Shown here: one piece after another, positions 1-64,000 of the stretch
How positions within the stretch are numbered: position 1 is the first letter of the stretch
How the letters are laid out: each line of letters opens with the position of its first letter
From: Clostridia bacterium
GTDB taxonomy: Bacteria; Bacillota; Clostridia; UMGS1883
DNA length: 64,000 nt
Direction of reading: 5' to 3'
Assembly (NCBI GenBank): GCA_017451505.1
Contig: JAFTOF010000002.1
Coordinates: 65,042-129,041 of the forward strand
Translations under genes and position numbers: made by a program
Notes under the pieces: generated by a model
Database searches by the model: none
The model's input: only the letters and a program-made list of their open reading frames with translations
What the model was told of the DNA's origin: nothing

Positions 1-204
1 TTTAACGGGGACTGCTATTTTAACAGTCAAACTACTAACGGAGCTGATATTGTCGAAGCTGAAGTTAAACCTGCGTTAAAAAACGGAATTCTCGACATTC
101 ATTGTGTAGTATACAATAATGAGGAAGGTCAATATCGCGGTAAAAATGTTATCATCAGGATTGATATGCTTAACGGAGCTATGATTTCTTCACAAAAAAT
201 ATGA
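1..204 (+). CDS. 3-prime end of an unidentified CDS (partial, runs off the window start)
   Basis: Frame 1 is open from base 1 to TGA at 202-204 (...NGAMISSQKI*) and is followed by a hairpin terminator. No family is recognisable from the 67 aa visible. Confidence 0.3.
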   Translation, partial: FNGDCYFNSQTTNGADIVEAEVKPALKNGILDIHCVVYNNEEGQYRGKNVIIRIDMLNGAMISSQKI

Positions 205-237
205 TTTGTGAAATAAAAGTTTTCCGTGAACCCACAC

Positions 238-266
238 AAAAAACGGCTCAATTTGAGCCGTTTTTT
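238..266. terminator. Bidirectional intrinsic terminator hairpin
   Basis: AAAAAACGGCTCA-att-TGAGCCGTTTTTT lies between two convergent genes. Confidence 0.6.
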
Positions 267-267
267 G

Positions 268-1650
268 CTATCTGTCTATACTGTGAATCAGTTCTAAGTT
301 TCTTTTTTTGCGGGCGTCACGCCTTTTTTTGCGGAGGATTCTTCTTCGTCTTCTTTCCGCTAAAATAAAGAATGCAATCAATAAAATTATAACCGCATAT
401 AGCCACGGGGAAGTAAAAAATGCCTTAAGCTTATTTATAAAGAATGTCACGGGGTCCAGCTTATAATTTTTCTCTGCCAAAAGGTTAAGCGTTCCGATAG
501 ACTGTCCGTTTGCAAAATACTCTCTCGTTCCGATTTTTTCACCTTTTTTCACGGGAGCACTCACGGATTTTTTCAAGGAATCCTTATATGTAACCTCCAC
601 AGGCTCGGAATCTTTTTCACGGATAACGGACATTGCCTTTTCTGCTGTTAAAATAATCTTATTATCACGACGTGTGTTTACAATATTGGTTTGTGCTACT
701 ATATCGTCCTCGTTCACAATAGTTTGCGATATATAATTTGAAAACACAAAATCAAACATTTTTCTGCAGTCATCATAGCTTTGCAGTACGTTATTGCTTG
801 TGTCTGCTTCAAAAACCAAAGCTAAAAGCGACATAGAGCCTTTTTGTGCCGACGCCGCCACACAGCTTTTTGCCTCTGTACTGTAGCCTGTTTTAAGGCC
901 TGTGGCATTGGGGTAATAATAATCGTTTCGTATAAGTCTGCTCACCAAATGATTTCTGTTTGTTAGCTTTCTGGAATTGGGATTCTTTTCCGTAGGAGGA
1001 ATAGTGTAAGAATCGCATTTTACAATATCACAAAATTCGGGAATTGACATGGCGTGCTTTGCTAAAATTGCCATATCCATAGGCGTTGTATAATGCCTGT
1101 CGTCATGATTTCCCGTGGGATTTGTAAAGCTTGTATTCTCCATGCCAAGCTCCTTTGCTCTGGCATTCATCATATTAACAAAGGCTTCTATACTGCCTGC
1201 CGTTTTTTCGGCAAGGACATTTGATGCATCGGAATCAGATTCTAATAGCATTCCGTAAACAAGCTGACGCACCGAAAGTTTTTCTTCCTTGAGAATCCCC
1301 ATTTTGTTGTCCCCGGGCGAGACGTTTGAAAGAGCCGTTTCGCTTGCAGAAGCAAGCTCCTCCATATTACAGTTTTCAAGGACAAGAACTGCGGTCATTA
1401 TATTGGTAAGACCTGCGGGATAAACCGCATCCTTAGAGTTTTTCTCGTATATGACCGTGCCCGTTTTTAAGTCCATCAAAACGGCATGAGGTGACTTTGC
1501 CTCGATTGTGTTTTTTTCGGGGACTTGCTCCTCTGCTTGTGAAGAATTATTCACTTTTTTATCTTCATTTTCAGCATTTGCAATGCAGGAAAATGAAAGC
1601 AATAATATCAAAACAATTATTAAGCTTGTAATTCTCTGATACTTTTTCAT
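268..1650 (-). CDS. PBP5/DacF-like D-alanyl-D-alanine carboxypeptidase homologue with degenerate active-site motifs
   Basis: Signal peptide; region collinear with serine DD-carboxypeptidases; KTG box present (GLKTGYS); C-terminal TM helix plus Arg/Lys-rich tail. The SxxK box reads PAGLTNIMT and the SxN box reads ESDSDAS. Confidence 0.8.
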   Translation of the reverse strand: MKKYQRITSLIIVLILLLSFSCIANAENEDKKVNNSSQAEEQVPEKNTIEAKSPHAVLMDLKTGTVIYEKNSKDAVYPAGLTNIMTAVLVLENCNMEELASASETALSNVSPGDNKMGILKEEKLSVRQLVYGMLLESDSDASNVLAEKTAGSIEAFVNMMNARAKELGMENTSFTNPTGNHDDRHYTTPMDMAILAKHAMSIPEFCDIVKCDSYTIPPTEKNPNSRKLTNRNHLVSRLIRNDYYYPNATGLKTGYSTEAKSCVAASAQKGSMSLLALVFEADTSNNVLQSYDDCRKMFDFVFSNYISQTIVNEDDIVAQTNIVNTRRDNKIILTAEKAMSVIREKDSEPVEVTYKDSLKKSVSAPVKKGEKIGTREYFANGQSIGTLNLLAEKNYKLDPVTFFINKLKAFFTSPWLYAVIILLIAFFILAERRRRRILRKKRRDARKKRNLELIHSIDR

Positions 1651-1651
1651 T

Positions 1652-2809
1652 TTACTGTTTTTCCTTGTTAAAATAATCTACTGCAGCTTTAAAAGCGGCA
1701 TCCTCCCTGATATCTGAGCCGATTTTATCAATCTTCACCTTTATATCGGGAATAATCTTTTCGTTAATCCATCTGCCGTCGGGGGTATAGTTTTTGTAAG
1801 TTGTTAACTTTACTGCACCCATAGATTTATCGACCCTGTCAAGATACATAACTGACTGAGTGACGCCTTTTCCAAAGGTCTCCTCCCCTATTATTACGGC
1901 ACGCTTATTTGCCTGCATAGCACCTGCAAAAACCTCCGAGGCACTTGCCGATGCACCGCTTACAATAACTGCCATGGGAAAATCCTTTTTCCCTTTTGTG
2001 CCTGTGTATACCGTTTTTTCGCCTTTTTTATCAAGGGTGTACATTATCGGTTCATCACCCAGAAAAAGGTCGCACATTTCAATAACGCTTGTAAATTCTC
2101 CACCGGGGTTATATCTTATATCAATTACAAGTCCCTTAGTTTTTTTCTCATCAAGAGAATTTACAATTTTCTTAAAATCACTGAGGGATTTTTGCGTGAA
2201 GCCGTCGTAGCGTATATAGCAAATATCATCTATCATTTCGCTTTTGACAACATATAAGCCAAGCTTTGCACGCTTAAGAGTAACAGGAATTTTTTCTCCG
2301 TCACGGCTTAATAAAAGCTCAATTGACTGATTGAGGGAAGATTTAGACCCGTCTCCTTTTATATAACTTATCGCAGCGGCAATGTCGCTTGCACCATAGT
2401 CCTTGCCATCTGCTGAAAGAAGTAAATCACCTTGCATTATCCCTGCCTTTTCAGCAGGAGAAGATGCATGTACTGACAGAATTTCAATGGCATTTTTTTG
2501 TGTGTTGGCAAAAACCTCTACACCTATGCCGTAGTAGTACCCCTCAATATGTTGCATGGTTTCTTTTGCGTTTTCTTCATCATAATAAACAGCATACTTA
2601 TCATCAATGCTGCCAAGAACTGCATTTATGGCTGCATCTTCGCATTTCTCGCTGCTGTAGTCTCCCACATACTGCTCATCTATAATCTGCATTATACGTT
2701 CAAGACGTTTAAAATCAGCAGTGTACGGATGAAACACCCCTGTAAGAAGGTATGTCACCGCAAAAGTAATTAAGATGGTAAATAGTGTCTTCTTTGAGAT
2801 TTTATTCAC
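1652..2809 (-). CDS. S41 family carboxyl-terminal processing protease (CtpA/CtpB-like) with PDZ domain
   Basis: N-terminal TM anchor; DIRYNPGGEF; catalytic Ser region GASASASEVFAG; Lys region FGKGVTQ. Confidence 0.85.
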   Translation of the reverse strand: MNKISKKTLFTILITFAVTYLLTGVFHPYTADFKRLERIMQIIDEQYVGDYSSEKCEDAAINAVLGSIDDKYAVYYDEENAKETMQHIEGYYYGIGVEVFANTQKNAIEILSVHASSPAEKAGIMQGDLLLSADGKDYGASDIAAAISYIKGDGSKSSLNQSIELLLSRDGEKIPVTLKRAKLGLYVVKSEMIDDICYIRYDGFTQKSLSDFKKIVNSLDEKKTKGLVIDIRYNPGGEFTSVIEMCDLFLGDEPIMYTLDKKGEKTVYTGTKGKKDFPMAVIVSGASASASEVFAGAMQANKRAVIIGEETFGKGVTQSVMYLDRVDKSMGAVKLTTYKNYTPDGRWINEKIIPDIKVKIDKIGSDIREDAAFKAAVDYFNKEKQ

Positions 2810-2823
2810 CTAAAAAACTTCCT

Positions 2824-3984
2824 TTATGAAACATAGTTTAACGGGTTTGTGGTCGCACCGTTTATACGGACTTCAAAATGAAGATGCGGTCCCGTTGATA
2901 CTCCTGTAGAGCCTACTTTTGCAATTACCTGCCCCTTAGTTACAGTATCTCCTGCGGAAACAAGCATAGTGCTGCAATGCCCGTAAAGTGTAGTTATTCC
3001 GCTTCCGTGGTTAATAACCACACATTTTCCGTAACCGCCGTTTGTTGTAGCCAAAGTAACCTTACCGTCGGCTGCGGCAATTATGTCAAGACCGTAGCCT
3101 GCCCCTATGTCAATTCCGGAATGGAACTTACGGGTTTTATACACAGGATGAATTCTTTCGCCGTACTGACTTGTGATTCTATGGCTTCCCGGAACAGGCC
3201 ATGCAAACCTTCCTCCGGTATATTTAACATTATATCCGCTTTGTGAAAATGCGTTTGCGTTTTCACGGATTAATGCCTGTTCCGCCCTCTCTGCGGCCTC
3301 ATATATTGCCTTATACCTGTCTGCGTTTTTGATGGCATCTTTCATGAGCTTTTCTTTTTCTGCCAAAGCAGCAGAAAGCGACGCCCTTTTTGTTTCAAGC
3401 TTTTTTGAATCCTCCTCTTGTCTTACAAGAATGTCTTCAAGTTGCTTTTTGGCAAGGTTTATTTTCTCACGGGTTTCTTTTAAATCCGTCAGAACCTTAT
3501 CATCATATTCCATAATTTGCGTAATCATGTCTATTTTGGTGAGAAAATCACTTAAGCTGTCAGCCTTGAAGAGTAACTCAACATATTTTATGTCGTTATG
3601 CTCATACATGGCTCCTGCCCGTGCCATAAATGCCTTTTCATGACTTTCAAGCTGCTCCTCGGCAAGTTTCAATTCTTCTTCTTTAAGTTCTATATCTTTT
3701 TTTGTCTGCTCTATTTGTTTTTCAAGAGAATCAATCTCATTTTCAGTACTTTGTATCTGTGCATCAAGTGCATTATATGAGTTGATAGCCGCCTTTTTCT
3801 CAGCTTCTGCTTTCTGTGCGGCAGTCTTTGCCTGCTGTGTTTTATTCTTTGCATCATCAAGTTGCTTTTGAGTTGCAGCTTTTACCGCAGGTAAAAATAC
3901 CGAAGCCACAAGAGCTACCACAACAACACACGCACAAAGGGCGGCAAACGTTTTTTTCAAAATTTCCCTTGTTCTTTTGTTCAT
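2824..3984 (-). CDS. Coiled-coil M23 (LytM-type) peptidoglycan metalloendopeptidase
   Basis: N-terminal TM/signal; ~200 aa Lys/Glu/Ala-rich coiled coil; C-terminal M23 domain with intact HSGIDIG (HxxxD) and GPHLHFEV (HxH). The start is probably ATG 3984; the track ORF extends to TTG 4011. Confidence 0.85.
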   Translation of the reverse strand: MNKRTREILKKTFAALCACVVVVALVASVFLPAVKAATQKQLDDAKNKTQQAKTAAQKAEAEKKAAINSYNALDAQIQSTENEIDSLEKQIEQTKKDIELKEEELKLAEEQLESHEKAFMARAGAMYEHNDIKYVELLFKADSLSDFLTKIDMITQIMEYDDKVLTDLKETREKINLAKKQLEDILVRQEEDSKKLETKRASLSAALAEKEKLMKDAIKNADRYKAIYEAAERAEQALIRENANAFSQSGYNVKYTGGRFAWPVPGSHRITSQYGERIHPVYKTRKFHSGIDIGAGYGLDIIAAADGKVTLATTNGGYGKCVVINHGSGITTLYGHCSTMLVSAGDTVTKGQVIAKVGSTGVSTGPHLHFEVRINGATTNPLNYVS

Positions 3985-4048
3985 AGCACAAAATTCCTTT
4001 CTGTCAACCAAAAGAGAGTAGTCTAAACCCGTCTGGAATGGCTGGACA

Positions 4049-4936
4049 TCACACCTTTAGATGCCTTTTAATCGATACAGCACTTCCTATTGCTCCCATC
4101 ATTGTGCCGAAAAGTGCCATCATTACACCAAGCTGCAAAGCACAGGACTGAAGCGGAAGAAAATCAAACATTTTTATAAGGTCTTTAACAGTGCTTATTG
4201 CCGGTGTATAACTAAAGAGTATTACCGCATACGACACAATAAAGCCCAAAGCACCTATCATAATTCCCTCTATTACAAAGGGAGTCCTTATGAATCTGTC
4301 GGTAGCACCTACAAATTTCATAATATGTATTTCCTTCTCACGTGCAAAAACGCTGAGCTTGATGGTGTTCTGGATAATAAACACCGCTATTATCATAAGC
4401 ACAATCATACCCACTGTGCTTCCCTTATTTACCGCACCGGTAAGACTGAGAACCTTTCCCACGGTGTCCTGATAATTTTCCACTTTTTCAATACCTGAAA
4501 TTTTCTCTACAGCTTTTTTTGTATCATTTGATTTTCTGATATCATGAAGTGTAATCTTTATGGAGCTTCTAAGGAAATCCTTATCCTCAAGTCCGTCTAA
4601 AAGGTCACCGTCTTCTCCAAGCTGCTTTTTGAAATTTTCAAAAGCCTGTCTTTCAGTTTCCAAGGTTGCATCATAAACATTATCAAGCTGCAGTACCTTT
4701 TCATAAACCGCACGCTGCTGAGGTTCGTCGGTTTCCAGATACATATATGCCTGAAGCTCACATTGTTGTTCAAGCTGCTTTCCTATGTAGTTCATGTTCA
4801 TAGAAAAAATCACAAACACTCCAAAAAGGAATAGACAGCATGTAACAGTAATAAAAGATGCGATTGTCATAATGCCGTTTCTCTTAAAAGAGCTTGCGGC
4901 ACTTTTAATATAGTATTTCAAATTTCTAAGCACCAA
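4049..4936 (-). CDS. ftsX: Cell-division ABC transporter permease FtsX
   Basis: FKRNGIMTIAS N-terminal motif, large extracellular loop and C-terminal 3-TM FtsX domain; directly follows and overlaps ftsE. Start uncertain (TTG 4936, ATG 4960 or TTG 4984). Confidence 0.85.
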   Translation of the reverse strand: MVLRNLKYYIKSAASSFKRNGIMTIASFITVTCCLFLFGVFVIFSMNMNYIGKQLEQQCELQAYMYLETDEPQQRAVYEKVLQLDNVYDATLETERQAFENFKKQLGEDGDLLDGLEDKDFLRSSIKITLHDIRKSNDTKKAVEKISGIEKVENYQDTVGKVLSLTGAVNKGSTVGMIVLMIIAVFIIQNTIKLSVFAREKEIHIMKFVGATDRFIRTPFVIEGIMIGALGFIVSYAVILFSYTPAISTVKDLIKMFDFLPLQSCALQLGVMMALFGTMMGAIGSAVSIKRHLKV

Positions 4937-5615
4937 TGTTATACACCCCGTTTTCTTCATCGCGTACCAACACACCGTTTTCAAGCTGTATTACACGCTT
5001 TTGCATATCATTAACTATTTTTTCGGAATGAGTAACCATAACAATAGTTGTGCCCATCTTATTGATTTCTTCAAAAAGATTCATGACCTCGGCAGATGTT
5101 TCCACGTCAAGATTTCCCGTAGGCTCGTCCGCAATTATGAGAGAGGGACTGTTCACAAGTGCTCTTGCTATACTTACACGCTGCTGCTCTCCGCCCGAAA
5201 TTTCGTTGGGATAGTTATTTGCACGCTCGGAAAGTCCTACAAGACTAAGTATCTTGGGAACTTTTCTCTGGATGTCCTTCTTTTTCTTACCTGTTATTTC
5301 CATTGCAAAGGCAACGTTTTCATACACGGTTTTATTGGGAAGAAGTCTGAAATCCTGGAAAACCACTCCCTGTGCTCTTCTTAAATAAGGGATTTTTCTC
5401 CTTTTAAGTCTGTTAACCACGATTCCGTCTACTATAACATCACCGCTTGTGGGTTTTATCTCACCTGTGAGCAGTTTAATTGCAGAGCTTTTCCCCGCAC
5501 CTGTTTTACCAACGAGGAAAACGAACTCCCCCTCTTCTATTTTGAAAGATACATTGTCAAGACCGACAATATCCTTGTCATAAACTACGGTAACCTCTTT
5601 GAATTCTATCATCAA
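4926..5615 (-). CDS. ftsE: Cell-division ABC transporter ATPase FtsE
   Basis: Walker A GKTGAGKSS; signature ISGGEQQRVSIARAL; Walker B LIIADEPTGNLD. Confidence 0.95.
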   Translation of the reverse strand: MMIEFKEVTVVYDKDIVGLDNVSFKIEEGEFVFLVGKTGAGKSSAIKLLTGEIKPTSGDVIVDGIVVNRLKRRKIPYLRRAQGVVFQDFRLLPNKTVYENVAFAMEITGKKKKDIQRKVPKILSLVGLSERANNYPNEISGGEQQRVSIARALVNSPSLIIADEPTGNLDVETSAEVMNLFEEINKMGTTIVMVTHSEKIVNDMQKRVIQLENGVLVRDEENGVYNIGA

Positions 5616-5627
5616 ATCACCCTTTCA

Positions 5628-6716
5628 TCAGATACGCATCGGTTTTGATACCAGATACTTTTTAACCATAAGAGCTACTTTAAATACGATAGCATGGTCA
5701 AAAATCCTCAAATCAAGGCCTGTCATCTTCCTTACCTTGTCAAGTCTGTAAACAAGAGTATTTCTGTGAACATAAAGCTGGCGGGAGGTTTCTGATACAT
5801 TCAGATTGTTTTCGAAGAATTTGTGTATTGTATGTAAGGTTTCAGAATCCAGAGAATCAATGGAATCCTTCTTGAATACTTCAGAAAGGAAAAGCTCACA
5901 AAGAGTTGTGGGAAGCTGGTAGATAAGACGGGCAATTCCGAGATTATCATAGTTCATGATAAATTTGTCCCCGTCAAACACCTTACCTACTTCCAATGCA
6001 ATTCTTGCCTCTTTATAGCTTTTTGCTATATCCTTTATGCTGGAAGCAACCGTTCCTATGCCTATATTAACATCTACCATTGCCTCGCTTGTAACAGTAT
6101 CCACTATTTTTGAAGCAAGCTTCTCAAGTTCAGCAGTGGTTGTTCCCATTTTAACTTCCGCTACGATGGCAATCATGTTGTTATCAAGGTCTATAACGAA
6201 ATCCTTTCCGTTATCGGGGAAAATTTTGCTGATAATATCAAAAACATCCACTCCGCGGATTTCATCATAACAAAGGGCAAACACTGCTCTGTCAACATCA
6301 AATGCAAGGTGCAGTTCCTTGCTCTTTAAGAAAATATCTCCGGGAAGAACGCTGTCTGCAAGCATGTTTTTGATAAAGTTGGTCTTATCGTATTTATCAT
6401 TGTGCATTTGCCTGAGCGTTCCAATATAGGAAGAAAGAAGCTCTGCTTGCTTGACCATAAGAGGGTCGTCGTTTTTAATAAAGGTGATATATTCCACACG
6501 TCCCCGTGAAATTACGGCAAAGAACGTATATCCCCCTGCCTGTAATAATCTTGAATTTGAGGCTTGGCAGGCATCAATCACATCAGACGCATTCATGGAA
6601 ATTTCATTAATTCCCGATGCGGTAATCACAGTGCCGTTACCCTCGATTATACCAACTTCACATCCGAGTATTTTGCTTGTTTGTATAAGGATATTGTTTA
6701 GGTATTTATTAACCAT
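5628..6716 (-). CDS. PucR/CdaR-family transcriptional regulator
   Basis: C-terminal PucR-type HTH (ETSRQLYVHRNTLVYRLDKVRKMTGLDL). Confidence 0.75.
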   Translation of the reverse strand: MVNKYLNNILIQTSKILGCEVGIIEGNGTVITASGINEISMNASDVIDACQASNSRLLQAGGYTFFAVISRGRVEYITFIKNDDPLMVKQAELLSSYIGTLRQMHNDKYDKTNFIKNMLADSVLPGDIFLKSKELHLAFDVDRAVFALCYDEIRGVDVFDIISKIFPDNGKDFVIDLDNNMIAIVAEVKMGTTTAELEKLASKIVDTVTSEAMVDVNIGIGTVASSIKDIAKSYKEARIALEVGKVFDGDKFIMNYDNLGIARLIYQLPTTLCELFLSEVFKKDSIDSLDSETLHTIHKFFENNLNVSETSRQLYVHRNTLVYRLDKVRKMTGLDLRIFDHAIVFKVALMVKKYLVSKPMRI

Positions 6717-6907
6717 TTTAATTCCCTCCCAATTTTAAATCACAAAATAGCCATATATAGTTATAATAACACTTTTCTTTCTTTATTTCAACATATTTTT
6801 GTTAATCTTTACGAATTTGTTACATTTTTAATAATTCATACTTTCCATATAACCAAAGAGATGTATTAAGCATAAAATAAAGTATGTATAAAAAGGGAGA
6901 GATTTCA

Positions 6908-7162
6908 ATGCTTGCAACAATGGCTTCAATCACATCTGCAACAAGACTGAAACGGCACGCCTACGAATTCGGAGTATACTCCTCCGTTATCCAGACCCCT
7001 CAGCAAATAGCAAGAGAGGGATGCGGGTACAGTCTGCGTTTTGATGACAGTGCAAAAAACATAGTATTAAATGCCGCCAAAGAGCTTGGCGTAAGAATAC
7101 GCTCTTTTTACTATGAAAGCGAATCTGAAGGCAAAAAAACCTATTCAAAAGTGGTAGAATAA
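6908..7162 (+). CDS. DUF3343-like small protein (putative Se/S carrier-like)
   Basis: Small ORF with RBS GGGAGAG before ATG 6908. It sits immediately upstream of a class-V aminotransferase, the usual partner of this family. The track ORF starts at 6884. Confidence 0.5.
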   Translation: MLATMASITSATRLKRHAYEFGVYSSVIQTPQQIAREGCGYSLRFDDSAKNIVLNAAKELGVRIRSFYYESESEGKKTYSKVVE

Positions 7163-7173
7163 GGAGGAACGTA

Positions 7174-8286
7174 ATGATTTACCTTGACAATGCCGCCACA
7201 ACATTTCCCAAACCCCAAAGTGTAATTGACGCTGTTTGCGATTGTATGAAAAACTACGGCGGAAACGCGGGACGCGGAGGACACTATCTTGCAAGGAAAA
7301 GCTTTGAAAAGGTTTATGAATGCCGTGAGGTAATGGCAGATTTTATCAAGGCTGACAGTCCCGAACAGATAATTTTCACAAAGAACACCACAGAAGCAAT
7401 TAATTTAGCCGTAAAAGGAATTATTAAAAGCGGTGATGAAATTATTATCTCCTCAATGGAGCATAACAGTGTTTTAAGAAGCTGTATCAGTATGGAAAAG
7501 CGTGGAGCTAAGGTAAAGATTGTGCGTGCAAACCACGAGGGTTGTGTCAGTGCAGACGATGTCATTTCTGCAATCACAGCTCAAACAAGGCTGATTTGTA
7601 TTATTCATGCTTCAAATGTTGTAGGCACAGTTAACCCTGTAAGAGAGATTTGCAAACGTGCACGGGAGAAAAATGTACTGACACTGGTAGATGCGGCACA
7701 AAGCGGCGGAATACTGCCTGTCGATACCTCTTGCGGAGATTTAATCGCGTTTGCAGGTCACAAAGGGCTTTACGGTCCTTTTGGCACAGGCGTTTTATAT
7801 ATTCGTAAAGGCTTAAAGCTTGACACATTAATTGAAGGCGGTACGGGAAGCTTGTCCGAAAGTGCCTTTATGCCCGAAAGCCTTCCCGAACGGTTTGAAG
7901 CTGGTACTGTTAATACCTGTGCAATAGCAGGACTGTGCGAAGGCATCAAATTTGTAGTAAATGAAGGGGTAGCGGAAAGAGAAGCCGAGCTTGGTGCATT
8001 TTTTAAAGAGCAGCTTTCCACGGTGAAAGGGATAAAGCTACTGGGAAAAAGCGACACCGCTGTTATGGGAGTTCTTCTTAAAAACCATGATTGTGTTGAG
8101 GTGGCGGAAAGACTGGATGCCGAATATAACATAGCAACACGTGCGGGACTACATTGCTGTCCCATGGCACACAGAACATTGGGAACAATATCAAGCGGAC
8201 TTCTTCGGTTTTCAGCAGGCTATTTTAACACAAAAGATGAAATAACAACTGCGGCAAAAGCACTTGAAAATATAATTTCCGAGTAG
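7174..8286 (+). CDS. Class-V aminotransferase, cysteine desulfurase/selenocysteine lyase family
   Basis: PLP-lysine context FAGHKGLYGPFGTGVLY; C-terminal RAGLHCCPMAH. Confidence 0.8.
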   Translation: MIYLDNAATTFPKPQSVIDAVCDCMKNYGGNAGRGGHYLARKSFEKVYECREVMADFIKADSPEQIIFTKNTTEAINLAVKGIIKSGDEIIISSMEHNSVLRSCISMEKRGAKVKIVRANHEGCVSADDVISAITAQTRLICIIHASNVVGTVNPVREICKRAREKNVLTLVDAAQSGGILPVDTSCGDLIAFAGHKGLYGPFGTGVLYIRKGLKLDTLIEGGTGSLSESAFMPESLPERFEAGTVNTCAIAGLCEGIKFVVNEGVAEREAELGAFFKEQLSTVKGIKLLGKSDTAVMGVLLKNHDCVEVAERLDAEYNIATRAGLHCCPMAHRTLGTISSGLLRFSAGYFNTKDEITTAAKALENIISE

Positions 8287-8374
8287 TATATTTTACAATT
8301 AAATTAAATTATGAAAAAAATACTTTCATTAACTCAATTTTTATTGTATAATATTATATTATACGTAAAGGTGG

Positions 8375-9232
8375 TTGGAGTTATTGTTTGAAGCATTGAT
8401 GAGCGACATTGCATTGACATTATCATTTCTGCGGTTGACAGATATAATTGATATTGCAATTGTCGCATTTGTTTTTTACAAATTATCTTCTCTGGTACGC
8501 GAAACCAGAGCCGGAACACTTATCAAGGGAATTATACTTCTATTAATTTTCACATGGATAAGTGATGTCTTTGAACTTACTACTATAAATTACCTGCTTC
8601 GTAATTTGATGCAGTTTGCACTTATCGCCTTTATCGTAATTTTCCAGCCGGAGCTGAGGCGTGCTCTTGAACAGGTGGGCAGAGTGAACTTTTCCTCTCT
8701 GTTTACACAGGATGAAAAGAATGATACGGAGCTTCTCGCCTCCGAAATTGCATCTGCCGCCGTGGCTATGTCAAGCCGCAGAATCGGTGCACTGATGGTA
8801 ATCGAGAGAGAAACCAAAATCGGCGATATTGTAAGAACAGGCTGTGAGCTTAACGCCGATGTATCCAGTGAATTACTTATAAATATATTTATTCCCAACA
8901 CACCTCTGCACGATGGTGCAGTTATAATCAGAGATAATAAAATCATAGCGGCACGCTGTATTCTCCCCCTTACGCCTAATGAAACCTTGAGCCGTGAGCT
9001 GGGAACAAGGCACAGAGCCGCTCTGGGACTTTCCGAGAGTTCTGACGCAGCAGTCATAGTTGTCAGTGAGGAAACAGGGAAAATCAGCTTTACTCTGGGC
9101 GGAAATATGAGCCGCAACTATACTGAAGATTCTTTGAAAAAGGTTATTATTAAGGTCCTTGCATCCGATTCTTCAGATAACAATGACAATTCTTTGTCAA
9201 AGTGGAAGGAGCGCTTAAAATGGAAAAAATAA
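8375..9232 (+). CDS. cdaA: Diadenylate cyclase CdaA
   Basis: Three N-terminal TM helices plus a DAC domain (GALMVIERE, PLHDGAVII, LGTRHRAALGLSE, VVSEETGKIS). Start uncertain: TTG 8375 or 8384, or ATG 8399. Confidence 0.9.
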   Translation: MELLFEALMSDIALTLSFLRLTDIIDIAIVAFVFYKLSSLVRETRAGTLIKGIILLLIFTWISDVFELTTINYLLRNLMQFALIAFIVIFQPELRRALEQVGRVNFSSLFTQDEKNDTELLASEIASAAVAMSSRRIGALMVIERETKIGDIVRTGCELNADVSSELLINIFIPNTPLHDGAVIIRDNKIIAARCILPLTPNETLSRELGTRHRAALGLSESSDAAVIVVSEETGKISFTLGGNMSRNYTEDSLKKVIIKVLASDSSDNNDNSLSKWKERLKWKK

Positions 9233-10137
9233 TGCAAAATAAGCTTGCTCTTAAAATTATTTGTACATTACTTGCCGTGGTGCTTTGGATTTATGTTTCC
9301 TATCAGGAAAACCCCACCATGACAAAAACCATTGATGATGTCCCGATTACGCTCTCGGGAGAACAGGCACTTAACGAAAACGGACTTTCAGTTTATTCCG
9401 TTTCCGACAACAGTATTTCGGTAATAGCAAATGCAAAAAGACTGACTTTGGCACGGCTTACTAACAAAAATACTACCGGTGTGATAAATGTTTCTTCTTT
9501 CAGAAAACCGGGTAAATACTCAGTCCACGTTGCAGTATCATCAAATGTTACCTCCGACCCTGTTTTTACGGCAAAGGGTAAAAATATTTCAGTGGTAATT
9601 GAACCTATAGAAACGAAAACATTTAATATAGATGTTTCATTTGAGCAAGGGAAAGCCGCATCGGATTTTAAGGTAGAATCTCATAACACAACAGATAAAA
9701 AGGTTACCGTAAAGGCACCCGAAAGCATACTTAATCTTGTTTCCTCTGTCAAGACTGAAACGCTCTCCCCTGCCAAGGAAAAGCAAACTGCAAAGCTTAT
9801 CGCCTATGATAAAAACGGAGTCGTTCTTGAAAGGGTAGAGTGTATACCTGCAGAAACCGATGTCACCTTTTCGTTTTATAGTTTTAAAACAGTTCCCGTG
9901 GTGTTAAAGCTGAAAGGCGGTGCAGAGCACAAGCTTCCCGAAAGCTCAAACATAAGAATTTTCGGTGAAAAAGCCGATATTGACAAGATTGAACAAATCA
10001 AAACCAAACCGATTGATATTTCTGTCTATGAAGCAAACAGCGACGTTGAAGCAAGACTGTCGCTTCCCAAGGGAATTTCCCTCTATGATTCAAAGGATTC
10101 CATCGTGGTCAATTTAAAGGAAGAATATTTCAAGTGA
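9220..10137 (+). CDS. cdaR: CdaA regulatory protein CdaR (YbbR-domain protein)
   Basis: Single N-terminal TM followed by repeated YbbR-like beta domains; overlaps the cdaA stop (conserved cdaA-cdaR synteny); AGGAG RBS lies 8 nt before ATG 9220. Confidence 0.75.
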   Translation: MEKIMQNKLALKIICTLLAVVLWIYVSYQENPTMTKTIDDVPITLSGEQALNENGLSVYSVSDNSISVIANAKRLTLARLTNKNTTGVINVSSFRKPGKYSVHVAVSSNVTSDPVFTAKGKNISVVIEPIETKTFNIDVSFEQGKAASDFKVESHNTTDKKVTVKAPESILNLVSSVKTETLSPAKEKQTAKLIAYDKNGVVLERVECIPAETDVTFSFYSFKTVPVVLKLKGGAEHKLPESSNIRIFGEKADIDKIEQIKTKPIDISVYEANSDVEARLSLPKGISLYDSKDSIVVNLKEEYFK

Positions 10138-10170
10138 TACCATATAGCAAACAAACAGAGGCGGCTTTTT

Positions 10171-11019
10171 ATGAAAATTTCGGATATTAATCCCCATATA
10201 CGATATGCAAGAGTACACAGGGCATATTTTCGCACAAAGAAAGCTATCAGTAAGTGTTATGACTGCAGGATTTTTTTCTTCAACAATGTGACAGGCAGCG
10301 TTACCGTTAACGGAAAAAAACATAATATTTTAAATAAAACGGCAGTATTTTTTCCTCCCGAAACGGAATATAAATTCAATGTCACATTCAAAGAAAACGG
10401 CAGTGCTGTTGTAATGGATTTTGACCTCGACAACAGAAACGAAAGCCTTAAGGCTTCTTTGGGGACTGCCACGGTGTCAACTTTTGATAATAGCATCCTC
10501 CCTCCTTATAGTGCTATAGAAGAGCTGTCCAAGCCCATCGTCAGAATAATTCCTCAGATTGAAAGAATGCTTATACAATGCACGGAAAACTTCATTTTTA
10601 AAAATCAGTTCTACAGAGAAAATTCCTCTGCATTATTAAAGCTGTGCCTTTTGGAGTTTATAAAGCAAAACAGTGCACATTCTCAATCAGAGCTGTGTGA
10701 GGAGGTTCTTTCCTACATACATGACAACTTCGCAAGCAGTAATCTTACAAATGAAGATATTGCGGAAAATTTCAATTACCACCCTTACCATTTAAGCAGA
10801 ATTTTCAAGGAGGAAACGGGAAAAACACTTCACAAATATTTAATGTATTACCGCCTTCAGATAGCAAAGGATTATCTCCTTACCACCAAATATGATATTT
10901 CCCAGATTGCATGGCGTAGCGGATTTTGTTCCTCGGCGTATTTCATTAAGATATTCAAAGAGAACGTTGGCATGACACCTAAGGAATACAGACATTTGCA
11001 GATACATACGGAAATATAA
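10171..11019 (+). CDS. AraC-family transcriptional regulator
   Basis: Cupin-like N-terminus; C-terminal double HTH (HLSRIFKEETGKTLHKYLMYYRLQIAKDYL ... FCSSAYFIKIFKENVGMTPKEYR). Confidence 0.85.
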   Translation: MKISDINPHIRYARVHRAYFRTKKAISKCYDCRIFFFNNVTGSVTVNGKKHNILNKTAVFFPPETEYKFNVTFKENGSAVVMDFDLDNRNESLKASLGTATVSTFDNSILPPYSAIEELSKPIVRIIPQIERMLIQCTENFIFKNQFYRENSSALLKLCLLEFIKQNSAHSQSELCEEVLSYIHDNFASSNLTNEDIAENFNYHPYHLSRIFKEETGKTLHKYLMYYRLQIAKDYLLTTKYDISQIAWRSGFCSSAYFIKIFKENVGMTPKEYRHLQIHTEI

Positions 11020-11029
11020 AATGGATATA

Positions 11030-11062
11030 AAAAGTGGTTGCAAAAAAATTGCAACCACTTTT
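11030..11062. terminator. Bidirectional intrinsic terminator
   Basis: AAAAGTGGTTGC-aaaaaaat-GCAACCACTTTT lies between convergent genes. Confidence 0.65.
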
Positions 11063-11085
11063 TGTGTTTTCTGTAGTTTTTAACC

Positions 11086-12849
11086 TTAATTAATCGTTTC
11101 GAGTATTCCTTTTGCAATAGCTTCTGCCATCTTTGCCTGTCCGTCCTTACTTGTAAGGAATTTTCTATCACTTTCATTACTGATAAATGCAGTTTCCACC
11201 AATACGGCAGGGCTTGTGGTTGTGCGAATAACATAGAGATGTGAGCCGTTTTGTGTATTTTTCGGTTCAAGGTTTGTCATATCAAGAATATTATCGTATA
11301 TGCTCTCGGCTAAAGCCGTACCTGTTTCGGAAGCAGGATGATAATATACCTGTGTTCCTTTTACATCACCTTTCTCTATGGAATTGCAATGAATACTTAC
11401 AAAAAAGTCACACTCGCTTGTGTTTGCAAGTTCCGCTCTTTCCATCAAAGAAATGTAAGTATCGTTATTTCTCGTGTAAATTACTTTTACACCGTTTGCT
11501 TCAAGCTTTTCCCCAACCATAAGTGCAATCGCAAGGTTAATATGGCTTTCATACGCCACTGCCTTGCCGTTTTTGTCATAACCAATTGCTCCGGGGTCTG
11601 TTCCTCCATGGCCTGCATCGATTACAATGACCTTTTTCCCGTCCTTATCAATAACCGGCTTATTGTCCACAATGGGATTGTCCGTCTTATGGAAGCCTTT
11701 TTCCGCTGTGTAAAAGAGTTTATTGCTTCCGTCAACGGTAATGTTACAGCCGAGTGCAGAATTTGTAATTATTATTTCATAAATTATTCCGTCGTCAATC
11801 TTTATTTTCTGATTCTGAAGCTTAAGACTTGTAAATGTTACACTGTAGCCGTTATCTACCTTTTTGCCCGAGCCTACATACGTTTTATCAAAATAAACCT
11901 GCTGCTTGAAAGCATCATATATAAGCTGTGTGTTATCGGATTTTTGTACTCTGATCAGGATACCCTTTTCGTGGGAAAGTATCATTGCCTGTGCTTTGCA
12001 GGACACATCAAGAACTACCCTTGCAAAGCCCTCCCTGTTTGCATAGCGTACAGAGTCAACACAGTTTCCGTCTGCCTCCACAGTTCCGCCCATTTGGGGA
12101 AAAGCTGCATTTTCAAAGTCAAAAACTATACGCTCAGGATTAGTATAGCGTGTAACAGTGGGTGAAATTCCGTAGCGTGTTGCAATGTAGATATAATCAA
12201 ATGTATCATCGCTCTCTACGCTGATTGTGCCAAACTCGCCCTCTTTTTCAGGCATTACCACTTCATCGTCAGGTTTAGTATTATTTTCCCCGTCACTTCC
12301 GCCTATTATAACCTCATCTTCGGAAGATTTTGGAGAAGAAACAAAGACTGTACGGGTTGAATCCTCCCAACTCACATCATACCCCAATTTTTCCGCTACA
12401 AAGCGAATGGGTACCATGGATTTAAGAACTTCGGGACTGTTTCCTATAAGCATCGGGAGAGGTTGTGGCTCCGAAATAGGAACAATTTCATCGTTTATCA
12501 CGGTGTTCCTGTCACCGATTTTTACAAATACCGAATTTCCGTTATTTTTAATTTCCACACGGCAGGTATCGTCATGCCAGATAACTTCGCAGCCTAACGC
12601 CTCGAAAACCTCACGGACAGGAACCATTGTATAGTCATTAATAACAACGGGCTGCATGGGAAGATTTTCTATCGGCTTCCCGTTTACCGTTAAATGTATA
12701 TCACCTGCATAGTAATCATGGTATTCATCATTATAATAAATCTTTGCCGCACTAACATTAAAGGCGGCAAACATCATAGCAATAACAAAAAATACTATAA
12801 ACGCTGTCTTTTTCACGGCTTCACCCCTTTTCGAAACAATATTCGACAC
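11086..12849 (-). CDS. N-acetylmuramoyl-L-alanine amidase (Amidase_3) with N-terminal stalk-type repeats
   Basis: Signal/TM; copper-amine-oxidase-N-like repeats (MVPVREVFEALG, MVPIRFVAEKLG); C-terminal Amidase_3 domain (VIVIDAGHGGTDPGA, FVSIHCNS, VLVETAFISN). Confidence 0.85.
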   Translation of the reverse strand: MSNIVSKRGEAVKKTAFIVFFVIAMMFAAFNVSAAKIYYNDEYHDYYAGDIHLTVNGKPIENLPMQPVVINDYTMVPVREVFEALGCEVIWHDDTCRVEIKNNGNSVFVKIGDRNTVINDEIVPISEPQPLPMLIGNSPEVLKSMVPIRFVAEKLGYDVSWEDSTRTVFVSSPKSSEDEVIIGGSDGENNTKPDDEVVMPEKEGEFGTISVESDDTFDYIYIATRYGISPTVTRYTNPERIVFDFENAAFPQMGGTVEADGNCVDSVRYANREGFARVVLDVSCKAQAMILSHEKGILIRVQKSDNTQLIYDAFKQQVYFDKTYVGSGKKVDNGYSVTFTSLKLQNQKIKIDDGIIYEIIITNSALGCNITVDGSNKLFYTAEKGFHKTDNPIVDNKPVIDKDGKKVIVIDAGHGGTDPGAIGYDKNGKAVAYESHINLAIALMVGEKLEANGVKVIYTRNNDTYISLMERAELANTSECDFFVSIHCNSIEKGDVKGTQVYYHPASETGTALAESIYDNILDMTNLEPKNTQNGSHLYVIRTTTSPAVLVETAFISNESDRKFLTSKDGQAKMAEAIAKGILETIN

Positions 12850-12923
12850 AATGTGGCGTAATTCCTGTTTCGATTTGTCATTTGTAACAAATTTGTAATA
12901 TCAGCCATCGAAGCATTACCCAA

Positions 12924-13958
12924 TTATTCCCAGGAAATCTGTCCTGTAGATACTCCCTTAGGCATTTCTATCCCGTAATGCTTGTACGCAAGGGGAGTAA
13001 CACATCTTCCCCTTGGTGTCCTGTTGATAAAACCAAGCTGAAGGAGGTAGGGTTCATACACGTCCTCAATTGCCGAGGAATCCTCCCCTATGGTTGCGGC
13101 AAGGGTATCAAGACCTACGGGGCCTCCTCCAAAACTGTAAATTATGGAGGTAATCATTTTCTTATCTGTTGCATCAAGACCCAAGGAATCAATTTCAAGC
13201 ATCAAAAGAGCCTTATCGGCAACCTCTTTTGTAATCCTTCCATCAGCACAGACCTGTGCAAAATCACGCACTCTGCGAAGCAGTCTGTTTGCAATTCTGG
13301 GTGTACCCCTTGAGCGAGAGGCAATCTCTGCCGCACCCTCGGGTGCAATATCTACATTCATTATCTGTGCACTTCTGGATACAATCGTGGTAAGGTCTTC
13401 TTTTGTATACAGCTCTAACCTTGAAATCACGCCGAATCTGTCCCTGAGTGGTGCTGAAAGAAGCCCTGCACGGGTAGTAGCACCAACCAAAGTAAATGGC
13501 GGAAGACTCAGCCTTACCGACTGTGCACTGGGACCTTTACCGATAATTATATCGAGAGAATAATCCTCCATTGCAGGGTATAAGATTTCCTCTACTGCAC
13601 GGGAAAGGCGATGAATTTCGTCTATAAACAAAACGTCCTGAGGGCCTAAATTCGTAAGAATGGCCGCTAAATCCATGGGCTTTTCAATAGCGGGGCCGCT
13701 TGTCACACGGATATTAACGCCCATTTCATTAGCAATAATTGATGCTAATGTGGTTTTACCAAGTCCCGGAGGACCATAAAGCAGGCAATGGTCAAGTGCC
13801 TCGTGCCGCTGCAAGGCAGCATCAATATAAATTTTCAGACTGTCTTTAACCTTATCCTGTCCGATGTATTCATCCATGGTTTTCGGACGGATGGAATATT
13901 CGGCATCGCTGTCACCATCAAGCTGTCTGCTTGAAATAATGCGTTCATCAAATTCCAT
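12924..13958 (-). CDS. ruvB: Holliday junction branch migration helicase RuvB
   Basis: [11 protein letters not shown]; LFIDEIHRL; C-terminal winged helix with RTPRGR. Confidence 0.97.
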
Positions 13959-14553
13959 TTGACATTCTCCTTAAAGCTTCTTTAATAACTTCCTCAGTAG
14001 TAAGCGAAGTGGCATCTATCTGCATAACAGTTTTCTGTGCCTCTGACGGAGATGCTCCCAATGCAATAAGAGCATTTACCGCACCTGTATCGGCACGCAC
14101 CGCTGAAGCCGCTACAACAGATGCCTTGTCGGGAACAGCCACGGCATCCTGAGTGTCAATTTTACCTTTAAGCTCCAGAATTATCCTCTGTGCCGCCTTA
14201 GGGCCTACACCGGGTGCTCGGGTGATTGCCTTTACATCTTCTGCAATAATGGCAAAAGCAAGGTCTTGCACCGAAAGCGTTCCCAAAACGGAAATTGCAG
14301 CTTTAGGACCTATTCCCGAAATTGAAATAAGCTTATTAAAATAATCTATCTGCTCGTTTGTAAGGAATCCGAACAGGCCTATTGCGTTTTCACTCATATG
14401 AAAATGAGTGTATACGGTGACTTTTTCGCCAATATCCCCAATTTTTGCAATATCGCTTGCAGGCATACTGACACTGTAGCCTACGCCGCCAACGTCAATT
14501 ATGACACCGCTTTCGCTTTTCCCTGCCAAAGCACCTTTTAAGAAAGATATCAT
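13948..14553 (-). CDS. ruvA: Holliday junction DNA-binding protein RuvA
   Basis: OB fold plus two HhH motifs ([21 protein letters not shown]); overlaps both ruvB and ruvC. Confidence 0.95.
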
Positions 14554-15056
14554 AGCATTAATCCTCCAAACTGTTTGATTGAGTTAAAACGCATACTGTT
14601 GCCGTGGCACACGGCTATGGCAAGTGCATCCGCAACATCGTCGGGCTTTGGAATTTCGGTAAGTCCCAGCATTGATTTCATCATCTGCTGAATCTGCATT
14701 TTGCTTGCCCGTCCGTAACCCGTAAGTGCTTGTTTTACCTGAAGCGGAGTATATTCATAAATCGGTACATGGTTTTGATATGCCGCAAGAATTATAACAC
14801 CTCTTGCCTGTCCTACTGTGAGAGCCGTCTTTGCGTTATTGTTGAAAAACAGTTCCTCTATGCTCATTGCATCGGGCTTGTATTCCTGAATAATCTGGTT
14901 TATTCCCACATACACCTTGGCAAGTCTGTCCTCAAGTGGAGTATGTGCCTTTGTTGTAATAGCATCGTAGGCAATGGTTTTGTAGCGGTTTCCCTCTTTA
15001 TCAACTACGCCGTATCCCACAATTGCAATACCGGGGTCTATTCCCAATATACGCAT
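14550..15056 (-). CDS. ruvC: Crossover junction endodeoxyribonuclease RuvC
   Basis: MRILGIDPG start; RuvC length and catalytic acidic pattern; first gene of ruvCAB. Confidence 0.95.
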   Translation of the reverse strand: MRILGIDPGIAIVGYGVVDKEGNRYKTIAYDAITTKAHTPLEDRLAKVYVGINQIIQEYKPDAMSIEELFFNNNAKTALTVGQARGVIILAAYQNHVPIYEYTPLQVKQALTGYGRASKMQIQQMMKSMLGLTEIPKPDDVADALAIAVCHGNSMRFNSIKQFGGLML

Positions 15057-15083
15057 TCTATCACTCTGCTTTCTTCCTTATCA

Positions 15084-16310
15084 TTACTCTGCTTTTTTCC
15101 TCAGCATTGCATCCTTTACCACGGGAACATCGGTTTTTATATAAAGCGTCATTGCCGCATGGTTTGCAACGTCTATATCATTCATGTTCTTATCTTTTAA
15201 AACTTCGACTTTCTGTGTGGTGAAGTCCTTACCCGGCTGCATAATCTCTATTTCATCACCTTTAAAGAAGCGGTTTCTCTGTGTTACTTTCGCAAGCGAT
15301 GTCTTTTCGTCGTAATCAAGCACTATGCCTGCAATATCATATTCACGGATATAAGAACTGGAACCGTAAATTTGTGCTCCCGTGTCGGGAATCCCGAAAA
15401 AGAAGCCTGTATAATAATCACGGTGGCTTACCTTTTTTACTTCATCAAGCCATACGGGATTAAATTTGTACTCTGCGGGATTTTCATAATAGGCATCAAT
15501 GGCCTTTCTGTATGCTGCGATAATGGTCGCAACGTAGTACTCACTCTTTACCCGACCTTCGATTTTCAGCGAGTAAACACCGCTTCCCACAATTTCGGGA
15601 ATATGCTCAATCATACACAAGTCCTTTGAATTCATTATAAATGTGCCGCGTTCATTTTCAAACACGGGGAGATATTCTCCGGGCCGTTTTTCCTCCATAA
15701 GAGCATAGTTCCAACGGCAGGGATGTGAGCATGCACCATAGTTACTGTCACGGGCCGTCATATAGTTACTGAGAAGGCATCTTCCCGAATAGGAAACGCA
15801 CATAGCTCCGTGAACAAATGCTTCAAGCTCACAATCGGAGCTTATATTATCACGAATCTCCCTTACTTCGGAAAGTGTCATTTCACGGGCAAGGACTACC
15901 CTTTTTGCCCCCATTTCATGCCATGACTGCACTGTGGCATAGTTTGTATTGTTCGCCTGTGTGCTGATATGTATTTCAAGATTCGGGGCAACTTTTCTGC
16001 AAATGTTGAAAGCTCCCAAATCAGAAATGATTACCGCATCGGCACCCATATCGGCTATTTCCTTAAAGTACCTTTCCATTTCGGCAAGGTCACGGTTATG
16101 AGGAATAATATTAGCTGTGATATATACCTTTTTCCCCATGCCGTGTGCAAATTCTATACCCTCACGCATTTCATCGGGTGTAAAATTATCTGCGGCGGTA
16201 CGCAAAGAGAAACACTCACCACCGATATACACTGCATCGGCACCGTATTTCAGTGCAATTTTCAGTTTATAAAGATTTCCGGCAGGTGCCAGAAGTTCAA
16301 CTTTCTGCAT
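15084..16310 (-). CDS. Peptidase U32 family protein (TrhP/YrrO-like)
   Basis: N-terminus MQKVELLAPAGNLYKLKIALKYGADAVYIGG and Cys-rich core are typical of the U32 family. Confidence 0.85.
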   Translation of the reverse strand: MQKVELLAPAGNLYKLKIALKYGADAVYIGGECFSLRTAADNFTPDEMREGIEFAHGMGKKVYITANIIPHNRDLAEMERYFKEIADMGADAVIISDLGAFNICRKVAPNLEIHISTQANNTNYATVQSWHEMGAKRVVLAREMTLSEVREIRDNISSDCELEAFVHGAMCVSYSGRCLLSNYMTARDSNYGACSHPCRWNYALMEEKRPGEYLPVFENERGTFIMNSKDLCMIEHIPEIVGSGVYSLKIEGRVKSEYYVATIIAAYRKAIDAYYENPAEYKFNPVWLDEVKKVSHRDYYTGFFFGIPDTGAQIYGSSSYIREYDIAGIVLDYDEKTSLAKVTQRNRFFKGDEIEIMQPGKDFTTQKVEVLKDKNMNDIDVANHAAMTLYIKTDVPVVKDAMLRKKAE

Positions 16311-16323
16311 AACAAATACCCTT

Positions 16324-16953
16324 TCATTTTTTTACGGAGAGAGCAACACCGTCCCCGATAGGAATTATAGAGGTGGTGAGCTTTTCATTTGACATAATTT
16401 CTTCAAGATACATATGAAGCCGCTTCACGATTGTGATTTTCCGTCTTTCCACCTTATCATCATCCTCAATCATTCCGTGATAAAGGATATTATCGGAAAG
16501 AAGCACACCTCCCGTATTAAGAAGCCTTAAAATATCAGGCAAAAACTCTATGTATTGCCCTTTTGCCGCATCAAGAAAAATAAAATCAAATCCGCCGTCA
16601 AGCCAGTGGAGAACCTCTGCGGCTTCACCCTCGATTACTCTTATTTTCTTTTCATATCCCGAAGCAAAAATATTATCAACTGCAATATCGGCATGTTTTT
16701 TATAGCGTTCAATGGTAATTATTGAGCTGTCATCGGGGAGATTATCAGCCATCAGTATTGCACTATAGCCCACTGCCGTACCTACTTCCAACACCCTTTT
16801 GGGTTTAATCATTTGAAGAATCGTAATGATAAGCTGCTCCGTAGGCTTTTGTACTATAGGGGCATAGCTTTCGGGAAGCGAGGATTTATATCTTAAATTG
16901 TCTAAAAAATCGCTCCGCTTTGGTATAAGCGAATCAAGATACTCCTGTTTCAT
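16324..16953 (-). CDS. Class I SAM-dependent O-methyltransferase (YrrM/TrmR-like)
   Basis: SAM motif VLEVGTAVGYSA; FDFIFLDAAK; adjacent to the U32 peptidase, as in the Bacillus yrrM-yrrN-yrrO cluster. Confidence 0.8.
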   Translation of the reverse strand: MKQEYLDSLIPKRSDFLDNLRYKSSLPESYAPIVQKPTEQLIITILQMIKPKRVLEVGTAVGYSAILMADNLPDDSSIITIERYKKHADIAVDNIFASGYEKKIRVIEGEAAEVLHWLDGGFDFIFLDAAKGQYIEFLPDILRLLNTGGVLLSDNILYHGMIEDDDKVERRKITIVKRLHMYLEEIMSNEKLTTSIIPIGDGVALSVKK

Positions 16954-16970
16954 AATTCACATTCCTGTTT

Positions 16971-17507
16971 TTAATACTGAATTTGTTCTCTGATTTTATC
17001 CGCCACTTCTTTTGACGTAAGTTCCGCAGTAATTGCAAAGCCGAATTTATACGCACTTCCCATACCGTCGGATGTTATAAAGTTATCTGACTTTACAACA
17101 GACTGCTTCATATATTTCCCGTCTTTGAAGCTATCTTCAAATCCGGGGTAGCAGGTGGCCTCTTTTCCATCAAGAAGCCCTTTATGCCCTAAAATTGAGG
17201 GTGCGGCACAGATTGCACAGATAAGCTTATTATTTTCATTTGCGTAGTCTATTGCACTTTGCACTCTTGTATCCTTTTCAAGATTTGTAGTTCCGGGAAG
17301 TCCGCCGGGAAGAATTACGCAATCAAGAATAGAGTAATCAACTTTTTCCGGCAAGACATCTGCCTTTACTGTAATATTGTGTGAACCCGTCACATATTCA
17401 CCTGTAACACCGACCGTCAAAACGTCGATATTTGCTCTTCGCATAATATCAAGAGGTGCAAGTGCCTCTATTTCTTCAAATCCGTCTGCAAGAAAAATGT
17501 AAACCAT
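16971..17507 (-). CDS. DJ-1/PfpI/ThiJ family protein
   Basis: Nucleophile-elbow context KLICAICAAPSILG; GGAGG RBS lies 7 nt before ATG 17507. Confidence 0.85.
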   Translation of the reverse strand: MVYIFLADGFEEIEALAPLDIMRRANIDVLTVGVTGEYVTGSHNITVKADVLPEKVDYSILDCVILPGGLPGTTNLEKDTRVQSAIDYANENNKLICAICAAPSILGHKGLLDGKEATCYPGFEDSFKDGKYMKQSVVKSDNFITSDGMGSAYKFGFAITAELTSKEVADKIREQIQY

Positions 17508-17509
17508 AT

Positions 17510-18394
17510 TTATTCCTCCCAAAGATAATATTTTTCCACCAAAAATTCAGGCTGATAGCTCATTTTTGCCTTTCTTAGTCCCTCTATCCCCATATCTTCT
17601 TCACGGTTGACATAGGTGAAGCTCTCCCATTCATTTTCGCAGAAAAGCTTATTGATTGCCTGATATGCTCCGCGATAGCTTTCATCCGCCAACTCTATCT
17701 GTATAAGTACAGTATCATCAGAAATTTTCTCGCCAAAGCTCATCGCCGCAATTTCGCCGTTAATTTCAAGCATTCCCCCTGTCTGGTTAAACTCAAAATA
17801 ATGCTCAAAATAACTTTTCATCGCACCAAGCTCAAAAGAATTTTTATTCTTTTTCTTTGAGCTGACAAGCTCATAGGCTTTCTCTGCACATTTTTCCAGA
17901 GTAGCTTTATCTTCCACTTTTACATATCTGTAATTGTAATTTTCAATAAAATAGTTCAAATGATTTCTTTTTGAGTGGAGCTTCTTCCCCGAAAGAGAAA
18001 TCATCCTTTGTGTAAGGTACACATAATCAAATGAATCGCGTGACTCCTTTACCGACAATCTATCACCAAAGGCTTCAATAAGCTTGTCCTTGTTTTCCTT
18101 GGAAACAAGGCGAAAACAAAGCTTTTCTCCATTTGATGCGGCATAATCCGAAAGCTCTGTAAGAGCCTTATCTATGTTACCGCTTCCTATCGGAAAAAAG
18201 TAAGACGGTTCTTTCCCTTTTATATTAAATCTCAGGAAAAAGAATTCTCCGTTTTCGCTACATTCAAGATTGTAGTAGTTATTCCATATAAAAACAGTGG
18301 TAAATGACGCCTCCGAGGCAGCGGAAGGGTCCTTGTCACGGTATTTATAATATCGCCCATAATCCTTTGGCGATATAGGGGAAAATTCAAGCAT
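17510..18394 (-). CDS. DUF2156 protein (MprF C-terminal lysyl-transferase-like fold)
   Basis: MLEFSPISPKDYGRYYKY... N-terminus and length match stand-alone DUF2156 proteins. The start was moved to ATG 18394, because the track ORF overlaps the upstream gene. Confidence 0.6.
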   Translation of the reverse strand: MLEFSPISPKDYGRYYKYRDKDPSAASEASFTTVFIWNNYYNLECSENGEFFFLRFNIKGKEPSYFFPIGSGNIDKALTELSDYAASNGEKLCFRLVSKENKDKLIEAFGDRLSVKESRDSFDYVYLTQRMISLSGKKLHSKRNHLNYFIENYNYRYVKVEDKATLEKCAEKAYELVSSKKKNKNSFELGAMKSYFEHYFEFNQTGGMLEINGEIAAMSFGEKISDDTVLIQIELADESYRGAYQAINKLFCENEWESFTYVNREEDMGIEGLRKAKMSYQPEFLVEKYYLWEE

Positions 18395-18407
18395 AGTTAA
18401 ACTTCCT

Positions 18408-19139
18408 TTATTTGTTCTGATACTTTCTTCCTTCAAACAAAACCTTAAGACCGAATTTGGGAAGTGCCAGCATACGCACAAATCTTGAGGGCTGTTTTAT
18501 AAGGCGGTAAAGCCACTCAATTCCGTGTCTGCAATAAAAATCGGGAGCACGCTGAACAGTGCCTGCAAACACGTCAAGGCAACCGCCTGCACCGATAGCA
18601 AGGCGTGCGTTAAGCTTTTCACGGTTGTTATAAATCCAGTTTTCCTGCTTGGGGAAACCAAGGCACACCATCAGAAAATCGGGTGATGCTTCGTTAATTT
18701 CTTTAATTACAGGCTCGTCCTCTTTAAAATAGCCGTCATGTGTGCCTGCAATTACAAGTCCCGGGTATTTTTCTTTAAGCTTTTGTGCGGCAGTTTCAGC
18801 CACCCCCGGCTTTGCCCCCAAAAGGAAAACGCTTTGCTTCTTCTCTGCCATTTTCGGTAAAAGATTACATACAAGGTCATAACCTGCAACACGTTCTTTA
18901 ATAGGGTTTCTTAAAATTTTGGCACCGTATACCACACCGATTCCGTCGGGGATTACCATATCGGCACTGTTCAGGGCATCTGTAAACTCCTGATTATTCG
19001 ATGCGTAAAGTATTATTTCCGAATTAGGTGTAAATATCATACTAAGGCCGTCAGTCTCTAAAAACTCTTCAGCCTTGCTAACAGCCTCATTCATAGTATA
19101 CTTATTGACATGAACACCTAAAATGTTAACCGTTTCCAT
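18408..19139 (-). CDS. tagA: WecB/TagA/CpsF family (GT26) glycosyltransferase
   Basis: ILGVHVN...; PDGIGVVYGAK; CLGFPKQENW; typical GT26 length. Confidence 0.8.
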   Translation of the reverse strand: METVNILGVHVNKYTMNEAVSKAEEFLETDGLSMIFTPNSEIILYASNNQEFTDALNSADMVIPDGIGVVYGAKILRNPIKERVAGYDLVCNLLPKMAEKKQSVFLLGAKPGVAETAAQKLKEKYPGLVIAGTHDGYFKEDEPVIKEINEASPDFLMVCLGFPKQENWIYNNREKLNARLAIGAGGCLDVFAGTVQRAPDFYCRHGIEWLYRLIKQPSRFVRMLALPKFGLKVLFEGRKYQNK

Positions 19140-19251
19140 AACAAGACTCCTTTGAAAGCACATATAATATCAATATACATTATACCATATTTATATATTC
19201 AGTGCAACAAAAAATTGAGGCGATTCTCCAAAAGGAAAACCGCCCGAAAAA

Positions 19252-19425
19252 TCAATTTTTCAAAATAACATCCTCTATTTCAATAGCACGGCTGTCGGCA
19301 TCAAGACCGATACATTTCCCGCAATTGTCGCAAATTTTCCCCGGAGTAAGATCACACTTGTCACATTCTCCGCAGTCATTGCAAATTTTATTTTCATCAA
19401 GTATACATTTATTCAACTGTATCAT
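19252..19425 (-). CDS. Small cysteine-rich protein, unknown function
   Basis: CxxxxxxxCxxCxxCxxC...CxxCxxC pattern (KCILDENKICNDCGECDKCDLTPGKICDNCGKC). Its own TTGACT-17-TATAAT promoter lies at 19437-19465, inside the longer track ORF, so the start must be downstream (ATG 19425 or TTG 19416). Confidence 0.5.
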   Translation of the reverse strand: MIQLNKCILDENKICNDCGECDKCDLTPGKICDNCGKCIGLDADSRAIEIEDVILKN

Positions 19426-19508
19426 TCCTTTTTTAAAGATGTCTATATTATATACTATAGGCATAAGGAAGTCAAACCAAAATCTTTTCAAGTAGGAAAT
19501 TTAACAAA

Positions 19509-19829
19509 TCATTTACTTACAGGAACATAAAGTAACTGCCCGCTCACAATGTTACAATCCTTTACGCCGTTGGTTGCAGCTATCTCATACATAAAGTCAC
19601 GGGTATCCTCTCCTGCTTTCTTGTATTCAAGAGCAATTTCCCAAAGGGTATCACCAGGCTCGACGGTAACGGTAATAACTTCCACCTTATCATCTGCGGA
19701 TTCCTGCTTAGAAAAAGCGGAATGTGCAAATAATACAAATACAACCATTAATATGGAAAAGAATCTTCTACGCTGACGCTTTAATTCTCTCATTCTCTGT
19801 AATCTTCTTAATTTACTGCTTGTCTTCAT
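19509..19829 (-). CDS. YneA-like LysM membrane protein (candidate SOS cell-division inhibitor)
   Basis: Basic N-terminus, one TM, then a LysM domain (VEPGDTLWEIALEY ... GQLLYVPV). GGAGG RBS lies 7 nt before ATG 19829. Two LexA boxes sit in its promoter. Confidence 0.7.
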   Translation of the reverse strand: MKTSSKLRRLQRMRELKRQRRRFFSILMVVFVLFAHSAFSKQESADDKVEVITVTVEPGDTLWEIALEYKKAGEDTRDFMYEIAATNGVKDCNIVSGQLLYVPVSK

Positions 19830-19840
19830 AATAAGACCTC

Positions 19841-19895
19841 CAAACATTTGTTCGCTTTCTGATTATAATATAACAGAACATTTGTTCGATGTCAA
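19841..19895 (-). promoter_or_regulatory. SOS-type promoter with two LexA (Cheo) boxes
   Basis: Read in gene direction: TTGACA (19895-19890), a 17-nt spacer containing CGAACAAATGTTCT (19888-19875), TATATT (19872-19867), then a second box CGAACAAATGTTTG (19854-19841) just before the RBS. Gram-positive consensus is CGAAC-N4-GTTCG. Confidence 0.8.
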
Positions 19896-20092
19896 TACTT
19901 TTTTTGAAAATTTTTCTATTTTTTTCTAATAGTATGTAAATAATTGGCTGAATATAAAATGTTCATTTGTCGAACAATACTAACGTAAGCTTTGAGCAGA
20001 AAAGAGTTTTGTTCAAATGCAATATGCAAAAGGACTTTACTCTTCTCTGCAAAAGCTTACAGAAAATATAGATAAAAAATATAAAGGAGAAA

Positions 20093-20293
20093 ATGAAAAT
20101 GAGTAGAAGATCAAGAGTTCTCGTACCCGAAGCAAGAGAGGCACTTAACCGTTTCAAAATGGAAGCTGCTAACGAAGTAGGCGTAACACTTAACCAGGGT
20201 TACAACGGCGACAAGACAAGCCGTGAAAACGGAAGCGTTGGCGGACAGATGGTTAAAAAGATGATTTCTGCTTACGAGCAGTCTATGAAGTAA
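20093..20293 (+). CDS. Alpha/beta-type small acid-soluble spore protein
   Basis: LVPEAREALNRFKMEAANEVGV ... GSVGGQMVKKMI is the canonical SASP signature. The start may instead be ATG 20099. Confidence 0.9.
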   Translation: MKMSRRSRVLVPEAREALNRFKMEAANEVGVTLNQGYNGDKTSRENGSVGGQMVKKMISAYEQSMK

Positions 20294-20324
20294 TTATAAC
20301 CGATATAATTATTTTCAAAACAAC

Positions 20325-20357
20325 AAAAATCCCGAAGAAAATTCTTCGGGATTTTTT
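20325..20357. terminator. Bidirectional intrinsic terminator
   Basis: AAAAATCCCGAAG-aaaatt-CTTCGGGATTTTT. Confidence 0.7.
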
Positions 20358-20363
20358 ATTGCT

Positions 20364-21848
20364 TTATTTATGGTATAAACTTTTATTTTCATATTTTGCT
20401 TCGCAGCTTACATTGATGCCGAGCCTTTTTAGAATTTTCTCATCTTCCTCGCTGATTATAACGGAGAAATGGGCATTGCTTCCGTGAAGATTAGATAGCT
20501 GCTCTTTTGCCGCATTTGCGATGGGGTTTGAAAGTGCCGAAATCGTAAGCGACATTAAAACCTCATCGGTATGAAGTCTGGGATTTTTATGCTTCAGATA
20601 ATTTGTTTTAAGAGCACATATAGGCTCGAGCACGTCAGCGGAAATAAGAAGCAGCTCGTCATCAATATTTCCCAATGCTTTAAGTGCATTAAGGAGAAGT
20701 GCCGATGCCGCACCAAGTGTGCTTGAGGTTTTTCCCGTGATTATTCTGCCGTCGGGAAGCTCTATCGCTCCTGCCGGTGCACCTGTTTCCTCGGCTTTCT
20801 TAAGTGCCGCCTTGATTACGGGGCATTTTTCGGGACGCATTCCTGCCTGATTCATAAGAAGCTCCAGCTTCATTATATCATTATCATCGCTGAAGGAGCG
20901 GAGCTTATTCACGCTCGCACTGTAATAGCGGCGGATAATCTCCATTTTCGATGCGTCACAGCAAACCTTATCATCAATAATACAGTTACCTGCCATATTT
21001 ACGCCCATATCGGTAGGAGATTTATAGGGCGATGTTCCCTGAATTCTTTCAAACATAGCATTAAGCACAGGGAATATTTCCACGTCACGGTTGTAGTTAA
21101 CTGCCGTTTCCCCGTATGCTTCCAAATGGAACGGATCAATCATATTTACATCATTTAAATCTGCCGTTGCCGCTTCATATGCAAGATTTACGGGATGCTT
21201 AAGCGGAAGGTTCCATATAGGGAACGTTTCAAACTTTGCGTAACCTGCCGTGATTCCACGCTTATGGTCATGATAAAGCTGACTTAAACAGGTTGCCATT
21301 TTGCCGCTTCCGGGACCGGGAGCAGTGATTACTACAAGAGAACGGGTTGTTTCAATATAATCATTCTTGCCAAGTCCCTCATCACTTACAATATGCTTTA
21401 CGTCCGAGGGATAGCCTGCAATTGGATAATGCTTATAGCACTTAATTCCCAGTGCGGTAAGCTGCTTGAGAAAGGCATTTGCACTTGCCTGACCATCATA
21501 ACGGGTAAGCACCACACTTCCTACATATAAATTAAGTTCACGGAAGGTATCTATAAGCCTGAGGACATCTTCGTCATAAGTAATACCGAGGTCTGCACGC
21601 ATTTTGTTGGTTTCAATATCAGCGGCGTTAATAGTCATAACGATTTCAACATCGTCACTAAGCTGCTGAAGCATACGCATTTTGCTGTCAGGCTCAAAGC
21701 CCGGAAGCACGCGTGAGGCATGGAAATCGTCAAAAAGCTTTCCCCCGAATTCCAGATACAGCTTCCCTCCGAAAAGAGCAATACGCTTTCTTATCTGTTC
21801 CGACTGCATGGAAAGATATTTTTGATTGTCAAATCCGATTTTACCCAT
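20364..21848 (-). CDS. DUF1846 (UPF0371) family protein
   Basis: N-terminus MGKIGFDNQKYLSMQSEQIRKRI...LYLEFGGKLFDDFHASRVLPGF is characteristic of UPF0371; ~494 aa. Confidence 0.75.
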   Translation of the reverse strand: MGKIGFDNQKYLSMQSEQIRKRIALFGGKLYLEFGGKLFDDFHASRVLPGFEPDSKMRMLQQLSDDVEIVMTINAADIETNKMRADLGITYDEDVLRLIDTFRELNLYVGSVVLTRYDGQASANAFLKQLTALGIKCYKHYPIAGYPSDVKHIVSDEGLGKNDYIETTRSLVVITAPGPGSGKMATCLSQLYHDHKRGITAGYAKFETFPIWNLPLKHPVNLAYEAATADLNDVNMIDPFHLEAYGETAVNYNRDVEIFPVLNAMFERIQGTSPYKSPTDMGVNMAGNCIIDDKVCCDASKMEIIRRYYSASVNKLRSFSDDNDIMKLELLMNQAGMRPEKCPVIKAALKKAEETGAPAGAIELPDGRIITGKTSSTLGAASALLLNALKALGNIDDELLLISADVLEPICALKTNYLKHKNPRLHTDEVLMSLTISALSNPIANAAKEQLSNLHGSNAHFSVIISEEDEKILKRLGINVSCEAKYENKSLYHK

Positions 21849-22015
21849 TCCCTTCTCACCTCGAATAAATAATACAAGAATTAGTATACCACATTCGTAT
21901 CTAATATTAAAGTATATTTTTCAAATTTTTTCTATTTTTTTAGTTTTTATTTGACAATATTTTCTGTGGGTGTTATAATAGCGGCGTTGTGTAAAATTTT
22001 ATGGAGGATGCCTAT

Positions 22016-23125
22016 ATGAATAAAGCAGTTTCTTTTATGAAAAACAATGCTGTTCTCTCGGTTGCATTCTTTGCCGCTCTTATCACAAGTTTTATAGTGG
22101 GAATAGACGGAGAATATGTCGGATATTTTGATTTTAAGACTCTTACCTGCCTTTTTTGTGTGCTTGCCGTTGTGTGTGCACTTAAAAACATTAATTTCTT
22201 TTATATATTGGCACAGAAAATTGTGCAGTGCTTTAAAAATGCAAGGGCGGCAATCACCGCAATTATATACATAACCTTCATCGGCTCGATGCTGATTGCA
22301 AATGATATGGCACTTCTCACCTTTCTTCCGCTGGGCTACTTTGTGCTAAACTCGACACATAAGGAAAAGTATATGTGCTTTACCTTTATCATGCAGAACA
22401 TCGCCGCAAACTTAGGCGGTATGCTGACGCCTTTCGGAAATCCGCAGAATCTTTTTCTTTACACAAAATTCAATATCCCCACTGATGAATTTATGGGAAT
22501 AATGGCACCGCCGTTTATTATCGCAATCAGCATTATTACTTTCTGTTGCTTTATTTTTGTTCACCCCGAACCGCTTAAAATAAACGACGAAGCCCCTAAA
22601 TTCAATAAAAAAAGGACTTTCATTTATTTATTTCTCTTTGTTCTTTCAATTGCGATTGTTTTCAGGACAATTCCTTATATAACAGGGCTTATTATTATCC
22701 CGCCCGTGCTTTTCTTTATGGACAGAAAAGCACTTAAAATGGTGGACTATCCCCTGCTTTTAACGTTTGTGTTTTTCTTTGTTTTTGCAGGAAATATGGC
22801 AAGGGTCGAAGTCGTTCAAAATTTATTTGAATATCTTTTAGGTAAAAGCACGCTGCTCTTTAGTATTCTGTCCTGCCAGATTATAAGCAATGTTCCCTCG
22901 GCAATACTGCTGTCGCAGTTCACAAACAACTACCAGGAGCTTCTTTTAGGGGTGAATATCGGTGGTGTGGGAACGCTAATTGCTTCCTTGGCAAGTCTTA
23001 TCACTTTCCGTGAATACACAAAGTACAATCCCAAAAGAGCACTGCAGTATATAGGAATGTTTACGGCATTTAATTTTGGATTTTTAATACTGCTTACCCT
23101 TTCAGAAATGATAATAATTAAGTAA
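22016..23125 (+). CDS. ArsB/NhaD-superfamily (citrate-transporter-like) permease
   Basis: ~10 TM helices; GNPQNLFLY motif. GGAGG RBS precedes ATG 22016, and a TTGACA-17-TATAAT promoter lies upstream. Confidence 0.6.
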   Translation: MNKAVSFMKNNAVLSVAFFAALITSFIVGIDGEYVGYFDFKTLTCLFCVLAVVCALKNINFFYILAQKIVQCFKNARAAITAIIYITFIGSMLIANDMALLTFLPLGYFVLNSTHKEKYMCFTFIMQNIAANLGGMLTPFGNPQNLFLYTKFNIPTDEFMGIMAPPFIIAISIITFCCFIFVHPEPLKINDEAPKFNKKRTFIYLFLFVLSIAIVFRTIPYITGLIIIPPVLFFMDRKALKMVDYPLLLTFVFFFVFAGNMARVEVVQNLFEYLLGKSTLLFSILSCQIISNVPSAILLSQFTNNYQELLLGVNIGGVGTLIASLASLITFREYTKYNPKRALQYIGMFTAFNFGFLILLTLSEMIIIK

Positions 23126-23214
23126 AAAAGAAGCGTGCCGCTTCATCCTCGTCGCGTATCTGCTTGGTGCTGACATAGTTGCACGCGTCTTAATTTTACG
23201 CAATTTCCTATACG
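23126..23214 (-). repeat. Dispersed intergenic repeat, copy A
   Basis: Shares AAAAGAAGCGTGCCGCTTCA and ACGCAA(T)TTCCTATACG blocks with copy C. On the minus strand it ends in GAAGCG-gca-CGCTTC plus T6. Confidence 0.6.
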
Positions 23215-23241
23215 AAAAAAGAAGGCTGAGCCTTCTTTTTT
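23215..23241. terminator. Bidirectional intrinsic terminator
   Basis: AAAAAAGAAGGC-tgag-CCTTCTTTTTT. Confidence 0.7.
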
Positions 23242-23247
23242 ATTACA

Positions 23248-24864
23248 TTATTTTAGGTTGACCTTTATAGCAGTATGTTTGTCTATGCTGTAAAAAAGGG
23301 TGTTTTCATGCATATACAACGCATTGAAAAAGCTGGGGGGCATGGGAAAATCCGAGGATTTATAACATTCTGACGAGCCGTCGGTTACTAAGAACCTGAC
23401 CTCTTCCCCTTGCATTTCTCCTGCGGTATAAACGCAAAGATAATCATCAAGCTTTCTCACGGTAGTTCCTGTTTTTGTATCAAGCAAGGTTATATTGCGG
23501 CTTCCGTGTCCCGATGCATAATCGTCAAAGCTTTGAACAAGAGTTCTGTCCCCATTTGGCGTTTTCATTACGGCAACAATTTCCTGCTGCCCCGTGGCAC
23601 CTACAAGCACCAGACCTTCTCCGCCACTGTGTTCAATCACGGAGGTTTCTCCTGTTACCTCGCTATAACGCACAAGCTTTCCATTATTATCGTACAGAAT
23701 CATGGTACTGTCCTTACCTGTGGTATTATCCCAACCGGTGTACACATAGAATCCATGAACGTTGTCAATAAGCTTTTTTGCTTCGTCCGTGCCTATGTCA
23801 ATATAGTAAAGAGCACTATCGTTATCGGTATTAAGGTCGGTTGCGACAAAATAAATTCTATCATTAAATATCGAAACGCTTCCTGTTCTTCTGACACGTC
23901 CGGGCAGGGGCTTCACCTCTGTAACGACGCCGTCTGTTTCATAAGAAAAGTTTGTGGCACTGTCAAAATACGGATGAACACCTTTTACCTTAATTTTTTC
24001 ATTTCCTGCACCAAATTCACTATAGCCGTGACTGCTGTAGGAATAATTTATCGGGTTTTCCTGTATGGCAGTGCCGTCGGGAAGTATTTTGTAATACTGA
24101 TTCCGCTGGAAAATCGGTGAGCTTCCCACAACATGCCTGAAATAAATATTTCCGTTTTCTTTAATAAAGTCTACGGGGCGGTTGTTATGATTTCCGTCCA
24201 AATCGGTAACAATTTCGGGCGAAGATGTATCGGAAACGCTCACGCGATAAACGACTATTTTATCGTCTTTATCACCGCTGTAATAATAATACTCACCGTC
24301 CGTTGCAACACCGCCGTTAAGGTGCGGAAGGTTTAAAGCCTCCGGATGAAAATTGTCCGAGGTTACAGAAAGTCCGTTTTTGCTGTCGAAGTTATAATCC
24401 CATCCAAATTCATCAACGGCAAAACGCCACGTCAGCGGAAAATAGGTTACATCACGCAGTGTAAGAAGTGGATATTCCTCTTTTGTATTATCTATAGCTT
24501 TCCCGTTTACCTCTATGTTAAAATTGCAAATTGAGGCTTTGTATGTCTCGCCGTTCTTCCACTGCCATTCATAATTTCTGTATGCCGTTGTAACATCGCT
24601 TTTCTCAATGGATAGAGTGCTTGTTTCCCCGTTCCAATCCGTTTTTAGTCCCAAATAGCGACAATCAAAATATGTCATTGGAACATAGGTTATATCCTTA
24701 TAAACAATTAAAGGAAACTGACGATAACTATTCTCGACCTCGGCCCCGTTAAAGGTCACCGTAAACGAAGGAATAGTTACCCGAGCATCTGCCGCAAAGG
24801 CGGACACAGTGGGAAGCATTAATATTGTTAATAATATTGCAATCAGTTTTTTCATTGTCATCAT
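23248..24864 (-). CDS. Secreted protein with N-terminal stalk (copper amine oxidase N-like) domain and beta-propeller-like C-terminal region
   Basis: Signal peptide ...PTVSAFAADA; stalk motifs (YKDITYVPMTYF, LRDVTYFPLTWRF); the rest is rich in Tyr/Gly/Asp beta-strand repeats. Confidence 0.55.
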   Translation of the reverse strand: MMTMKKLIAILLTILMLPTVSAFAADARVTIPSFTVTFNGAEVENSYRQFPLIVYKDITYVPMTYFDCRYLGLKTDWNGETSTLSIEKSDVTTAYRNYEWQWKNGETYKASICNFNIEVNGKAIDNTKEEYPLLTLRDVTYFPLTWRFAVDEFGWDYNFDSKNGLSVTSDNFHPEALNLPHLNGGVATDGEYYYYSGDKDDKIVVYRVSVSDTSSPEIVTDLDGNHNNRPVDFIKENGNIYFRHVVGSSPIFQRNQYYKILPDGTAIQENPINYSYSSHGYSEFGAGNEKIKVKGVHPYFDSATNFSYETDGVVTEVKPLPGRVRRTGSVSIFNDRIYFVATDLNTDNDSALYYIDIGTDEAKKLIDNVHGFYVYTGWDNTTGKDSTMILYDNNGKLVRYSEVTGETSVIEHSGGEGLVLVGATGQQEIVAVMKTPNGDRTLVQSFDDYASGHGSRNITLLDTKTGTTVRKLDDYLCVYTAGEMQGEEVRFLVTDGSSECYKSSDFPMPPSFFNALYMHENTLFYSIDKHTAIKVNLK

Positions 24865-24891
24865 CTCCTGTGGTGTGTCTTTAAATAAGTT

Positions 24892-26631
24892 TTATTTTAG
24901 TCTTCCGTAGCCTGCACCTTCAACGCACTGCTGACCTGCTTCTGTAAGCATAAACTCCGCCATCTTCCTTGCAGGGGCGTCAGCGGGAGTGTCTTTTCGA
25001 AGTACTACATAGGTGTTGTTGGAAAGCGGGTACGAGCCGTCTGCAATGGTTTCATCAGTAGGCATCACGCCATCAATTGCAAGAAGCTTTAAATGCCGCT
25101 TTGTGTCAAGCACCGCATCTACGTTATGATAGTAATAATAAATACTGTAGCCTAAGCCGTAGCCTAAAGGATTATCTGTTTTTGCTGCTATAACATCAGT
25201 TAATACATTCGACATTGTGAATGAAGTTTCCTTTTGCACCTCGGGATGAATTTCGTTTCCTTTAAGGAAATGCTTTTCCATCTGTGCATGACTGCCGCTG
25301 TCGTTATTTCTGCAATAAGGATAAAGAAGTGCATCGCTACCCCCTACCTCAGACCAGTTATCATAAGCATCATTTACATAGATATCAGTTATCTGCTCCT
25401 TAGTAAGCCCTGTTATCGGATTATCATTATTGGTAAAGAATATCATCGCATCATACGCAATTGGGATAAGCTCCAGCTCCACGCCTTTTTCTTCTGCCAT
25501 TTTCAGAATATCGCTTGCAGGGTAAACGGAAGCAAAAAGCATATCCACCTCCCCGTTTATCAGCCGCTGATATGAGGCATGGCTCTTTGAATGCTTTTGC
25601 GGAAACTGCGGATGTGTCTGCCCGTTACGGAAAAGCGTATTGTAAACCACCTGCGTAAAGGGATAGGTAGAGGTTGAGCCATCAATTTTGGGCATTTCTT
25701 TGTCAAAGCCGAACATCTTTGCAAGCTCCGATGCATACATCTGGCACTCATCCTGAATGTTATTTAAGATGTAGGCAACGTTTGCTCTTGTAGCCGCTTT
25801 CTGCGGATATAAAAACTGCTCGGGATTATCCCAGTCAATATTTTCCGTATTCTGCGGATAGTCTACTATGCAGTTATATCCAAGGTAATCGTACGCCTCT
25901 TTCGCCCAATCGGATATATTTTCTTTGTCGGCAAAGTTCTCGTTTTGCCGCTTGAAACATCTCAGGTTTGCGTATTGCAAGGCTCTTGCAACCATAACTG
26001 TAATTTCTTCTCTTGTTACATTTCTGTAAGGAGAAAATACGTTCGGACTGTCACCCTCAATAATTCCGCAGGCACGGGCATAATTTACCACATAATAAAA
26101 CCAGTCTTTTTTGGAAACATCCTCAAAGGTAACTGTCTGCGTATAGCCTGCCGAGATTTCATCTGTATATTCCCATGCCAGACCTTCAAGCCCCATAAAC
26201 CGCATTACCATGGCGGCCGCTTCGGCACGGGTTACGTTATCATGGATATTTGCTTCCCCCTTGTCATTTCCGCGGATAACTCCGACACGTGACAGCATTT
26301 TAACGTCATGGAAATCAAAATCCGAATCATCAACATCGGTAAACTCTAATGCTTCGGTAACGAAAGCTTCAATCGCACGGCTCTTATACTCCACGGGGAC
26401 TGTTGCGTACACATTACCCTCATATACAAGTGATAAGGGAATGATTTCTCCGCTGTCTACATACCTTGCATGTGTAATCCATGAGTTTCGGTCTTCAATA
26501 CCGTCGGGGAATGGAATTTTGATAGTTGTAAATGCCAAGGTCTGTGTTTTTTCAGTTTCATCGGCAAGTGCAAAGCTTTCAAAGCTCATTGCCATACACA
26601 GTACTAAAATTGTGCTTATCAATTTTTTCAT
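24892..26631 (-). CDS. SLH-domain protein fused to a PstS-like periplasmic binding domain
   Basis: Signal peptide; three SLH-like repeats (VTRAEAAAMVMRFMGL, VTREEITVMVARAL, ATRANVAYILNNI); C-terminal PBP domain starting IDGSTSTYPF. Confidence 0.6.
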   Translation of the reverse strand: MKKLISTILVLCMAMSFESFALADETEKTQTLAFTTIKIPFPDGIEDRNSWITHARYVDSGEIIPLSLVYEGNVYATVPVEYKSRAIEAFVTEALEFTDVDDSDFDFHDVKMLSRVGVIRGNDKGEANIHDNVTRAEAAAMVMRFMGLEGLAWEYTDEISAGYTQTVTFEDVSKKDWFYYVVNYARACGIIEGDSPNVFSPYRNVTREEITVMVARALQYANLRCFKRQNENFADKENISDWAKEAYDYLGYNCIVDYPQNTENIDWDNPEQFLYPQKAATRANVAYILNNIQDECQMYASELAKMFGFDKEMPKIDGSTSTYPFTQVVYNTLFRNGQTHPQFPQKHSKSHASYQRLINGEVDMLFASVYPASDILKMAEEKGVELELIPIAYDAMIFFTNNDNPITGLTKEQITDIYVNDAYDNWSEVGGSDALLYPYCRNNDSGSHAQMEKHFLKGNEIHPEVQKETSFTMSNVLTDVIAAKTDNPLGYGLGYSIYYYYHNVDAVLDTKRHLKLLAIDGVMPTDETIADGSYPLSNNTYVVLRKDTPADAPARKMAEFMLTEAGQQCVEGAGYGRLK

Positions 26632-26707
26632 ATACTTTCGCCTCCTTTAGCACTTTTATTATATCAAGCTTTGCAAAACATTTCAATATTCAACGCATCA
26701 AAATTTT

Positions 26708-26741
26708 AAAAGGCTGAGTGAAACAAATCACTCAGCCTTTT
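26708..26741. terminator. Intrinsic terminator hairpin
   Basis: AAAAGGCTGAGTG-aaacaaat-CACTCAGCCTTTT. Confidence 0.7.
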
Positions 26742-26747
26742 AATCGA

Positions 26748-27587
26748 TTATTTAATAGAAACTGTTTCCCCTGACGGGATTTTGTATGTAACGCCGTCCT
26801 GATATACCCAAAGCTCAACAAGGGTGGGATTATACACCTTTGTGCCATCGGCATAATATTCAAGACGGTTATACGCTTCAATATAGTTGTATATTTCTAT
26901 ATTGGTTGCATACCAGATATCATCGTTCCCCGACATCTTTTCGCAGAACTCTTCAATCACGTTCCAATTATGCATCTGATTAAACTCATAGCTATGCCCC
27001 CACACATAAAAGAGCTGGGGTTTTCTGTTAACTCCGTATTCAAGGAAGAAATCTGCAAGCTCCATTAATCTTGGATTTGCATGGTGGCAGGTTGCGGGGA
27101 GTCTTAGCCAGTCGGTGGGAATTTTAAACTGCTCCGTGGAAACGGTGGTTCTGCAGTACTTGATTCCGCAAAGGCGAAGTGCTTCCACAACATCATTATT
27201 AAACGTGCCGAAAGGATAAGCTCCGCCGTTAATTCTTCTTCCAAACATTTCCTCCAATGCTTTCCTGTCCTCTATAATTTCAGACACTACCTTAGATGTA
27301 GGAAGTTCTTCCATAAACTCATGCGTGTAGCCATGAATCGCCACCTCATGAGGACTGTCTGCATACAAGGCGTAGGCTTCACTTTTCGAAAGCCGCCCGC
27401 TTACTGCATCAGGAGGATATACTGTTCCCTCAGGTGCAAAAAGTCCTGCATTTATATTAAATGTGCCTTTCATTCCATACTTATCAAAAATTTCAATAAG
27501 CCGCCTGTCGGGATGCACACCGTCATCATAGCTAAAGGTCAGTGCCTTTGCCTTACCTTTCGGGAATCGCATGAATCGGATACTCAC
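26748..27587 (-). CDS. Polysaccharide deacetylase (NodB homology) family protein
   Basis: LTFSYDDGVHPD (Asp-Asp motif); HGYTHE His pair; no signal peptide. Confidence 0.75.
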   Translation of the reverse strand: MSIRFMRFPKGKAKALTFSYDDGVHPDRRLIEIFDKYGMKGTFNINAGLFAPEGTVYPPDAVSGRLSKSEAYALYADSPHEVAIHGYTHEFMEELPTSKVVSEIIEDRKALEEMFGRRINGGAYPFGTFNNDVVEALRLCGIKYCRTTVSTEQFKIPTDWLRLPATCHHANPRLMELADFFLEYGVNRKPQLFYVWGHSYEFNQMHNWNVIEEFCEKMSGNDDIWYATNIEIYNYIEAYNRLEYYADGTKVYNPTLVELWVYQDGVTYKIPSGETVSIK

Positions 27588-27602
27588 AACATTTCACTCC
27601 AA

Positions 27603-28022
27603 TCAGTTCTTCGCCTTCATTTCGCAGTAAATACATCTGTAAATTTTATTTTCGCGGTCAGTAAGTTTAAACACATGGTCTATTTCCTGCTCGACAGATG
27701 TGATACATCTGGGATTTTTGCACTTAACAACGTTTACTATCCTTTCGGGAAGCTCGCAGTGGCGTTTGTTGGTTTTAACGCCGTTTTCAATGGTGTTAAT
27801 GGTAATACCGTTATCAATATAACCCAGGGCATCGAGATTAACATCGAGGGCTTCATCAATTTTTATGATATCCTTTTTTCCCATTTTCTTACTGTTTACG
27901 TTCTTTATAATTGCAACAGAACATTCAAGCTGGTCAAGGTTCAGGAGCTTATAAATCTCCATGCTTTTTCCTGCCGCAATATGGTCGATAACTATACCGT
28001 TTACAATTTCATCAATATGCAT
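27603..28022 (-). CDS. pyrI: Aspartate carbamoyltransferase regulatory subunit
   Basis: PyrI length; C-terminal zinc-binding cysteines (CKNPRC ... CIYC). Confidence 0.9.
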   Translation of the reverse strand: MHIDEIVNGIVIDHIAAGKSMEIYKLLNLDQLECSVAIIKNVNSKKMGKKDIIKIDEALDVNLDALGYIDNGITINTIENGVKTNKRHCELPERIVNVVKCKNPRCITSVEQEIDHVFKLTDRENKIYRCIYCEMKAKN

Positions 28023-28034
28023 AATTTCCCCTCC

Positions 28035-28958
28035 TTACTCTATTCCGAGAAGTTTCAGAATGAGTGCCATTCTGATATACTTTCCGTTTTTCGCCTGCCT
28101 GAAATAGCAAGCCCTTTCGTCCTTATCCACTTCAACGGAAATTTCGTTTACTCTGGGAAGCGGATGAAGAACACGCATGGTAGGCTTTGCATGCTCAAGC
28201 TTGTCAGGAGTAAGGATATATGTGTCCTTCAAACGAACATAGTCAGCTTCGTTAAAGAATCTTTCCTTCTGAACACGTGTCATGTACAGAATATCAAGCT
28301 CCGGCATTGATTCTTCCAGGCTTTCAGTTTCAACAAATTCAATGTTCTTCTTAACAAGAACCTCATTTATAAGATATTCGGGAAGCTTAAGTTCCTTGGG
28401 AGAAATCATGATAAACTTGATATTATCGTAACGAACCATCGCCTGAATAAGCGAATGAACTGTTCTGCCGAACTTAAGGTCACCGCAAAGACCGATTGTG
28501 AGATTATCAAGCCTTCCTACTTCCCTCTTAATAGTAAGAAGGTCGGTAAGGGTCTGTGTGGGATGATTGTGTCCGCCGTCCCCTGCATTAATAATCGGAA
28601 TCTGGGTTTTTGCCGCCGCAACTGTGGGAGCACCCTCCTTAGGATGACGCATAGCTATAATATCGGCATATGCCTCTACTGTGCGAACTGTATCGGATAC
28701 GCTCTCCCCTTTAGCAGCGGAGCTTGACTGTGCCTCGGAAAATCCCAAAACATTACCCCCAAGTTCATACATTGCCGCTTCAAAGCTGAGCCTTGTACGG
28801 GTAGAGGGTTCAAAGAACAAAGTGGCAAGCTTTTTATATTTACACTTTTCCCTGTAATTTTCAGGATTTTCGATAATATCGTTTGCAACCTCTATAAGCT
28901 TGTCTATTTCCGGGATGCTAAGATCCAAAATGTCTATTAAATCTTTCATTTTTATCAT
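28035..28958 (-). CDS. pyrB: Aspartate carbamoyltransferase catalytic subunit
   Basis: [13 protein letters not shown] and HPLPR motifs. Confidence 0.95.
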
Positions 28959-28983
28959 CCTTTCCGTAAAATTTGGTTGGTTT

Positions 28984-29616
28984 TTATGCCTTTATCCAGC
29001 TTTCATCGGAAGGATTATTACGGAATTTGATAAGACGTTCTTTATCCTCTGCTTTAATGTAATTTTCATTAGCAGCAACCTCAACAATTGTGTCAAAGTC
29101 TGTGAGGCTGATATTCTTTACGTTTGCCGCAGAGAGTCTGTCAAGACCTTTCTGCATGCCATATGTGAAGATTGAAGCAATACCCAGAACTTCTGCACCT
29201 GCAGCACGGAGTGCCTCTACAACCTCGATAACACTTCCGCCTGTGGAGATAAGGTCTTCAATAACTACAACCTTATCGCCTTTCTGGAGCTTTCCTTCAA
29301 TCTGATTCTGTCTGCCGTGGTCTTTTGCACCGCTTCTTACATAGCCCATGGGCATATCAAGAAGATGTGCGGTAATTGCCGCATGGGCAATACCTGCTGT
29401 AGATGTACCCATAAGCACCTCGGCTTCGGGGTAATGTGTCTTTACAACCTCGGCAAGGCTTTTTTCAACGTCTGTTCTTACTTCGGGAGCTGTAAGGGTA
29501 AGACGGTTGTCACAATAAATGGGGCTTTTAATTCCGCTTGCCCATGTAAAAGGCTCGTCGGGACTTAAAAATACTGCCTTGATTTTAAGTAAGTCTTTTG
29601 CAATTAATTCTTTCAT
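28984..29616 (-). CDS. pyrE: Orotate phosphoribosyltransferase
   Basis: PRPP-binding loop [13 protein letters not shown]. Confidence 0.93.
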
Positions 29617-29635
29617 TTTTATCTATCCTCTCTTT

Positions 29636-29910
29636 AAGCCGATGGGAGCCAGCCCCCATAAGCCTTAAATTTGTTAAATTTTTATCCTTTAAATTTGTCG
29701 TCCTCGTGAGGCGACAGCCTAACTTCGTCCTCCGCATTCAAATTATATAAAATTTTCCTGCATTTAAGGTCGAAGAGTTTAAAAACTATTAATTTTGATG
29801 GAAGACAAAGAAATTTCAAGAATAATACTGGCGTATATTCGCAGAAATTTCTGTAGTATTACGCAAAATTAATGTTTTTAAACCTTGTGGGGGTTGACGC
29901 CCATCGGCTT
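29636..29910. repeat. 275-bp AT-rich element bounded by ~27-bp imperfect terminal inverted repeats (MITE-like or long-range RNA stem) between pyrF and pyrE
   Basis: AAGCCGATGGGAGCCAGCCCCCATAAG (29636-29662) matches the reverse complement of 29884-29910, AAGCCGATGGGCGTCAACCCCCACAAG, at 23 of 27 positions. The interior holds smaller hairpins and direct repeats. Confidence 0.55.
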
Positions 29911-30614
29911 TAATCAACAAATTCGCGAACGCATCTTTCATATGCGGCTACGGGGTCGTCTGCTGCTGTGATTGGTCTGCCTACAACGATATAGTCGCTT
30001 CCCACGCTCTTTGCTTTTTCGGGAGTCATAATTCTAACCTGATCGTCTGCCGCACTGTCTGCAAAGCGGATTCCGGGGGTAACTGTCACAAAGTTCTTTC
30101 CGCAAACCTCTTTAACCCTTGATGCTTCGTGAGGAGAGCATACAACGCCGTCAAGTCCGCTTTCTGCGGCACATTTTGCGTAATGCTCAACAACCTCTGC
30201 CAAAGGAGCATCTATAAGAAGGTCATTTTTCATTCTTTCTTCGCTTGTAGAAGTGAGCTGTGTTACTGCAATAAGAATGGGGCGTGTTCCGTCCTCACGG
30301 GTTAAGCCCTCTATTGCGGCCTTCATCATTTCCTTTGTACCGAATGCATGAAGGTTTGTCATATCAACATCAAGATTTGAAAGAACCTTCATAGATTTTT
30401 TAACTGTGTTGGGAATATCACAAAGCTTAAGGTCGAGGAAAATCTTATGTCCTCTTTCCTTTACTGCCTTTACAATTTCGGGACCTTCTGCATAGAAAAG
30501 CTCCATACCGATTTTTACAAAAGGTTTTCTGCCTGCATTTGAGAATTTATCGAGAAATTCTACAAGTGCGTCCTTTGACGCAAAGTCACACGCTACGATT
30601 ACATCCTTACCCAT
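29910..30614 (-). CDS. pyrF: Orotidine 5-prime-phosphate decarboxylase
   Basis: [11 protein letters not shown]; ...VVGRPI. Confidence 0.93.
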
Positions 30615-31525
30615 TAGTGAGCACCTCCGATTATACTTTCTAAAGATTCTATATTATATTTTTCCATAGCACGGGGAAGATCTTCAATAATATTTTTACA
30701 TGCGTACGGCTCTATAAGGTTTGCCGCACCTACCTCAACAGCCGTTGCCCCTGCAAGCATCATTTCGATAACGTCCTCCGCCGTTGTTACACCACCCATA
30801 CCTATGATGGGGATATTTACTGCCTCATACACTCGGTAAACCATGGAAACGGCAACGGGGAAAATTGCACTGCCCGAAAATCCGCCTGATTTATTAAAGA
30901 GTATCGGCTTTTTATTTTTAAGGTTGATACGCATACCCAGAAGCGTATTAATCATTGCAATGCCGTCTGCACCTGCTTCCTCGCAAGCCTTGGCAATAGA
31001 AACGATGTCTGTTACATTGGGTGAAAGCTTCATGTAAACGGGCTTTGTTGTAACGCTTTTTACTGCACGGGTAATTTCCGCTGCACTTTCGGGACTTGTA
31101 CCAAAGCTCATTCCGCCGTGTTTAACATTGGGGCAGCTTATATTTACCTCAAGGATTCCCACTTCGTCCTGCTTGTCCATTTTTTCGCAGGTATAAACAT
31201 AGTCCTCCAGAGAAAATCCGCTGACATTTGCAACGGCTTTTTTATTAAAGCATTTACGGAGTTTGGGAAGTTCCTCAGAAATAACCTTTTCAACCCCAGG
31301 ATTCTGAAGTCCCACGGCATTAAGCATACCGCTTGAACATTCGGCAATTCTGGGAAGGGGATTTCCGTAACGGGGGTCACGTGTTGTTCCTTTAAGAGAA
31401 ATACTGCCTAATATGTTTATATCATAATACTCACTAAACTCATAGCCGAACCCGAAAGTACCGCTTGCAGGAATAATCGGATTATCAAGCCCAAGTCCGC
31501 TTAAATTAACGCTCAGTTTGCCCAT
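30614..31525 (-). CDS. pyrD: Dihydroorotate dehydrogenase 1B catalytic subunit
   Basis: [12 protein letters not shown]; [11 protein letters not shown]; [12 protein letters not shown]. Confidence 0.93.
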
Positions 31526-32250
31526 TTTACTTCCTCCTTTACAAGAACAGGACCATCCTTACAAATTCTTTTATTTCCGTAAAGGGTTTCACAGGTACAG
31601 CCCATACATGCACCAAAGCCACATCCCATGCGTGCCTCAAAGCTGAGCTGACCACTTGTCTTTGTGTTGTCATACAGTGCCTTGAGCATAGGTTCAGGAC
31701 CGCACGTGAAAAAGTATGTATATTCAATATCTTTTATAGCATCGGTAACAAAGCCCTTTATGCCGTAGCTTCCGTCAGCGGTTGTTACTACTGTGTTAAT
31801 GCCGAGAGCCTTGAATTCTTCTTCGTAGAAAACCTCGCTCTTTTTGTTAAAGCCAAGTACCACCGTGGGGGTTTTGCCCTGTGCTAAAAGCTCGACTGCC
31901 AGCATATACATAGGGGGCACGCCTGCACCACCGCCTACAAGGAGAGGCTTATCTCCGCTTTTATCAATATCGTAGCCGTTACCAAGGCCTGTCAAAATGT
32001 CAAGCTTTTCGCCCTCTTTCATTTCTGCCATAACCTCTGTTCCCTTTCCCACAACCTTGTAAATGATTGTAAGAAGGTTATCCTTGCTGTTACATACTGA
32101 AATAGGACGGCGAAGGAAAAATCCGTCAAGCTTAATATTGACAAACTGCCCTGGCTTTGTAATATCCGAGCAATCTCCCTTTAATACCATTTCGTATGTG
32201 ATGTCGGCAAGCATTTTATTTGAAACTATTTCAAAAATACTTTGCTTCAT
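31513..32250 (-). CDS. pyrK: Dihydroorotate dehydrogenase electron-transfer subunit
   Basis: FAD/NAD-binding fold; C-terminal 2Fe-2S cysteines (CGFGACMGCTC ... ICKDGP). Confidence 0.9.
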   Translation of the reverse strand: MKQSIFEIVSNKMLADITYEMVLKGDCSDITKPGQFVNIKLDGFFLRRPISVCNSKDNLLTIIYKVVGKGTEVMAEMKEGEKLDILTGLGNGYDIDKSGDKPLLVGGGAGVPPMYMLAVELLAQGKTPTVVLGFNKKSEVFYEEEFKALGINTVVTTADGSYGIKGFVTDAIKDIEYTYFFTCGPEPMLKALYDNTKTSGQLSFEARMGCGFGACMGCTCETLYGNKRICKDGPVLVKEEVKWAN

Positions 32251-32251
32251 G

Positions 32252-33514
32252 TTATATCTCCTTCCATACTAAGTTGCCATTGGCAAACGTCATCTTACAT
32301 CTGCCCCAAACCTTTTCACCCTCAAAGGGAGTGCTTCTACCCAGTGACAGAAATTCATCGGGGTTTATTTCATAGCTTTCTTCAAGGTTAAACACCGTAA
32401 AGTCAGCTTTTTCGCCTTCTTTAATTACGCCTTTTCCAAGTTTAAAACGCTCTCTGGGATTCTTGACGAGTAGGCTTATAAGATGCTCAAGTGTCATCTT
32501 TCCCGTCTTTACAAAGTGAGTATACATCAGTGCAAATGCCGACTCTATACCGACAACACCCATCATACTCTTTTCAAGTCCTTTACCCTTTTCCTCTGCA
32601 CTGTGAGGTGCATGGTCTGTGGCAATCATATCAATCGTTCCGTCAAGAACCGCTTCTATAAGTGCCTCCCTGTCAAGCTCACTTCCCAAGGGGGGATTCA
32701 TTTTAAAGCGTCCGTGTTCCTGAAGATCATTCTCCGTAAGAATCAGGTAATGAGGTGCGGTTTCCGCCGTCACATCCACACCGCGTGCTTTAGCCTCGGC
32801 AATCAGCCTTACGCTTTCTTTGGTGGAAACATGGCATATGTGATATTTCACGCCGATTTCTTCTGCAAGTTTAAGGTCACGCTCTACCATCTTCCATTCA
32901 CTTTCGGGGGGAATTCCTTTATGACCGTGATTTTTGCTGTAAACACCGTCACGAATATATCCGCCGAAAAGAAGCTCATTCACTTCGCAGTGGGCAGATA
33001 TTATCTGCTTATTGTTTTTTACAAGCTCCATTGCCTGACGCATCATATCATCGCTCTGCACACCTCGCCCATCGTCGGAAAATCCAACTGCAACAGATGA
33101 AAGGGCATCAATGTCGGAAAGGGACTCCCCTTTTTCTCCCACGGTCAAAGCACCGAAGGGATGAACGCCTATAAGGGCATCGCGGGAAATGATATCCGTT
33201 TGCACTTTCATATTCTCCACGCTGTCGGGAACGGGGTTAAGATTTGGCATGGTACAAACATCCGTATATCCTCCCCGTGCACAAGCGGCTGTTCCCGATT
33301 TAATTGTTTCTTTATATGAAAAACCCGGTTCTCGCAAATGCACATGTACATCAGCAAAACCGGGGAAAATAAAGCAATTATTAAAATCGAAAACCATAGC
33401 GTCAGAAAGAGCACCGCCGCCGATAGAAACAACTATCCCGTTGTCAATATTGATATCAGTTTTCACAAAACCGTTTTCAGTTAGAACTGTGGCATTTTTA
33501 ATACTGTATCGCAT
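32252..33514 (-). CDS. pyrC: Dihydroorotase
   Basis: DVHVHLREPG; ATDHAPH. A TTGACA-17-TATAAT promoter lies upstream at 33544-33572. Confidence 0.93.
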   Translation of the reverse strand: MRYSIKNATVLTENGFVKTDINIDNGIVVSIGGGALSDAMVFDFNNCFIFPGFADVHVHLREPGFSYKETIKSGTAACARGGYTDVCTMPNLNPVPDSVENMKVQTDIISRDALIGVHPFGALTVGEKGESLSDIDALSSVAVGFSDDGRGVQSDDMMRQAMELVKNNKQIISAHCEVNELLFGGYIRDGVYSKNHGHKGIPPESEWKMVERDLKLAEEIGVKYHICHVSTKESVRLIAEAKARGVDVTAETAPHYLILTENDLQEHGRFKMNPPLGSELDREALIEAVLDGTIDMIATDHAPHSAEEKGKGLEKSMMGVVGIESAFALMYTHFVKTGKMTLEHLISLLVKNPRERFKLGKGVIKEGEKADFTVFNLEESYEINPDEFLSLGRSTPFEGEKVWGRCKMTFANGNLVWKEI

Positions 33515-33618
33515 GGTGTCCTCCTGTTAATTTACTACCGTACATTATACCACAACTTGCAAAATGTGTCAAATGTTTTTAGCCCCTCTTTCAAGTAAAT
33601 ATTTTTACTAAAAAACTC

Positions 33619-33647
33619 TTGATTTTCAATTATTTATGATGTATAAT
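33619..33647 (+). promoter_or_regulatory. Sigma-A-type promoter for tRNA-Leu
   Basis: TTGATT (33619-33624), 17-nt spacer, TATAAT (33642-33647), ~18 nt before the tRNA 5-prime end. Confidence 0.6.
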
Positions 33648-33664
33648 ATCAAAGTATTAAATAC

Positions 33665-33751
33665 GCAGGTATGGCGGAATTGGCAGACGCGTACGGTTCA
33701 GGTCCGTATGAGAGCAATTTCATGCAGGTTCAAGTCCTGTTACCTGCACCA
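33665..33751 (+). tRNA. tRNA-Leu (anticodon CAG)
   Basis: 87-nt cloverleaf: acceptor stem GCAGGTA/TACCTGC; anticodon arm TACGG-TTCAGGT-CCGTA; long variable arm; T-loop GGTTCAAGTCC; encoded CCA. Confidence 0.9.
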
Positions 33752-33752
33752 A

Positions 33753-33792
33753 AAAGAGAAAAGACCTCACGAAGTGAGGTCTTTTCTCTTTT
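33753..33792. terminator. Bidirectional intrinsic terminator
   Basis: 18-bp stem AAAGAGAAAAGACCTCAC-gaa-GTGAGGTCTTTTCTCTTT. Confidence 0.8.
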
Positions 33793-33793
33793 A

Positions 33794-34105
33794 TTAAAAC
33801 CCTAATACCTGCGTAATAAATGCTGCCAGTGCTGCACCGACGGCAACGGTTAAAAGCCCCTTATCAAAAAACGCCAGAGCCAGTGCGACCACGCAGCCTG
33901 CCGCCGCAGAAAGAGGCGAGAGCGTGCTTGAAAACACCGCAGGGAACGTCATTGCTGCCAAAACCACATAGGGCACATAATAGAGAAAAGACTCTACCCA
34001 TCGGTTTTGTATTTTTTTGCGGAACACTACCATGGGAATTGCACGGATAAGATATGTAACCGCCGCCATAACGGCTATACATAAAAGAATATATGTTGTA
34101 CTCAT
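33794..34105 (-). CDS. azlD: Branched-chain amino acid exporter small subunit AzlD
   Basis: ~100-aa 3-TM protein overlapping the stop of the AzlC-like gene. Confidence 0.8.
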   Translation of the reverse strand: MSTTYILLCIAVMAAVTYLIRAIPMVVFRKKIQNRWVESFLYYVPYVVLAAMTFPAVFSSTLSPLSAAAGCVVALALAFFDKGLLTVAVGAALAAFITQVLGF

Positions 34106-34824
34106 ATATCGCTATCCCCTTTCTCCTCCACAGGGAAAAATGTAGCACAAAAAGCACTGACAATAATCGTTATGATAATAATTGCCCATCCGCTTGAAAT
34201 ATTTTTTAAAATGGGAGCGTATGTAAATATAACGCTTGCTCCTATTGATGCCAAAACTGCGGTCATCACCTTTTTATTTTTCCTTGCGGGCGGAATTATT
34301 ATTGCGATAAACATTCCATAAAGTGCAATTCCCATAGCAGAGGAAAGTGACACAGGCATAACCTTTGTTGCAACGGCACCCACTGCCGTCCCTGACGTCC
34401 ATCCTAAAACGGGGGTGAGAATCAGCCCTGCCATATATACCGCTGTAAGCGGACGTGAATGACGCATGGATACAGCAAAGATTTCGTCTGTTATACCAAA
34501 GGACACCAAGAATCTTTGCCATAATTTCATTGAGGAATCCACCTTTTGTGAAACGGACAGCGACATAAGGAAATAACGCATATTTATAATCAGCGTGGTA
34601 ATTGCAAGCTCGATAAGGCTTCCCAAAGCCAGCATAATATTAATCCCTGCAAACTGACCTGCACTTGTCACGTTGGTAAGTGAGGTAAGCGTTGCCGCCC
34701 ATGCAGGAATACCTCCCTTAACCGCGGCAATCCCAAATGCCATCGACACCGAAAAATAGCCGAGGCAAATGGGGATTCCGTCTTTAATTCCGTTTAAAAA
34801 CTCATTTCTTTTCATTCTTGACAC
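34102..34824 (-). CDS. azlC: AzlC family branched-chain amino acid exporter subunit
   Basis: GIPICLGYFSVSMAFG N-terminal motif; polytopic; coupled to azlD. Confidence 0.8.
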   Translation of the reverse strand: MSRMKRNEFLNGIKDGIPICLGYFSVSMAFGIAAVKGGIPAWAATLTSLTNVTSAGQFAGINIMLALGSLIELAITTLIINMRYFLMSLSVSQKVDSSMKLWQRFLVSFGITDEIFAVSMRHSRPLTAVYMAGLILTPVLGWTSGTAVGAVATKVMPVSLSSAMGIALYGMFIAIIIPPARKNKKVMTAVLASIGASVIFTYAPILKNISSGWAIIIITIIVSAFCATFFPVEEKGDSDI

Positions 34825-34826
34825 CT

Positions 34827-36194
34827 TTATAATTCTTCTGCTAAAGTCTTACGCATTTTCCATTTTCCCGAAAGGAAATATATCATACTGGGGACTGCAA
34901 ATCCATAGGGGGCTAACGCATAACCCAATACAAATCCATAGAATCCCCATCCGAAAAGCACACCGAAAAGATAGCTAAGGCCAATTCTCAGAAATACTCC
35001 GTCAAGCAGTGCAAGCACCATACTTAGCTTGGCATGCCCAATTCCCTGAATAAATGCACCGCTGCCCCTCATAACTGCAAAGGCAGGAAACATCCACAGT
35101 ATTGCGGAAATAAAGGTATACGACATTTCGTGAACCCGTGCATCGTCGGAGAACATCTTAAACAGCCATTCTCCGCATCCCAAATAAAGAGCCATGAAGA
35201 AAAGTGTTAAAATTCCCGAAAACATCCATGCAGTGTAAACAACCTTTTGTGCTCTTTCCTGCTTGCCTGCACCAATGTTCTGACTTATCATCGGGATTGC
35301 GGCATACTGAATTCCCATACAGATTTTATTTACAATATCGTCTATTCGTACGCCTACACCAAAGGTTGCCGAGGCAACTACCCCCACCTTATTTATAAGG
35401 GAGTTTACAAAAAGCATGGAAATATTTATAAAGCCCGCCTGTACTGCCATAGGTGTGCCAAGGCTTATTATAGTGCGTGCATAATTTTTCTTTATGCGAA
35501 AGCTTTTTATTTTAAAATCAAAGCCAAAATCCTGCTTGTTTTTATAAAGATAATAGACAGAGAACATGAAAGATGCAGCCTGTCCTATTATGGTAGCCCA
35601 TGCGGCACCTGCAACGCCAAAGCCCATAAGCCCTGTAAATAAATAGTCAAGCACCAGATTAACCACCGATGCAATCAAAATGAAAAGCAGCGGCCTTTTA
35701 GAATCTCCCATTCCGCGAAGAACGGCGGAAACCATATTATACCCTGCCGTAAATACCATTCCTCCGCCGCAGATGACAAGGTAATGAATTGCCATTTTAA
35801 ACGATTCATGGGGAATATTAATTGCATTTAGAATAGCATCCTTAAATACTGCAAACACCGCCGTAAATACCAGTGCAATAATCATCAGCATAGAAAAGAG
35901 CGTGCCTATTATATGATTGAGCCTTTCCTTTTTTCCTGCACCCAGAGCTTGTGAGATAAGAACCTGCCCCGCATTTGAAAATCCCAGACAAACCATGGCA
36001 GCAAAGTTTATTATCTGACTGCTTTGAGATACTGCTGAAAGACCTGCCGTTCCCACATATTCGCCTACTATTATCATATCAATAGTGCTGTAAAGTACCT
36101 GAAGTGCATTTGACAGCATAAACGGAATCATGAAGTGAAAAAGCTGCTTCGCTATATTCCCATGTGTAAAATCTTTTGTAAGTTTAGTACTCAT
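34827..36194 (-). CDS. MATE family efflux transporter
   Basis: 12 TM helices, ~455 aa; N-terminal GNIAKQLFHFMIPFMLSN motif is typical of MATE transporters. Confidence 0.85.
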   Translation of the reverse strand: MSTKLTKDFTHGNIAKQLFHFMIPFMLSNALQVLYSTIDMIIVGEYVGTAGLSAVSQSSQIINFAAMVCLGFSNAGQVLISQALGAGKKERLNHIIGTLFSMLMIIALVFTAVFAVFKDAILNAINIPHESFKMAIHYLVICGGGMVFTAGYNMVSAVLRGMGDSKRPLLFILIASVVNLVLDYLFTGLMGFGVAGAAWATIIGQAASFMFSVYYLYKNKQDFGFDFKIKSFRIKKNYARTIISLGTPMAVQAGFINISMLFVNSLINKVGVVASATFGVGVRIDDIVNKICMGIQYAAIPMISQNIGAGKQERAQKVVYTAWMFSGILTLFFMALYLGCGEWLFKMFSDDARVHEMSYTFISAILWMFPAFAVMRGSGAFIQGIGHAKLSMVLALLDGVFLRIGLSYLFGVLFGWGFYGFVLGYALAPYGFAVPSMIYFLSGKWKMRKTLAEEL

Positions 36195-36348
36195 TCGAGA
36201 TTCAATCCTTTGTTAATCTGATACTAATGTATTTTAACACATCATCGGCAAACCTACAACAATATTTTCAAAAAATTGACTGTTTTTATTGATTGAAACA
36301 TATATTTATGATAAAATACAAATATTCTTATTACAAGGGATGATATTC

Positions 36349-37224
36349 ATGAAACTAAGTACGCTTTTTTCAGAAAGGTTTTCACTTTCGTTTGAAGTTT
36401 TTCCGCCGAAAACGGATACAGCTTTCGAGAGCGTTAAAACTGCTACCGAGGAAATTGCAAAATTAAGACCTTCTTTTATGAGCGTTACATACGGGGCAGG
36501 CGGCGGCACAAGCAAATATACTCTTGAAATCGCCAAGAACATAAAAGAGCAGTATAATGTTCCCACTCTCGCCCATCTTACATGTGTTTCCTCCACAAAG
36601 GAAACCGTCCGCCATAAGATTATGCAGATGAAAGACGCAGGCATTGAAAATGTGATGGCTCTCAGGGGGGATTTGACACCTGAGCTTATGGAAAGCGACA
36701 GGAGCACATGGGACTACACTCATGCAATAGACCTTATTCGTGATATAAAAGAAAGTGGTGCCGATTTTTGTATAGGCGGTGCGTGCTATCCCGAAGTTCA
36801 TCCCGAAAGCACTAATCAGAAAGAAGATATTAAGCATCTTAAAGAAAAGGTGGATGCAGGATGTTCATTCCTTACCACCCAGATGTTTTTCGATAATAAC
36901 TTGCTCTATAATTTTCTTTATAAAATACGCGAGGCAGGGATAACCGTTCCCATAATTGCGGGAATTATGCCTATTACCAATGCAAATCAGGTAGAGCGTG
37001 CAGTAAAGCTTTCAGGCTCCTTTATGCCGCAGAGATTCAAAAGCCTTGTGGATAGATTCGGCTCATCACCCGAAGCAATGAAGCAGGCGGGCATTGCCTA
37101 TGCAACAGACCAGATAATAGACCTTTTTGCAAATGGTGTAACGAATGTACACGTTTATTCCATGAATAAGCCTGACGTAGCTGAAAAAATACAAAGTAAT
37201 TTATCGGATATATTATGCCTATGA
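36349..37224 (+). CDS. metF: Methylenetetrahydrofolate reductase
   Basis: SFEVFPPKT; SVTYGAGG; LAHLTC. The start was moved to ATG 36349. Confidence 0.9.
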   Translation: MKLSTLFSERFSLSFEVFPPKTDTAFESVKTATEEIAKLRPSFMSVTYGAGGGTSKYTLEIAKNIKEQYNVPTLAHLTCVSSTKETVRHKIMQMKDAGIENVMALRGDLTPELMESDRSTWDYTHAIDLIRDIKESGADFCIGGACYPEVHPESTNQKEDIKHLKEKVDAGCSFLTTQMFFDNNLLYNFLYKIREAGITVPIIAGIMPITNANQVERAVKLSGSFMPQRFKSLVDRFGSSPEAMKQAGIAYATDQIIDLFANGVTNVHVYSMNKPDVAEKIQSNLSDILCL

Positions 37225-37886
37225 TAAACAGTGCGATTTTAACGAAAACATTTCCTCCCCCTCAAATAGACAGAAGTGAAATTTTAAGGTATGCAGGGGT
37301 GGAAAATACAACTCCCGAAATAGAAAATCTGATTGACGAATGTCTTTTACTTATCGGCGATAAGCTTACATATAAGGTTTGCTACGGAAATTTCCCTCTC
37401 GCCTTTTCGGAGGACGAGGTTAATCTATCCTTTACAATGGCCAAAAGTGAAAAGCTTAAAGCTAATCTCTGCGGTTGCAGAAGCTTTATTCTATTTGCCG
37501 CGACAATAGGACTGGAGATTGACAGAATGATTGCACTTTACGGCAAAACCTCCCCTGCCAAAGGGCATATGCTTCAGGCGATAGGTGCCGAGAGGATAGA
37601 GGGGCTGTGTGATGCTTTCAACCAATATATTGCCGAGGAATATGGATATACTAAGCCTCGTTTCAGTCCGGGGTATGGTGATTTACCCTTAGAAATTCAA
37701 AAAGACTTTTTTAGAGCACTTGAACCGAGCAGAAGAATAGGACTTACCCTTAATGAAAGTATGCTGATGACTCCCTCTAAGTCGGTAACGGCAATTATAG
37801 GAATTTCCGATACAAAGTGTGAAAACAAAAAACAAAACTGCAACGATTGCACAAAGCACAATTGCAGTTACAGGAGAACATTATGA
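37215..37886 (+). CDS. Stand-alone methionine synthase reactivation (AdoMet-binding Met_synt_B12-like) domain protein
   Basis: PRFSPGYGDLPLEIQKDFF ... LMTPSKSVTAIIG; Cys-rich C-terminal tail. Its stop overlaps the metH start (ATGA). Confidence 0.7.
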   Translation: MPMINSAILTKTFPPPQIDRSEILRYAGVENTTPEIENLIDECLLLIGDKLTYKVCYGNFPLAFSEDEVNLSFTMAKSEKLKANLCGCRSFILFAATIGLEIDRMIALYGKTSPAKGHMLQAIGAERIEGLCDAFNQYIAEEYGYTKPRFSPGYGDLPLEIQKDFFRALEPSRRIGLTLNESMLMTPSKSVTAIIGISDTKCENKKQNCNDCTKHNCSYRRTL

Positions 37887-40345
37887 ATATAAAAGAATAC
37901 TTAAAGGATAACTTCATATATCTTGACGGAGGAATGGGAACGCTTCTTCAGAAAGAGGGGCTTTTACCCGGAGAACTGCCCGAAAGATGGAACATATCGC
38001 ATCCCGATATAATCACAAAAATTCACCGTAGCTATTATGATGCGGGAAGCAATGTGGTAAACACAAATACCTTTGGTGCAAATCTTTTAAAATTCAGCCC
38101 AAAGGAGCTTGACGAAATTGTAAAAGCAGCAGTGACAAACGCAAAACGTGCAAAAGAGGAATCAAGTGCAAAGGGAGAAAAATGGATAGCACTTGACATA
38201 GGTCCAAGCGGCAGAATGCTTGCCCCCTATGGCGATTTTGATTTTGAGGACGCGGTTTCCCTTTTTGCCGAAACTGTAAAGCTCGGGGCAAAATATGGCG
38301 TAGACCTGATTTTTATTGAAACAATGAACGACAGCTATGAAACAAAGGCTGCCCTTCTTGCGGCAAAAGAAAACTGCGACCTGCCCGTATTTGTGTCCAA
38401 TGCTTACGGTGAGGACGGAAAGCTGATGACAGGTGCGTCCCCCTCCGCCATGGTCGCAATGCTTGAGGGTATGCGTGCCGATGCCATCGGCATAAACTGT
38501 TCACTTGGTCCAAAGGCTCTTATAAAGGTTGCGGAAGAATATCTTGAAAAGTCCTCTCTCCCAGTAATTCTTAAACCAAACGCAGGGCTTCCCAAGGTAA
38601 TAGGCGGCGAAACTGTATATGATGTTCTTCCGGAGGAATTTTCAGAGGACGTTGCCACTCTTATGGAAAAAGGAATACGCATTGCAGGCGGTTGTTGCGG
38701 AACTACCCCCGAATATATTTCCTCACTTGTAAAAAAATCTTCAAACCTTTCTCCCTCGGCAATTACCAAAAAGAATATTACCTGTGTTTCCTCTTACACC
38801 CACGCGGTTGAATTTAAGGATTCCCCCATTCTTATAGGTGAAAGGATAAATCCCACAGGCAAAAAGAGATTTAAGGAAGCCCTTAAATGCGGCGATATGG
38901 ACTACATATTAAACGAGGGCATTTGTCAGCAGGAAAAAGGTGTACATATTATTGATGTCAACGTAGGTCTGCCCGAAATTGACGAGGCAAAAATGCTTAC
39001 AGATGCCGTTTGCCGTCTGCAGGCGGTTATTAATATTCCCTTGCAGATAGATACTGCCAACGTTTCCGCTATGGAAAGTGCACTCCGCCGATACAACGGC
39101 AAAGCTATGATTAATTCCGTAAACGGCAAGAAAGAAAGTATGGACGCAGTATTTCCCCTTGCGGCAAAGTATGGCGGCCTTATCGTGGCACTTACATTAG
39201 ACGAAAACGGCATTCCTAAAAGTGCAGAAGAAAGATATGCCGTTGCAGAAAAAATCCTTGTCGAGGCTGAAAAGTACGGAATTGATAAAAAGGATATAAT
39301 TTTTGACCCCTTGACACTCACTGTAAGTGCAGAGCCTGACGCAGCAAAGGAAACGCTAAGTGCTGTCAGCATGATTAAGCACAAAATGGGTGTTCATACG
39401 TCGCTGGGCGTTTCCAATGTTTCTTTCGGGCTTCCCCACCGCGATGCAATTAACAGCACATTTTTTGCAAATGCCATGGCAAGCGGACTTTCTGCGGCAA
39501 TTATGAATCCCTATTCCGCGGAAATGATGAAAGCATACTATGCTTTCAGGGCACTTAACTCTTTTGATGAAAATTTTTCTGAATATATTGCTTTCTCCCA
39601 AACGCTTACAGAAACTGTAACAATCACCGAATCTAAAAAAGAATCCGTTTCCACATCTGAGCAAGGAAGTGCACTTCAAAAAGCCGTTATAAAAGGTCTG
39701 TGCGATCAGGCGGCGGCAATAACACGCGAAATGCTTGAAAGTACAAAGCCGCTTACAATCGTACAAGAGGAAATTATCCCTGCACTTAATATTGTCGGAA
39801 CGGGTTTTGAAAATAAAACAGTGTATCTTCCCCAGCTTCTTATGAGTGCAGAAGCGGCAAAGGCGGCTTTTGAGGAAATCAAGAAAGCAATGTCTTCCTC
39901 AAATGCTTCGGACAAATGCTCTATCGTAATTGCAACGGTTAAGGGCGATGTTCACGATATAGGTAAGAACATCGTGAAGCTTCTCCTTGAAAATTATGGC
40001 TTCAGGGTTTACGATTTGGGAAAGGATGTACCGCCCGAAGTTATTGTAGAAAAGGCATCCGAGGTTAATGCACCCATTATAGGGCTGAGTGCATTGATGA
40101 CAACAACAGTCCCCGCAATGGAGGAAACTATTAAGCTTGCAAGAAAAAAGCTCCCCAACTGTAAAATCATCGTTGGCGGAGCAGTGCTGACACAGGAATA
40201 CTCCGATGCAATCGGTGCTGACAAATATGCAAAGGATGCAATGGAAGCAGTACGATATGCAGAAGAAATAAATAAAAAAACATGCCGCTTCACCCATTTC
40301 GCGTCCCAACTAAATTTCAAACAAGCAAGCGTTGCTCGCGATTAA
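37883..40345 (+). CDS. metH: Cobalamin-dependent methionine synthase lacking the activation domain (Hcy-binding, pterin-binding, B12 cap and B12-binding modules)
   Basis: GGCCGTTPEYI (Hcy domain); pterin-binding barrel; B12 motif GDVHDIGKNIV. AGGAG RBS precedes ATG 37883. The last ~20 codons lie inside repeat copy B. Confidence 0.9.
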   Translation: MNIKEYLKDNFIYLDGGMGTLLQKEGLLPGELPERWNISHPDIITKIHRSYYDAGSNVVNTNTFGANLLKFSPKELDEIVKAAVTNAKRAKEESSAKGEKWIALDIGPSGRMLAPYGDFDFEDAVSLFAETVKLGAKYGVDLIFIETMNDSYETKAALLAAKENCDLPVFVSNAYGEDGKLMTGASPSAMVAMLEGMRADAIGINCSLGPKALIKVAEEYLEKSSLPVILKPNAGLPKVIGGETVYDVLPEEFSEDVATLMEKGIRIAGGCCGTTPEYISSLVKKSSNLSPSAITKKNITCVSSYTHAVEFKDSPILIGERINPTGKKRFKEALKCGDMDYILNEGICQQEKGVHIIDVNVGLPEIDEAKMLTDAVCRLQAVINIPLQIDTANVSAMESALRRYNGKAMINSVNGKKESMDAVFPLAAKYGGLIVALTLDENGIPKSAEERYAVAEKILVEAEKYGIDKKDIIFDPLTLTVSAEPDAAKETLSAVSMIKHKMGVHTSLGVSNVSFGLPHRDAINSTFFANAMASGLSAAIMNPYSAEMMKAYYAFRALNSFDENFSEYIAFSQTLTETVTITESKKESVSTSEQGSALQKAVIKGLCDQAAAITREMLESTKPLTIVQEEIIPALNIVGTGFENKTVYLPQLLMSAEAAKAAFEEIKKAMSSSNASDKCSIVIATVKGDVHDIGKNIVKLLLENYGFRVYDLGKDVPPEVIVEKASEVNAPIIGLSALMTTTVPAMEETIKLARKKLPNCKIIVGGAVLTQEYSDAIGADKYAKDAMEAVRYAEEINKKTCRFTHFASQLNFKQASVARD

Positions 40346-40355
40346 ATTACGGTAA
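40275..40355 (-). repeat. Dispersed intergenic repeat, copy B (partly degraded, overlaps the metH 3-prime end)
   Basis: TGCCGCTTCACCCATTTCGCGT-C-CCAACTAAATTTCAA matches copy C at 37 of 38 positions, followed by the shared blocks TTGCTCGCGA and TACGGTAAA. Confidence 0.6.
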
Positions 40356-40360
40356 ATAAT

Positions 40361-40399
40361 ACGAAAGAAGCAGTCTATGATTAAGACTGCTTCTTTCGT
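40361..40399. terminator. Bidirectional intrinsic terminator
   Basis: ACGAAAGAAGCAGTC-tatgattaa-GACTGCTTCTTTCGT; overlaps the stop of the SOD-like gene. Confidence 0.7.
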
Positions 40400-40866
40400 A
40401 TTATTCCGCACCCTATTTTTTCGCCCGAATTTCCCGCAGGCTGAGTGGTAAAATCATCGGGCATTGAATGAATTATTACAGTTTTCCCTATAATTTCTTC
40501 TATGGTAAATCTTTTTGTCATGAATGCTGAAAAGGCTTCGCCATTTTCGCCAAATAACGGCGGCATATCCCCTGCGTGGTAAGGATGCGGATAACCCTTT
40601 GGATTATAATGGGTAAGTGCATTTTTAAACGGGTCTGTTTCATCCCCGCTACAGCTTGCTCCAGAATGTATATGAAATCCAAATACACCGCTCCCGTACT
40701 GATTTTCGGGAAGTCCCTGTGCCTGTGTCACCACTATCACACTGTCAGGCTGCTGATAAAACTGAACACGGGCATAAACATTGGGATATTTTTCACTACC
40801 GTTTATAACAGCAAACGCCGCAGGATATGATGTAAATATATGTCCAAAATTTTCATAGTTAAACAT
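40381..40866 (-). CDS. Cu/Zn superoxide dismutase family protein without a signal peptide
   Basis: FGFHIHSG; THYNP; YPHPYHAGDMPPL; IIHSMPDD; GCGII. All metal-ligand positions appear to be present. Confidence 0.8.
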   Translation of the reverse strand: MFNYENFGHIFTSYPAAFAVINGSEKYPNVYARVQFYQQPDSVIVVTQAQGLPENQYGSGVFGFHIHSGASCSGDETDPFKNALTHYNPKGYPHPYHAGDMPPLFGENGEAFSAFMTKRFTIEEIIGKTVIIHSMPDDFTTQPAGNSGEKIGCGIIRKKQS

Positions 40867-40920
40867 AACAAAACCCCCTTAGTGCAGTATATGCACTAAG
40901 GGGGAATCTAATTCAGTTTG

Positions 40921-42165
40921 TTATTTCACATCATAGTCAAGCTTGAATTTTTCTCCACAGCCGTAATTTTCGTAAACATAATCAATATCCTTGTCACCAC
41001 GTCCGGAAAGACAGGCAAGAATTGAGCCTGATTTATGTTCCTTTGCATATTTGATTGCATATGCTACTGCGTGTGCACTTTCGATTGCGGGAATGATTCC
41101 CTCATATCTTGAAAGCAGGAAGAATGCCTCCATCGCCTCTTCATCGGAGATTGTAGTATACTGCACTCTGCCCATATCACGAAGATGTGCGTGTTCAGGA
41201 CCTACACCGGGGTAATCAAGACCGCTGGCTATTGAATATACGGGGAGCGGCTCGCCCTTTTCGTCCTGAAGAACATAGCTTGTATACCCGTGGATAACTC
41301 CCTTTGTTCCATATGCCATAGTAGCCGCATGATCACCGACTGAGCTTCCTCTTCCCAGCGGCTCTACCCCGTAGATTTCAACAGGGTCGGCAAGGAAAGG
41401 AGTAAACATACCCAGCGAGTTACTTCCGCCGCCAACACAGGCAGTAATTGCATCGGGCATAATGCCTGTCATTTCAAGGAACTGCTCTCTTGCCTCAATA
41501 CCGATTACGGACTGAAAATCTCTTACCATTTTCGGAAACGGATGAGGACCTGCCGCTGTACCTATGCAATAAATTGCATCCTTGTACTCTCTGAGATACG
41601 CTTCAAATGCCGCGTCACAAGCTTCTTTAAGTGTTTTAAGCCCCCTTGTTACGGGAACAACATTTGCACCGAGCATTTTCATTCTTATAACATTGGGGTA
41701 CTGCTTTTCAATATCAACCTCGCCCATATAGACGTCACATTCCATACCAAAGTATGCTGCCGCAGTAGCTATTGCAACGCCATGCTGACCTGCACCTGTT
41801 TCTGCAATAATTTTCTTCTTGCCCATATATTTTGCAAGAAGTCCTTCACCCATACAGTGATTAAGTTTATGTGCACCTGTATGGTTAAGGTCCTCACGCT
41901 TTAAGTAAATCTGGCAGTTGCCGAATATTTTGGAAAGACGCTCACAATGGTACACGGGAGTAGGTCTTCCCTGAAATTCTTTTCTGATTCTGCGAAGCTC
42001 ATTTATAAACTGTGCACTGTGGCAGATAGCTTCATAAGCGTCGTCTGCTTCCTTAAATGCCTCAATAAGCTCTTTTGCCTGAAAAGAGCCGCCGTATTCA
42101 CCGAAATACCCCTCCTCGTTGGGATATTCCTTCAAATAATTTTCAAAATCTTTATATTTGTTCAT
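40921..42165 (-). CDS. trpB: Tryptophan synthase beta subunit (stand-alone; no trpA in window)
   Basis: PLP-lysine motif [10 protein letters not shown]; AETGAGQHG; GGGSN. Preceded by a Trp T-box. Confidence 0.85.
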
Positions 42166-42261
42166 GGTCTGTTATCTCCTTTAATCATATTTAATAGAAT
42201 TTCAGGATTTACGCCATCGTACATCCGGTTTGTTTTTAAAAATAAACATATATATTCCTCC

Positions 42262-42520
42262 AAAAAACAAAAGCCCTTGAACTGCATTTGCAAGTCAAGG
42301 GCGAAAATACTATTTCCGCGGTGCCACCTTGTTTCAGGAATAACCCCTCTGTAAGATACTATCATATCTCCGGCTTTTAACGCAAGCCACACGTCAGTGC
42401 ATTTAACACTGCCCTCGGCAGTCCATATTACTCAGGCGATTCTGCGGAACTCACACCATAATCCGCTCGCTCAAAGAATCGGTATCTGACTTTTTTCTGC
42501 CTCAATGGTTTACTATTAAA
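42262..42520 (-). promoter_or_regulatory. T-box leader, Trp specifier (UGG)
   Basis: Minus strand: TTGACA-17-TATAAT promoter at 42558-42530. Stem I with an AGTA element and specifier TGG-A (42425-42423). T-box sequence AAACAAGGTGGCACCGCGG (42334-42316). Terminator GCCCTTGAACTGC...GCAAGTCAAGGGC plus a T-run (42301-42262). Confidence 0.85.
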
Positions 42521-42547
42521 TTCTCGTTAATTATATCACTGCAAAAA

Positions 42548-43276
42548 TTATATGTCAATACTTTTTCCCAAATTTGAATTTACAAATTTCTGCAATCTAT
42601 CCTTGACGCTCACATCAAGAGGCTTCGTATCTTTAAGAGGATTTTCAATTTTCAGCTCCTCATACTTGAAAAAGCCCATTGTATGAAACGCAAGGAGTTC
42701 ATATTTATATATGCATTTTTTATCTTTGATGTGCATGAGGTATTTTTGGATTTCTTCCTCGGTATCATTAATTCCGGGAATTATTACAGTCCTGATACGA
42801 GTGGACTTTCCAATGGATTCCAAAAACCCGAGCATTTCCAGCGTTTTTTCCATTGTATGTCCCGTGTACTTAAGATACCCCTCATTGTCGGGAAATTTCA
42901 GGTCAAGGATGACGCCTTGTGCATTTTCCAGCACATATTTCACCGAATCGGTAAGTTCTACACTACCGGATGTATCTACAATATAATTTATGCCCTTCTC
43001 TTTTAAAAGCGGCACTGTTTTCCTGATAAATTCAGCCTGTAAAAGCGGTTCTCCGCCTGTAAAGGTAACTCCTCCGTTATTTTTAAAATAGGGATTATAT
43101 TTAGATACTTTGTTAACCAATTCTTCGGGTGTCATTAACGTTCCTGTCATATTCCACGTATCAGGATTATGGCAAAATACGCACCTTAGGGGACAGCCCG
43201 AAAGAAAAACTGCATACCTTACACCTTCACCGTCTACCGCTGCCATACTTTCAAAAGAATGAATATAGCCTTGCAT
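42548..43276 (-). CDS. pflA: Pyruvate formate-lyase activating enzyme (radical SAM)
   Basis: GYIHSFES...; CPLRCVFCHNPD. AGGAGA RBS precedes ATG 43276. Confidence 0.93.
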   Translation of the reverse strand: MQGYIHSFESMAAVDGEGVRYAVFLSGCPLRCVFCHNPDTWNMTGTLMTPEELVNKVSKYNPYFKNNGGVTFTGGEPLLQAEFIRKTVPLLKEKGINYIVDTSGSVELTDSVKYVLENAQGVILDLKFPDNEGYLKYTGHTMEKTLEMLGFLESIGKSTRIRTVIIPGINDTEEEIQKYLMHIKDKKCIYKYELLAFHTMGFFKYEELKIENPLKDTKPLDVSVKDRLQKFVNSNLGKSIDI

Positions 43277-43334
43277 ACATATTCTCCTATACACACCGAC
43301 CTGCCTTAGTAAAGGGCAGGTCGGATTAGTTTTG

Positions 43335-45563
43335 TTACATCTTTTCGTGGAATGTACGCGATATTACTTCAAGCTGTTTATCCTTTGTCAGCTTATTGAA
43401 GTTTACTGCATATCCGCTTACACGAATTGTGAGAGTGGGATAAAGAGTGGGGTCATTCATTGCATCAATAAGCTTCTGGCGGTTAAGCACGTTAACATTA
43501 AGATGATGTGCGTCCTGCGCAAAATATCCGTCAAGCACGGTGGTAAGATTTTCCACGCGGTTATCCTCATCTGTTCCAAGTGCCTCGGGCGTAATGGAGA
43601 ACGTATTTGAAATGCCGTCCATACAACAACCATAGTTAATCTTTGCCACGGAGTTAAGTGATGCCAATGCACCCTCCTTATCTCTTCCGTGCATGGGATT
43701 TGCCCCGGGAGCAAATGCCTCCCCTTTCTTTCTTCCGTCGGGGGTTGCACCTGTTTTCTTTCCGTAAACCACGTTTGAAGTTATTGTCAGAATCGAAAGA
43801 GTGTGGCGTGCATTGCGGTACGTCTTTGTCTTACAAAGCTCGCTGTAGAAAAATTCCGTTATCCATTTTGCAATGCTGTCTGCCCTGTCGTCGTCGTTTC
43901 CGTACTTGGGGAAATCTCCCTCTATATCAAAGTCGGTTATTAATCCGTTTTCGTCCTTTTTCGGAGTAACACGTGCATATTTAATTGCACTTAAGCTGTC
44001 TGCAAGAACGCTCAGTCCGCTGATTCCAAACGCCATAAGACGCTCAGGCTCCACATCATGGAAGGACATCATAAGACGCTCGTAGGCGTACTTATCATGC
44101 ATATGGTGGATTACATTCATAGTGTTAACATAGAGCTTTGCCATCCATGCCGCATATGTTTTGAATGCTTCCAGTACTTCCTCGTAGTCAAGAGTTTTTT
44201 CATCAAAAACCTTTCCTTCGGGGGCAATCTGCTCGCCGTAGATTTCATCCTTACCGCCGTTTAATGCCATAAGAAGAACCTTTGCCAGATTACAGCGTGC
44301 ACCAAAGAACTGCATCTGCTTACCTGTTTTCATAGCACTTACACAGCAAGCGATTGAATAATCGTCGCCAAAATCCTTACGCATCACATCGTCATTTTCA
44401 TACTGAATGGAGTCGGTATCGATTGACACCTTCGCACAGAAATCCTTAAATGTCTGAGGAAGCCCCTGTGCCCAAAGAACAGTTATATTGGGTTCTGCGG
44501 AAGGACCAAGGTTATAAAGTGTCTGCAAGAATCTATAACAGGTCTTTGTAACCATGGTTCTGCCGTCCTCACACATTCCGGCAAGGGAACAAGTAACCCA
44601 AACGGGGTCGCCTGCAAACAGGTCATTATATTCGGGAGTACGCAAATGGCGGACAAGACGCATTTTAATTACCAAATCGTCAATAAGCTCCTGTGCACCT
44701 TTTTCATCGAGAGTACCCTCTTTAATATCACGCTCAATATAAATATCAAGAAATGCGGAGATTCTTCCGATACTGTTAGCCGCACCATTCTGCTCCTTAA
44801 CTGCACCGAGATAACCAAAATAGAGCCACTGAATTGCTTCACGTGCATTTTCCGCGGGACGGGTAATATCGCATCCGTACTGCTTTGCCATAATAACAAG
44901 GTCGTTCATAAATTCAAGCTGACGGGAAATGTCTTCAAGAAGTCTGATGGTATCATCGGTCATATCCCTCTCACCGATACGCTCTTTATCAGCTTTACGC
45001 TCGCGGATAAGGTAATCCATTCCGTAAAGGGCAATACGGCGATAGTCGCCTATAATTCTGCCTCGTGCATATGCATCGGGAAGCCCCGTAAGTATTCCTG
45101 CATGGCGGGCTTTCCTCATAGTTTCCGTGTAAACACGGAATACACCTGTGTTATGTGTAGTACGGTACCTGAACTCATCTTTTATATTCTCTCCGATTTC
45201 ATAGCCGTACGCTTTACATGCCTGAACGGCATTTCTGTAGCCGGCAAAGGGATTAACGGCTCTTTTAAGAGGCTCATCTGTCTGCAAGCCTACAATTAAG
45301 TCGTCCTCTTTGATAACGTAGCCCGGCTCGTAAGTAAGAAGTGAAGAAACCCTCTCGGTGTCGATATCAAGAACGCCGCCCTTTTTTGTTTCCTCTATAA
45401 TAAGCTCCTCAACACGTTTTTTTACTCTGTCTGTGCGGGGTGTTGTACCTGATAAAAAGGAAGCGTCCCCCTCATACGGTGTATAATTCCTTTTAATGAA
45501 ATCACTTACATCTATTGTGTTATTCCAATTTCCCTCATTAAAATTGCGTTTGTAATTCTCCAT
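43335..45563 (-). CDS. pflB: Formate C-acetyltransferase (pyruvate formate-lyase)
   Basis: 742 aa; glycyl-radical motif [11 protein letters not shown]; active-site CC in SIACCVSAM. Confidence 0.96.
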
Positions 45564-45595
45564 ATATATACACCCTTTCTTTGAAAATGCAAAAA

Positions 45596-45692
45596 TTTAA
45601 AAAGGCACCCCGAAAATGAGGTGCCCAGACGGTCGGCAATTATGACTCCTGTTCCCTCATAGTTTTCTATGTCTCCGTCAGTAGCAGGAATC
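45596..45692 (-). promoter_or_regulatory. ZTP (pfl-motif) riboswitch with terminator expression platform
   Basis: Minus strand: P1 GAUUCCUG/CAGGAGUC; J1/2 CUACUGACGGAGA; P2 CAUAG-AAAA-CUAUG; 3-prime subdomain GCCGACCGUCUGGGCA, with GACGG/CCGUC pseudoknot potential. The terminator GGCACCUCAUUUUCGGGGUGCC plus U5 overlaps it. The TTGACA-17-TATAAT promoter is at 45727-45699. Confidence 0.7.
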
Positions 45693-45747
45693 ATTTATAT
45701 TATAGCGTATGTTTTCATTTTTGTCAATGGAAAATATAAACACATTT

Positions 45748-46209
45748 TTACTTACTGCAAACCAGTTCAAAATGGTCTTTGTCTGAAAAATCCGTAAGGT
45801 CTACACCTGTCATCACGGACTCCCCGTCTTTGGTGAATGCCCAATAAGTTTTAGTTTTGTCATAGTCGGCTTCCATAGAGTTTACCTTTTTCACATAAAG
45901 CCCGTAGGGACCCTTTTCCCCCTCGATAAGCTTGTGCTCCGAAAGTGCTTCACCCACAGTTTTCTTGTCGGTATGAATGGTAAATTCTATAGCCTGCCCC
46001 TCGGCACCAACCTCAACATATAAGGTTTTTTTCCCTGTGCCAAGCTCTGTATCTTTTAAGTAGGCAGCATCTTTCCATATGCCTTCCTGCTTTATTGTAG
46101 CGGTTCTTTCATTTGTTTTTGGGGCGATTTCTCCGTCCTGCATAAAAAATGCACATGCCAAAATTACAATTACAGATAGTGCCGCTAAAATAACATTACG
46201 TTTTTTCAT
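45748..46209 (-). CDS. DUF4430 domain protein (transcobalamin-like fold), membrane-anchored
   Basis: N-terminal TM/signal; C-terminal YGLYVKKVNSMEADYDKTKTYWAFTKDGESVMTGVD resembles DUF4430. Confidence 0.6.
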   Translation of the reverse strand: MKKRNVILAALSVIVILACAFFMQDGEIAPKTNERTATIKQEGIWKDAAYLKDTELGTGKKTLYVEVGAEGQAIEFTIHTDKKTVGEALSEHKLIEGEKGPYGLYVKKVNSMEADYDKTKTYWAFTKDGESVMTGVDLTDFSDKDHFELVCSK

Positions 46210-46225
46210 AAAATTCTTCCTCTCA

Positions 46226-46325
46226 CAAAAAAGAAGCGTGCCGCTTCACCCATTTCGCGTGCCAACTAAATTTCAACCGAACAAGTATTGCTCGCGAACA
46301 AATCACGCAAATTCCTATACGGTAA
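46226..46325 (-). repeat. Dispersed intergenic repeat, copy C (most complete)
   Basis: Contains every block shared with copies A and B. On the minus strand it ends in GAAGCG-gca-CGCTTC plus T6. It lies between the xerD stop and the DUF4430 start. Confidence 0.6.
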
Positions 46326-46355
46326 AAAGCTTTCACCTTACAAAAATTACAGTTT

Positions 46356-47237
46356 CTACGCTCTCGGATGTGCTTTTTTATATATCTTTTTAATGTTGTT
46401 TTTGAGCACTTGGTTATATATTCGCGTTGTTACCACATCATTATGCCCCAGCATTTCCGAAACGGCATTGATGTCTGCACCGTTTTGCAAAAGGTGTACT
46501 GCAAAGGAGTTTCGGAGGGTTTGGGCTGTAATTTCCGTTTTAATGCCTGCACTTTGTGCATAGCTGCGGAGAATCTTCCAGAAGCCCTGCCTTGTAAGGG
46601 GAGTTCCGCTGCAATTTACAAAAAGATTTTTTTCCTTACTGTTATTAATAAGATACGGACGTGCCTTTTTTATATACTCATCAAGTGCATCTGCCGCCTC
46701 TTTGCCAAAAGGTATGTACCTTTCATTTCTGCTTCCCACACAGCTTAACATTCCTCCGCGAATATCCACATCTTTCAGCGTAAGAGCTATTATTTCCGAT
46801 ACTTTTATTCCTGTCGCGTAAAGAAGTTCCAGCATTGCCTTATCACGGATTCCTTTTAAATCAGTGGTTTTAGGCTGATTTAAAAGCTTTACGACCTCTC
46901 TTGTGGTGAGTGCCTCGGGGATTTTTTTCTTAACACGGGGAAGCTGGATGCCGCAGGCGGGATTAATCTCAAGCTCTTTCTTCGTAATTCCCCACTGGTA
47001 AAATTTTTTCAGGGAGGCTGTCTGCCTTGAAATCGTGGAATGTGCCTTTCCCTGTGCCCTGAGGTGCTCTATGTAGGCATTAAGGGTTGTCCGCTTTACG
47101 GCGAAAACATTTTTTACTTTATTCTCTTTTAAATAGGAAAAATACGTTTCCAAGTCACGGACATAAGAAGTAAGTGTATTTTGCGACATTCTCTGTTTTT
47201 TTAAATACACCTCATATTCCGCTATTATTTCATTCAT
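46356..47237 (-). CDS. xerD: Tyrosine recombinase XerD/XerC type
   Basis: SAM-like N-terminal domain; ATGIKVSEI (Arg box region); RNSFAVHLL; LGHNDVVTTRIY (catalytic Tyr). Confidence 0.85.
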   Translation of the reverse strand: MNEIIAEYEVYLKKQRMSQNTLTSYVRDLETYFSYLKENKVKNVFAVKRTTLNAYIEHLRAQGKAHSTISRQTASLKKFYQWGITKKELEINPACGIQLPRVKKKIPEALTTREVVKLLNQPKTTDLKGIRDKAMLELLYATGIKVSEIIALTLKDVDIRGGMLSCVGSRNERYIPFGKEAADALDEYIKKARPYLINNSKEKNLFVNCSGTPLTRQGFWKILRSYAQSAGIKTEITAQTLRNSFAVHLLQNGADINAVSEMLGHNDVVTTRIYNQVLKNNIKKIYKKAHPRA

Positions 47238-47336
47238 AAATTACCCACCTTTTAAGAGAGTGTTTCTATTTTACACCTGTAAGAAAAAAATGTATATAAC
47301 CAAATTGCACATAATTTCCATCAATTTTTCGTGGTT

Positions 47337-47873
47337 TTAGCTTAAAATTCTATAAAATATCACTTCCATCCCCCCTGCTATCAGCGATAGCAGAGCGGTA
47401 AGCAATGCTTCACTGCGTTTAAATGTAAATGGTTCTCCGCCGTTTTCAATTATATCTTTTCTCTTGCCCACTACCTTTACGGAAAAAAACATCATGATGG
47501 GAAGTATTGAAAAGCACTGCGGAAGCACTGCCGCCGCGGCTTCCTTTATCCCCATGAATGTCAATATGTACATCACGCAGAAGGAGGAGCAGCAGCCTCT
47601 AAGCATTATAACCGGATGAACAAGTGACATCGGTAACAGGTTATGAAACAGAAAAACAAAGATAAGCCACAAAAGATTCAGCCACGATACATGCAGAAAT
47701 TCCCCGAAAGAAATTACATCGCTCACTAAATTCATCTCATCAAAAACAGAAACGTCTGTTCTGATTTGACCGTAGAAAAGCACCATTCCGATTATTATTC
47801 CAACAAGAAAATTTATTCCGACAGATATGTAAATCAGCTTTTGCTCTCGATTCATTAAAAACACCTCTGTCAA
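47337..47873 (-). CDS. Polytopic membrane protein, possibly SpoIIM-like (DUF95)
   Basis: 4-5 TM helices; LPQCFSILPIMMF resembles the SpoIIM LPHG..E.P segment. It neighbours xerD, as spoIIM does in Bacillus. The assignment is weak. Confidence 0.4.
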   Translation of the reverse strand: MTEVFLMNREQKLIYISVGINFLVGIIIGMVLFYGQIRTDVSVFDEMNLVSDVISFGEFLHVSWLNLLWLIFVFLFHNLLPMSLVHPVIMLRGCCSSFCVMYILTFMGIKEAAAAVLPQCFSILPIMMFFSVKVVGKRKDIIENGGEPFTFKRSEALLTALLSLIAGGMEVIFYRILS

Positions 47874-47899
47874 ATACTATTCTTGTCCCGATAGAGGTA

Positions 47900-48541
47900 T
47901 TACATATCCGACAAAATCCGTAAAAGCTCGCAGGGAGAATCTGCAATTTTTTCAGCGTGTCCCAAAAGCTCCCCCTCGGCGGCAAAGCCGTAGCTTACAC
48001 CAATACACTTAATTTTGCACTTCCTTGCACCCTCACAATCGTGTATACGGTCACCTACCATTACAGTTTCGTGAGGCTTTGCTCCCAGTACTGCCATGGC
48101 ATTTTTTATAACCTGTGCCTTATCGGTGTTTCTTCCGTCAAGCTCGCTTCCCGAAAGATGCGAAAGATATGGCGAAATGCCATACTTATCCGCAATTTTC
48201 TGTGCGAATACATGAGGCTTGCTGGTTGCTATGGCAAGGATTTTGCCCTGATTTTTAAGCTCCTGCAGCATTTCTAAAACACCGTCGTATATTTCATTTT
48301 CAAAAAGGCCTATGGGTGCGAAACGCTCTCTGTAAACCTCAACTGCCTTTTCGGCATCTTTTTCCGAAAGGGCGGCATATTTCATAAACTGCTCCTTGAG
48401 AGGAGGCCCTATAAAGGACACAAGCTCATCGCATTCACGCTCGATTCCGAAATAACGAAGTGCGTGCTGTACACATTTGGTGATTCCCTCTTTGGGATTG
48501 GTAAGGGTGCCGTCTAAATCAAAAAGGATATATTTAATCAA
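47900..48541 (-). CDS. HAD-superfamily hydrolase (phosphoglycolate phosphatase-like)
   Basis: FDLDGTL motif I; ATSK motif II; GDRIHD motif IV. Confidence 0.85.
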   Translation of the reverse strand: MIKYILFDLDGTLTNPKEGITKCVQHALRYFGIERECDELVSFIGPPLKEQFMKYAALSEKDAEKAVEVYRERFAPIGLFENEIYDGVLEMLQELKNQGKILAIATSKPHVFAQKIADKYGISPYLSHLSGSELDGRNTDKAQVIKNAMAVLGAKPHETVMVGDRIHDCEGARKCKIKCIGVSYGFAAEGELLGHAEKIADSPCELLRILSDM

Positions 48542-48636
48542 AATAGTTCTTCCTTTCTACAAAATTCTTGATATTTTCCTAAGTTTACTATATAATATCA
48601 CTGTTTGGTTAATTTATCAAGAAGGTGAAATTTTTT

Positions 48637-49113
48637 ATGCAAAAAACAAATGTTATGAGAATGCTTGACAAAGCAAAAATCACATATTCAACCGCAGAAT
48701 ATGAGGTGGACGAATCCGACCTTTCGGGAACACACATTGCCGAAGTTACGGGAATGAATCCTGAAACCGTATTTAAGACATTGGTTGCCAAAGGCGACAA
48801 AACAGGGCACTGTGTTTTCTGTATTCCCTGTGCTATGGAGGTTGACCTTAAAAAAGCGGCAAAAATAACAGGCAATAAAAAAGTGGAATTTCTCCCCCTT
48901 AAAGAGCTTCTCCCCACAACAGGCTACATTCGCGGAGGCTGCAGTCCCATTGGCATGAAAAAGAAATTTCCCACATTTATACACGAAAGTGCAAAGGATT
49001 TTGAAACCATTTCAGTAAGCGGAGGAATGAGGGGCTTGCAGGTAATACTTTCACCCGAAATTCTTAAGGATTTTATAGGTGCATCATTTGCAGATTTAAT
49101 TACGGAGGCTTAA
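48637..49113 (+). CDS. ybaK: Cys-tRNA(Pro)/Cys-tRNA(Cys) deacylase YbaK
   Basis: MQKTNVMRMLDKAKITY...; GGCSPIG. AAGGTGA RBS precedes ATG 48637. Confidence 0.85.
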   Translation: MQKTNVMRMLDKAKITYSTAEYEVDESDLSGTHIAEVTGMNPETVFKTLVAKGDKTGHCVFCIPCAMEVDLKKAAKITGNKKVEFLPLKELLPTTGYIRGGCSPIGMKKKFPTFIHESAKDFETISVSGGMRGLQVILSPEILKDFIGASFADLITEA

Positions 49114-49115
49114 CT

Positions 49116-50003
49116 ATGCAAAATTCCAACAAAAGCTTTATTGCCAAAATTGCACTGCTTCTTGCCACAATAATATGGGGTTCTACATTCTTTATAATGG
49201 AGGGGACCATTCAAAGCATCGGAATCTACTCCCTGCTTGCATTTCGTTTCACATTGGCGGCAATCATTCTGGCGGTAATACTCATAAAGCATTTAAAGGT
49301 TATTGATAAGGGCTACCTGTGGCGTGGATTTGTTATGGGGGCACTGGTAATTGTGGCATACATATTCCAGACCTACGGACTTGCGGATGAAGCAACCACC
49401 CCCGGAAAAAACGCCTTTCTGACGGCTATTTATTGCGTTATCGTACCCTTTTTAGCGTATCCTTTTACGAAAATAAAGCCTGACAGATATAATGTTGCTG
49501 CATCTTTTCTGTGTATATTCGGGATTACTCTGATTTCCGTTACGGGAGGCGATTTTTCCACAATTTGCAGAGGGGATTTGCTGACACTTTTAGGCGGTAT
49601 CTTTTTTTCACTGCATATGATAGCGGTAAGTGTGTTTTCTCAAGGCAGAAACATACTTCTTCTGACAATGCTTCAATTCTTTTTTGCAGGGCTTATTGCT
49701 TGGATTCCTGCACTGATGTTTGAAACCTTTCCGTCGGATATGCCTTTATCGGGAATAGGTGCAATCTTGTATCTTACAATATTTGCGACGTGCCTGTGCT
49801 ACCTATTCCAGAATGCAGGGCAAAAATTCACCACCCCCTCAACGGCGGCACTGATACTTTCGCTGGAGGCGGTATTCGGGGTGCTGTTCTCCGTGATTTT
49901 TACAGCAGAAACCGTTTCATTTAAAATGTTTATAGGCTTTTCGTTAGTATTTTTGGCGATAATCGTATCTGAATTAAAGCCATTTAAAAGCAAACGAGGT
50001 TAA
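49116..50003 (+). CDS. DMT superfamily (EamA) transporter
   Basis: 10 TM helices arranged as two EamA repeats. Confidence 0.8.
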   Translation: MQNSNKSFIAKIALLLATIIWGSTFFIMEGTIQSIGIYSLLAFRFTLAAIILAVILIKHLKVIDKGYLWRGFVMGALVIVAYIFQTYGLADEATTPGKNAFLTAIYCVIVPFLAYPFTKIKPDRYNVAASFLCIFGITLISVTGGDFSTICRGDLLTLLGGIFFSLHMIAVSVFSQGRNILLLTMLQFFFAGLIAWIPALMFETFPSDMPLSGIGAILYLTIFATCLCYLFQNAGQKFTTPSTAALILSLEAVFGVLFSVIFTAETVSFKMFIGFSLVFLAIIVSELKPFKSKRG

Positions 50004-50071
50004 ATTTTTTATAAAACGGATTGAAATGCTCTTTATATTGTGTTACAATATAGTAAAATAGTGGATATATT

Positions 50072-50491
50072 GTGTTAGGAGCAATTACTTTGGAATTTAT
50101 ATCACACAACGTTGAAGAAACTGAAAATTTTGCCTTTGAATTAGCGGCAAAAATAACCGCCCCTAAGGTCATCTGTCTGACAGGGGACCTTGGTGCAGGG
50201 AAGACCGCCTTTACAAGAGGCTTTGCCCGCTACTTCGGCATAGAAAAAGGGGTAAGCTCCCCTACCTTTATAATAATGCACCGCTACGAGGGCAGTGAGG
50301 TAATTAATCATTACGATTTATACAGGCTCAGTGATTTTGATGAGCTTTTGGATATTGGCTTTGAGGAGCAGATTGAAAGCGGTATCTCAATTATCGAATG
50401 GCCCGACAATTTTATGGAGTATTTGCCCGATGATAAAATCGTAGTACGGATTACAAGGCTTGGCGATAACGAGAGGAAAATAGAATTATGA
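50072..50491 (+). CDS. tsaE: tRNA t6A37 biosynthesis ATPase TsaE
   Basis: LTGDLGAGKTAFTRG P-loop; SPTFIIMHRY; DLYRL. The start may instead be TTG 50090. Confidence 0.9.
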   Translation: MLGAITLEFISHNVEETENFAFELAAKITAPKVICLTGDLGAGKTAFTRGFARYFGIEKGVSSPTFIIMHRYEGSEVINHYDLYRLSDFDELLDIGFEEQIESGISIIEWPDNFMEYLPDDKIVVRITRLGDNERKIEL

Positions 50492-51171
50492 ACATACTTG
50501 CTATTGACACATCGGCACTGACTGCTACGGCGGCAATTCTTTCTGATGATACCCTTTTGGGAGAAATCAGCACCACCACAAAGCTGACACACTCCCAGAC
50601 AATCATGCCTATGATTGATGAGCTTTTGAAAAAAGTAAATCTTGATATATCCGATATTGACCTTTTTGCATGCAGTGAGGGACCTGGGTCTTTCACAGGA
50701 CTCAGAATAGGCATTGGCACAATAAAGGGGCTTGCTTACGGTCTTGGGAAAGATGCGGTTGGCGTTTCCACACTTGAGGCATTGGCACACAATATAGCTT
50801 TTACCCCCTTCCTTATCTCCCCTATTATGGACGCAAGGCGAGGACAGGTGTATAACGCACTATACAGATATAGCAGCGGAAAGCTTGAATGTATAAAAGA
50901 GCCGCGTGCTTTAGCTATTGAGGAGCTTTGCGGTGAGCTTACGGAAAAAACTGTCTTTGTAGGTGACGGTGTAAAGGTACATAGAGAAAAGATTACGGAG
51001 CTTATGGGTGAAAATGCACTCTTTGCTCCACCCCAGCATCAGCTTCAAAGGGCAGGCAGTGTCGCCTATGCGGCACGTAATAAAAAGCCCATAAGTGCAT
51101 CGGAGCTTACTGCGGTATATCTCAGGAAGCCGCAGGCTGAAAGAGAAAGAGAAGAAAAAATGGAAAACTGA
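50488..51171 (+). CDS. tsaB: tRNA t6A37 biosynthesis protein TsaB
   Basis: ILAIDTS; GPGSFTGLRIG; overlaps the tsaE stop. Confidence 0.9.
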   Translation: MNILAIDTSALTATAAILSDDTLLGEISTTTKLTHSQTIMPMIDELLKKVNLDISDIDLFACSEGPGSFTGLRIGIGTIKGLAYGLGKDAVGVSTLEALAHNIAFTPFLISPIMDARRGQVYNALYRYSSGKLECIKEPRALAIEELCGELTEKTVFVGDGVKVHREKITELMGENALFAPPQHQLQRAGSVAYAARNKKPISASELTAVYLRKPQAEREREEKMEN

Positions 51172-51201
51172 AAATTCTTACATAGAAAGGGTTAGATATT
51201 T

Positions 51202-51639
51202 ATGACTATAGCAATGGCGGCAGACCACGGCGGTTATGAGCTTAAAAATATTCTGCTTGATTATTTGGCAGAGAAAGGACATGCAATAATTAACTTGGGA
51301 ACAGACACACCTGACAGCGTGGACTATCCCGATTTTGCAAAAGCGTGCTGTGATGAGGTTGTAGGCGGCAGAGCCGATTTTGGTATTCTGGTATGCGGAA
51401 CAGGCGTGGGAATTTCCATTGCCGCAAATAAAATTGACGGTATCCGCTGCGGACTTTGCCCGTCAAAGGAGATTGCCGCACTGGTAAAACAGCATAATAA
51501 TGCAAACGTAATTGCATTGGGCGGAAGATTCACAAGTGCAGAAGATGCAAAGGATATTGTAGATTATTATATGAATGCCGAGTTTGAAGGCGGTAGACAT
51601 CAGGGCAGAGTAGATAAAATAATGGCACTGGAAAAATAA
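51202..51639 (+). CDS. rpiB: Ribose-5-phosphate isomerase B
   Basis: ADHGG; CGTGVGISIAANK; RHQGRVDKI. Confidence 0.92.
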   Translation: MTIAMAADHGGYELKNILLDYLAEKGHAIINLGTDTPDSVDYPDFAKACCDEVVGGRADFGILVCGTGVGISIAANKIDGIRCGLCPSKEIAALVKQHNNANVIALGGRFTSAEDAKDIVDYYMNAEFEGGRHQGRVDKIMALEK

Positions 51640-51657
51640 ACTATAATTTTACAATTT

Positions 51658-51815
51658 AAGTTCGAAGTTCGAAATTCAAAGTTCGAAGTGAATGTAGATT
51701 TTCTCTGCACGAAAATCTTGTTTTTACAAAGTAAATTCCTCAGTTATCAAAGATTTTTTGTTTTGCAAAAAATCCACCATCATTTCGCATTTCACATTTC
51801 GCATTTCGCATTTAA
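51658..51815. repeat. Two arrays of 7-bp tandem repeats in inverted relationship, flanking ~88 bp with two perfect short hairpins
   Basis: Array 1 (51658-51692): AAGTTCG AAGTTCG AAATTCA AAGTTCG AAGTGAA. Array 2 (51781-51815): CATTTCG CATTTCA CATTTCG CATTTCG CATTTAA. Between them lie AGATTTTC-n7-GAAAATCT and GATTTTTTG-n5-CAAAAAATC. Confidence 0.8.
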
Positions 51816-51832
51816 TTTATGGAGGGATTTTT

Positions 51833-52291
51833 ATGCGTTGTCCGTTTTGCGGTCATGAAGACAGTAAGGTAATTGATTCACGTCCCACAGACGAGGGCGT
51901 AGCAATCAGAAGAAGAAGAGAGTGCATCAAATGTGCTCAGCGTTTCACTACATATGAAAAAGTGGAAAGCCTGCCCATCGTGGTAATTAAAAAGGATAAA
52001 ACCCGTGAAATGTTCGACAGAGAAAAGCTCCTTGCAGGCCTTACCCGTGCTTGTGAAAAACGCCCCGTGGAAACCAGTACCCTTGACAGACTGGTTGATA
52101 AAATCGAATCCGATTTGCAAAACACTCTTAAGAGAGAAATTTCCACAAAGGAAATTGGAGAAAAAGTTATGGAGGGGCTTAAGGACATCGATGAGGTGGC
52201 ATATGTGCGTTTTGCCTCCGTATACCGCCAGTTTAAGGATGTGTCCACATTTATTGCAGAGGTAAATAAGCTTTTGACTGATAAGAATTGA
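51833..52291 (+). CDS. nrdR: Transcriptional repressor NrdR
   Basis: [18 protein letters not shown] zinc ribbon plus ATP-cone. GGAGGG RBS lies 6 nt before ATG 51833. The track ORF start at 51758 runs through the repeat array. Confidence 0.95.
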
Positions 52292-52300
52292 TTTTTTCGA

Positions 52301-52360
52301 AAATAATAAAGAATGTGCCAAAGGTGATTAATCACCTTTGGCACATTCTTTATTATTTTT
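52301..52360. terminator. Long perfect palindrome / bidirectional terminator
   Basis: AATAATAAAGAATGTGCCAAAGGTGATT | AATCACCTTTGGCACATTCTTTATTATT: 28-bp arms flanked by A- and T-runs. Confidence 0.75.
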
Positions 52361-52553
52361 TGAAAATTGTTTTTATTTTAAATAGGATTTTCTTTATTCC
52401 CTTTTTCTCCATAGGCACGTAATAATTACAACGGATTCCGTTATAACATTCATAGTACGGGCATACGGGAGAGCTTGGGTCAATTCTGCAGCTTTCCTCC
52501 CCTGTCTTGCAATCAGGACAAAGGATTCGTCTTTTCTTCATTTTTACCTTCAT
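52353..52553 (-). CDS. Small Cys-rich basic protein, unknown function
   Basis: 66 aa; CPDC...C...CPYYEC...C pattern with Lys-rich ends. GGAGG RBS lies 9 nt before the ATG. Confidence 0.5.
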   Translation of the reverse strand: MKVKMKKRRILCPDCKTGEESCRIDPSSPVCPYYECYNGIRCNYYVPMEKKGIKKILFKIKTIFKK

Positions 52554-52685
52554 TTGTCTGCACCTCCGTTGCGAAGTGGAACTTTACTTGCAGCATCTGT
52601 GCATAGCCTCGGGGAAAAAGTATGCACAGTTATATTTAGTTGAAGCTATACACAGATGTCACAATATGCAAAACGCCTGATGGCA

Positions 52686-53261
52686 TCATTGCAACGAATT
52701 AGAATGATTTCTATCTGCACTTGCTTCTAATGCTTTATTAGCTGCCTTTATTTTTTCCTCGTCCATTCTCGGAGGAACCATTTCTGCTCCCACATATTTT
52801 TCCTCTGCACTTCTGTGCACCCAACTCATTCCGATTGGGGCAAGGAATATTGCAATTCCCATTATGGTGTGAAAAATCACCGCAGAATAAACCGTAGGTA
52901 AATAAAGATTTGTATATCTGGCAAATTTGGTGACTGCAAAGAGCCATGTATATGTTTCGGCGGAAAAAAGCTTGTACGTTAATGCCGTTACCAGTCCGAA
53001 AACTAAGTATGCACCATAATTTACAAGGAAATACACCTTTGTATTTCGTAAAACGTAATAGCACGCTCTCATCATCCAAATATTAACGGCTACGAAAAGA
53101 GCCGCCGCGATATACAGCCCTATTACAAGCTCCCGACTTCCGTCGGGAAGGGCATTAATTTTGCATAAAAAAGATATTACAGCCGACAGCAAAACACAAC
53201 TGCCTGTTATCTCCATAAATCTTTTATATGCCGCATATAGGATAAATTTGTTCATCTTCAC
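52686..53261 (-). CDS. Polytopic membrane protein, unknown function
   Basis: ~5 predicted TM helices and a hydrophilic C-terminal tail. Same strand as, and downstream of, the giant exoprotein gene. Confidence 0.55.
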   Translation of the reverse strand: MKMNKFILYAAYKRFMEITGSCVLLSAVISFLCKINALPDGSRELVIGLYIAAALFVAVNIWMMRACYYVLRNTKVYFLVNYGAYLVFGLVTALTYKLFSAETYTWLFAVTKFARYTNLYLPTVYSAVIFHTIMGIAIFLAPIGMSWVHRSAEEKYVGAEMVPPRMDEEKIKAANKALEASADRNHSNSLQ

Positions 53262-53282
53262 TGTCCTTCATATGATGTCTGT

Positions 53283-53307
53283 ATGGGGCTATAGAATATA
53301 GCCCCAT
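53283..53307 (-). other. Perfect 11-bp stem-loop between the 56-aa ORF and the membrane protein gene
   Basis: ATGGGGCTATA-gaa-TATAGCCCCAT. No U-tract follows it on the coding (minus) strand. Confidence 0.6.
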
Positions 53308-53330
53308 ATTTTACTTACTTGTGATAGGAA

Positions 53331-53501
53331 TTAGTTGTTTCCCCAGTAGCCTGTTCCTGCTTCTACACTTCCGTTTCTTGGAACTATAGGAGTCTGATTC
53401 TCGCCGGGAGTGTATCCACTAGCCATAATAGGATCTGTGCATACAGCTTCAGTCTGAGAGAAATCAATTATTTCAATTTCGGGTTTTAAATATTTCATCA
53501 T
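53331..53501 (-). CDS. Untracked 56-aa ORF (below the track length cut-off), unknown function
   Basis: MMKYLKPEIEIIDFSQTEAVCTDPIMASGYTPGENQTPIVPRNGSVEAGTGYWGNN*. GGAGG RBS lies 6 nt before the ATG. The ORF begins 14 nt after the stop of the 1707-aa gene. Confidence 0.55.
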   Translation of the reverse strand: MMKYLKPEIEIIDFSQTEAVCTDPIMASGYTPGENQTPIVPRNGSVEAGTGYWGNN

Positions 53502-53515
53502 AATAAACCTCCTAA

Positions 53516-56500
53516 TTAATCATTCGCATGCATTGCTGCATATGCTGATGTTGCAAATTTTGAAGCCATTTCAAAAAGCGGATCTGCTTCACCAGTATTT
53601 TGAATATATCCTAAATATTCATTAATGCTATCCTGTATCCAAGCATACTCACTTCCGTCTGCATTATAAACTGTTATTTTTACGGGCTGATTTATATCAG
53701 CAATAACAAGTTTATCAACAATAACTTCATGATAACGTCCGTTTTTCTTAAGTTCAGCTTCATAGGAATAAGAATCTCCGTTGTGGTTAGTAAATTCAAC
53801 TTTTGCGGTCATATCATCTGTTACTCCAGTAAACAGAGCTATAAGTTCAATCTTATTATCCAGATTAAGAGATGTAGCATAAGCACCCTCTCCACCTGAC
53901 TTGTATTCGCCAGCGTAATTTACTTTGGTAGATGCATACTCAGCAACATTATCCGCTGCGGTAACATTTACAAGTTTATCAGCATTGTAACCAAAGTATG
54001 TCTGTGCTGCCGCACCATAGTTAAGCATATCAGCGATAGCTTGCTTCCACAGTTTCATGCTTGAATCATTTTTATAATAGTTAAAGTAGTTTATAGCATA
54101 GTTCTCTAAGCTTTCTGTTTCAGTTTCACTTACTGCTGTACCATCTGTTTTACAAATTGTAATTTCTACAACATCACCCATCTGCTTTGCAGAAATTCCG
54201 TCATAGGGAATGTAGATATAGTCTCCGTTTGACACCCAAGCCGTGTATGGAATTTCTTTTTCTTCTACGCCTGTTGCTGTAGTATGCTTGATTTTTGCAA
54301 CATAGTCAGTTCCCACTATATCACTCTTTGCATAAATGAAGTTAATAGCAAGCGAATTACCAAGTGTTGCATTTGTTAATGCCAGCTTAAACTTCTCAAC
54401 TTCTTCAATTTCTTTCAGGCTATACTTACCGTCAGTGTAATCAACCTCGTAACCATCTACAGTTGAATTAACTTCAACACCTTCCTGTGCGGTAATTGTA
54501 GCATTAACATCTTTCAGGTTAATTGTACCTTTGTTTGTAAGTGTGCCTGCAATCTTCGCTGTACCTACAATGTTCATTGTACCCTTTTCAGTCACAAGGA
54601 ACGACTGTGTGGTTTCAAATTCAGAGGTTGCATCGATGTTCATGACACCAAGAGCTTCATAGCCAAGTCCCATGCCATTGTGGTTATTAACGATAACCTT
54701 TGAATTATTGTTAAGAGTGATTGTAGCTGTTGCGTCCACGCCACTCTCTGTTTCAGAAGCAGGACGACCGCCAACACTGAAGCCGTGCTTAACAGTAAGT
54801 GTACTGTTATCAAGAGTCATAGTGCCCTTGTTGATAAGATAATCAAGGTCAATTACAGAATCCTTGATAATAACAGTACCGTCATACTTATTGTTGGTAT
54901 TCTTTTCACGTCCTGAAACGTGGATACCTATACCTGTTGGAGACTGACCAGAAGCAGATGTAAGGTTCGCTTTGTCAAAGGTAAGAGTACCATTGCCTTC
55001 ACCGCCACGGCCAACGAACAGGAAGCCCTTGCTCCAGTCAACGTCAGCTGTACCTGTAATGGTAACAGACTTACCGAAAACTGCACCGTTCATAGCGATA
55101 GGAGCGTCGCCTTCTGCCCAGATAAGGGTAACTGTTTCGCCATCTTTTGCAGCTGCAAGAGCGTTTTCCAAACTGTCATATGTTGTTTCGCCGATTTTTG
55201 CAACAGGTTTTGCAATATTAGAAGCGGCAAATTTATATTTCTCGCCAATAGTATAGCTTTCGCTTTCGTCCTTGGGGTTATACATACGAAGCTCAAGCGT
55301 TACTTCAAAATCGGGATTTTTCGCAAGGAATTCTTCTTCAAAAAATACACCGCAGTTGAAATCCTTAACAAATCCATAAACATCGTTATATGTTAATTTA
55401 AGTCCGGATTGACCCATAATGTATGCAGCATATTCCATAATCTTAATGGGCTCGTTTGCTTTAAGGGTTACATCTTCAAACGGAACATTAACCCAGTTTT
55501 CACTCCATGCATCATACTGACCGGAAAGATAGCCGTCTGCCCCACCGTTTGCGTTAAATGTTACATCCTTGTTCACTGTAAGAACGTAATCTGCAAACCA
55601 GTCGCCATAGTAAGCAAGCTGTGCTTCGCTTGCTTCATCTGCTTTGAAGTTAAGAGCAAATGTCAATTCATCATTTTTAATCTCTGTTACTGTAGCTGTA
55701 GGAAGCTCAATAGCTCTAACACCGCCAAGGTCTTCCCAAACAACAGGATTGACACCATCAGCACCGTTCATCTGTGCAGCTGTTGTTGAAACAAGAGTGC
55801 CGTCGATGTAAAGCTCAACCTTAGTAGGTTTATTAAGTGCATTGGGATGTCCTTTTTCCCATGTAGTTGTCCAATAATCATCATTAGACTCGGGATAGAA
55901 GAAATTCCATGTTACTGAATCCTGTGAGCCGTCGATGATATTATTGACATCATTAAGCACTGTTGTAGCCATAAGGGTATCTTCGGAGTAAAGCTTAAGT
56001 ACAAAACTTTCTGCCGCATTTGTGTTTTCAGACTGTCCCCAAACACGTACATACCCGTCAACTTCCTTGGTATACGCAAGAGAGTTGGAGCCTTTGGCCG
56101 GGATATAGAACTCATCCTGTGCGGTGATTTCTCCGCCTGCATCAATCTTGTTGTCATCACCCTTGGTTAAGTCAAGAGTGTTTCCTGTTGCAGTAACATT
56201 ACATGTATTGTCAGCTGTGTAAGACTTAATGTTTACATAACCGTTATTTACAGTATTTCCTGTGAATGTAACTGCTTCACTTGCACTTACAAGTGCACTT
56301 GCATTATTGAAATTGCTACCTGTAACGCTTACAGACTTAGCATCCTTACCGCTCTGGTTATCAGATACACCATAAGACCAGTTGGTGAATGTACAGCCTG
56401 TAATTGTTGCTGTTACATTGGAAAGTGCATCGCCTGCACCCTCACCGAAAATGATAGCACGCTTGGAAGATGAGCCGTTACCGATAAACTTACAGTTCTC

Positions 56501-58639
56501 TGCCGTGATGCTCAACTTGGAGGAGATACCTCTCTGAACACCTGTAGCTTCGCTTACGTCGATTGTGAGGTTTTTAACTGTAGCAACATCTTCAAATCTA
56601 AATACTGTGTTCCAGTTCTTGTCATCAACAGCACCGGTAAGCTTGATTGTCTTTCCGTTACCATCGATTGTAACAGGAACGGTTATCTTCGCACCGTTAT
56701 AGCGGCAGTCCCAAGCATCGGAAATTGTTACATCAGCAAGAAGTGTAAGAGTTGCACCGCTTGTGAGTGCTTTGAGTGCCGCCTGCAAGTTGAAGTAGAT
56801 ACTACCATTCACCTCGGCTACGTCGTCAGTAGCAGTGATTGTAGCACCCTTTGCTGTTGCGGTTACATTTGTTACAGTCACTTCGGTCATAGTACTGCAC
56901 TCACCGTTACCAGCAATATATCCCATACAATAATCGCTGTCTGATGTAATTTCTACATTTTCAGCTGAAACATTTGTTACGGTATTTCCGTCCTGCAACA
57001 GACCTGCTACCGCGGCAGCTGCACCATAAGCACTCCAAATATCAAGGCCTGAAACGGAGCAGTTGGTGATAGGAGTACCGCCTTCTCCGGCATAACCGAT
57101 GATACCGCCTGCACACCAGTAACCTGCGTGCAGATAGCTACCGTCATTAGCTTTTACATGACAGTTGTCAATATCTGGGTAGCCGTGACCTACTATACCT
57201 CCGACATATCCACAACCAACAACATAAACATCACCGCCAACGGTAACGTTGGATACGATTGAATTGCCACCGGCATTTGCTATAACGCCGCCAACGTAAT
57301 CGCCATGCCCCGTTGTCCAGTGGTTAGTAACGTTTGCAGAAACATCCACATTGTTAAACTTCAAATTCTTAATGGTGGGAGTACAATCTTCGCTATAGTT
57401 ACCGACGCGGGCAAAGAATCCCAAATGGTCGCCATCGGCATTGATGTATAGATTGGATATAGTATGATTACCGCCATCAAAAGTACCCAGAAAAGCCATA
57501 TGATCCCCAACGGAGTTTGTACCAATAGGTTCCCAATTTTCGCCAGCAAGGTCAATGTCAGCATTTAGCTTAACATACTTGCCTTTGAACTGGTTGGAGC
57601 CGTCGGACTGATAGGTGTTGACAGTGTCTCTGAACCAAATCAATTCATTAAGGTTGTTGATAAGATACGGATCTTCTTCCGTTCCTGTACCGCTAAGACC
57701 GGTTGTTACCTTTACTACAGTACCATCAATGCTTCCACTTGTAATAGTAGGTTCTTTATCAACACTAACGGTTGAATCAGCGGAAACTGTTACCGTCTGA
57801 TTTCCGCGTACATCAATAGTAGCCTCCTGAGAGTTGGTAATAGTTACGGAAGAACCATTTATATTAACATCACCACACACTGCAGTAATACCGCGGCCAC
57901 TCAAATTAGACATAGTAATTGTAGAGTTATCTATAGTCAAAGGACTATAGTTGAAACCATGTTTCATTTCATCATCTACACCGTCAGCGTCACCGGAAAT
58001 TGTTAGTGTGGAATCTTCAATTGTTGTATCAGCATATGTAACTACACGACGTACATTGTGCAAGTCCATAGTAGCACCGATGATGTTGAGAGTTGCACTT
58101 TCGCTGTCAGCTTTAAATACTCCGCCTGCACTGTATTTATCATTAGAGAGAGTCCATGTTCCGCCGTTTACATTAAGCACACTGGAAGCACCAATGTAGA
58201 ATATACCAAATGCGGAACTGTAGTTGCTGCCTGTTACATTAACATTGTTGAGTGTTACAGTTGTTACGAGTGTTTTCTCATATTCGTCAATGCGGAAAAT
58301 TGCATTAGCACTTGCAACTACACCGTCAATATTAATTGTACCATTCTCAAACGTAAGATTAGTAACATCCTCGAATCTGTTATCACCTGCACGAACATTA
58401 AGTGTTTTTCCGTTCAGGTCAATTGTTGCAGTTACGCCGGAAGTAGTTATTGCTGATGTGATTGTGATATCAGTTCCCAGCTTAACTGTGCCGCCAACTG
58501 TAAGAGCAGCTTTAAGATCTGCTTCAGTATTGACTACTGCTGCAGTGCTTTCCTCCGCCATTGCCGTGATGCCGACACAACCGAGTGCCATTATCATTGC
58601 AACAAGCAAAGATAAAATTCTTTTCATTTCTTGTATCAT
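53516..58639 (-). CDS. Giant secreted protein (1707 aa) with parallel beta-helix-type repeats and a GLUG-motif region; no recognisable wall anchor
   Basis: Signal peptide MKRILSLLVAMIMALGCVGITAMA. Ser/Thr/Asn/Gly/Val-rich beta-helix-like repeats. FLGTFDGGNHTISNLYI followed by YVGGVIANAGG / YVGGIVGHG / CAGGIIGYAGEG (GLUG-type). No LPXTG, SLH, dockerin or C-terminal TM. Confidence 0.8.
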   Translation of the reverse strand: MIQEMKRILSLLVAMIMALGCVGITAMAEESTAAVVNTEADLKAALTVGGTVKLGTDITITSAITTSGVTATIDLNGKTLNVRAGDNRFEDVTNLTFENGTINIDGVVASANAIFRIDEYEKTLVTTVTLNNVNVTGSNYSSAFGIFYIGASSVLNVNGGTWTLSNDKYSAGGVFKADSESATLNIIGATMDLHNVRRVVTYADTTIEDSTLTISGDADGVDDEMKHGFNYSPLTIDNSTITMSNLSGRGITAVCGDVNINGSSVTITNSQEATIDVRGNQTVTVSADSTVSVDKEPTITSGSIDGTVVKVTTGLSGTGTEEDPYLINNLNELIWFRDTVNTYQSDGSNQFKGKYVKLNADIDLAGENWEPIGTNSVGDHMAFLGTFDGGNHTISNLYINADGDHLGFFARVGNYSEDCTPTIKNLKFNNVDVSANVTNHWTTGHGDYVGGVIANAGGNSIVSNVTVGGDVYVVGCGYVGGIVGHGYPDIDNCHVKANDGSYLHAGYWCAGGIIGYAGEGGTPITNCSVSGLDIWSAYGAAAAVAGLLQDGNTVTNVSAENVEITSDSDYCMGYIAGNGECSTMTEVTVTNVTATAKGATITATDDVAEVNGSIYFNLQAALKALTSGATLTLLADVTISDAWDCRYNGAKITVPVTIDGNGKTIKLTGAVDDKNWNTVFRFEDVATVKNLTIDVSEATGVQRGISSKLSITAENCKFIGNGSSSKRAIIFGEGAGDALSNVTATITGCTFTNWSYGVSDNQSGKDAKSVSVTGSNFNNASALVSASEAVTFTGNTVNNGYVNIKSYTADNTCNVTATGNTLDLTKGDDNKIDAGGEITAQDEFYIPAKGSNSLAYTKEVDGYVRVWGQSENTNAAESFVLKLYSEDTLMATTVLNDVNNIIDGSQDSVTWNFFYPESNDDYWTTTWEKGHPNALNKPTKVELYIDGTLVSTTAAQMNGADGVNPVVWEDLGGVRAIELPTATVTEIKNDELTFALNFKADEASEAQLAYYGDWFADYVLTVNKDVTFNANGGADGYLSGQYDAWSENWVNVPFEDVTLKANEPIKIMEYAAYIMGQSGLKLTYNDVYGFVKDFNCGVFFEEEFLAKNPDFEVTLELRMYNPKDESESYTIGEKYKFAASNIAKPVAKIGETTYDSLENALAAAKDGETVTLIWAEGDAPIAMNGAVFGKSVTITGTADVDWSKGFLFVGRGGEGNGTLTFDKANLTSASGQSPTGIGIHVSGREKNTNNKYDGTVIIKDSVIDLDYLINKGTMTLDNSTLTVKHGFSVGGRPASETESGVDATATITLNNNSKVIVNNHNGMGLGYEALGVMNIDATSEFETTQSFLVTEKGTMNIVGTAKIAGTLTNKGTINLKDVNATITAQEGVEVNSTVDGYEVDYTDGKYSLKEIEEVEKFKLALTNATLGNSLAINFIYAKSDIVGTDYVAKIKHTTATGVEEKEIPYTAWVSNGDYIYIPYDGISAKQMGDVVEITICKTDGTAVSETETESLENYAINYFNYYKNDSSMKLWKQAIADMLNYGAAAQTYFGYNADKLVNVTAADNVAEYASTKVNYAGEYKSGGEGAYATSLNLDNKIELIALFTGVTDDMTAKVEFTNHNGDSYSYEAELKKNGRYHEVIVDKLVIADINQPVKITVYNADGSEYAWIQDSINEYLGYIQNTGEADPLFEMASKFATSAYAAMHAND

Positions 58640-58770
58640 CCTTTCCTTTAGATGTCTGCGGTTCTTACCGTCACCGCTTCGGGCAGAAATTGTCTTTTAT
58701 TTAAGGCTGCTGCTTCTGCACATACGCAGCCCTTGGGACAACTCCCATCTATATTAACCCCTGTGGGGAA

Positions 58771-59049
58771 TTACATTCTTTCTCTCCGTTTTTGCCCTCT
58801 TTTTCTGCTCATATTAACAAGGTGCTTACCCACCAAAGGAATCATACTAAGATACAGCCTTTTCATTTCGTGTTGCCAATGAATCCGTTCATTCCCGTGA
58901 GAACGCATTATTTCAAGCTTGATGAAATCGCGGTCATCTGCAAAGGGAAGATATACGCACGTAATAAATTTCATCATCAAAATAATAAAAATCAAAATTA
59001 CCAGGCATATGCCCAAAACCACTACTAATAAATCTGCTCTTGTATACAT
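58771..59049 (-). CDS. Small single-pass membrane protein with basic C-terminus, unknown function
   Basis: 92 aa; one N-terminal TM helix (LLVVVLGICLVILIFIILMM). GGAGTG RBS-like element lies 9 nt upstream. Between the TetR gene and the giant gene. Confidence 0.4.
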   Translation of the reverse strand: MYTRADLLVVVLGICLVILIFIILMMKFITCVYLPFADDRDFIKLEIMRSHGNERIHWQHEMKRLYLSMIPLVGKHLVNMSRKRGQKRRERM

Positions 59050-59131
59050 TAATTCATCACTCCAAAAGATGTCACACTACGATGTCCTTTTGTCGCCAAA
59101 AGGACCAAAAACGCCGGGATTGTTTTTAATT

Positions 59132-59695
59132 TCAAATTTTAACCGTTTGCAACGTTAAAATTGTATTGTACAAAAACTTCATCTGCATATCGGAGGCTTC
59201 CCTATCCTCCCACACACAGTAATCAACCAGAATCGAAATCAGCATATATATGATTGGTGCCATCATTTCAGGCTTGATGTTTGTGAGCTGTGACAGCTCG
59301 ATTATGTATTTTTCATATACTGCTTTAAATTCCTCGGTTTTTGCTTGCACTGCTTTACCATAGTCGGGACTGGTGGCAAACTGGAAAACACGCCTCATCT
59401 CTTTGCGGTACTTATCAACCTCGTCAAGGAAAGTGTCAAAGAAAAGTTTCGGATCGTGCATTCTTTCAAATGCTACCTTAAAAAGTTTGTCCGCAACCTT
59501 TTCCACTCCGTATTTAACCACGTTTATGTAGATATCCTCTTTTCCGTCAAACCAATAGTACAAGCTGCCGTAGGAAACCCCCATTGCTTTGCATAAATCA
59601 CGCACTGAGGTGTTTTCCAATCCGTTTTCTACCAGATATTGAAATGAAGGCTCCAGAAATTCTTTTTCAATATCCTTTACAACCTGATTTCGCAT
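59132..59695 (-). CDS. TetR/AcrR-family transcriptional regulator
   Basis: N-terminal HTH TSVRDLCKAMGVSYGSLYYWFDGKEDIY. GGAGA RBS lies 5 nt before ATG 59695; the track ORF starts at 59737. Confidence 0.85.
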   Translation of the reverse strand: MRNQVVKDIEKEFLEPSFQYLVENGLENTSVRDLCKAMGVSYGSLYYWFDGKEDIYINVVKYGVEKVADKLFKVAFERMHDPKLFFDTFLDEVDKYRKEMRRVFQFATSPDYGKAVQAKTEEFKAVYEKYIIELSQLTNIKPEMMAPIIYMLISILVDYCVWEDREASDMQMKFLYNTILTLQTVKI

Positions 59696-59782
59696 AATTT
59701 TCTCCTTTTTAAGCAGCCGCTTTTCTTTTTTGAACACTTGCTATGAAAGCTTCAAAAAAAAATGCCACTGTATAATTATATG

Positions 59783-59806
59783 ACCACATAATCGAAATTA
59801 TGCGGT
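59783..59806. repeat. Palindromic 24-bp site, copy L1 (10-4-10)
   Basis: ACCACATAAT-CGAA-ATTATGCGGT; one mismatch to copies L2 and R. Confidence 0.85.
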
Positions 59807-59815
59807 AAAAACCTA

Positions 59816-59843
59816 GAACCACATAATCGAAATTATGTGGTTC
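59816..59843. repeat. Palindromic site, copy L2 (24-bp core, extends to a 28-bp 11-6-11 palindrome)
   Basis: GAACCACATAA-TCGAAA-TTATGTGGTTC. Core 59818-59841; same centre orientation as L1, 35 bp away. Confidence 0.85.
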
Positions 59844-59939
59844 TAAGGTCAAAATTTAATACAGCTGGCATTCTTTTTTTGTAAAAGGAGGGCTCCTTGG
59901 GTTAGTTGACAGGTTGTTTTTAAGAAAAAGCGGCATGGT

Positions 59940-59980
59940 AAACAGACCAATATGTGTAAAATAGATACATTGGTCTGTTT
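59940..59980. other. Perfect 12-bp hairpin inside the bracketed segment
   Basis: AAACAGACCAAT-n17-ATTGGTCTGTTT. Confidence 0.7.
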
Positions 59981-60036
59981 GCCATACACGTTTTTTTGCA
60001 TTTTAACTAAACTTGGTGTAAATTCTATGTATGTAC

Positions 60037-60065
60037 TTGACAAACAAACTCCCCAATGTTATAAT
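60037..60065 (+). promoter_or_regulatory. Perfect consensus sigma-A promoter inside the bracketed segment, currently reading rightward (+)
   Basis: TTGACA (60037-60042), 17-nt spacer ending in TGT (extended -10), TATAAT (60060-60065). Confidence 0.75.
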
Positions 60066-60100
60066 ATTCCTGCAAATTAGACGTTCTCTTGTGTTGAGTT

Positions 60101-60124
60101 ACCACATAATTTCGATTATGTGGT
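60101..60124. repeat. Palindromic 24-bp site, copy R (inverted centre)
   Basis: ACCACATAAT-TTCG-ATTATGTGGT is the exact reverse complement of the L2 core. It lies 13 nt beyond the recombinase stop. Confidence 0.85.
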
Positions 60125-60136
60125 ATTTTTATTTTG

Positions 60137-60976
60137 TCAGCAAATCAAAAGCCCCAGCCTTTGAATTTGCACCCTGTGAACATCACCTGTTTCCATTGTG
60201 TAAATTCTTGTAGTGTTGATTCCCGAATGTCCTAAAATATCCGCAAGGCGGACTATATCCTTCTCTATCGAGTAGTAGGTGCGTGCAAACAAGTGCCGAA
60301 GATTGTGTGGGAAAACCTTACTTTGCAAAACACCTGCATCTTCGCAGAGTTTTTTCATATCGTGGCAGATATTACTGCGGTCAAGAGGCTTTCCGCTTCT
60401 TGTTATGAAAACACTTCCGCTTTGAATTTTTCTTTCCTTTACATATTTGAACAATATTTTACATAAGTCTTGCGGCAAAAGCACCCGACGGTGTTTTCCT
60501 TTGCAGTTAATGTGTGCTTCTTTGCACCTTATTGCCTCCACGGTAATAAACCTCAGCTCAGAAACACGGATTCCCGTAGAGCAGATTGTCTGCATCAACA
60601 GATAAAGTCTTTCATTATTCTTGTTTTTCGCTGCACGGAGCAGTTTTTCATATTCTGCCTTGCTAAGCTCTTTTTCCTTATCTGCAAATATGTTTCTCTG
60701 GATTTTTAAGAGTTTCACTTGTAATTCAGTTTTTTCTGAATATTTGAAAAACATATTCAGTGAAGACAGCATTGAATTAACACTTGCGGGGGAATGTGTT
60801 TCAATAAGCTCTCTTTTATACTCTAATACCGCTTGCTTCGTAATCTCTTTTTGTCTGAGCCATTTTCTGAAGGCTTCTACATCATGCAGATATTTGGTTA
60901 TTGTTGCCTCGGCTCTTTCCTCGTCAAACAAATGCTGTCTAAAATCATCCATCATTTCTAATGTGATTTTATACAA
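60137..60976 (-). CDS. Tyrosine recombinase (phage-integrase/Xer-like), candidate invertase
   Basis: SAM-like N-domain (ITKYLHDVEAFRKWL); STGIRVSEL (Arg I); HNLRHLFA (H-x-x-R); LGHSGINTTRIYT (catalytic Tyr). Start is TTG 60976 (AGGAG 8 nt upstream) or ATG 60955. The track ORF extension to 61162 is unlikely. Confidence 0.85.
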   Translation of the reverse strand: MYKITLEMMDDFRQHLFDEERAEATITKYLHDVEAFRKWLRQKEITKQAVLEYKRELIETHSPASVNSMLSSLNMFFKYSEKTELQVKLLKIQRNIFADKEKELSKAEYEKLLRAAKNKNNERLYLLMQTICSTGIRVSELRFITVEAIRCKEAHINCKGKHRRVLLPQDLCKILFKYVKERKIQSGSVFITRSGKPLDRSNICHDMKKLCEDAGVLQSKVFPHNLRHLFARTYYSIEKDIVRLADILGHSGINTTRIYTMETGDVHRVQIQRLGLLIC

Positions 60977-61108
60977 TTCATCATCTCCTAAATAAAAAGA
61001 TATTTTTATTTTAACACACCTTTTGCATTTTATAAATACTTTGGTTGTTTTTTTGGTCTGTTTGATTAAAAGCATGCATATATTTATTCTGACAAAGGAG
61101 GAATTTTT

Positions 61109-62422
61109 ATGCAGGCAGAACATCCAAGACATGGCGGTTTTATCATATCTCCTTTTGGGCAAGCCGTCCCCAAAATGCAGACAAAAGCAATCCCACGCAG
61201 AAAGAGATTCAGCATGGAAGTTTTCACAGCACCGATTTTCTCATTTATGACAGAGTGCAGAGAGCAGTGCAGTATTATATTTCATAATTTCACAAAGCAC
61301 ATATTGTCGTTAGGAATATGGATATGCTGTGTGTTGGTTTTTTTCAAATTTTTCACCTTCGGGACAGGTATATATTATAATGGAAAGCAAATCGCAGTAA
61401 CGTCAGGGACAGCAAACTATGAGGTTGCGGCTCAGGCTGCCAACACTTTTTTATCCTCAAAAAATCTTAAGGGCATAAATCTGCAGTTTATCACTGTGCC
61501 CACGCTTAGTTTACGCAGTAATATAAAAAACGGCAACTCGCTTCGTGACAGTCTTCTTTTATCTTTCCCGAAGCTTAGCCGAGGATGCACGGTCTATTCT
61601 GATGACACAGCCATTTTCACCGCCAAGGATAAGTCGGCGGCTCAAAAGGTCGTTGAAAAATATATTTTGGAATGCAGCGTTGACTCTGATGCAAAAATTA
61701 CTACCAATATAACATATAAAACAAACATTGTGGAAAAGGGCAGCATTTCAGATTTTGAAAAGTGCAGTCTTCTTCTTCAAAACAGCAATCAAGTGAAAGT
61801 AATAAGCGTTGTAAACACAACTGAAAATCAAAATATCCCTTTTGATACAAAATCTACACAGGACAATTCCCTTTACATAGGCGAATCCGTTACAGTAACA
61901 GAGGGAAAAGAGGGCACAGCACAGATAGAGGCTGAAACAGTTTATGAAAATGGCACGCCTCAATCAAGGCGGATTCTTTCGGAAAATGTTCTCATCACAC
62001 CTGTAGCACGGGTTGTCCGTGTGGGGACAAAAGAAAAGGACGTCTTAAAAACGGGGTTGTTTTACCCTTTGCAGGGCGTAGTTTCATCCCCTTATGGTGA
62101 GCGTTGGGGAAAAATACATGAGGGAATTGACATAGCCGTACCGGAGGGCACTCCCGTGTTAGCCGCAGAATGCGGCAGGGTTATATATGCAGGAGATGGG
62201 GGAACTTACGGAAACTTAGTACGCATTGACCATGGCTACGGAGTTGTCACCGCATATGCCCACCTCGGTACAATTAATGTAAAAGCAGGGCAAAGTGTGG
62301 GGGCAAACACGCAAATTGCCCTGAGCGGAAACACAGGGCGTTCTACGGGACCGCACCTGCATTTTGAAGTTGTGAATAATGATACGCCTGTAGACCCCAA
62401 TTTGTATTTGAAAAAGCGATGA
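61109..62422 (+). CDS. Membrane-anchored G5-domain M23 peptidoglycan metalloendopeptidase
   Basis: AAGGAGG RBS lies 7 nt before the ATG. One TM helix (ILSLGIWICCVLVFFKFF); G5-like segment (YENGTPQSRRILSENVLITPVARVVRVGTKE); M23 motifs HEGIDIA and GPHLHFEV. Confidence 0.8.
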   Translation: MQAEHPRHGGFIISPFGQAVPKMQTKAIPRRKRFSMEVFTAPIFSFMTECREQCSIIFHNFTKHILSLGIWICCVLVFFKFFTFGTGIYYNGKQIAVTSGTANYEVAAQAANTFLSSKNLKGINLQFITVPTLSLRSNIKNGNSLRDSLLLSFPKLSRGCTVYSDDTAIFTAKDKSAAQKVVEKYILECSVDSDAKITTNITYKTNIVEKGSISDFEKCSLLLQNSNQVKVISVVNTTENQNIPFDTKSTQDNSLYIGESVTVTEGKEGTAQIEAETVYENGTPQSRRILSENVLITPVARVVRVGTKEKDVLKTGLFYPLQGVVSSPYGERWGKIHEGIDIAVPEGTPVLAAECGRVIYAGDGGTYGNLVRIDHGYGVVTAYAHLGTINVKAGQSVGANTQIALSGNTGRSTGPHLHFEVVNNDTPVDPNLYLKKR

Positions 62423-62430
62423 TTTCACTT

Positions 62431-62466
62431 AAAACAAAATGTCCCATATAAGGGACATTTTGTTTT
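62431..62466. terminator. Bidirectional intrinsic terminator
   Basis: AAAACAAAATGTCCC-atataa-GGGACATTTTGTTTT. Confidence 0.75.
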
Positions 62467-63040
62467 AAGGAATATACAGTTGTTTCGTCTTTTTATCTAC
62501 ACATACTATAACATAGCCGTTTTGGGTTAATTTCATTTTACCCAGAAATTCCAAAGGATTTGGTTCATCATCACTGCATTTAAGGGCGACTGCTGCCGTG
62601 CCGTCTCCCTCACCCACCCAATAGTGACCGTACTTTTTATAGTTATGATAAACATCTTTATTGCTGATAATAAATCTTAGTTCGCGGCACAAGTCGTTAT
62701 AATTTTTTGATTCGATTTTCTTCCAGTTTATCCCCGGAATATCAAAGGGGCTGCTTTGCTTTTTTAAAAATGCGGTGTTTTCGCCGTATTTTCCTATAAG
62801 CATCTGCCTTCCGCCCTGTGTAATCAGAATTCCGCTATGCCTTGTGGTATCAATCTGTTTATTTAGTTTTCCGTCCACAATGTTTCCGATTGGTACTGCT
62901 TCTCCCCCTATAAGCCACGCTTTCAGACTTCCGTTAATTCCGCTTATTTCAATTTCAACGCTTTGGGGAGATATTTTGGCACTTCCTCTGCCAATATCGG
63001 CGAGCTGAAGAAGCTCTATCCTTTTTTCCATTATATTCAC
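62465..63040 (-). CDS. Hypothetical cytoplasmic protein (191 aa)
   Basis: Clean ORF bounded by a terminator; no motif I can assign. Confidence 0.5.
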   Translation of the reverse strand: MNIMEKRIELLQLADIGRGSAKISPQSVEIEISGINGSLKAWLIGGEAVPIGNIVDGKLNKQIDTTRHSGILITQGGRQMLIGKYGENTAFLKKQSSPFDIPGINWKKIESKNYNDLCRELRFIISNKDVYHNYKKYGHYWVGEGDGTAAVALKCSDDEPNPLEFLGKMKLTQNGYVIVCVDKKTKQLYIP

Positions 63041-63176
63041 AACCTTTCTATCACAGATTATGGAATATTTAATCTAATTATGAATTAAAAGAAAATTTTT
63101 CCTTATATGTGTTGCTTTTTTTTTCAAATATGTTAATATATATATTTGTAGACTACTATAGTTTATTATATTTTAG

Positions 63177-63473
<297 letters not shown>

Positions 63474-63485
63474 TTAAAGGAGTGA

Positions 63486-64000
<515 letters not shown>

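Follow-up and report, generated by a model that had tools for sequence, protein, structure and literature searches.

Do a giant exoprotein gene and the small genes around it, in the genome of an uncultured gut Clostridia lineage, form one phase-variable module, and are the small proteins dedicated partners of the exoprotein? Invertible promoters placed before surface structures are a main way in which gut bacteria vary what hosts, phages and antibodies see. To our knowledge, almost all of the worked-out invertible surface promoters come from Bacteroides, Enterobacteria and C. difficile. We analysed a stretch of 64,000 nucleotides (the window) for which a sequence-only reading had proposed such a module, and compared it with related loci.

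The ORF listing gave six cargo ORFs, encoding a TetR-family regulator, p92, the exoprotein, pA, pB and pC. All are on the minus strand, as the sequence-only reading had stated, and the repeat search confirmed the terminator beyond the last of them (Table 1). The cargo is bounded by a tyrosine-recombinase inversion switch on one side and by this bidirectional terminator on the other. On the chromosome, nrdR lies on one side of the module and the groES-side M23 peptidase gene on the other. The whole module adjoins nrdR in 14 species-level 'Clostridia bacterium' gut genomes, and the locus comparison found the gene set recurring as a unit across them, which supports the proposed module. The TetR gene is optional, being missing from L005, L006/L018 and L021. 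The lineage, uncultured Clostridia, occurs in ruminant and human guts. A phage or defence origin of the module received no support from PHROGs and PADLOC; on the cargo, PADLOC returned only two chance-level TetR matches, and Rfam (searched, for example, for a riboswitch before the exoprotein gene) only hairpin artefacts. A limited full-text literature search found no description of such a module.

Table 1. Positions of the switch, the cargo genes and their sub-features in the window
Feature	Position	Strand	Basis or remark
Tyrosine recombinase (invertase), about 272-279 aa	60137-60955	-	Pfam Phage_integrase 9.3e-27, with SAM-like N-domain
IR-R, recombinase-proximal inversion site	60101-60124		Exact reverse complement of IR-L
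IR-L, cargo-proximal inversion site	59818-59841		Repeat search
Second, tandem site copy, cargo side	59783-59806		1 mismatch
Invertible segment, 259 bp	59842-60100		OFF orientation in the window
Sigma-70 promoter TTGACA-17-TATAAT with extended -10 TG	60037-60065	+	Inside the invertible segment
Long palindrome upstream of the promoter, A-run and T-run on its sides	59925-59995		Repeat search
TetR-family regulator	59132-59695	-	First cargo gene; TetR_N PF00440, 35.9 bits against a cutoff of 24
p92, 92-aa membrane protein	58771-59049	-	Single N-terminal TM helix; conserved basic domain, ~60 aa
Giant exoprotein ORF	53516-58639	-	1707 aa
Signal peptide MKRILSLLVAMIMALGCVGITAMA	58556-58627	-	SPase I site between AMA and EE
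GLUG-type right-handed beta-helix core, residues 300-720	56480-57742	-	AF2 pLDDT 86.6
CTD, residues 1385-1707	53519-54487	-	AF2 pLDDT 87.6
pA, 56-aa acidic peptide	53331-53501	-	No signal peptide; strong RBS
Intercistronic pA-pB hairpin, 12-bp stem, no U-tract	53281-53309	-	Folding of the intergenic stretch
pB ORF	52686-53261	-	Membrane protein; likely start ATG 53255, giving 189 aa
pC, 66-aa Cys-rich protein	52353-52553	-	Basic tails; putative zinc ribbon CPxCKTG-12-CPY-8-C
Bidirectional intrinsic terminator, 20-bp stem	52307-52352		Common to the cargo and the convergent nrdR

The invertible promoter and the transcription of the cargo

IR-L and IR-R are perfect 24-nt inverted repeats, 259 bp apart. 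Together with the tandem copy, which was found at some loci only, three inversion sites were observed in the 64 kb, against none expected by chance. The neighbouring Phage_integrase-family gene, present at every related locus, is by its sequence the predicted cognate recombinase for the 24-bp sites; its translation contains the catalytic motifs GIRVSEL, HNLRHLF, GHSGINTT and RIYT (R..HxxR..H..Y pattern). The promoter inside the segment is the sole 12/12 consensus match in 9.5 kb, and its position within the segment is kept at all loci compared. The cargo is OFF in the window because this promoter faces the recombinase gene instead of the cargo. Among the distinct loci, the promoter pointed towards the cargo (ON) at eight and away from it (OFF) at seven.

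Two pairwise comparisons carry the case for inversion. First, the flanks of the window (the recombinase and the tetR-p92 DNA) were 100% identical to those of L144/L149, the ON form, and the inner 259 bp were 100% identical only as the reverse complement. In addition, L006 and L018 had flanks 99.5% identical and an inner segment 99.6% identical, again only as the reverse complement. More distant segments also matched the window's in one orientation or the other (L001, 91% as the reverse complement; L007, 94% forward). Natural loci with the same flanks carry the segment in either orientation, and the claim that the cargo lies under an invertible promoter is upheld. Finally, Logan unitigs and three public contigs end exactly at IR-L, and such breaks at the inverted repeats suggest mixed orientations within one population.

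The segment also contains the long palindrome, whose arms have undergone compensatory changes (CAAT/ATTG, CGGT/ACCG, CGAT/ATCG). It is equally conserved at loci with and without TetR and is therefore not a TetR operator; it is probably a bidirectional insulating terminator. The inversion sites themselves can fold. On the plus strand, IR-R forms a hairpin followed by TTTTTATTTT, a terminator-like match. On the minus strand, IR-L and its flanks fold into a 16-bp stem with TTTTTA behind it, and an ON transcript would have to cross this element and, in the window, the hairpin of the second site too. These two hairpins look like attenuators, which counts against simple ON transcription.

We next considered the transcription of the cargo as one unit. 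The sequence-only reading had found no strong U-tract terminator between the genes. This stands insofar as no canonical stem with a U-tract was found between the cargo genes, the minus-strand matches being short stems inside ORFs, but the reading had missed the pA-pB hairpin, which has no U-tract. Counterparts with 12-17-bp stems of differing sequence lie at the same position in 12/12 loci examined, and folding of the intergenic stretch gave -19 to -45 kcal/mol. We infer that this conserved element separates exoprotein and pA from pB and pC as two expression units.

A stronger version of this separation would make the hairpin an effective terminator, with pB and pC transcribed independently of the switch. 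The conservation and strength of the hairpin favour it, as does the single RNA contig over pA, a metatranscriptome contig (53318-53580) covering the exoprotein 3' end and pA and stopping just short of the hairpin, although it is one of a few low-depth contigs that possibly reflect DNA carry-over. With the same reservation, this contig offers weak evidence of transcription from the exoprotein gene into pA. However, the hairpin lacks a U-tract, and no promoter-like site lies between it and pB, which starts about 25 nt past it with its own RBS. Furthermore, pB and pC keep the same strand and order in all loci compared. Full independence of pB and pC from the switch is therefore, in our judgement, unlikely.

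The exoprotein and its alleles

The true start of the exoprotein is likely the ATG at 58627 (MKRIL...), giving 1703 aa as in P0001. The signal peptide is conserved across divergent alleles. Since L005, L006 and L021 have Ser or Thr in place of its lipobox-like Cys, it is not a lipoprotein signal, and anchoring through that residue was rejected. The protein belongs to a mosaic family with 154 matches, in which residues 300-650 are shared most widely. The AF2 model predicts a right-handed beta-helix for the core (residues 300-720). The best of its PDB matches in Foldseek was the GLUG-type beta-helix 3n6z (TM 0.64 normalised to target, E 2.1e-6, rmsd 3.8 A over 321 columns, 22% identity), and comparison of the whole exoprotein with PDB sequences gave no match. 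The Pfam Glug match reached 19.5 bits against a gathering cutoff of 20.5; homologues pass the cutoff or carry Beta_helix matches. The earlier assignment of a signal peptide and beta-helix-like repeats agrees with these results.

The protein had also been called anchorless. Indeed, Pfam found no SLH, CWB2, dockerin, choline-binding or T9SS domain in it (for CWB2, PF04122, no match at E<=0.1), and there is no LPxT[GAS] motif and no C-terminal TM segment, the C-terminus being a soluble helical hairpin in the AF2 model. The description is nevertheless incomplete: most alleles end in a conserved module of ~310 aa, the CTD, at the position where homologues bear SLH, T9SS or dockerin tails. The CTD model has two beta-sandwiches with a helical hairpin after each, and the domain stands at the extreme C-terminus of about 19 homologues (24-55% identity). 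It matched nothing in Pfam and resembled no known anchor; against the PDB, Foldseek gave generic Ig/FnIII folds only (TM about 0.2).

Exoprotein alleles range from 779 to 2925 aa, with a mosaic beta-helix/GLUG passenger. The L144 protein is identical to that of the window for 285 aa and unrelated after that, and passengers are replaced between strains whose upstream DNA is otherwise identical. This pattern indicates that the passenger is exchanged by recombination. Among close relatives of the window (recombinase at least 89% identical), identity was 35-84% for the CTD, 48-89% for pB and at least 85% for pC. The distribution of variable and conserved parts also bears on a polymorphic toxin or CDI system, which we rejected: the polarity is reversed, with the C-terminal 310 aa conserved and the middle variable, and no toxin domain was found.

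Given the absence of a known anchor, the exoprotein might instead be a released enzyme, a beta-helix polysaccharide lyase or glycosidase for nutrient acquisition that is not retained at the surface, with the small genes as unrelated neighbours. The beta-helix model does match PL6 alginate lyases, polygalacturonases and tailspike depolymerases, but these enzyme matches have TM <=0.27 and rmsd >12 A, and the sole good match, 3n6z, is a GLUG helix without catalytic function. In homologues that share this core, the C-terminus is a retention module; phase variation together with allelic replacement is typical of exposed antigens; and the small genes are syntenic in the 14 species-level genomes. We regard a released enzyme as very unlikely.

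The small partner proteins

Profile searches in Pfam, NCBIfam, PHROGs and PADLOC assigned no family to p92, pA, pB or pC, in agreement, for the last three, with the sequence-only reading. The p92 gene is always immediately upstream of the exoprotein gene, and its basic domain is probably cytoplasmic, judging from hydropathy and charge. The p92 family comprises 49 proteins in 5.8 billion, none with a Pfam match, and distant members likewise precede giant exoprotein genes (L022, L023, L045, L093). pA combines a conserved N-terminal motif, MKYxKPEIExxxF..DVIxTS, with a hypervariable Gly/Pro/acidic tail. Each gene seen for pA or a pA-like peptide neighbours a giant exoprotein gene, which it follows directly in the syntenic loci and lies upstream of in L086. 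In L023, a pA-like gene is followed by a gene of the opposite strand, with no pB in between.

Hydropathy of pB shows four clear TM segments, rather than the five or so previously estimated, and a charged C-terminal tail. The conserved motifs are Y(S/T)WLF..T and FLAPIGMGW. The pB family consists of 62 proteins, all named 'Clostridia bacterium', with no Pfam match. Among the metagenome contigs, pB is missing from the four SLH-containing p92/pC loci (L045, L086, L088, L093). The 779-aa L149 allele lacks the CTD and yet keeps pA, pB and pC; pB is therefore not tied to the CTD, and its candidacy as a CTD-specific receptor is weakened.

pC has four invariant Cys residues in the alignment. Its relatives in the loci were sought with a degenerate DNA pattern scan. 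The family of small four-Cys proteins is broad (171 cluster representatives) and often occurs in mobile-element contexts as well, and pC is therefore not a dedicated partner. The rule that pC beside a giant ORF marks a surface module is only partly true, since some of the giants are SNF2/methylase proteins of mobile elements. Thus, the proposal of dedicated partners outside the known families holds for p92, pA and pB, which by our searches are tiny families restricted to loci of this kind, but not for the broadly distributed pC.

A different reading of two of these proteins makes pA a ribosomal peptide (a bacteriocin or signalling precursor) and pB its immunity or processing protein, merely co-transcribed with the exoprotein gene. 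The pairing of the 45-56-aa pA with the ~190-aa membrane protein pB recalls AgrD/AgrB; the conserved 22-aa N-terminus and hypervariable tail of pA resemble a leader and core, and pB alleles form two identity classes among close relatives. Nonetheless, this reading is very unlikely: pA lacks a signal peptide, a double-glycine and a Cys-rich core; neither a C39/ABC exporter nor a modification enzyme is encoded at the locus; no His or Cys is invariant in pB, of which seven members gave no match to AgrB (PF04647) or any other Pfam family even at E<=1; and every pA or pA-like gene seen adjoins a giant exoprotein gene.

Proposed working of the module and known systems

Taken together, the locus is likely a phase-variable, strain-hypervariable exoprotein operon at one fixed chromosomal site in an uncultured gut Clostridia clade. 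A flip of the cassette would let the promoter drive TetR, p92, the exoprotein and pA, and the conserved pA-pB hairpin would then reduce read-through into pB and pC. The exoprotein would leave the cell by the Sec route, with signal peptidase I removing its signal peptide, and may act as a variable adhesin or as a surface shield against host, phage or immune pressure. The conserved 5' and 3' ends of its gene could serve as recombination anchors, and the CTD may be its retention or sorting module. p92 and pC could be membrane-proximal cytoplasmic helpers that bracket giant exoprotein genes of any anchor type. pA and pB appear to go with exoproteins that have no known wall-binding domain; they probably contribute to the biogenesis of these proteins or to holding them at the membrane.

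A further-reaching proposal is that p92, pA, pB and perhaps pC form a hitherto unrecognised apparatus dedicated to the biogenesis and retention of giant Sec-exported proteins in monoderm Clostridia, with the CTD as its sorting or docking signal. It would be an alternative to sortase/LPxTG, SLH, CWB2 and accessory-Sec, and through TetR and p92 the ON state would be linked to other loci. We consider this whole proposal distinctly unlikely.

The locus provides a clean, comparatively validated example of a switch from an uncultured Clostridia lineage, in which one giant protein appears to be both switched ON and OFF and recombinationally swapped between strains. The analysis also defines three tiny families (p92, pA and pB) and a new conserved CTD that travel with giant exoproteins. 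All four are concrete candidates for a step in exporting or retaining very large proteins of Gram-positive bacteria.

Several known systems share parts of this arrangement. The nearest relatives by passenger (P0043, P0047, P0055, P0031, P0059) have a GLUG/beta-helix 44-65% identical to that of the window protein, but their C-termini are SLH, T9SS or dockerin modules, whereas the window protein has the unannotated CTD. BACOVA_03286 (PDB 3n6z, 'putative IgA1 protease') is likewise a right-handed beta-helix with GLUG turns, and some exoprotein homologues have matches on record to Peptidase_M26_N, the N-terminal region of Peptidase_M26. In contrast to IgA1 protease (Peptidase M26), the window protein has no M26 catalytic domain (no Pfam Peptidase_M26 match) and no HExxH motif in all 1707 aa; therefore, nothing indicates protease activity.

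In the E. coli fim switch, FimB/FimE act on a promoter-bearing element of ~300 bp with short inverted repeats. The present locus resembles it in having a promoter element of about 300 bp between short inverted repeats, beside a tyrosine recombinase gene (in fim, NCBIfam 'tyrosine-type DNA invertase' PRK09870/PRK09871). It differs in that one recombinase serves three sites and in that this enzyme is XerA/XerD-like in NCBIfam (137 bits) over Fim-type invertase (28-34 bits). Bacteroides capsular polysaccharide loci have invertible promoters with UpxY/UpxZ as their first genes. The invertible promoter, the long surface operon and the regulators in first place are shared, TetR and p92 holding those positions here. 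However, the cargo here is one giant protein, not a glycan pathway, and neither TetR nor p92 is related to UpxZ or the NusG-like UpxY. Trans-regulation by TetR and p92, by analogy with these loci, is a speculation.

In cwpV of C. difficile, the promoter lies outside the switch, and orientation governs termination; in the window, the promoter lies inside the invertible segment. Two reports describe CwpV of Clostridioides difficile as a RecV-controlled, phase-variable large surface protein (PMC2784873, PMC3080850), and the second distinguishes a conserved part for anchoring from a functional part whose differences from strain to strain are sharp and antigenic (PMC3080850). CwpV/RecV is the closest analogue of the present system, both having a large secreted protein of gut clostridia, a short invertible element and a tyrosine recombinase, with a conserved and a strain-variable part in the protein. 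Apart from the promoter, the differences are that the window exoprotein has neither a CWB2 domain nor CwpV repeats, that its conserved module is C-terminal and of a fold family that was not matched, that the recombinase gene is adjacent, and that the conserved p92, pA, pB and pC are without a CwpV counterpart.

The cargo and its invertible promoter

The sequence-only reading had named six ORFs in the cargo, and all were found on the minus strand where it had placed them. The exoprotein start at ATG 58627 (MKRIL...) is favoured by the RBS position and the orthologues; from this codon the protein has 1703 aa and is identical to the database protein P0001.

Features of the cargo, the switch and the rest of the window
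Feature	Position	Strand	Remark
ZMP/ZTP riboswitch	45616-45695	-	56 bits vs gathering score 39
742-aa ORF	43335-45563		downstream of the riboswitch
293-aa ORF	46356-47237	-	candidate Xer enzyme
Bidirectional terminator	52307-52352	both	20-bp stem; closes the unit against convergent nrdR
pC	52353-52553	-	66-aa Cys-rich ORF
pB	52686-53261	-	membrane protein; likely start 53255
pA/pB hairpin	53281-53309		no U-tract
pA	53331-53501	-	56-aa ORF
Exoprotein	53516-58639	-	favoured start 58627
p92	58771-59049	-	92-aa ORF
TetR	59132-59695	-	Pfam TetR_N, 35.9 bits
Third site	59783-59806		tandem to IR-L
IR-L	59818-59841		cargo-proximal site
Palindrome	59925-59995		inside the invertible segment
IR-R	60101-60124		inverted, recombinase-proximal site
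IR-R plus flank	60092-60135		raised depth
Tyrosine recombinase gene	60137-60955		adjoins the sites
191-aa ORF	62465-63040	-	between groES and G5/M23 peptidase gene

The 24-nt site ACCACATAATCGAAATTATGTGGT occurs in three copies upstream of TetR, where chance predicts none. Between the inverted sites, a 259-bp segment contains the sole perfect TTGACA-17-TATAAT promoter in 9.5 kb. Since this promoter is on the plus strand, it is aimed away from the cargo in the window (OFF). We compared the segment with that of a public contig (L144/L149), whose recombinase DNA and tetR-p92 DNA are 100% identical to those of the window. The 259-bp segment of this contig matches at 100% identity, but solely after reverse-complementing, and L144/L149 is the window's locus in the ON state. 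Similarly, L006 and L018, MAGs of the same species that come from separate studies, are 99.5% identical in the flanks and 99.6% identical in the inner segment, the latter only when inverted. Among distinct related loci, the promoter faced the cargo in 8 and faced away in 7. Furthermore, Logan unitigs from three metagenomes end exactly at the repeats, with a separate 313-nt unitig corresponding to 59812-60124, and the repeat is the start point of three independently assembled contigs and of a 144.9-kb scaffold bearing this cargo. Such assembly breaks are the pattern expected of mixed orientations, which they suggest rather than prove. The sequence comparisons show that the switch is real and that it is in the OFF orientation in the window.

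The third site, 35 bp from IR-L start to start, was seen in a part of the related loci only and would permit two alternative inversion end-points. IR-R with its flank had a depth 4-25x that of the surrounding sequence in four gut metagenomes, and several unrelated contigs match the window at this stretch alone; the IR-R site occurs elsewhere too, at further loci or in further genomes from the community. The relatives carry a second tyrosine recombinase gene in the syntenic flank, about 22% identical to the switch recombinase there. The 293-aa ORF matches it in length and relative position and is possibly a housekeeping Xer enzyme.

A long palindrome with an A-run and a T-run on its sides lies upstream of the promoter within the invertible segment. 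Between species the two arms change in a compensatory manner (CAAT/ATTG, CGGT/ACCG, CGAT/ATCG), whether TetR is present or absent. A TetR operator was rejected, as the palindrome is equally kept in loci lacking TetR. Given this independence from TetR, we read the palindrome as a bidirectional terminator that is part of the cassette and insulates it.

In agreement with the sequence-only reading, a stem followed by a U-tract was found between no gene pair of the cargo. That reading had overlooked a strong hairpin lacking a U-tract in the pA/pB gap. The hairpin was at the same place in 12 of 12 loci examined, with a 12-17-bp stem, differing sequences and a U-tract in none. It may terminate transcription partially or stabilise the 3' end, and would set the dosage of exoprotein and pA above that of pB and pC. 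A handful of low-depth contigs from two gut metatranscriptomes match the cargo. One of them (263 nt) covers the exoprotein 3' end and the whole of pA, which is weak evidence for a transcript across this junction. In the ON state, attenuation is possible because the transcript crosses the IR-L hairpin and then TTTTTA. In the OFF state, the IR-R hairpin and its trailing TTTTTATTTT are what the promoter would read into first, before it reads antisense into the recombinase gene; this could, speculatively, bias switching.

Exoprotein structure and allelic variation

The signal peptide (KKILSLLVAMxMxLxCVGITAMA|EE) is kept across otherwise divergent alleles. A lipoprotein signal was rejected; because the Cys varies, the signal is of the signal peptidase I type. 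Residues 300-650 are the most widely shared stretch of a large mosaic family (154 hits). The proposed beta-helix character was borne out by the AF2 model of residues 300-720 (pLDDT 86.6), a right-handed beta-helix. Its sole good PDB match was the GLUG helix 3n6z, from BACOVA_03286 of B. ovatus (target-normalised TM 0.64), and lyases, tailspikes and the SRRP adhesin matched weakly. Neither HExxH nor LPxTG was present in the exoprotein.

The protein had been called anchorless. SLH, LPxTG, dockerin and lipobox signals were indeed not detected, but the last ~310 residues form a conserved C-terminal domain (CTD) at the position of the homologues' anchors. About 19 homologues end in the CTD (24-55% identity). 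In its AF2 model (pLDDT 87.6), a helical hairpin comes after each of two beta-sandwiches; the domain matched no Pfam family and only generic Ig/FnIII folds in the PDB. Since homologues sharing the passenger carry three SLH repeats, a T9SS tail or a dockerin at this position, we infer that the CTD may be a retention or sorting module.

Exoprotein alleles range from 779 to 2925 aa. In the 779-aa allele (L144/L149:6728-9067), the first 285 residues are those of the window, the rest is unrelated and the CTD is absent, and all DNA upstream of the allele is 100% identical to the window's. The change after codon 285 marks a sharp, recent recombination breakpoint. Among close relatives, defined by a recombinase at least 89% identical, identity to the window was 35-84% for the CTD, 48-89% for pB, 36-84% for p92 and 39-49% for pA, with at least 85% for pC and 93-100% for NrdR.

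Conservation of the module and its partner proteins

Five exoprotein homologues were looked up, and all five had the same arrangement: groES, a ~190-aa ORF, M23 peptidase, recombinase, switch, optional TetR, p92, exoprotein, pA, pB, pC and convergent nrdR-rpiB-tsaB-tsaE. A pB profile scan of 185,579 species genomes gave 14 loci, every one in "Clostridia bacterium" MAGs, with ruminant, roe-deer, Hadza and Nepalese gut sources. By ORF and BLAST annotation, the core of p92, exoprotein, pA, pB and pC was present in all loci long enough to judge; TetR is missing from L005, L006/L018 and L021. A reduced variant in three human gut loci (L015-L017) lacks p92 and pC. Its secreted protein is shorter with a different C-terminus (514 aa in L016, at least 626 aa in the contig-truncated L015) and is followed by pA, a copper-amine-oxidase-N-like "stalk" protein and a 155-aa pB; the secreted stalk-domain ORF is at L015:2159-2605 and L016:9498-9956. 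One species has an insertion between pC and nrdR: a second large ORF (L010:11005-15870) of 1621 aa, weakly similar to GLUG proteins. The 191-aa ORF keeps its position in every related locus (56-91% identity), and the relatives' copies have no Pfam match on record.

p92 combines a single N-terminal TM helix with a conserved, very basic domain of ~60 aa, which is probably cytoplasmic. Among 5.8 billion proteins, 49 belong to the p92 family, none annotated, and distant members are again directly upstream of giant secreted-protein genes. The order in L022 is recombinase, the same switch type, TetR, p92, a 1243-aa GLUG protein, an 840-aa protein, a 637-aa SLH protein, a pC-like gene and sortase; in L023 it is p92, a 2781-aa protein and a pA-like gene. 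L045, L088 and L093 carry a 911-1005-aa protein with a putative dockerin-like C-terminus, a 1525-1574-aa SLH protein (Pfam-confirmed for L045) and pC. In L045 and L093 this set comes after a p92 gene; the L088 contig begins downstream of where such a gene would lie.

pA is an acidic peptide that lacks a signal peptide. Its N-terminal motif of ~22 aa is conserved and its tail is hypervariable; pA-like genes adjoin giant exoprotein genes in more distant loci too. pB, described earlier as a ~5-TM protein of no family, is a membrane protein with four TM segments, and no relation to Pfam was found even at E<=1. Its family has 62 members, and it is absent from all four SLH-containing p92/pC loci among metagenome contigs. 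We rejected pB as CTD-specific because it accompanies the CTD-less L149 allele.

pC has four invariant Cys (CPxC...CPY...C) and basic tails. The suggestion that it is a dedicated partner did not hold. An exhaustive HMMER search gave 171 cluster representatives, and a degenerate DNA pattern scan of metagenomes gave 73 pC-like ORFs in 80 readable loci, none adjoining pB or the CTD. Many are just ahead of a DUF6017/HTH_36 gene, then an SNF2/methylase giant or an SLH surface protein. Given the broad family and these contexts, pC is one of the widespread small putative zinc-ribbon proteins. SNF2/methylase giants are typical of conjugative elements, and the pC family may represent a small mobile-element regulator. 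In L037, L039, L067, L090 and L091, the pC-like gene is followed by a DUF6017/HTH_36 gene (about 290-313 aa) and a 1200-1800-aa ORF, which in L090, the one contig scanned for it, is a secreted SLH protein; on other metagenome contigs, the pC-like gene is ahead of a 2800-aa SNF2/methylase protein.

Comparison with known systems

A phase-variable, hypervariable exoprotein operon is well supported. The exoprotein is predicted to be at the surface, and the roles of p92, pA, pB and pC in the module are likewise predictions; these points are the interesting part. The exoprotein locus showed no SLH, LPxTG, dockerin, T9SS, lipobox, M26 protease or AgrB membership, and no PADLOC or PHROGs membership; its polarity is not that of polymorphic toxins. 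Full-text literature searching, a limited check, found no description of such a module. The closest known system in function is CwpV/RecV of C. difficile. CwpV is phase-variable and combines a conserved anchor with an antigenically variable functional part (PMC2784873, PMC3080850). The module described here differs from CwpV/RecV in that CWB2 is absent and the switch logic is different.

Follow-up and report, generated by a model that had tools for sequence, protein, structure and literature searches.

A probable promoter inverton with lox/dif-like sites and an adjoining Xer-related recombinase gene in a ruminant-gut Clostridia bacterium

Invertons are common in gut bacteria, and several described recombination systems are close in one respect or another to the locus that is the subject of this report. 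The fimS switch of Escherichia coli is worked by the recombinases FimB and FimE. Its invertible segment is about 300 bp long, and the genes for FimB and FimE are transcribed toward the switch. The fimS repeats are 9 bp long and are not palindromic core sites of the lox type. FimB and FimE are proteins of about 200 aa without a SAM-like N-terminal domain. In the Cre/loxP and FLP/FRT systems each site has arms of 13 bp, the spacer alone sets the orientation of the site, and recombination between inverted sites leads to inversion. In the XerS/difSL and XerH/difH systems the site adjoins the recombinase gene. RecV of Clostridioides difficile is described as one tyrosine recombinase that serves several genomic sites (cwpV, flgB, cmrRST). 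The RecV gene lies far from most of these sites. A 2025 study of the hCom2 gut community defined inverton group 139, which contains 33 invertons, 32 of them from Clostridia, in 17 strains (PMC11892184). In the accessible passages of that study, group 139 is supported by read-level evidence of flipping and is tightly linked to tyrosine recombinases of invertase group 35; the examples given there have repeats of 25 bp around a segment of 206 bp and repeats of 13 bp around one of 228 bp (PMC11892184).

Here we describe a locus from an uncultured Clostridia bacterium that we consider, with a probability of about 0.88, to be a phase-variation switch in the form of a promoter inverton. The window, that is, the whole stretch of DNA that was analysed, is 64 kb long. 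The features of the locus are collected in Table 1. The orientation in which the promoter of the segment faces the recombinase gene is called OFF, and the one in which it faces the TetR gene is called ON.

Table 1. Coordinates of the switch, its recombinase gene and the neighbouring genes, numbered along the window.
Feature	Position	Strand	Description
56-aa ORF and 191-aa multi-pass membrane protein	52686..53501	-	Possible end of the operon, by strand and spacing only
1707-aa secreted protein	53516..58639	-	N-terminus resembles a signal peptide; rich in T, G, N and V; predicted all-beta
92-aa protein	58771..59049	-	N-terminal hydrophobic helix and basic tail; conserved after the TetR gene
TetR-family regulator	59132..59695	-	TetR_N (Pfam); first gene downstream in the ON orientation; gene order kept in orthologues
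Site L1	59783..59806	+	ACCACATAATCGAAATTATGCGGT; one mismatch in one arm; outer left copy
Site L2	59818..59841	+	Exact; ACCACATAA-TCGAAA-TTATGTGGT; left breakpoint of the inversion seen lies inside
Invertible segment	59842..60100	.	259 bp; OFF orientation here; same sequence in the opposite orientation in contig L001
Internal hairpin	59925..59995	.	Strong; lies between an A-run and a T-run; candidate terminator for both directions
Invertible promoter	60037..60065	+	TTGACA-17-TATAAT with upstream TG; here it faces the recombinase gene from its 3' end
Site R	60101..60124	exact on minus strand	Opposite in orientation to L1 and L2; contains the second breakpoint of the inversion
T-rich tract	60125..60136	+	ATTTTTATTTTG; between R and the recombinase stop; terminator-like together with the R hairpin
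Tyrosine recombinase	60137..60976	-	279 aa; TTG start; AGGAG ribosome-binding site upstream; presumed invertase
Weak promoter-like match	61008..61036	-	TTTATA-17-TAAAAT with TG; 9/12, by consensus only; upstream of the recombinase gene

The 24-bp site ACCACATAAT-NNNN-ATTATGTGGT is found three times in the whole 64-kb window (L1, L2 and R), and 100 shuffles of the window give a chance expectation of none. The two left copies have the centre CGAA, and R has TTCG. Over their 24 nt, L2 and R are 100% complementary, and they are separated by 259 nt. The first-pass annotation of this DNA had proposed three copies of a lox/dif-like palindrome, with L2 and R as exact inverted repeats around about 260 bp, and both proposals agree with these matches. 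It had also read the geometry of L2 as 11-6-11. This is literally correct, as L2 is contained in a longer palindrome with 14-nt arms (59814-59845), but across the wider family of sites described below only a 10-4-10 (or 9-6-9) arrangement is conserved. L1 and L2 form a 35-bp tandem unit. The two tandem left sites had been expected to permit more than two DNA states. The product of an L1 by R inversion, in which the 3' end of the recombinase gene would be followed by ...CGAAATTATGCGGTAAAAACCTAGAACCACATAAT, was found in none of the contigs examined, and the expectation gained no support from them.

The number of left-site copies, counted as 35-bp units, ranges from one to three among close relatives: there is one copy in L014, L155 and L159, there are two in the window, L001, L004-L009 and L157, and there are three in L010. 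Such tandem copies may arise by unequal exchange.

The promoter within the segment is the sole 12/12 match to the sigma-70 consensus in the region 58500-61300, and the perfect promoter with a TG element that had been noticed earlier is thus confirmed as a consensus match. Judged from its sequence, it is probably active and would drive the flanking genes in one orientation. The internal hairpin of the segment folds with -35.5 kcal/mol on one strand and -29.4 kcal/mol on the other (z about -7), and its candidate role is to block read-through from the recombinase gene into the cargo operon. Site R folds with -12.5 kcal/mol and is followed by UUUUUAUUUU on the plus strand. Together with the run TTTTTATTTT it matches the pattern of an intrinsic terminator (60100-60135, plus strand), and L2 matches the terminator pattern likewise. 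Because the R hairpin and its U-tract fit this pattern, the OFF-state promoter may not read far into the recombinase gene. The earlier statement that the promoter fires antisense into that gene is therefore correct as to the direction it faces, but a terminator-like hairpin with a U-tract intervenes. The gene-proximal site may in this way also terminate transcripts of the OFF-state promoter.

Two further observations concern transcription on the other side of the switch. A transcript made in the ON orientation must traverse two site hairpins, and attenuation is possible. A conserved TATAAT that adjoins L1 could allow some expression of the TetR gene that is independent of the switch.

Both orientations of the segment are found in nature. 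Contigs that encode a recombinase identical to the 279-aa protein of the window (P0001) were retrieved, and one of them, L001, comes from an independent metagenome (ENA sample ERZ27256817). Positions 5231-5537 of L001 match window positions 59818-60124 on the plus strand at 100%, whereas both flanks match the window on the minus strand, at 100% and 99.6%, and are collinear with it. The 259-bp segment is exactly inverted, the breakpoints lie inside the 24-bp sites, and the promoter is directed toward the TetR gene, which identifies the window as the OFF state. The first-pass annotation had predicted that the promoter can flip and that the window is an OFF snapshot. L001 provides the predicted counterpart, with a segment that is 100% identical and lies on the opposite strand relative to both of its flanks. 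The same recombinase is also encoded on L002 and L003, two contigs in the orientation of the window that end 31 and 7 nt past R, and L011 and L013 also stop in or just past R. Among the contigs that encode an identical TetR protein, L151 and L152 begin at the first base of L2 and L153 begins inside L1. L003 and L151 are both from sample SRR12529333, so that the assembly of this sample breaks at both repeats. Such breaks are the pattern expected if both orientations coexist in the sample, though they are not proof of it. The contig breaks and the differences between samples point to heterogeneity within populations.

Close relatives of this lineage were obtained from ENA, Logan and NCBI sources. 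The order of genes in the orthologous loci is groES, a 188-aa gene, an M23 peptidase gene, the recombinase gene, the switch, the TetR gene, the 92-aa gene and the gene of the giant protein. Loci whose recombinases are 74-92% identical keep identical arms and the TCGAAA core in their sites. In orthologues with recombinases that are 82-92% identical, the 24-bp sites are exact save for single arm mismatches, while the intervening segment diverges. The ON orientation is found in eight P0005 contigs and in L014, and the OFF orientation in the lineages P0016, P0009, P0006 and P0014.

Paralogous loci were also compared. In the P0036 lineage the recombinase is 67% identical, the gene neighbourhood is a different one, and the sites read ACAACATAA-TACAAA-TTATGTTGT, so that both arms and core differ. 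The promoter-bearing segment of this lineage is ON in L018, L019, L022, L026 and L027 and OFF in L020, L021 and L023, and the contigs L024 and L025 stop 24 nt beyond the stop codon. L018 and L020, which are from different samples, differ by an exact 280-bp inversion with collinear flanks. The arm sequence has changed along with the recombinase in this one paralogous lineage, which was examined outside the fixed-arm search described below. The recombinase of P0047 is 66% identical; its sites are ACCACATAA-CAGAAA-TTATGTGGT, there is no TetR gene, and dockerin-bearing proteins are encoded downstream.

It could be argued that the inversions in L001 and L020 are artefacts that assemblers make of inverted repeats, and that the locus is static with palindromes that act as terminators only. 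Assemblers do stumble at this locus: breaks between contigs fall at the sites, and the sequence of contig L158 doubles back through the repeat. The match of R and L2 to the terminator pattern also agrees with this explanation. However, the repeat is 24 bp long and is shorter than the usual assembly k-mers, so each orientation should need reads that span its own junctions. Both orientations were moreover recovered repeatedly, from several independent samples, by several assemblers and in two lineages, and among the matches listed 41 genomes of different species have one orientation and 17 have the other. An assembly artefact is thus very improbable.

The enzyme that presumably inverts the segment is encoded beside it. 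The 279-aa protein contains a Phage_integrase domain (PF00589, 94.8 bits against a Pfam cut-off of 27.1) and a SAM-like N-terminal domain (PF02899, 33.9 against 22.3). Among solved structures the protein is most closely related to XerA (5hxy, E = 3e-19) and XerD, and its catalytic residues (Arg, HxxR, His and Tyr) are in register with those of both; GIRVSEL, HNLRH, LGHS and RIYT correspond to motifs of XerA (5hxy). The assignment of a tyrosine recombinase next to the sites, made earlier from the sequence, is borne out by these matches. The adjacency of its stop codon to R stands as well, with a correction: the stop codon (60137-60139) is 12 nt, not 13 nt, from the end of R. All NCBIfam Xer models score the protein below their cut-offs (XerA 137/220, XerD 124/330, XerC 114/335, XerS 75/267), and so do the models of the FimB/FimE type, NF007370 (33.5/221) and NF007371 (28/222). 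Another gene at 46356-47237 is XerD-like and, with 317 bits, is above the cut-off of PRK00283. The presence of this separate gene and the low Xer scores indicate that the 279-aa protein is not the housekeeping Xer recombinase. The association of the sites with this recombinase family suggests that the 279-aa protein catalyses the inversion.

A motif upstream of the recombinase gene, AACAGACCAAAAAAA, was considered as a shared regulator site. It was rejected, as it is present in the window and in L014 and absent from L004, L005 and L016. The motif resembles one half of the internal hairpin.

The sites and the recombinase belong to a larger family. A scan for ACCACATAA-N6-TTATGTGGT in one genome per species matched at least 120 stretches, against an estimated chance expectation of about 9 (596 Gb / 4^18). 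Nearly all of the 80 stretches with records listed are from Clostridia. Cultured sources among the matches listed include Blautia celeris, B. hominis, Lentihominibacter faecis, Dorea acetigenes and strains of Lacrimispora. Palindromes that are kept without any recombinase had been named in the first-pass annotation as evidence that would count against a switch. The opposite was found: a homologue of P0001 with 40-72% identity accompanies the site in 91/120 of the matches listed. An inverted pair of sites is present in 63 of the 85 listed loci that include the C-terminus of the recombinase, and a further 14 of these 85 extend no more than about 280 nt beyond the stop codon. In 73/84 loci listed the first site begins at -9 to +25 nt relative to the stop codon, with a median of 10, and the A-rich tract that leads from the stop codon to the proximal site is conserved at 60-73% per position in the matches listed. 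Only one match was found among 2.9 million viral contigs, which gives no sign of an association with phages in that set.

Among the matches listed the consensus site is ACCACATAA-T-NNNN-A-TTATGTGGT, and the outer arm of the distal site is its most degenerate part. The 63 loci listed contain 45 distinct cores, none of them palindromic, and in every inverted pair listed the partner site carries the reverse-complement core. Segments of the matches listed are 154-568 bp long (median 228, with 206 a common length). In the family segments listed, a near-consensus promoter stops a median of 34 bp before one site, and a hairpin lies upstream of the -35 element in 54/59. The promoter is directed at the recombinase gene in 41 of the 63 loci listed and at the cargo in 17, and it is ambiguous in 5. 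Several loci have extra tandem sites on either side of the segment, and L080 has two on each side. One MAG contains two modules (L032, L102). A strictly unique core for each module was considered and rejected, since the two modules of this MAG have an identical core. The downstream ORFs of the matches listed encode BspA-type leucine-rich repeats, dockerin, collagen repeats, CBM, fn3, T-Q ester, Listeria-Bacteroides repeats, acyltransferase_3, EAL/GGDEF and TetR domains. Judged by these predicted domains, the cargo of the family appears to be mostly surface or signalling proteins, which is usual for phase-variable loci.

The family also bears on two explanations that need no promoter switch. 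Under the first, the sites are a chromosomal dif, or dif-like bounds of a module mobilised by Xer (IMEX/pdif), and the housekeeping Xer recombinase works on them. The core does resemble dif, whose consensus is CATAA-N6-TTATG, and the best family and structure matches of the recombinase are XerA and XerD. Against this, every Xer model remains far below its cut-off, and the window has the separate XerD-like gene. The inverted pair brackets a gene-free 259-bp promoter segment, and the product that is seen is an inversion and not an excision. Where dif should be a single site, the window has three, 63 loci listed have inverted pairs and one MAG has two modules, so that several modules per genome are possible. 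The GC skew has no change of sign at the locus. We consider it highly improbable that the sites serve as dif or as the ends of such a module. Just as improbable is the explanation that the palindromes are operators of the adjacent TetR repressor, two for autoregulation of tetR and one for control of the strong promoter, with no rearrangement at all; they are perfect palindromes of operator-like size that lie upstream of the TetR gene and downstream of the promoter, but natural DNA also contains the segment in flipped form with breakpoints within the palindromes, loci without TetR (for example L028 and L107, with dockerin proteins) have the same sites around promoters, and among the matches listed TetR occurs in 7/91 downstream ORFs and the recombinase in 91/120 loci, so this explanation is rejected because the sites track the recombinase and not TetR.

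The genes that would be controlled by the promoter inverton are those on the side of L1. The TetR gene through the gene for the 191-aa protein probably form one operon, in which strand and spacing are the grounds for including the 191-aa gene. The 1707-aa protein had no Pfam match at E <= 0.001 (a weak GLUG match has 0.0013) and no match in PDB or PADLOC. A single-sequence AlphaFold model of its residues 28-620 is poor, with a mean pLDDT of 47.9. The allele in L001 is 779 aa long and diverges beyond about residue 302. The 1707-aa protein is presumably a phase-variable surface protein.

The switch could work as follows. The 279-aa Xer-related recombinase would bind both symmetric arms (ACCACATAA and TTATGTGGT) of each site, and in R and L2 the strands would be exchanged in the asymmetric core T-CGAA-A. 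Xer and Cre, taken as models, would place this exchange in the 6-bp T-NNNN-A region. Because R and L2 are in inverted orientation, the 259-bp segment between them would flip and carry with it the strong hairpin and the consensus sigma-70 promoter, which is about 35 bp from one end. In the OFF state, as in the window, the promoter would face the recombinase gene, and its transcript would meet the R hairpin and then the U-tract. The operon of the TetR, 92-aa and 1707-aa genes would then have no strong promoter, and the internal hairpin would shield it against read-through from the recombinase gene. In the ON state, as in L001 and most close relatives, the promoter would read through L2 and L1 into the TetR and secreted-protein genes.

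We tentatively extend this to the family as a whole, although we think it somewhat less probable than its negation that every part of the following picture holds together. The family may be a largely uncharacterised, self-contained cassette that is now dispersed among Clostridia of the gut and rumen. Its invertase would be a protein of 279 aa derived from Xer, encoded by a gene with a lox-like site directly at its stop codon, and the sites would combine constant arms of 9-10 bp with a 4-bp core that varies by locus. Within the segment the order would be fixed, with the hairpin first and the promoter after it. The gene-proximal site would double as a terminator that shields the invertase from its own switch. 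Tandem sites would expand and contract between one and three copies, possibly through unequal exchange mediated by the recombinase, and would permit extra DNA states. If this picture is true, the variable core would be a code by which very similar enzymes match partner sites.

Read as a promoter inverton, the locus amounts to phase variation that was detected from sequence alone and verified, in a Clostridia bacterium of the ruminant gut that has not been cultured. Under the control of the switch would be a regulator and a giant secreted protein, the latter with alleles that vary among strains. The locus also yields a simple search rule: a recombinase stop is followed by ACCACATAA-N6-TTATGTGGT, and the inverted partner is mostly 150-310 bp away (568 bp at the longest). 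By this rule, switches are found ahead of surface-protein genes in many Clostridia, and cultured strains of Blautia, Dorea, Lentihominibacter and Lacrimispora are among them. Compact pairs of recombinase and site with interchangeable cores could serve as orthogonal genetic switches.

In the literature the site sequence returned unrelated primer matches only, and the hCom2 study was the one relevant catalogue of Clostridia invertons that came up. No account of the anatomy of the family as given above was found in the accessible literature. The present family is probably inverton group 139 of the hCom2 study. As far as the accessible passages of that study go, the two agree in taxon, repeat length, segment length and adjacency of the recombinase, in a comparison made by description and not by motif (PMC11892184). 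The geometry of the site, its position next to the stop codon, the variable core and the layout of hairpin and promoter are not described in those passages (PMC11892184).

Of the other systems, Cre/loxP and FLP/FRT are similar in that two symmetric arms surround a short asymmetric spacer. Here, in contrast, the arms are 9-10 bp, the core is variable and 4-6 bp long, the enzyme is Xer-like and not Cre-like, and the natural role would be gene regulation and not the maintenance of plasmids or phages. The RecV switches, as described, are likewise inversions of promoters or leaders in Firmicutes by a tyrosine recombinase, with control of surface and signalling functions. The difference in layout is that each switch of the present family has its own recombinase abutting the site. 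The Xer/dif systems (XerA, XerD, XerH, XerS) are the closest relatives in sequence and structure, and the core is dif-like. The present recombinase nevertheless scores under all family cut-offs, its sites form inverted pairs that bracket a promoter, and the product is an inversion. With fimS of E. coli the locus shares a short invertible promoter segment, inverted repeats, an adjacent tyrosine recombinase gene that runs toward the switch and the ON/OFF logic of a surface structure; FimB and FimE themselves are different, as their NCBIfam models give the recombinase of the window 28-34 bits against cut-offs of about 221. In its logic, then, the locus is a promoter inverton of the fimS type, with sites of lox/dif geometry and an Xer-related enzyme that is encoded alongside.

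With an identical recombinase and switch, different alleles of the secreted protein are carried by the window (1707 aa) and by L001 (779 aa), a contig from another sample in which the invertible segment lies in the opposite orientation. The likeness of the two alleles stops past about residue 302. Two contigs of the paralogous P0036 lineage, L018 and L019, share 99.6% identity over the recombinase, the switch and the greater part of the TetR gene, and all sequence downstream of this stretch is unrelated. One contig carries genes for proteins of 157, 395 and 236 aa while the other has genes for proteins of 173 and 207 aa and for an M48 peptidase.

An element that codes for TnpV, DUF6809 and TnpW proteins takes the place of the whole switch and the final ~50 nt of the recombinase gene in one MAG (L015). 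The MAG RGIG5376 contains two paralogous cassettes (L032 and L102) in a single genome, with recombinases that are 91% identical, identical sites with a common TTCGCA core, and different cargo. Recombination between these two modules seems possible. In contig L158, the distal site leads directly into the reverse-complemented 3' end of the recombinase gene. This junction is a mis-join produced by folding back at the inverted repeat. Within a collection of 2.9 million viral contigs, the switch site was found in a single contig, L154 (IMGVR_UViG_2524023161_000007), as a pair with a spacing of 230 bp.

The left-site array grows and shrinks among close relatives, and the 35-bp unit is present in three copies in L010, two in the window and one in L014. 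The palindrome TATAATTATA immediately adjoins the last left site and is conserved in the window's own lineage as well as in those of P0005 and P0004. It presents TATAAT on either strand, and its role could be that of a weak constitutive promoter or of a binding site for a protein. Four perfect 9-6-9 palindromes elsewhere in the window have sequences that bear no relation to those of the switch sites and are probably terminator hairpins. TTTTGCATTTTA and GGTCTGTTTG, which lie upstream of the recombinase gene, are similar to stretches inside the invertible segment. Both are also present in L014 and are lacking in L004, L005 and L016.

Coordinates of features in the window and in related contigs
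Feature	Sequence	Coordinates	Strand
Secreted-protein allele compared	window	53516-57733	
Secreted-protein allele compared	L001	7622-9067	
Start of unrelated sequence	L018 vs L019	from 5753	
Replacing element	L015	from 4790	
Fold-back junction	L158	4136-4187	
Viral site pair	L154	878-1131	
Left-site array	L010	1519-1612	
Left site	L014	5135-5158	
TATAATTATA palindrome	window	59770-59779	
9-6-9 palindromes	window	20329, 26713, 52318, 62437	
TTTTGCATTTTA + GGTCTGTTTG	window	61015-61065	
Similar invertible-segment sequences	window	59972-60014	
Second tyrosine recombinase	window	46356-47237	-

The second tyrosine recombinase of the window shares just 23% identity with the switch enzyme. Its score of 317 bits against the XerD model, together with a hit above the PRK00283 cut-off, makes it the probable housekeeping Xer.
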